From a virus, in IMG/VR virus record IMGVR_UViG_3300008222_000005: 7,068 nucleotides of DNA. One strand, 5' to 3'. How positions within the stretch are numbered: the first letter of the stretch is position 1; every line of letters starts with the position of its first letter. The notes under the pieces are model-generated. The model did no database searches and had not been told where the DNA came from. It saw only the letters and a list, made by a program, of their open reading frames with translations. Of the stretch, positions 1 through 7,068 are shown piece by piece. A program made the position numbers and the translations under genes.

Positions 1-123
1 CCTTTTTTTAAAAGTTGATAGCAAAAGCGTTTACCTGGTAAGTAAATCTGATAGCAAATTCTCTGCTGAAGTCTTCCGTTCGTGGGCATCAGTGATAGCA
101 TTTAGCTTTTTATCCGATTCAAC
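1..123. repeat. Left copy of the 123-bp direct terminal repeat (circularisation overlap or tandem-copy junction)
   Basis: Base-by-base identical to 6946-7068 (offset 6945). Confidence 0.95.
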
Positions 124-246
124 CAAACGCTCAGCATTTTCAATTAACCATAAAACTGCTTTGCTTTTTGTTGAATGATAAGATGAATCCATAAACTTAC
201 TTAAATATTTCTCTTGGTTCTCATCAAGTCTTAATGTAATAGCCAT
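31..246 (-). CDS. Ribbon-helix-helix (CopG/Arc/MetJ-like) DNA-binding protein, 71 aa; candidate phage regulator
   Basis: The N-terminus MAITLRLDENQEKYLSKFMD...SKAVLWLIENAERL fits a beta-strand/helix/helix RHH pattern. A strong SD (AAGGAG) lies 7 nt upstream of the ATG at 246. An extended -10 promoter lies just upstream. The last ~25 codons overlap two TGATAGCA copies. Confidence 0.7.
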   Translation of the reverse strand: MAITLRLDENQEKYLSKFMDSSYHSTKSKAVLWLIENAERLVESDKKLNAITDAHERKTSAENLLSDLLTR

Positions 247-278
247 TGTTTAACTCCTTTTGATTTGTTTATTCGTCT

Positions 279-287
279 ATTATAACA
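279..287 (-). promoter_or_regulatory. Extended -10 promoter element (TGTTATAAT on the minus strand) for the 71-aa RHH gene
   Basis: The reverse complement of 279-287 reads TGTTATAAT, matching TGnTATAAT. It lies ~33 nt upstream of the ATG at 246. The -35 position overlaps the iteron at 302-309. Confidence 0.55.
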
Positions 288-425
288 AAATCAAGATAAA
301 ATGATAGCATTTAAACGACTTGATAAGTTGTTTTGATAGCAAAAGTGATATTGGTCACGATTGCATTTTGATACCCGATTATCAAAACTCTAATTTGATA
401 AATCAAAATTGGAATTTGATTTGCT

Positions 426-447
426 TGGTTTTGCTATCAAAAAACCA
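426..447 (-). other. 7-bp stem hairpin presenting TTGATAGC in its 8-nt loop on the gene-sense strand; candidate Rep nick site / plus-strand origin
   Basis: Stem 426-432 (TGGTTTT) pairs with 441-447 (AAAACCA). Loop 433-440 reads TTGATAGC on the minus strand. This is the only iteron copy oriented on the gene-sense strand. Confidence 0.35.
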
Positions 448-505
448 TTACCGGTTCGTGATTTTGATAGCAATAAGTCGCCCTGGCAAAACAATATTGA
501 TAGCA

Positions 506-1726
506 TTAATTCATAGCAACAATAGAGTTAATAGGCTCCGCAGCATCAGGGTTAGATTCCTCTTGTTCTTCAATTTCAGGAGCGCAAGTAACAACACGCC
601 TAAACTCATTATAAGTAAGCGTATAAACACACTCAGTTAAAGCTGAGACAGAATAGCCAATATCCGATAAATCAGCATTCGTGGTTTTAAACATAAACTT
701 ACTATTCAAATAAACATCAAAGTAAATAATATCTAGAACTGAATCAGAATCAGTACTTAATGTATTACCAATCCTTTGATATTTAACCTGCCGCATACTA
801 CCAGTAGCATAAAAATCATAATTATCTAATGGCCCTAAAGAACCATACAAATTTTCATTATCAGAAATTATATAATTAGGATTAAATTTATCACTATCAG
901 AGTGTGGCTTTACTGACATGGGTAAGTTTGAATCTAAAGGCAGAACATCAGAATCAAAATCAGCATCAACGGTGACAGCTGGCGTTTCAACAACAGGCAA
1001 AGGATTATTTTTAGACTGATGATCAAAATAAAGATTAACCAAAATACCAATACCTAATATCATAAATATTGCAGAGCCGACGACAGGCCAAGAACGCCAG
1101 ATAGATTTAACATCACCAGCATGTGCTTCTTTTACTGCGTCATTAGATGCAGTGTGAGATTGGTAATATTTAAAATACGTCTTTTTATATTTTCGCTGAG
1201 AAGTATTAACAGTTTCACCAGCTGCACCAGTTCTAACTTTTTGCGTATAAGTGTTCGGAGAGCCTAACGCGGTATTTTTTTGGCATGAATAAGTAAGCTC
1301 TATCATGTCTTTAATATCACGATTTAACTTTCGCAGATTTTGAGTAATAAGAACAATATCGATACCATGATGACGATGCATTGAATACCATTCTAAAATA
1401 GGAACATTACAACCGCGAGTGGGTAAAACCATATGGGCTTCATCGACAACATAAAGCGCAGCCTGACCCTTATCATTACGCCATTCATCACTATAATCTT
1501 TAATAGTAGAAAACGGACGTTCATTAGAGCCAAAATCTGTAAGTTTACCGTCAACAACTAAAACAAGTTCTCTAACTTCTTCACCGAATGTTTTAACTAA
1601 TAATTCAACATTTAAAGGTAAATTAGTTATAACTTTACGACCTTTAGAAAGCGCTGGGATAATATGATAAACAACAGCCTCATAAGACTTGCCGCCTCCG
1701 GGCTTTCCTACTATTCCATAAATCAT
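506..1726 (-). CDS. zot: Zot / pI-family phage assembly ATPase (zonular occludens toxin-like P-loop NTPase), 406 aa
   Basis: Walker A GKPGGGKS (1685-1708), Walker B LYVVDEAH (1433-1456) and a central TM segment WPVVGSAIFMILGIGILVNLYF. The start overlaps the upstream stop (TAATG at 1724-1728). It occupies the canonical position after the pVI-like gene. Confidence 0.9.
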   Translation of the reverse strand: MIYGIVGKPGGGKSYEAVVYHIIPALSKGRKVITNLPLNVELLVKTFGEEVRELVLVVDGKLTDFGSNERPFSTIKDYSDEWRNDKGQAALYVVDEAHMVLPTRGCNVPILEWYSMHRHHGIDIVLITQNLRKLNRDIKDMIELTYSCQKNTALGSPNTYTQKVRTGAAGETVNTSQRKYKKTYFKYYQSHTASNDAVKEAHAGDVKSIWRSWPVVGSAIFMILGIGILVNLYFDHQSKNNPLPVVETPAVTVDADFDSDVLPLDSNLPMSVKPHSDSDKFNPNYIISDNENLYGSLGPLDNYDFYATGSMRQVKYQRIGNTLSTDSDSVLDIIYFDVYLNSKFMFKTTNADLSDIGYSVSALTECVYTLTYNEFRRVVTCAPEIEEQEESNPDAAEPINSIVAMN

Positions 1727-2034
1727 TAGCTACCCAACCTTACAAAAGGAATTAATTGAAGAATCAAACGTATACCAATAGCAGAAGAAATAATGACAAG
1801 CGCATTAGGCAAACCGACCTGAACAAAAACCCAAGCGACTTGTGAAGGAATAGCACTCATATAAGAACTAACATCCATTTGACCAAACAAACCAGTAAGA
1901 CCAGAAAGCAAATAAGTTACAGCTGAAAAAACTGACTCTAAAGCCCATAAAAACAAGTCTTTCAATGCAGTAATTAACGTAAGAAACAAACGATAAAAGA
2001 AAACCGCTATACCATCAAAAAAATCAGTAAGCAT
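1726..2034 (-). CDS. pVI-like / Ace-position minor coat membrane protein, 102 aa
   Basis: Very hydrophobic with multiple predicted TM stretches. It lies between the pIII-like and Zot genes, as in Ff (gVI) and CTXphi (ace), and is translationally coupled to zot. Confidence 0.7.
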   Translation of the reverse strand: MLTDFFDGIAVFFYRLFLTLITALKDLFLWALESVFSAVTYLLSGLTGLFGQMDVSSYMSAIPSQVAWVFVQVGLPNALVIISSAIGIRLILQLIPFVRLGS

Positions 2035-2039
2035 AATTA

Positions 2040-3578
2040 TTAACCCCCAAATATCATACTTCTAGCAGATGCTAAAGCAGTAAAAACAATACAAAATCTA
2101 ATAAACGACCATATAAATCCAAATCTTGAAATGAGATCGCCACAACCGTAGTGACCAAAAACGCCAAAATCTAAACACAATTCAAATGATGGTGCTGAAG
2201 CAGAACTTAAATCTAATGACGTAAAACTTTTAGATAAATTATAAAGAGGACCATTTTTTATATTGGTAACAAATGAAGATACAAGACCATTTAAACCATT
2301 TTGATAATAACTATTTCTAAAACCAATGCAGGTATCATTTTTATAACAATTACCATCACCAGAAGTATCGACAGTACCAAGGTCATCAAGCTTTTCACCT
2401 AACGAATCAAGTTTTTGACCCAAACCATCAAAACCATCTTGATTTATTTTACCAAGACCATCAAAGCCAGAATCTAAATTATCACCAAGACCATCAACCT
2501 TATTGCCAAGTCCATCAATCCCACCGCTAAGATCCCCGAACTTATCACCAAGCAAATTAAAACCATCAGCGGTAGTTGTACCAAGTTCATTAAAGCCGTG
2601 TTCAGTCGAGGATCTAATGGCATCCAAACCTAGAGTGCTAGAGGATTCCAGAGAGGACAATTTAGATAATAACTCTTTATTATCAGGACTCGTAGGGTCT
2701 GGATTAGTTGGGTCTGGATTAGTTGGGTCTGGATTAGTTGGGTCTGGAGGAGTGTTAATATTACATTCAGTTTTAACTTTTTTTGTCAGCTCACTACAAC
2801 TTTTAATAACAAAACTAAATGTATTATTACCAGCTCTCATAGAACAAAGCGCCCTATTTGAATTAACTTTTGAAACAGCCGCAGAAGATGAACAATATGT
2901 TTTAGTTGGGTCTTCACTTTCATCTCCACAATTAAGCATGCAAGGCAAATCACCACCGCCACCGCCACCAGTAGAACCACCAGAACCACCAGAACCACCA
3001 GAACCACCAGAACCACCAGAACCACCAGAACCACCAGAACCACCGCCAGTATTAGGGTCAATAGGGTCAGGATTAGGATTGCCTTGTTCGCCTAATGGGT
3101 CATCATCACTCGTTTCAAAATCAGTGCAGGAAGATAAATATTGACCTTTTTCAGAATCACACCTCTCATTAAAAAAAAGAGGTGCCAAGCAAGAAGCCTT
3201 AGATGATTCACGAGCTTGATTAACTTCATCAGAACCACAAAAATCTGGCTCAGGCTCAGGCTCAGGCTCAGGAGGTGGAGTATAAGCCCTTAAATAAACA
3301 TACCCTTTCGTTTGTTTATATCTAGAACCGCATGAAGGTTTCATATTAATCCAAAAAGACAATTTTCTACCAGTAGCTGAAGTTGGAGTGACATATGTAA
3401 TAAATTGACCGTTAGACATCGGTAAACACTGATTTGTCAACGCTGCTTGAGCCTCTGTATAACTAGCATAAGTTTTACCAACATAACCAGCAGGTAAATT
3501 ACCACCCGAAATTTGAACACCAGCAAAAGAGTTAAACGAACTCAAATAAAGTATCAATAAAAAAAATATTTTTCTCAT
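2040..3578 (-). CDS. pIII-like minor coat / host-adsorption protein, 512 aa (start trimmed to the internal Met of the 546-aa ORF)
   Basis: Signal peptide MRKIFFLLILYLSSFNSFA begins at the ATG at 3578, directly after the terminator. Cys-containing modules are separated by (EP)n, (GGS)8 and (PDPTN)n linkers. A Gly/Asp-rich DGLG repeat region and a hydrophobic C-terminal anchor (FGFIWSFIRFCIVFTALA) follow. The architecture matches Ff g3p. Confidence 0.8.
   Translation of the reverse strand: MRKIFFLLILYLSSFNSFAGVQISGGNLPAGYVGKTYASYTEAQAALTNQCLPMSNGQFITYVTPTSATGRKLSFWINMKPSCGSRYKQTKGYVYLRAYTPPPEPEPEPEPDFCGSDEVNQARESSKASCLAPLFFNERCDSEKGQYLSSCTDFETSDDDPLGEQGNPNPDPIDPNTGGGSGGSGGSGGSGGSGGSGGSGGSTGGGGGGDLPCMLNCGDESEDPTKTYCSSSAAVSKVNSNRALCSMRAGNNTFSFVIKSCSELTKKVKTECNINTPPDPTNPDPTNPDPTNPDPTSPDNKELLSKLSSLESSSTLGLDAIRSSTEHGFNELGTTTADGFNLLGDKFGDLSGGIDGLGNKVDGLGDNLDSGFDGLGKINQDGFDGLGQKLDSLGEKLDDLGTVDTSGDGNCYKNDTCIGFRNSYYQNGLNGLVSSFVTNIKNGPLYNLSKSFTSLDLSSASAPSFELCLDFGVFGHYGCGDLISRFGFIWSFIRFCIVFTALASARSMIFGG
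2695..2748 (-). repeat. 15-bp tandem repeat x3.6 (GGGTCTGGATTAGTT) encoding the PDPTN linker of the pIII-like protein
   Basis: Perfect units at 2695-2709, 2710-2724 and 2725-2739, with a partial unit at 2740-2748. Confidence 0.95.
2973..3044 (-). repeat. 9-bp tandem repeat x8 (AGAACCACC) encoding the (GGS)8 linker of the pIII-like protein
   Basis: Eight perfect consecutive units. They are flanked by further Gly codons (GGGGGG on the C-terminal side). Confidence 0.95.
3247..3270 (-). repeat. 6-bp tandem repeat x4 (GGCTCA) encoding the (EP)n linker of the pIII-like protein
   Basis: Four perfect units encoding PEPEPEPEP. Confidence 0.9.
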
Positions 3579-3588
3579 AATTAAACCC

Positions 3589-3613
3589 AAAAAAAAGCCC
3601 CGATAAACGAGGC
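3589..3613 (-). terminator. Rho-independent terminator between the coat-gene block and the pIII-like gene
   Basis: The minus strand reads GCCTCG-TTTAT-CGGGGC (6-bp stem with one G-U pair) followed by T8 (3596-3589). The position matches the Ff terminator after gVIII. Confidence 0.75.
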
Positions 3614-3619
3614 AATTAA

Positions 3620-3709
3620 TTAACGTAAATTTTGACTGACAACAAATGCTGAAATTGCACCTACAAGAACATAAACGCAAATAACAACATCATGTATGAC
3701 AATAGCCAT
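3620..3709 (-). CDS. Unlisted 29-aa hydrophobic ORF (MAIVIHDVVICVYVLVGAISAFVVSQNLR); candidate pVII/pIX-like minor coat protein
   Basis: The ATG at 3709 lies 1 nt after the coat-gene stop (TAG at 3713-3711), with AAGG 6 nt upstream. It has a single hydrophobic helix with a basic C-terminus and a TAA stop at 3620-3622, and is followed by the terminator. Hand-translated; it is below the ORF-track size cutoff. Confidence 0.4.
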   Translation of the reverse strand: MAIVIHDVVICVYVLVGAISAFVVSQNLR

Positions 3710-3710
3710 T

Positions 3711-3932
3711 CTATGCCTTGCTGATTACACGCTTAGCAAGACCAATGCCTTTAACTGACATAGCAATACCAACAATCACAACACCAAGACCAGCAACAGC
3801 AGTGCCAACAGAGCTAAGATCGATAGCTGTAAAGTACGCATCAATACTTGAACCTTCTGCAAAAGACGGAGCTGAAACAGCAGCAACTACAACAAAAGCA
3901 CCAATTTTTTTTAACTGTTTAAATTTTTTCAT
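3711..3932 (-). CDS. Major coat protein (pVIII-like), 73-aa precursor
   Basis: Signal peptide MKKFKQLKKIGAFVVVAAVSAPSFA. The mature ~48 aa has an acidic N-terminus (EGSSIDAYFTAID), a hydrophobic core (VGTAVAGLGVVIVGIAM) and a basic C-terminus (KGIGLAKRVISKA), the textbook inovirus coat layout. Confidence 0.9.
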   Translation of the reverse strand: MKKFKQLKKIGAFVVVAAVSAPSFAEGSSIDAYFTAIDLSSVGTAVAGLGVVIVGIAMSVKGIGLAKRVISKA

Positions 3933-3934
3933 TT

Positions 3935-4174
3935 TTAAATCTTCCGTATTAAATTTTGAGCTATCTTTATTGGGTAGCTAGCTAAGAACCCTACGCCTAG
4001 AATGGCTACAAAACCAAAACTAAACGCTGCTGAAATATCAGAGGGACTTACAGAAACATAATCAAACCAGAAGTCATACTCAGATTTAGAAACCAAAATA
4101 TAACCATTACAATCTTCAATATCTTGATTGGTTTTCTGTAAAAAACCCTGTGAATTAACAGCAACGCAAAGCAT
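3935..4174 (-). CDS. 79-aa protein with a C-terminal TM helix and basic tail; possible minor virion/membrane protein
   Basis: The C-terminus is AAFSFGFVAILGVGFLASYPIKIAQNLIRKI. It is tightly packed between the ssDNA-binding-position gene (3-nt gap) and the coat gene (2-nt gap). I recognise no family. Confidence 0.55.
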   Translation of the reverse strand: MLCVAVNSQGFLQKTNQDIEDCNGYILVSKSEYDFWFDYVSVSPSDISAAFSFGFVAILGVGFLASYPIKIAQNLIRKI

Positions 4175-4177
4175 TAA

Positions 4178-4483
4178 TTAAGCTGCCTTATTGGATGGAT
4201 GGAAGCCAACAACTTTAATGACCATCTCACCTTTTTTAACCGTTGTTTCGATATCAACAAGACAAGTACCAGGTACTTGACCGGAATTTGCTAAAGTTCT
4301 GCAAAGTTGATTGTCATTGTCGGTAGAAACTTTAACCTTTGCGTGCTTCTGGCCTACATCTATACGTTCTGCGGTAATTTGTGATGATTGAGCATCATCT
4401 AAAATAATTACACTTGCGTATAAATCACCGCCATTATCTAATTTACCTGCTGATATGCTTAAAATCTGCATTGGTACTTTCAT
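4178..4483 (-). CDS. Putative ssDNA-binding protein (gV / RstB position), 101 aa
   Basis: First gene of the structural operon downstream of rep. It is small and beta-rich-looking with no TM segment. A GAGG SD lies 4-5 nt upstream of the ATG at 4483. The function is assigned by position and size only. Confidence 0.55.
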   Translation of the reverse strand: MKVPMQILSISAGKLDNGGDLYASVIILDDAQSSQITAERIDVGQKHAKVKVSTDNDNQLCRTLANSGQVPGTCLVDIETTVKKGEMVIKVVGFHPSNKAA

Positions 4484-4495
4484 AAAGCCTCACTG

Positions 4496-4527
4496 ATTTG
4501 GAACGAATTTGGAACGAATTTGAAACA
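4496..4527. promoter_or_regulatory. 11-bp tandem direct repeat (ATTTGGAACGA x2 plus a degenerate third, ATTTGAAACA); candidate operator in a divergent promoter region
   Basis: Units at 4496-4506 and 4507-4517, with a degenerate unit at 4518-4527. It lies in the 111-bp region between the ssb-position gene (-) and the RHH-like gene (+). It overlaps a candidate minus-strand promoter: TTGATA at 4546-4541, a 17-nt spacer, then TCAAAT at 4523-4518. An alternative is TTGAAT at 4565-4560 with TACATT at 4542-4537. Confidence 0.5.
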
Positions 4528-4594
4528 TGTGTGGCTAATGTATCAATGATGTTATGAAGATTCAAGAGTTACTATAAAAAAAGAGGTAGAAAAT

Positions 4595-4801
4595 ATGCAC
4601 AATGATAATAGTGATTATAAAAAGATGATTGAAAACGATATGGCCAACATGTCTAAAATGCTAAGTAGTAAGGGAACTACAACCGTGAGAATTAAAAATG
4701 GAGTTTATGAAAAGGTAAAAGAGATATGCGAAAAAGATAATTTAATGTTAGTGGACTATATAAATACAGCTGTAGCTGAAAAAATAATCAGAGATAAATA
4801 A
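4595..4801 (+). CDS. 68-aa putative ribbon-helix-helix regulator, the only plus-strand gene
   Basis: AGAGG SD 8 nt upstream of the ATG. The core TTVRIKNGVYEKVKEICEKDNLMLVDYINTAVAEKII fits a strand-helix-helix pattern. A GC hairpin follows directly. It is convergent with rep and divergent from the structural operon. Confidence 0.65.
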   Translation: MHNDNSDYKKMIENDMANMSKMLSSKGTTTVRIKNGVYEKVKEICEKDNLMLVDYINTAVAEKIIRDK

Positions 4802-4803
4802 AT

Positions 4804-4820
4804 GGGGGCGAACCCCCTTT
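4804..4820. terminator. Short GC hairpin (GGGGG-CGAA-CCCCC) plus TTT between convergent genes; probable bidirectional terminator
   Basis: Stem 4804-4808 / 4813-4817, loop CGAA, T-run 4818-4820. It sits in the 22-nt gap between the stops of the 68-aa gene (4801) and rep (4824). Confidence 0.55.
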
Positions 4821-4823
4821 ATA

Positions 4824-6491
4824 TTAATTATTCAAATCTACATCGTAAGGGACAAGGGGCCGCTGCTTCAAAGATATTCTATTGTCTAAGAATAGCCCTT
4901 TAAAAAATCCCTTTCGGTGCTTCGAATTTGCAATTGAATAAACATCATCAACAATAGATTCTAAATAATCTGTGTTGTGGTCTAGTTCTAAAGGTAATTG
5001 AGATTTTATAACCTCAACTTTTACCCGCTCATTAATAACATCTTCTTCAAATTCATCATGAGATTTACCACGAGCATTAAAACCAAACTCAAAAACTTCA
5101 AAATCATCAGCAAATTTATCCAAACCAAAAAGGTATTGCGCAACTGCAGAAGAACCACCAGATTCAGCTAAATCTAGCACTAAATTTCTATGTTTAAGTT
5201 TTAATATTTGCTTCCACTCAGTCGGTAATATGTGACAAAGTAAGTCCGCTTTATCTTCTTCTTGAGCAATTATTTCCTCATCAGTAGCTTGAGCACCTAA
5301 ACCAAAATGAGCACGTAAACCTTTTGACCACCTCAGCATATTTTTCCCCTTGATAGCACGAGCATAAAACAAAAATAAAAATTTAGCCTCTTTACGTTGT
5401 TCCGCTGTTAAATCCGAATCAACAGAATCAGAAAGTAAAGCCCATGGCGTTTTAGAACCTTTTTTACCTAGCTTTGTCATACCCTTGGTCGCTTCATCCA
5501 TCATATCCCAAGTAATTTTTTTACCTGATTTAGTCTCTAATATTTGTTCATCACCGCCAAATTTAGAAATATATTCACCCGCTTTATCACCGTTTTGTAT
5601 ATCAAGACCATTCATATTAGGCATACCCAAACCAGCGCTAACAGATACAGACTTCCAACGATTTAAAATATGAATCCATGCATCAGATTGTTCATTTGAA
5701 ATATAACCTTTCTCACTTCTTTCGGTAGAGGGTAATTTTTTATCTGAAACGACAATTAAATGAAAATGCGGATGCCAACCATTAGCGCCATGCAAGACCT
5801 CAAATGATCTTACGTTACCAATGATCCCATATTTATTTTTAAATCGAGTTGCCCAAGCACCAGACCAAAACTTAGAAAGTGCATCAGATATTTTAGGTAA
5901 TAAATCTTCTATTTTATCAGCTGCTGTATGCGGAGTTGTTAACGTCAAAAGTGATAAGTTATTATTCATCGCCTCAGCTTGATTGGCCATCATGCGCAAC
6001 TCATTAGATTTACGCTCATTAATTTTTGCCGCACAAATTGGGCAAGTTGCAGCACTAGCGCAAGAACTAAGCCCAGAATAAAAAGACTTTTTATTAGTTG
6101 AAGATTTAACGATTGAGATAGTCGAAGAAACATTAATTCGAGTACATGAACAAGTGCGATGATAAACAGGGTAGCCGCCTTTGTTTATTGGCGTGTTATC
6201 ACCATGAAACAAATATAAAGCATCTCTTGCAGCATCTTGGAGTTTAAAGCGAATTTTACGAGCTTCCTTGGTGGCTTCAATAGGCGAAAGCTTACCAAGA
6301 ACAACATATTCACCAGTAGATTCATCTAAAAATCCAGCTGATTTTTTAGGGGGGGTAGGTAACTTTGCATATATACCGAGGGGCGCTCGATTTTCCAGTT
6401 CCACCCCCGACGAAACGAGGCCCCCGACTGGAAAATGAGCGCCCTCCGGTAAAGGTGTTGTAAAACCGTCAAATTGTTTGCTATTATTCAT
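4824..6491 (-). CDS. Rolling-circle replication initiator, HUH superfamily, pC194/pUB110 (Rep_1)-like motif set, 555 aa
   Basis: Motif 1 LLTLTTP (5931-5951). Motif 2 HPHFHLIVV (5748-5774, the HUH motif). Motif 3 GEYISKF with candidate catalytic Tyr307 (5559-5579). A Cys cluster (CSC ... C-x5-C-x2-C) lies upstream of motif 1. An extra ~200-aa C-terminal region follows the core. Confidence 0.85.
   Translation of the reverse strand: MNNSKQFDGFTTPLPEGAHFPVGGLVSSGVELENRAPLGIYAKLPTPPKKSAGFLDESTGEYVVLGKLSPIEATKEARKIRFKLQDAARDALYLFHGDNTPINKGGYPVYHRTCSCTRINVSSTISIVKSSTNKKSFYSGLSSCASAATCPICAAKINERKSNELRMMANQAEAMNNNLSLLTLTTPHTAADKIEDLLPKISDALSKFWSGAWATRFKNKYGIIGNVRSFEVLHGANGWHPHFHLIVVSDKKLPSTERSEKGYISNEQSDAWIHILNRWKSVSVSAGLGMPNMNGLDIQNGDKAGEYISKFGGDEQILETKSGKKITWDMMDEATKGMTKLGKKGSKTPWALLSDSVDSDLTAEQRKEAKFLFLFYARAIKGKNMLRWSKGLRAHFGLGAQATDEEIIAQEEDKADLLCHILPTEWKQILKLKHRNLVLDLAESGGSSAVAQYLFGLDKFADDFEVFEFGFNARGKSHDEFEEDVINERVKVEVIKSQLPLELDHNTDYLESIVDDVYSIANSKHRKGFFKGLFLDNRISLKQRPLVPYDVDLNN
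6376..6449. other. 74-nt GC-rich imperfect hairpin/cruciform inside rep codons 15-39
   Basis: 6390-6399 pairs with 6427-6436 (10 bp), G6389 bulges, and 6381-6388 pairs with 6437-6444 (8 bp). After a small internal loop, 6376-6378 pairs with 6447-6449. The 27-nt loop (6400-6426) carries two CGGGGG repeats on the minus strand. Confidence 0.8.
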
Positions 6492-6540
6492 AATGAATTA
6501 TCCTAGAAGCCTGCGAAGCTGTGGTTAATTTAGATTTTTA

Positions 6541-6575
6541 AGCACTATCTGACGCCAATCGGATGGTGCTTTTTC
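6541..6575 (+). other. 12-bp stem hairpin followed by T5; looks like an intrinsic terminator on the plus strand, or an origin/packaging hairpin, in the non-coding region upstream of rep
   Basis: AGCACTATCTGA (6541-6552) pairs with TCGGATGGTGCT (6559-6570) using two G-T wobbles. The loop is CGCCAA, followed by TTTTT (6571-6575). On the minus strand the wobbles become C-A mismatches. Confidence 0.45.
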
Positions 6576-6602
6576 GTTTTAGTCGCTTAATACTACTTAG
6601 TT

Positions 6603-6608
6603 ATTATA
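6603..6608 (-). promoter_or_regulatory. Candidate -10 hexamer (TATAAT on the minus strand) upstream of rep
   Basis: Perfect TATAAT ~110 nt upstream of the rep ATG. There is no convincing -35 (GCACAG at 17-nt spacing). Confidence 0.3.
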
Positions 6609-6743
6609 CATTTCGCAAAAATAATCTGTGCCTTTCAAAGCATTCCCTCATAATCTCAGCAAAAAACAGGTTTAGCAGGAAAAGGGGGACGGCTACGCCT
6701 ATGCAACAGATAAAAATTGCCACATGTAACACGTAATCATCAA

Positions 6744-6938
6744 CTATTTACCAACATGACAACTTAATTTAGATAAAGAATTAAAATATTTATCATGGTC
6801 AGGTAAACACTTATGAACAGAAATCATCATTTCCATATGGCCATAACGAGAAGTTAATATTAAAAACTCCTCTAAAGACATACGCTCATTAAGAACACCA
6901 ATTGCAGCCCTAGTATTAATAAATTCTACTGAGTTCAT
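6744..6938 (-). CDS. 64-aa protein of unknown function (MNSVEFINTRAAIGVLNERMSLEEFLILTSRYGHMEMMISVHKCLPDHDKYFNSLSKLSCHVGK), downstream partner of the 71-aa RHH gene
   Basis: Internal Met of the 100-aa track ORF. In the circular map it starts 37 nt downstream of the RHH stop on the same strand. The upstream 36 codons of the track ORF overlap the RHH gene out of frame and translate iterons (CYQ repeats). The His/Cys-rich C-terminal half could bind a metal. No family recognised. Confidence 0.5.
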   Translation of the reverse strand: MNSVEFINTRAAIGVLNERMSLEEFLILTSRYGHMEMMISVHKCLPDHDKYFNSLSKLSCHVGK

Positions 6939-6945
6939 AGAAAAA

Positions 6946-7068
6946 CCTTTTTTTAAAAGTTGATAGCAAAAGCGTTTACCTGGTAAGTAAATCTGATAGC
7001 AAATTCTCTGCTGAAGTCTTCCGTTCGTGGGCATCAGTGATAGCATTTAGCTTTTTATCCGATTCAAC
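6946..7068. repeat. Right copy of the 123-bp direct terminal repeat
   Basis: Identical to 1-123. The repeat runs to the window end, so its true extent is unknown. Confidence 0.95.

Follow-up and report, generated by a model that had tools for sequence, protein, structure and literature searches.

An RHH gene flanked by phased arrays of an 8-bp box in an inovirus genome and its relatives: a putative autoregulatory module

The 8-bp boxes that cluster around the gene for a 71-aa ribbon-helix-helix (RHH) protein in the inovirus genome analyzed here are probably recognition sites of this protein, which would use them for cooperative autorepression of the operon that comprises its own gene, orf64 and the Rep gene. 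The first-pass annotation had offered, as one of two readings, that the boxes are autoregulatory operators of one of the two RHH proteins of this phage. Comparison with related sequences supports that reading and narrows it down to the 71-aa protein, as opposed to the 68-aa Arc-like one, because the boxes travel with the family of the former, flank its gene and vary at one base in concert with residue 4 of the protein. Neither this protein family nor its evenly spaced box arrays have been described before; literature searches on the box 8-mers, and on RHH proteins together with filamentous phages and operators, found nothing relevant.

The box array and its spacing

The window, by which we mean the whole stretch of 7,068 nt, begins and ends with an identical 123-nt repeat (1-123 and 6946-7068), and the genome is therefore circular and 6,945 bp long. 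A search for near-identical DNA among GenBank phages returned no matches to the window, and the Rep protein produced only distant matches among GenBank phage proteins (27-32%), to Pseudomonas and Propionibacterium inoviruses. The box reads TGCTATCA on the phage coding (minus) strand and TGATAGCA on the plus strand of the window, where the latter 8-mer has 12 exact matches against 0.36 expected, a number reached by none of 200 shuffles. Owing to the terminal redundancy, the copies at 6961, 6994 and 7038 are the same as those at 16, 49 and 93, leaving nine unique copies per genome. One of these, at 5351, lies inside the Rep gene; the other eight are contained within 16-505, around the 71-aa RHH gene, in agreement with the original count of eight perfect copies in about 500 bp where less than one was expected. 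Seven of the eight are direct (16, 49, 93, 302, 334, 465 and 498) and one is inverted (432). The features of the region are as follows.

498-505, minus strand: RHH box 1, TGCTATCA, first of the 33-bp-spaced array; exact match, position kept in L152 and L219
482-486, no strand: CCTGG core halfway between boxes 1 and 2, in their 25-nt spacer, from the CCNGG spacer statistics
465-472, minus strand: RHH box 2; exact match, with TGATATCA at the aligned position of L001
450-455, no strand: ACCGGT core at the center of the spacer between boxes 2 and 3; CGAACCGG(T/C)AA shared by the window, L001, L152 and L219
432-439, plus strand: RHH box 3, inverted relative to the others; exact match
381-420, no strand: separate element of two ~21-bp palindromic units (ATCAAA-N-TTTGAT), outside the RHH box array, from repeat analysis
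369-376, minus strand: degenerate box GGGTATCA, approximately in phase, 35 bp from box 4; CGGGTATCA in L001 and L152
334-341, minus strand: RHH box 4, of the promoter-proximal pair with 32-bp spacing; exact match, AT-rich spacer without a CCNGG core
302-309, minus strand: RHH box 5, over the -35 of the promoter of the RHH operon; L001 and L152 have TGGTATCA in this position
279-287, minus strand: extended -10 of the RHH-orf64-Rep operon promoter; TG(C/T)TATAAT in L001, L152 and L153
254-259: ribosome-binding site AAGGAG of the RHH gene
244-246: ATG start codon of the RHH gene
31-246, minus strand: 71-aa RHH gene, encoding the proposed box-binding protein (predicted β-strand 1-8, helix 9-22, long helix 27-70)
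93-100, minus strand: in-gene box, codons N-A-I-T; at +146 from the ATG in all window-clade relatives
49-56, minus strand: in-gene box, codons L-L-S-D; at +190 in all window-clade relatives
34-38, no strand: CCTGG core (codons ACC AGG plus the TAA stop of RHH) at the center of the last 33-bp unit; CCAGG at the RHH stop in L001, L153 and L219
16-23, minus strand: box 8 nt past the RHH stop, in the gap before orf64; exact match, at +8 also in L001, L153 and L219
6961-7045, minus strand: second printout of boxes 16, 49 and 93 at the redundant end of the circular contig

From start to start, the eight copies are spaced by 33, 44, 209, 32, 98, 33 and 33 bp. Without the inverted copy, 131 takes the place of 98 and 33, and a recount of positions gave the very series first reported for the direct copies (33, 44, 209, 32, 131 and 33). 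Four adjacent spacings of 32 or 33 occurred in none of 100,000 random placements, and all eight copies are in phase at a period of 11 bp (R = 0.86). The flanks noted earlier as shared by subsets of copies are also present, each twice: TTGATAGCAAAAG at 15-27 and 333-345, and TGATAGCATTTA at 93-104 and 302-313.

Two types of array, both with boxes three helical turns apart, can be distinguished: one at the promoter, spaced by 32 bp, and one spaced by 33 bp, in which a CC(W)GG core occupies the center of the spacer. Of the 33-bp units in the window, one set (498, 465 and 432) is located upstream of the RHH gene and another (93, 49 and 16) at its 3' end or beyond. Across the related cassettes described below, a central CCGG or CCNGG is found in 26 of 29 spacers of 25 nt, with a chance expectation of 1.8% per spacer, vs none of the 23 spacers of the 32-bp type. 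Two further ideas about these arrays were dropped: a fixed polarity of the 33-bp array relative to the viral strand, since the order of spacer types tracks the RHH gene instead, and a role of AGG in the CCAGG core as a rare codon, since AGG accounts for 14% of the Arg codons.

The promoter and the operon

The box at 302-309 contains the -35 hexamer (302-307), and a spacer of exactly 17 nt separates this hexamer from the minus-strand extended -10 TGTTATAAT; the overlap of this box with the -35 of the 71-aa RHH promoter, as originally proposed, is confirmed. The other placements in the first-pass annotation proved correct as well, with two copies inside the RHH gene (at 93 in the NAIT and at 49 in the LLSD codons) and one, at 16, in the 37-nt gap before the 64-aa ORF (orf64). 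RHH (246 to 31), orf64 and Rep follow each other in this order on one strand, and the coding strand has no terminator-like site in the stretch from the RHH gene to Rep. No ORF intervenes between the promoter and the RHH gene in the window; the small ORFs located upstream of RHH in relatives are mutually unrelated and gave no match to toxin families, and orf64 has no match in Pfam, PHROG or NCBIfam. As a side observation, eight to ten phased operators would be atypical of toxin-antitoxin loci (type II, with a MazE/ParD-like RHH antitoxin).

The position of the promoter box differs between the two clades of relatives. In the window clade the box sits on the -35, whereas in the Shewanella clade it is the extended -10 itself (TTGAYT-16-TGNTATCAT). 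Furthermore, in the Shewanella-clade relatives the RHH gene is divergent from Rep, and control of Rep dosage therefore cannot be the general role of the module. The extended -10 of the window is itself one mismatch away from the box.

The 71-aa RHH protein

An AF2 model of the 71-aa protein built with an alignment (pLDDT 91) consists of an extended segment (1-8), a helix (9-22) and a long helix (27-70), the last predicted with high confidence. Foldseek searches seeded with this model retrieved as best matches the RHH domains of NikR, MazE, MatP, ParD and CopG, with E-values of 0.16 or worse; the match to NikR had a probability of 0.97 and an rmsd of 1.3 Å over 38 columns, and that to the CopG/DNA complex 1ea4 an rmsd of 1.5 Å over 39 columns. 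With a single-sequence AF2 model, the Foldseek search was uninformative. Among the curated RHH models of Pfam, ParD, VapB and RHH_1 gave sub-threshold hits (E = 0.006-0.06) in one or two of 29 family members. The protein matched neither NCBIfam nor, at the sequence level, the PDB, and was assigned to PHROG 36048, of unknown function. The N-terminal β-strand and the two following helices in the model, together with these weak scores, point to a predicted RHH protein.

The family is small (74 clusters), with a typical length of 70-73 aa in the core and 78-107 aa in longer, more divergent members. Comparison of the two RHH families of these phages with hhalign yielded only a weak in-register match (probability 8%).

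Related cassettes in other phages

A scan of IMG/VR with the single RHH protein sequence returned nothing; alignment-based and motif-based scans succeeded. The contigs fetched via RHH homologs (L001, L152, L153, L219, L221, L222, L224-L232 and phage Dolos) all have box arrays flanking the RHH gene, except for L229, which encodes a divergent homolog with Thr4 and carries TGATATCA/TGGTATCA boxes about 500 bp away. Altogether, some 20 related cassettes, from phages with three unrelated Rep families, share one layout, in which a 32-bp-spaced array over the promoter is followed by the RHH gene and then by a 33-bp-spaced array. Relative to the phage genes, the module has the sense orientation in the window clade and the antisense one in the Shewanella clade, with its own internal order unchanged in both. 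The array of L153 comprises six slots, spaced by exactly 33 bp, for boxes that are direct or palindromic; five of these boxes are exact, and the one on the -35 has one mismatch.

The association also emerged from DNA alone. A scan of IMG/VR for two boxes 31-34 bp apart identified four small viral contigs with at least six boxes, all four of which encode an adjoining RHH homolog and none a Rep_1 protein. A scan of genomes for three boxes produced 61 matches, in one of which, a Shewanella morhuae prophage, the RHH homolog was confirmed.

One family member, Orf9 of Shewanella phage Dolos (OP867012.1, spd_00009), comes from an isolated, cultivable inovirus. Four 32-bp-spaced and three 33-bp-spaced TG(A/G)TATCA boxes surround its gene; these boxes are absent from the published description of Dolos. 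The Dolos cassette differs from that of the window in the box variant (TGATATCA, with a V4 protein), in the accompanying Rep (Phage_GPA) and in its antisense orientation relative to the phage genes. A tractable system would be available in phage Dolos, which carries the module, and Shewanella oneidensis.

Covariation of the boxes with the RHH protein

Base 3 of the box (TGNTATCA on the RHH strand) tracks residue 4 of the β-strand. Boxes that accompany Thr4 proteins have C at this base in 68 of 72 cases, whereas those of Pro4, Leu4 and Val4 proteins have A or G, with C in none of 65, a covariation that represents two or three independent switches and not about 20 independent cassettes. The switch arose at least twice, once in the window clade and once in the Shewanella clade (L228 vs Dolos); in L153, a T4 protein coexists with a mixture of C and A boxes. 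Residues A2 and R6 are invariant in the family, as are the other seven positions of the box. Box variants predicted from the proteins P0005 and P0032 before their contigs were retrieved held in both cases. These pairings suggest a readable recognition code.

The change at base 3 extends to the coding sequence. In the closest relatives, a single-base change recodes the in-gene boxes from NAIT/LLSD to NDIT/LIS-; in sequences with the TGATATCA variant, GAT replaces GCT (A to D) in the box at 93 and ATA replaces CTA (L to I) in the box at 49. The operator requirement would in this way dictate amino acids in the tail of the regulator itself.

A model of box function and its alternatives

In the mechanism that we propose, one RHH dimer would occupy each quasi-palindromic 8-bp box, with the β-strand side chains of A2, T4 and R6 directed toward the major groove, as the RHH register implies, and residue 4 reading base 3 of the box, as the covariation suggests. 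The 44-residue C-terminal helix would join neighboring dimers, as in Mnt and MatP, and may also connect both arrays, resulting in cooperative occupancy. Occupied boxes would occlude the promoter, and the 3' boxes may additionally serve as a roadblock ahead of orf64 and Rep. The RHH protein would thus regulate its own synthesis and set the level of Rep synthesis, as CopG does for repB in pMV158. Simple autorepression, however, needs neither 8-10 boxes nor CC(W)GG cores; given these surplus boxes and the conservation of the cores, it would cover only part of the function. A higher-order protein-DNA assembly is suggested by the spacing of three helical turns, by the existence of two array types and by the cores. 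In a bolder version, which we put forward tentatively, boxes, CC(W)GG cores and the long-helix RHH protein would constitute a portable, self-contained nucleoprotein module that does more than repress, with dimers that are kept at their distance by their own C-terminal helices, acting as a 33-bp ruler, and that polymerize on the DNA and bridge the two arrays on either side of the gene. If this were the case, the scaffold could control the copy number of the RF through pairing (handcuffing), and in the Shewanella clade an array in register with a dif-like attP core could serve XerCD recombination as an accessory system encoded by the phage, analogous to cer and psi.

The alternative that fares best, although still unlikely, is that the 33-bp CC(W)GG arrays are primarily architectural DNA, with an RHH scaffold that pairs arrays (handcuffing or partition) or acts as an accessory of XerCD and with repression as only one output. 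The distinct, conserved spacers of the two array types and the location of the gene between arrays are compatible with this possibility, and so is the resemblance of the long C-terminal helix to the bridging domains of MatP and Mnt. Moreover, a dif-like core follows the last box in the Shewanella clade, exactly one unit (32-34 bp) later in four cassettes of the V4 group, and ParA and ParG-like genes adjoin one divergent homolog. However, a search for dif-like sites in the window, L001 and L219 was negative, the 6.9-kb genome contains no partition NTPase (its only NTPase is the Zot assembly ATPase), and the idea is derived from layout throughout. Its interest for plasmid and phage biology, and as an orthogonal repressor/operator set, would be broader if the module proved to organize Xer recombination or copy control.

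It is less probable still that the inverted boxes function as hairpins in the single-stranded viral DNA, for instance as a packaging signal or minus-strand origin, rather than as protein sites in duplex DNA. The intergenic single strand does fold stably (-37.3 kcal/mol, z = -4.6), and the fold includes the perfect 12-bp inverted repeat that boxes 2 and 3 form (431-442/462-473). Yet most boxes are direct repeats, L153 has an array of direct and palindromic boxes at 33 bp, the module is sense in one clade and antisense in the other with its internal order kept, and pairing beyond the boxes themselves, read by eye, is unconserved. For the 432/465 pair only, a hairpin could be an added role.

The 68-aa Arc-like RHH protein (4595-4801) is a poor candidate for the box-binding protein. 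Its gene is present in the examined complete genomes that carry the module, and the window protein matches PHROG 582 (Arc-like repressor). Nevertheless, L155 and Dolos have different boxes (TGCTATCA vs TGATATCA/TGGTATCA) despite 87% identity of their Arc-like proteins, the Arc-like proteins of the window and L155 are barely alignable (15 identical of 37 aligned residues) and both phages have TGCTATCA, and it is the 71-aa gene, not the Arc-like gene, that is flanked by boxes.

Another early proposal, that the boxes are iterons or nick-site determinants of a Rep of the pC194/phiX type, is rejected as scarcely credible. It was prompted by the TTGATA contained in the box and the exact CTTGATA at 319-325, and the Rep of the window is indeed a Rep_1 (PF01446) protein. 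In a motif search of the relatives, as the first-pass annotation had suggested, the box followed the 71-aa RHH protein and not Rep: one box array occurs with Rep_1, Phage_CRI and Phage_GPA Reps, whereas the closest Reps, of L001 (84% aa identity, the most similar) and L219 (73%), are paired with a different box, TGATATCA/TGGTATCA, and the Rep_1 relatives L002-L009 have no box array. Inovirus Rep nicks the viral plus strand; TTGATA and CTTGATA are located on the plus strand of the window, which is complementary to the viral strand, with the phage genes on the minus strand. CTTGATA is thus present at 319-325, but its role as a nick core is not sustained, given that it is on the non-coding strand and unconserved in L001, the closest relative.

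Equally implausible are host-factor sites or reiterated extended -10-like elements (TGnTATCAT): the box resembles TGnTATAAT and one box is the operon -10 in the Shewanella clade, but base 3, which an extended -10 leaves unspecified, is uniform per phage and co-varies with a residue of the phage protein, and most boxes end in TATCAA and hence lack the -7 T.

Comparison with known systems

The proposed autorepression by the 71-aa RHH protein has a close counterpart in CopG (RepA) of the pMV158/pLS1 copG-repB operon, where a small RHH gene likewise lies just upstream of an RCR rep on the same strand and the -35 of the promoter common to both genes lies under the operator, as it does under the box at 302-309. 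The folds are similar, and so is the motif at the start of helix B (TKSKA..LIEN vs LSKSA..ALEN in CopG). The operator of CopG, however, is one 13-bp pseudosymmetric element bound by contiguous dimers, in contrast to the eight isolated 8-bp boxes 32-33 bp apart, some in-gene, of the window. CopG has 45 aa and no long C-terminal helix such as that predicted for the 71-aa protein, for which sub-threshold RHH_1 scores give no sequence-level membership. Furthermore, copG is upstream of rep, whereas the module is divergent from rep in the Shewanella-clade relatives, and CopG-type control involves a partner antisense RNA, whereas an Rfam scan of the window detected no RNA family.

Mnt of P22, MatP of Escherichia coli and NikR combine an RHH domain with a C-terminal part that joins two dimers, similar to the predicted architecture of the 71-aa protein; sites several helical turns apart imply that a domain other than the RHH core does the bridging. 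Differences from the system described here are that Mnt has a single operator, that MatP, with an additional four-helix bundle, connects matS sites far from each other, and that NikR relies on a metal-binding ACT domain; phased arrays around the protein's own gene are not known for any of the three. Repeated sites are characteristic of ω (pSM19035), ParR (R1/pSK41) and ParG (TP228), in which an RHH dimer binds each of many short, non-palindromic or quasi-palindromic repeats, direct and inverted, in arrays that extend over promoters and, in the case of pB171, lie on both sides of the operon. These repeats adjoin one another in units of 7-20 bp and are served by a ParA/ParM partner, whereas the boxes of the window are 24-25 bp apart and no such NTPase gene is present. 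MetJ binds one palindrome-like 8-bp metbox per RHH dimer (TGATATCA may be compared with AGACGTCT), but metboxes are tandem and abutting, and a co-repressor is needed, in contrast to the separated boxes here.

Knowledge of how inovirus replication is regulated is limited to a few HTH repressors (RstR, FpsR and Pf4r), next to which the boxes and the RHH protein would represent a different, mobile regulatory module. RstR with ig-2 of CTXφ and FpsR of Shewanella phage SW1 act as phage repressors on the rep promoter through several intergenic operators, as proposed here, and their specificity modules likewise vary between related phages. They are HTH proteins (PMC4762005), unrelated to the 71-aa RHH protein and without phased 33-bp arrays; FpsR, considered as a potential RHH homolog, was discarded as a Cro/cI-type HTH protein.

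Degenerate copies and a separate palindromic element

The degenerate TGATA-type copies listed in the first-pass annotation exist (TGATA at 176, 321, 346, 369 and 396, TATCA at 380 and TCATAGCA at 511), but most of them are unconserved in the closest relative and do not belong to the box array. Only 369-376 and two copies within the palindromic element 381-420 are conserved there; the former is a possible weak site. The element at 381-420, which explains some of the degenerate copies, is kept in L001 and L152, and L219, with a Rep 73% identical to that of the window, has three 21-bp repeats of TATTGTAATATGTGACAGGTC in its place.

Genome organization

The first 123 nt of the window exactly repeat its last 123 nt (positions 1-123 and 6946-7068), and this terminal redundancy identifies it as a circular inovirus genome of 6,945 bp with 36% G+C. 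The contig derives from JGI metagenome 3300008226, and GenBank phages contain no DNA similar to it. The following genes were delineated:

246->31, minus strand, 71-aa ribbon-helix-helix (RHH) protein
6938->6744, minus strand, 64-aa ORF (orf64)
6491->4824, minus strand, Rep_1/PF01446 protein
Minus strand, ssDNA-binding-like protein
Minus strand, major coat protein
Minus strand, g3-like protein
Minus strand, DUF2523/g6-like protein
1726->506, minus strand, Zot/gI ATPase
4595-4801, plus strand, 68-aa Arc-like RHH protein; the only plus-strand gene, between the Rep and ssDNA-binding genes

Because the viral (+) strand is mRNA-sense in inoviruses, the phage strand is the minus strand of the window, on which the repeated 8-mer (hereafter, the box) reads TGCTATCA.

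Several other structures were noted. The Arc-like gene is followed by a terminator-like hairpin, GGGGG-CGAA-CCCCC-TTT (4804-4820), and the related contig L001 breaks exactly at the region corresponding to this gene and hairpin (4595-4820). A G+C-rich hairpin of ~69 nt (6379-6447, minus strand; DNA fold -25.5 kcal/mol, z = -5.7), situated in the annotated Rep ORF within its first ~40 codons, is unique to the window phage; at this place, the N-terminal Rep stretch differs in L001 and in another related contig, L219. A further hairpin (6540-6571), ~70 nt 5' of the Rep start in a non-coding block of 250 nt with ~80% conservation, is kept in both contigs with compensatory changes and is a candidate Rep origin or attenuator; viewed on the plus strand, it is terminator-like. 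The g3-like adsorption protein contains tandem coding repeats of 15 nt (PDPTN) and 9 nt (GGS) at 2690-2750 and 2950-3050, which are typical linker repeats.

A phased array of boxes

The motif TGATAGCA matches the window 12 times and, since three of the matches are duplicates produced by the terminal redundancy, there are nine unique copies against 0.36 expected. This enrichment bears out the array described in the first-pass annotation, the spacings, shared flanks and gene relations of which were also correct on re-checking of the sequence. Eight copies lie within 16-505, the one at 432 being inverted, with adjacent spacings of 33, 44, 209 (19 x 11), 32, 98, 33 and 33 bp; 100,000 random placements never produced four adjacent spacings of 32 or 33 bp, and all eight copies share one phase of an 11-bp period (R = 0.86). 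The box at 302-309 covers the -35 hexamer of the RHH promoter, 17 nt from the TATAAT of the extended -10 at 279-287, and this extended -10, TGTTATAA(T), is one mismatch away from the box as read on the RHH coding strand, TGNTATCA. The ninth exact copy (5351-5358), isolated inside the Rep gene, is probably due to chance.

Most of the degenerate copies annotated alongside the exact ones have no counterpart in the nearest relative, and two of the degenerate copies belong to an element at 381-420 made of two tandem ~21-bp units, each an ATCAAA-N-TTTGAT palindrome (context 345-430). L001 and the related contig L152 retain these units; L219 (Rep 73% identical) has three 21-bp TATTGTAATATGTGACAGGTC direct repeats in their place, with an additional 228-aa ORF behind them. 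Lying between the two groups of RHH boxes, the element is a distinct unit that can be swapped.

The boxes travel with the RHH gene

The ownership of the boxes was approached by three independent routes, starting from the Rep, the motif and the RHH protein. Relatives of the window Rep are encoded on 31 IMG/VR contigs, all of which lack the TGATAGCA array. The closest by Rep, L001 (Rep 84% and RHH 69% identical), is alignable across the whole region and shows conserved box positions, with the spelling TGATATCA or TGGTATCA. A scan of IMG/VR for two boxes 31-34 bp apart yielded mostly single chance matches and four small contigs with at least six boxes (L049, L052, L076 and L133), each with a homologue of the 71-aa protein (37-52% identical) beside the boxes and none encoding a Rep_1 protein. 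Among 185,579 genomes scanned for three boxes, one RHH-encoding locus was found, at a prophage end in Shewanella morhuae. The RHH profile search produced 45 clusters, every one annotated as 'hypothetical' and, where a source is named, from Shewanella; one RHH homologue cluster is labelled 'NikA [Inoviridae sp.]'. Further homologues came from a metagenome scan, and when homologues were traced to their contigs, the cassette layout was identical in every one except the divergent L229.

The replication genes beside the boxes are Rep_1 (window, L001, L219), Phage_CRI (L221) and Phage_GPA (L222); the Reps of L155 and of the isolated Shewanella inovirus Dolos (OP867012.1) are 714 aa long, the same size as the Phage_GPA Rep of L222. 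Given that the same boxes accompany these different replication genes, they travel with the RHH and not with the Rep.

Covariation of RHH residue 4 and box base 3

The AF2 model of the 71-aa protein built with the family alignment (pLDDT 91) comprises an extended strand (1-8), a helix (9-22) and a continuous helix (27-70). The top Foldseek matches are RHH domains (NikR, MazE-mt1, MatP, ParD and CopG), with the weak E-values expected for ~40 residues; no curated sequence model scored above threshold for this protein. In CopG, the outward residues of the β-strand are R4, T6 and T8. By analogy, residue 4 of the 71-aa protein would point into the major groove, in a register with hydrophobic I3, L5 and L7 and outward A2, T4 and R6. 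Across the family, A2 and R6 show little or no variation, and the same holds for seven positions of the box, base 3 (N in TGNTATCA) being the sole variable one, and this base co-varies with residue 4.

RHH residue 4 and box base 3 in the related cassettes
Thr4: window, L153, L154, L155, L178, L076, L156, L221, L227, L228; C in 68 of 72 boxes
Pro4: L001, L152, L226; A or G, no C
Leu4: L219; A or G, no C
Val4: Dolos, L222, L230-L232; A or G (one T in Dolos), no C

The four non-C boxes of Thr4 cassettes are all in L153, and with non-Thr4 proteins C occupies base 3 in 0 of 65 boxes. The switch occurred at least twice, once within each of the two groups of cassettes, the window clade and the Shewanella clade; in the latter, L228-type Thr4 proteins are close to the Val4 Dolos group. 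Predictions made from the protein sequences alone of two homologues, P0005 (Leu4, hence A or G) and P0032 (Thr4, hence C), held once the contigs were read. Together with the linkage, this covariation supports the earlier reading of the boxes as RHH operators and assigns them to the 71-aa protein.

In the window clade, two boxes are within the RHH gene, at +146 and +190. With TGCTATCA as the in-gene box, the protein reads NAIT...LLSD or MLSD, and with TGATATCA, NDIT...LISE or LISS; the same single-base change thus affects both boxes, at the cost of A-to-D and L-to-I replacements. That they change together despite these replacements is direct evidence for the in-gene copies being functional DNA sites.

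Two types of arrays

The arrays are of two types, with 24-nt AT-rich spacers (32-bp spacing) and with 25-nt spacers (33-bp spacing). Of the 29 25-nt spacers, 26 have CCGG or CCNGG at their centre, versus 0 of the 23 24-nt spacers (chance 1.8% per spacer). The core-bearing 33-bp arrays are those of the window, L001, L152-L155, L178, L219, L222, L230-L232 and L218, and their CCWGG and (A)CCGG(T) cores usually alternate to give a 66-bp super-unit. In the window, the elements of this type are:

Boxes at 498, 465 and 432, and the unit 49/16
Cores at 482-486, 450-455 and 34-38

The core at 34-38 overlaps the gene end, ACC-AGG-TAA, where CCAGG is kept in L001, L153 and L219. The operon promoter sits in the 32-bp array; window-clade cassettes have a box over its -35, and those of the Shewanella clade (TTGAYT-16-TGNTATCAT) have box 3 itself as the extended -10. 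In the window clade the module runs in the same sense as the phage genes, and in the Shewanella clade it is antisense to them; despite this flip, the spacer types keep their order with respect to the RHH gene, which argues for an autonomous module of duplex DNA and against a viral-strand element.

Proposed mechanism and alternatives

One RHH dimer would bind each box, and the long C-terminal helices would link neighbouring dimers across three turns, like the oligomerisation domains of Mnt and MatP, and perhaps also link the two arrays. Cooperative occupancy would then shut the promoter of the RHH, orf64 and Rep genes, between which no terminator-like site was found, and the 3' boxes may block read-through. 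Control of these genes would resemble that of CopG/repB, although the operator architecture is very different.

A less likely reading gives the array an architectural role, as a Xer accessory or pairing scaffold; it is suggested by the CC(W)GG cores and by dif-like sites. Shewanella-clade phages carry a dif-like XerCD core (GACGCGCACAA-6-TTATGTTACGG) after the last box of the 33-bp array, starting exactly one unit (32-34 bp) past this box in four Val4-group cassettes. Another dif-like site, in inverted orientation, lies ~125 bp beyond it, an arrangement also seen in CTXφ attP. The window, L001 and L219 have no detectable dif-like site. The sites in the Shewanella-clade relatives are:

L222, 7537
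L230, 906
L231, 1176
L232, 1853
L155, 8060
L178, 2511 (at a prophage end)
L154, 5926
L218, 6684-6711

Formation of ssDNA hairpins would be an additional role at best: folding of the intergenic region is good (z = -4.6) and includes a 12-bp stem formed by boxes 432 and 465, but direct copies predominate among the boxes and the module changes its orientation to the viral strand. The Arc-like protein is an unlikely box binder, because those of L155 and Dolos are 87% identical and yet their boxes differ, and those of the window and L155 are barely alignable and yet their boxes are identical. The product of a small ORF that precedes the RHH gene in relatives also fits worse as the binder, the ORF being absent from the window. 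The other earlier proposal, that the boxes are iterons or a nick site of the Rep, is rejected given their linkage to the RHH, the covariation of base 3 with RHH residue 4 and, for nicking, the wrong strand.

Relation to known systems

RHH repressors with repeated operators are an already known kind of system; the RHH family, the two-flavour three-turn box arrays, the predicted in-gene operators and the residue/base code are new. The family comprises only 74 clusters (exhaustive HMM search of 1.84 billion representatives), and Dolos is the only isolate with the module. The authors of the Dolos study noted only a vague antitoxin similarity of Orf9, its family member, and did not describe the boxes. 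The 7,995-bp 'plasmid' NC_009038.1 of Shewanella baltica OS155 shares segments of ~82% identity with the regulatory region of Dolos and is probably the replicative form of an inovirus that was deposited as a plasmid. On the plasmid-like contig L229 (1-1531), a divergent 85-aa RHH homologue directly follows the C-terminus of a ParA and a small ParG-like protein, and a downstream gene is preceded by an inverted TGGTATCA pair whose spacer contains GCCGGC and CCTGG.

Follow-up and report, generated by a model that had tools for sequence, protein, structure and literature searches.

A GC-rich hairpin and an adjoining nick-type motif within the rep gene of an inovirus probably form a replication origin

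The genome analyzed here is that of a circular inovirus of 6945 nt, and the window (the whole stretch of DNA that was analyzed) has a length of 7,068 nt. On its - strand, the window contains a rep open reading frame of 555 aa (4824 to 6491), whose ATG start codon at 6491 follows an AGGA. Rep matched a single Pfam family, Rep_1 (PF01446; E 9.1e-10, 38.8 bits, cut-off 33.2), and did not match Rep_trans. A total of 105 homologues were collected, and the residues H240, H242, H244, and Y307 were invariant across 34 homologues. A scan of one genome-contig collection returned only distant Rep relatives, with identities of 24 to 40%, while a phage collection contained no near DNA match and gave only protein matches below 33% identity. 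The N-terminus of Rep was predicted by AlphaFold2 with very low confidence (pLDDT of 27 to 31 over residues 1 to 50 and below 50 for residues 1 to 52).

A sequence-only reading of this DNA had described an imperfect hairpin in rep codons 15 to 39, which read PEGAHFPVGGLVSSGVELENRAPLG. We confirmed the presence of the hairpin, with the arms as described, and placed it at positions 6374 to 6451 of the - strand (the coding and presumed viral plus strand), where it begins 43 nt after the rep AUG and occupies codons 14 to 40. A repeat search located the inverted-repeat arms at 6374 to 6393 and 6432 to 6451. In the predicted fold, a 5-bp outer helix (T6451-G6447 / C6378-A6374) is followed by a 2x2 internal loop (G6446 A6445 / C6380 T6379) and a GC-rich long stem of 18 pairs with C6389 bulged (G6444-T6427 / A6399-C6381). 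The two arms of this long stem are GGGCGCTCATTTTCCAGT on the 5' side (6427 to 6444) and ACTGGAAAATCGAGCGCCC on the 3' side (6381 to 6399, including the bulged C6389). The stem is capped by an apical region of 27 nt (CGGGGGCCTCGTTTCGTCGGGGGTGGA, C6426 to A6400), which consists of a G-run, a C-rich mini-hairpin with 5 predicted base pairs, and a second G-run.

We then determined the stability of the hairpin on both strands and with both DNA and RNA parameters. The minimum free energy was -23.7 kcal/mol (z -4.82) for the + strand and -25.5 kcal/mol (z -5.55) for the - strand using DNA parameters and -48.1 kcal/mol (z -5.75) for the - strand using RNA parameters. In each of the three foldings, the stability of the native sequence was matched by none of 200 dinucleotide shuffles. 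Genome-wide, the hairpin was the most stable of all 90-nt windows on both strands (-25.5, compared to a mean of -5.4 with an sd of 3.0 and a runner-up at -17.1), at a distance of about 6.6 SD from the mean of the genome. The hairpin also coincides with a local GC-rich island, as had been noted before: the GC content is 0.60 in 6350 to 6449, compared to about 0.3 to 0.4 in the flanking DNA. The C7/A6 homopolymer pair that had been pointed out beside it is likewise present, at 6355 to 6349 (C7) and 6347 to 6342 (A6) of the - strand.

Several familiar identities for such an element were rejected. Neither a promoter nor a terminator-like site was found at the hairpin, which also lacks a T-run, and Rfam contained no matching RNA family at the hairpin at E values up to 1. 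No tRNA or tmRNA was found that would point to a tRNA-derived attP site, and by eye the hairpin did not resemble a dif/XerCD attP site or an integron attC site. An intramolecular G-quadruplex was discarded as well, with just two long G-runs being present.

On the coding strand, the hairpin runs directly into a conserved 32-nt motif, CTCG/GTATATATGCAAAGTTACCTACCCCCCC (6380 to 6349, - strand; here and below, a slash marks a known or predicted nick), which the sequence-only reading had overlooked. The motif (CTCG/GTATATATGCAAAGTTAC...) starts where the hairpin has its 3' foot, and the C7 run forms its 3' end. Based on a position weight matrix (PWM) and comparison across the family, we predict that the motif (CTCGGTATATATGCAAAGTTACCTACCCCCCC) is the core of a plus-strand origin. 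The PWM, which was built from 37 instances, had a single match above 15 bits in the window. Across the homologue loci, the motif was found on the sense strand only, and antisense maxima never rose above about 6 bits. Most loci whose rep has kept its 5' end had their best match 470 to 620 nt 5' of the codons for the HUH residues. Scanning the collection with a pattern added a single true locus (L069), which stood among chance matches. The distance from the ATG to the motif varied between 30 and 257 nt among relatives, while the hairpin stayed beside the motif.

All 85 unique sites placed the motif inside an uninterrupted rep reading frame, but the frame itself varied among relatives (frame 0, 1, or 2 at 72, 10, and 3 loci, respectively), so that the motif is translated as LGIYAKL in the window and as SRYIREVT in L180 and L099. 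Because the motif is read in all three frames, the constraint on it acts at the level of the nucleic acid. The family core is CTTGGTA, rarely CTTGATA, within the consensus CCCCCCTTG/GTAYTAATGCG, and C-tracts of about 5 to 9 nt are found in the aligned motifs of relatives. CTTGATA itself was found where the core lies in two distant members of the family, L026 and L048. In terms of similarity only, the window core CTCGGTA matches CTTGATA at 5 of 7 positions, and the family core matches it at 6 of 7. By homology with CTTG/ATA, the nick is predicted to lie between G6377 and G6376 on the - strand. Within the literature searched, we found nothing relevant that linked CTTGGTA to rolling-circle replication.

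The sequence-only reading had proposed testing whether pairing is conserved in homologues, and signs of such conservation were found. L171, the only homologue that shares the hairpin type of the window, encodes a Rep that is 65% identical, yet its 27-nt apical region is identical to that of the window. Two stem pairs (23-74 and 24-73 in the alignment of the window with L171) are changed on both sides in L171, and a third is changed in the same manner if the bulge shifts. With n=2, this covariation is not significant alone (141/500 shuffles). Across 18 alignable clusters, however, we counted 39 compensatory pairs and 27 breaks, compared to 3.75 and 99.5, respectively, per slide in slid-partner controls; the figure of 39 is somewhat inflated because RNAalifold selects structures partly by covariation. 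When MAFFT and RNAalifold were applied to a clade with identical flanks but differing hairpins, the sequences aligned poorly and the covariation term was positive, and the covariation evidence consists of the per-cluster alignments with slid-partner controls, complemented by shuffle and positional controls.

The structure also recurred where the sequences were dissimilar. Across 57 clusters of dissimilar sequence, a mean z of -1.86 was obtained for the 95 nt ending at the predicted nick, with z < -2 in 30 of the clusters, while a control window inside rep had a mean z of -0.03 and z < -2 in 3 of 53 (Wilcoxon 4.6e-6). The apical design was found again in at least 9 of the 57 hairpin clusters, compared to 3 in a control on the antisense strand. 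Of 93 sites, 69 folded better on the sense strand than on the antisense strand with DNA parameters (p 1.5e-8); this bias was weak with RNA parameters (53 versus 40 sites, p 0.10), and the asymmetry could partly stem from a G-rich sense strand. About half of the lineages did not have a strong hairpin at the nick, including L178, whose Rep is 76% identical. Of the sites examined, the five that most clearly had no structure there (L146, L155, L181, L099, and the second site of L147) had a strong hairpin elsewhere (z -4.0 to -5.8), a pattern that derives from partial contigs and per-locus z-scores. Together, these results show that the hairpin is kept as a structure without conservation of its sequence.

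Comparison of close relatives further showed that the hairpin cassette is exchanged independently of Rep. The window and L001 are 93 to 97% identical from the motif onward and 30 to 57% identical across the hairpin, and hairpin cassettes have been swapped between phages with 84% identical Rep proteins. Nucleotide identity between the window and L171 was 83 to 100% from -58 to +120 and 43 to 87% in the remaining gene. Outside aa 11 to 33, we detected no Rep residues that tracked the hairpin type. A Rep specificity patch, as in the IR-III model of pT181, was therefore dropped, no residue beyond the hairpin-encoded peptide being found to co-vary. The module of hairpin and motif was not restricted to genomes like that of the window: it was also present in the cultured Pseudomonas inovirus PMBT54, in mini-replicons of 2.25 to 2.3 kb that encode Rep plus a CopG/Arc-like protein and no recognized virion genes, and beside non-inovirus genes.

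Based on these observations, the hairpin and the motif together probably constitute a replication origin. In this reading, the module combines familiar rolling-circle parts in a new way and is not a new kind of system. One of its closest known counterparts is the double-strand origin (dso) of the pC194/pUB110 type, which shares the initiator family PF01446 (HUH plus Tyr). The pC194 origin (CTTGATAATAAGG) has the nick core CTTG/ATA, which the family core CTTG/GTA resembles, and there, too, a palindrome lies close to the nick on its 5' side. The nick of pC194 and pUB110, however, lies in noncoding DNA about 190 and about 183 nt upstream of rep, respectively, whereas here the predicted nick falls at rep codons 38 to 39. 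Compared to the pC194 palindrome, the hairpin described here is much larger, GC-rich, abutting, variable among close relatives, and translated.

The location of the module inside its initiator gene is shared with phiX174, whose annotated origin (4306) lies within gene A (3981..136). The phiX174 origin (CCCCCAACTTG/ATATTAATAAC) spans about 30 nt, has a C-rich start, and reads CTTG/ATATTAAT where the family reads CTTG/GTAYTAAT. Unlike the inovirus module, it belongs to a microvirus and, read by eye, has no evident inverted repeat 5' of the origin. Its initiator belongs to the Phage_GPA Pfam family with two catalytic tyrosines and thus differs from Rep_1 (PMC5714925). A third parallel, with pT181, had been drawn in the sequence-only reading. 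It holds insofar as the dso of the pT181 family also lies within the rep coding region, where the encoded peptide is dispensable (PMC5703833), and a hairpin or cruciform belongs to the pT181 origin as a hairpin does to the module here. It fails for the mechanism of initiation: the pT181 initiator is a Rep_trans protein and the one here a Rep_1 protein, and the pT181 nick is exposed as single-stranded DNA in the cruciform of the dso palindrome (PMC5703833), while the predicted nick here is located at the hairpin foot, in a linear motif. A pT181-type origin was rejected for these reasons, namely, the unmatched Rep_trans family and a conserved nick-like motif that lies outside the loop.

We propose that the hairpin makes up half of a compact origin module of about 110 nt within the first 48 codons of rep. 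The motif would be the core of the plus-strand (double-strand) origin, where Rep, as a Rep_1/HUH nuclease, would nick the coding (viral) strand after CTCG, since the CTTG/ATA sites of phiX174 and pC194 resemble the motif. The hairpin would do its work as a fold that the plus strand adopts when single-stranded. Lying directly 5' of the predicted nick, it would be the last DNA displaced in each plus-strand round; once displaced, it would fold and stay free of SSB, and a host priming enzyme could use the folded hairpin to start the conversion of single-stranded DNA to the replicative form. The position of the nick, this priming function, and its assignment to a host enzyme are inferences. The peptide encoded by the hairpin (about Rep residues 7 to 37) would be a disordered passenger.

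For the hairpin itself, we tentatively favor the role of a minus-strand (complementary-strand) origin, an assignment with nearly an even chance of being correct. The sequence-only reading had listed this role and that of a Rep-origin structure, unranked, among four; both are still the leading readings. As a candidate single-strand origin (sso), the hairpin offers extensive plus-strand structure that is conserved as structure. Also in keeping with this role are its rank as the most stable single-stranded structure of the genome, its exchange as a cassette, the absence of Rep residues outside aa 11 to 33 that track its type, the strong hairpins located elsewhere at the five sites named above, and, suggestively, the better folding of the sense strand. 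Its position directly 5' of the predicted nick is also where, relative to the plus-strand nick, the Ff phages have their minus-strand origin hairpins. GC-rich hairpins a few nucleotides 5' of an HUH cleavage site are also found at conjugative oriT sites and at the 3' ends of Helitron and IS91 elements, where they serve single-stranded DNA recognition or termination, although with other enzyme families and in other processes (conjugative transfer and transposition). No ssoA-type CS-6 or RSB consensus was recognized in the hairpin, and a search within the stem for a mimic of a sigma-70-like promoter found none. Known ssos are orientation-specific single-stranded DNA hairpins. They are exchangeable between replicons (PMC4595007, PMC5703833), and their function rests on structure more than on sequence (PMC4595007). 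In most rolling-circle plasmids, the sso is located upstream of the dso and is thus exposed only late (PMC4595007). The hairpin in rep differs from these elements in being translated, in showing no recognized RNA polymerase promoter mimic, and in its length of 78 nt, as described ssos lie in noncoding DNA and are usually longer, at 168 to 340 nt (PMC4595007).

A possible though less probable role is that of an accessory palindrome of the plus-strand origin, which would assist Rep loading, melting, nicking of the supercoiled replicative form, or termination of a round. The initiator comes from the same family, Rep_1, as that of pC194, and pC194 carries AAAGGATTT...AAATCCTTT 10 nt 5' of CTTGATA. 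Where PMC7072734 cites Gros 1989, it gives 55 bp of pC194, including the palindrome, as needed for initiation and a 36-bp piece without the 14-bp palindrome as sufficient for termination. The geometry of the family is consistent with such a role, given that a domain of at least 14 bp has its 3' end between -8 and +17 of CTTG in 37 of 46 clusters, and in the window and L171 the scissile G/G lies inside the predicted outer helix. Family-wide, however, the pairing of the nick nucleotides was not above the control (0.37 versus 0.34, p 0.41), and we rejected the idea that they are conservedly paired in an outer helix. An essential part of a dso should be constant, so the patchy occurrence of the hairpin (z < -2 in about half of the lineages, with L178 lacking it) counts against a dso role, as does the swapping of cassettes without a co-varying Rep patch. 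Furthermore, a cruciform requires both strands, whereas the sense strand was the more stable one, and the 27-nt GC-rich center should slow cruciform extrusion.

We consider it improbable that the hairpin is a packaging (morphogenetic) signal for the filamentous virion, similar to hairpin A of Ff; a packaging signal was one of the candidates of the sequence-only reading. The strongest hairpin of the genome does lie on the strand of packaged sense, this strand outfolds its complement, and its 78 nt agree well with the approximate length of 78 nt quoted in that reading for the Ff signal. The same module nevertheless occurs in the 2.25- to 2.3-kb replicons of Rep and a CopG/Arc-like protein, where virion genes were not recognized, and beside non-inovirus genes, and the structure is weak (z about -2) in L002 and L179, which lie on inovirus-like contigs that encode Zot. 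Moreover, the hairpin is located inside rep and not in an intergenic region after the morphogenesis genes. The genome has another hairpin at 389 to 478 (-17.1 kcal/mol), which is noncoding and follows just after the Zot/pI gene, which is the position of the packaging signal on the Ff map.

A function in the rep mRNA, where the hairpin would slow or regulate Rep translation, possibly via an RNA-binding protein, is quite improbable. The hairpin is very stable as RNA (see above), and ribosomes must traverse it, as reading by eye revealed no in-frame ATG, GTG, or TTG in the stretch that separates the motif from the conserved domain of Rep. The translation throttle put forward previously is nonetheless at odds with the 43 nt that separate the hairpin from the AUG, which place it beyond the initiation footprint, and with the varying distance from the start codon (30 to 257 nt to the motif) at loci that keep the adjacency of the hairpin to the DNA motif. 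The sense bias was weak with RNA parameters, no Rfam family matched, and, since no T-run follows the stem, the hairpin is not a terminator. Finally, it is highly improbable that the hairpin is a functionless GC-rich palindromic passenger inserted in a tolerant, disordered part of rep: its complete replacement between the window and L001, the disordered peptide predicted by AlphaFold2, and a GC content foreign to the genome would fit, but pairing is preserved by compensatory changes, the window and L171 share an identical loop although their Reps are only 65% identical, their nucleotide identity from -58 to +120 contrasts with that in the rest of the gene, and dozens of unrelated sequence types have structured sequence at this position.

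The literature searched did not contain a defined replication origin for inoviruses with a Rep_1-type initiator, and the paper on PMBT54 does not mention an origin of replication. The composite origin proposed here would provide an origin-finding rule for this group, namely, a CTTGGTA motif 470 to 620 nt 5' of the HUH codons, which applies to most of about 85 to 90 phage and plasmid sites. It would also represent an extreme case of dual coding, in which a single DNA signal persists although it is translated in three different frames and a structured DNA element is tolerated because the encoded leader is disordered. For annotation, this calls for caution, as the N-terminal "variable region" of Rep would vary because of the DNA and not because of the protein. 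The swapping of hairpin cassettes between near-identical phages indicates a route of modular evolution. Palindromes that form hairpins in single-stranded DNA trigger the Lamassu/DdmABC defense (PMC11707656), and we speculate that defense pressure might drive the turnover of the hairpin cassettes. A further speculation is that the hairpin-encoded peptide, which co-varies with the hairpin by construction, helps to recognize the hairpin that encodes it.

A broader proposal, which we regard as unlikely, is that the first approximately 50 codons of rep are a self-contained and portable origin cassette that unites every cis-acting replication signal within the reading frame of the initiator, namely, the plus-strand nick site, the complementary-strand origin, and perhaps, in the case of phages, a signal for packaging. 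If this were true, rep alone would be a complete replicon that could move among inoviruses, mini-plasmids, and further types of mobile element. Exchangeable hairpins would then retune rep to the priming machinery of the host or allow it to evade hairpin-sensing defenses.

The window begins and ends with the same 123 nt (1-123 and 6946-7068), and it therefore represents one circular genome of 6,945 nt, which is that of a filamentous phage (inovirus). Nearly all genes lie on the minus strand, including Zot/pI (PF05707), the genes for a major coat protein, a minor coat protein resembling Ace/pVI and a pIII-like receptor-binding protein, and rep (4824-6491), whose 555-aa product is a rolling-circle initiator of the Rep_1 family (pC194/pUB110 type). 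An Arc-like repressor is encoded on the plus strand. The pIII-like ORF carries perfect tandem repeats at 2695-2748 (15 nt x 3.6), 2973-3044 (9 nt x 8), and 3247-3272 (6 nt x 4.3), which encode PDPTN, GGS, and PE linkers. Searching a phage collection with the window returned no close relative, and the closest named protein to Rep is a partial "protein rep" from Vibrio anguillarum (55% identity). Within Rep residues 111 to 153 (window ~6033-6161, minus strand), H111, C114, C116, C144, C150, and C153 are invariant among 34 homologues, a pattern suggestive of a zinc-binding module on the N-terminal side of the HUH domain. The Arc-like ORF and rep are convergent, and the GGGGGCGAACCCCC hairpin at 4803-4816, exactly between their stop codons, is probably a bidirectional terminator. 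In the noncoding region upstream of rep, a 13-bp hairpin is followed by a T-run on the plus strand (6540-6571), and hairpins of other sequence occupy the matching position in the homologous rep loci L001 to L007.

The sequence-only reading had placed a long hairpin within a local GC-rich island in the 5' coding region of rep, and this observation was confirmed as a whole, from coordinates and sequence to the GC island itself. On the coding strand, the hairpin runs from 6451 to 6374 (rep codons 14 to 40) and starts from an outer helix of 5 bp, separated by a 2x2 internal loop from a GC-rich stem of 18 bp in which one nucleotide is bulged; a 27-nt apical region that holds a mini-hairpin tops the stem. 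Folding of both strands gave a strong structure as DNA (-23.7 kcal/mol for the plus and -25.5 kcal/mol for the minus strand) and as RNA (-48.1 kcal/mol), with z scores between -4.8 and -5.8, and not one of 200 shuffled sequences was as stable. No other 90-nt segment of the genome is as stable on either strand; the rep hairpin stands 6.6 SD below the mean, and next in stability comes a hairpin at 389-478. Reading the sequence by eye, we found no in-frame alternative start codon 3' of the hairpin, and the hairpin is therefore translated.

The 3' foot of the hairpin leads directly into CTCGGTATATATGCAAAGTTACCTACCCCCCC (6380-6349, coding strand), a motif that the sequence-only reading overlooked. 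We gathered relatives in the form of 105 Rep homologues, 35 viral loci, and 80 metagenome loci, and contigs were fetched for single proteins. The Rep N-termini of these relatives could not be aligned as protein; nearly all end in LGIYAKLRTPP, LGNATKLRTPP, or PSRYIREVTNPP, and these three peptides are one motif in DNA. In most loci retaining the rep 5' end, the best match to a position weight matrix built on 37 instances lay 470 to 620 nt 5' of the HUH codons, while antisense-strand matches never exceeded about 6 bits. The motif falls within an uninterrupted rep ORF at all 85 unique sites (frame 0 at 72, frame 1 at 10, and frame 2 at 3), and being read in three frames, it is conserved as nucleic acid and not as protein. 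The C-tract that closes it (6349-6355) ranges from about C5 to C9 across the aligned motifs of relatives (L001 to L009, L097, L099, L171, L180, and L182), and relatives also differ in the frame in which they read the motif.

The motif core is CTTGGTA, replaced by CTTGTTA in one clade and, in two distant members (L026 and L048), by CTTGATA, the classical nick sequence. The latter is found in pUB110, 183 nt upstream of repU, and CTTGATAATAAGG precedes repA of pC194 by about 190 nt. At the annotated phiX174 origin (position 4306, within gene A), the sequence is CCCCCAACTTG/ATATTAATAAC, to be compared with the consensus CCCCCCTTG/GTAYTAATGCG of the rep-homologue motif family. We conclude that the motif is probably the plus-strand origin core, with a nick predicted by homology between G6377 and G6376. 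Hairpin and motif together probably constitute the replication origin.

What is conserved in the hairpin is its structure, not its sequence. Locus L171, whose Rep is 65% identical, has the same hairpin type with an identical 27-nt loop, and two of its stem pairs are changed on both sides (T-A to G-C and C-G to G-C), as is a third if the bulge shifts; with two sequences only, this covariation is by itself not significant (141 of 500 shuffles). Nucleotide identity between L171 and the window is 83 to 100% over -58 to +120 compared with 43 to 87% elsewhere in the gene. Across 18 alignable clusters, consensus stems contained 39 compensatory and 27 broken pairs, the former somewhat favored because RNAalifold picks structures partly by covariation, whereas slid-partner controls gave 3.75 compensatory pairs and 99.5 breaks per slide. 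Among 57 mutually dissimilar clusters, the 95 nt ending at the nick had a mean z of -1.86 (below -2 in 30 and below -3 in 17), compared with -0.03 for a control window 150 to 245 nt deeper in rep (below -2 in 3 of 53; Wilcoxon, 4.6e-6). Of the 46 clusters with a domain of at least 14 bp, 37 had it ending between -8 and +17 of CTTG. A strong hairpin at the nick position is lacking, or just a short one is present, in about half of the lineages, L178 (Rep 76% identical) among them.

The hairpin also behaves as a cassette independent of Rep. The Reps of the window and L001 are 84% identical, and their DNA is 93 to 97% identical from the motif on and 87 to 93% in the leader, but just 30 to 57% over the hairpin (nt +15 to +100). 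Several apical types recur in distant Rep clades, and at least 9 of 57 clusters share the window's design (G-run, C-rich mini-hairpin, G-run). No Rep residue outside aa 11 to 33 tracks hairpin type, and AlphaFold2 pLDDT is 27 to 31 for residues 1 to 50, so that the encoded peptide looks like a disordered passenger.

The interpretation offered in the sequence-only reading was supported in part: of the roles it proposed, minus-strand origin and Rep-origin structure were left once the others had been judged unlikely. We rank first, tentatively, a complementary-strand (sso-type) origin. The hairpin lies immediately 5' of the predicted nick, which is the usual sso position, exposed only near the end of the leading strand, and structure matters more than sequence for sso function (PMC4595007). 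The same reading is favored by the exchange of cassettes independently of Rep, by the greater stability of the sense strand under DNA parameters (69 of 93 sites), and by the hairpin being the strongest single-stranded DNA structure of the genome. It is also favored by the five examined sites (L146, L155, L181, L099, and the second L147 site) that lack structure at the nick and have a very strong hairpin elsewhere (z of -4.0 to -5.8). Ranked second, and rather doubtful, is an accessory of the plus-strand origin (dso). The window hairpin closely abuts the motif, and the pC194 palindrome lies 10 nt 5' of the nick and, according to PMC7072734, within the 55-bp initiation origin but not in the 36-bp terminator; however, some lineages lack the hairpin, it covaries with no part of Rep, the strands are unequal in stability, and nick nucleotides are family-wide paired no more often than controls. 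The sso and dso-accessory roles are not mutually exclusive.

A packaging signal is unlikely, since the same module occurs in 2.25- to 2.3-kb Rep plus CopG/Arc-like replicons in which no virion gene was recognized, it also adjoins non-inovirus genes, and the noncoding region right after Zot/pI has its own hairpin (389-478). Control of translation initiation, the proposed throttle on rep, is also unlikely given the unconserved distance from the ATG to the motif (30 to 257 nt) and a weak sense bias with RNA parameters. Terminator, promoter, tRNA, and known RNA family were each excluded.

The octamer TGATAGCA occurs 12 times in the window (9 without the terminal duplication) against 0.36 expected. 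Copies (e.g., 16-23, 49-56, 93-100, 302-309, 334-341, 432-439, 465-472, and 498-505) lie within 1-505 and 6946-7068, and all but one (5351-5358) are in or around the noncoding region after the Zot gene. The perfect 14-nt inverted pair TTTTGATAGCAAAA (331-344/429-442) belongs to this array, which resembles a cluster of operator sites for one of the small regulators and is also a candidate for the packaging signal.

Close Rep homologues with the same origin motif also lie beside P2-type capsid-scaffold and Ogr/Delta genes (L178, 1554-2834) and HTH_3 regulators (L180, 357-2110; L181, 810-1538), none of them inovirus genes, and the rep-origin module seems to move between element types. GC-rich units of ~2.25 to 2.3 kb with the same nick motif (L112, L113, L116, L129, L138, L147, and L159) carry genes for Rep and a CopG/Arc-like protein and otherwise just small unknown ORFs; in several contigs, two different units with one motif copy each are strung together, which we guess to be joins via the shared motif, likely an assembly artifact. 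The 14,310-nt contig IMGVR_UViG_3300025738_000082 (L003/L058) holds two diverged copies of rep, hairpin, and motif, one identical to L002 and the other differing in hairpin and C-tract; it represents either two related phages in tandem or a join introduced by assembly.

The module is not a new kind of system. Origins within the initiator gene are also found in phiX174 and the pT181 family (PMC5703833), whereas Rep_1 plasmids normally have theirs upstream of rep; known ssos are normally noncoding and longer, whereas the window hairpin is translated. The paper on the cultured Pseudomonas inovirus PMBT54 mentions no origin, and its rep codons 12 to 28 contain a small version of the module, AGGCGGCGAAGCCGCCCTAGGTAGTATTGCGAAATCC. 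The parts of the module are thus known, and what is new is their arrangement: a putative nick site of Rep_1/phiX type and an exchangeable single-stranded DNA hairpin, both in the translated 5' end of rep.
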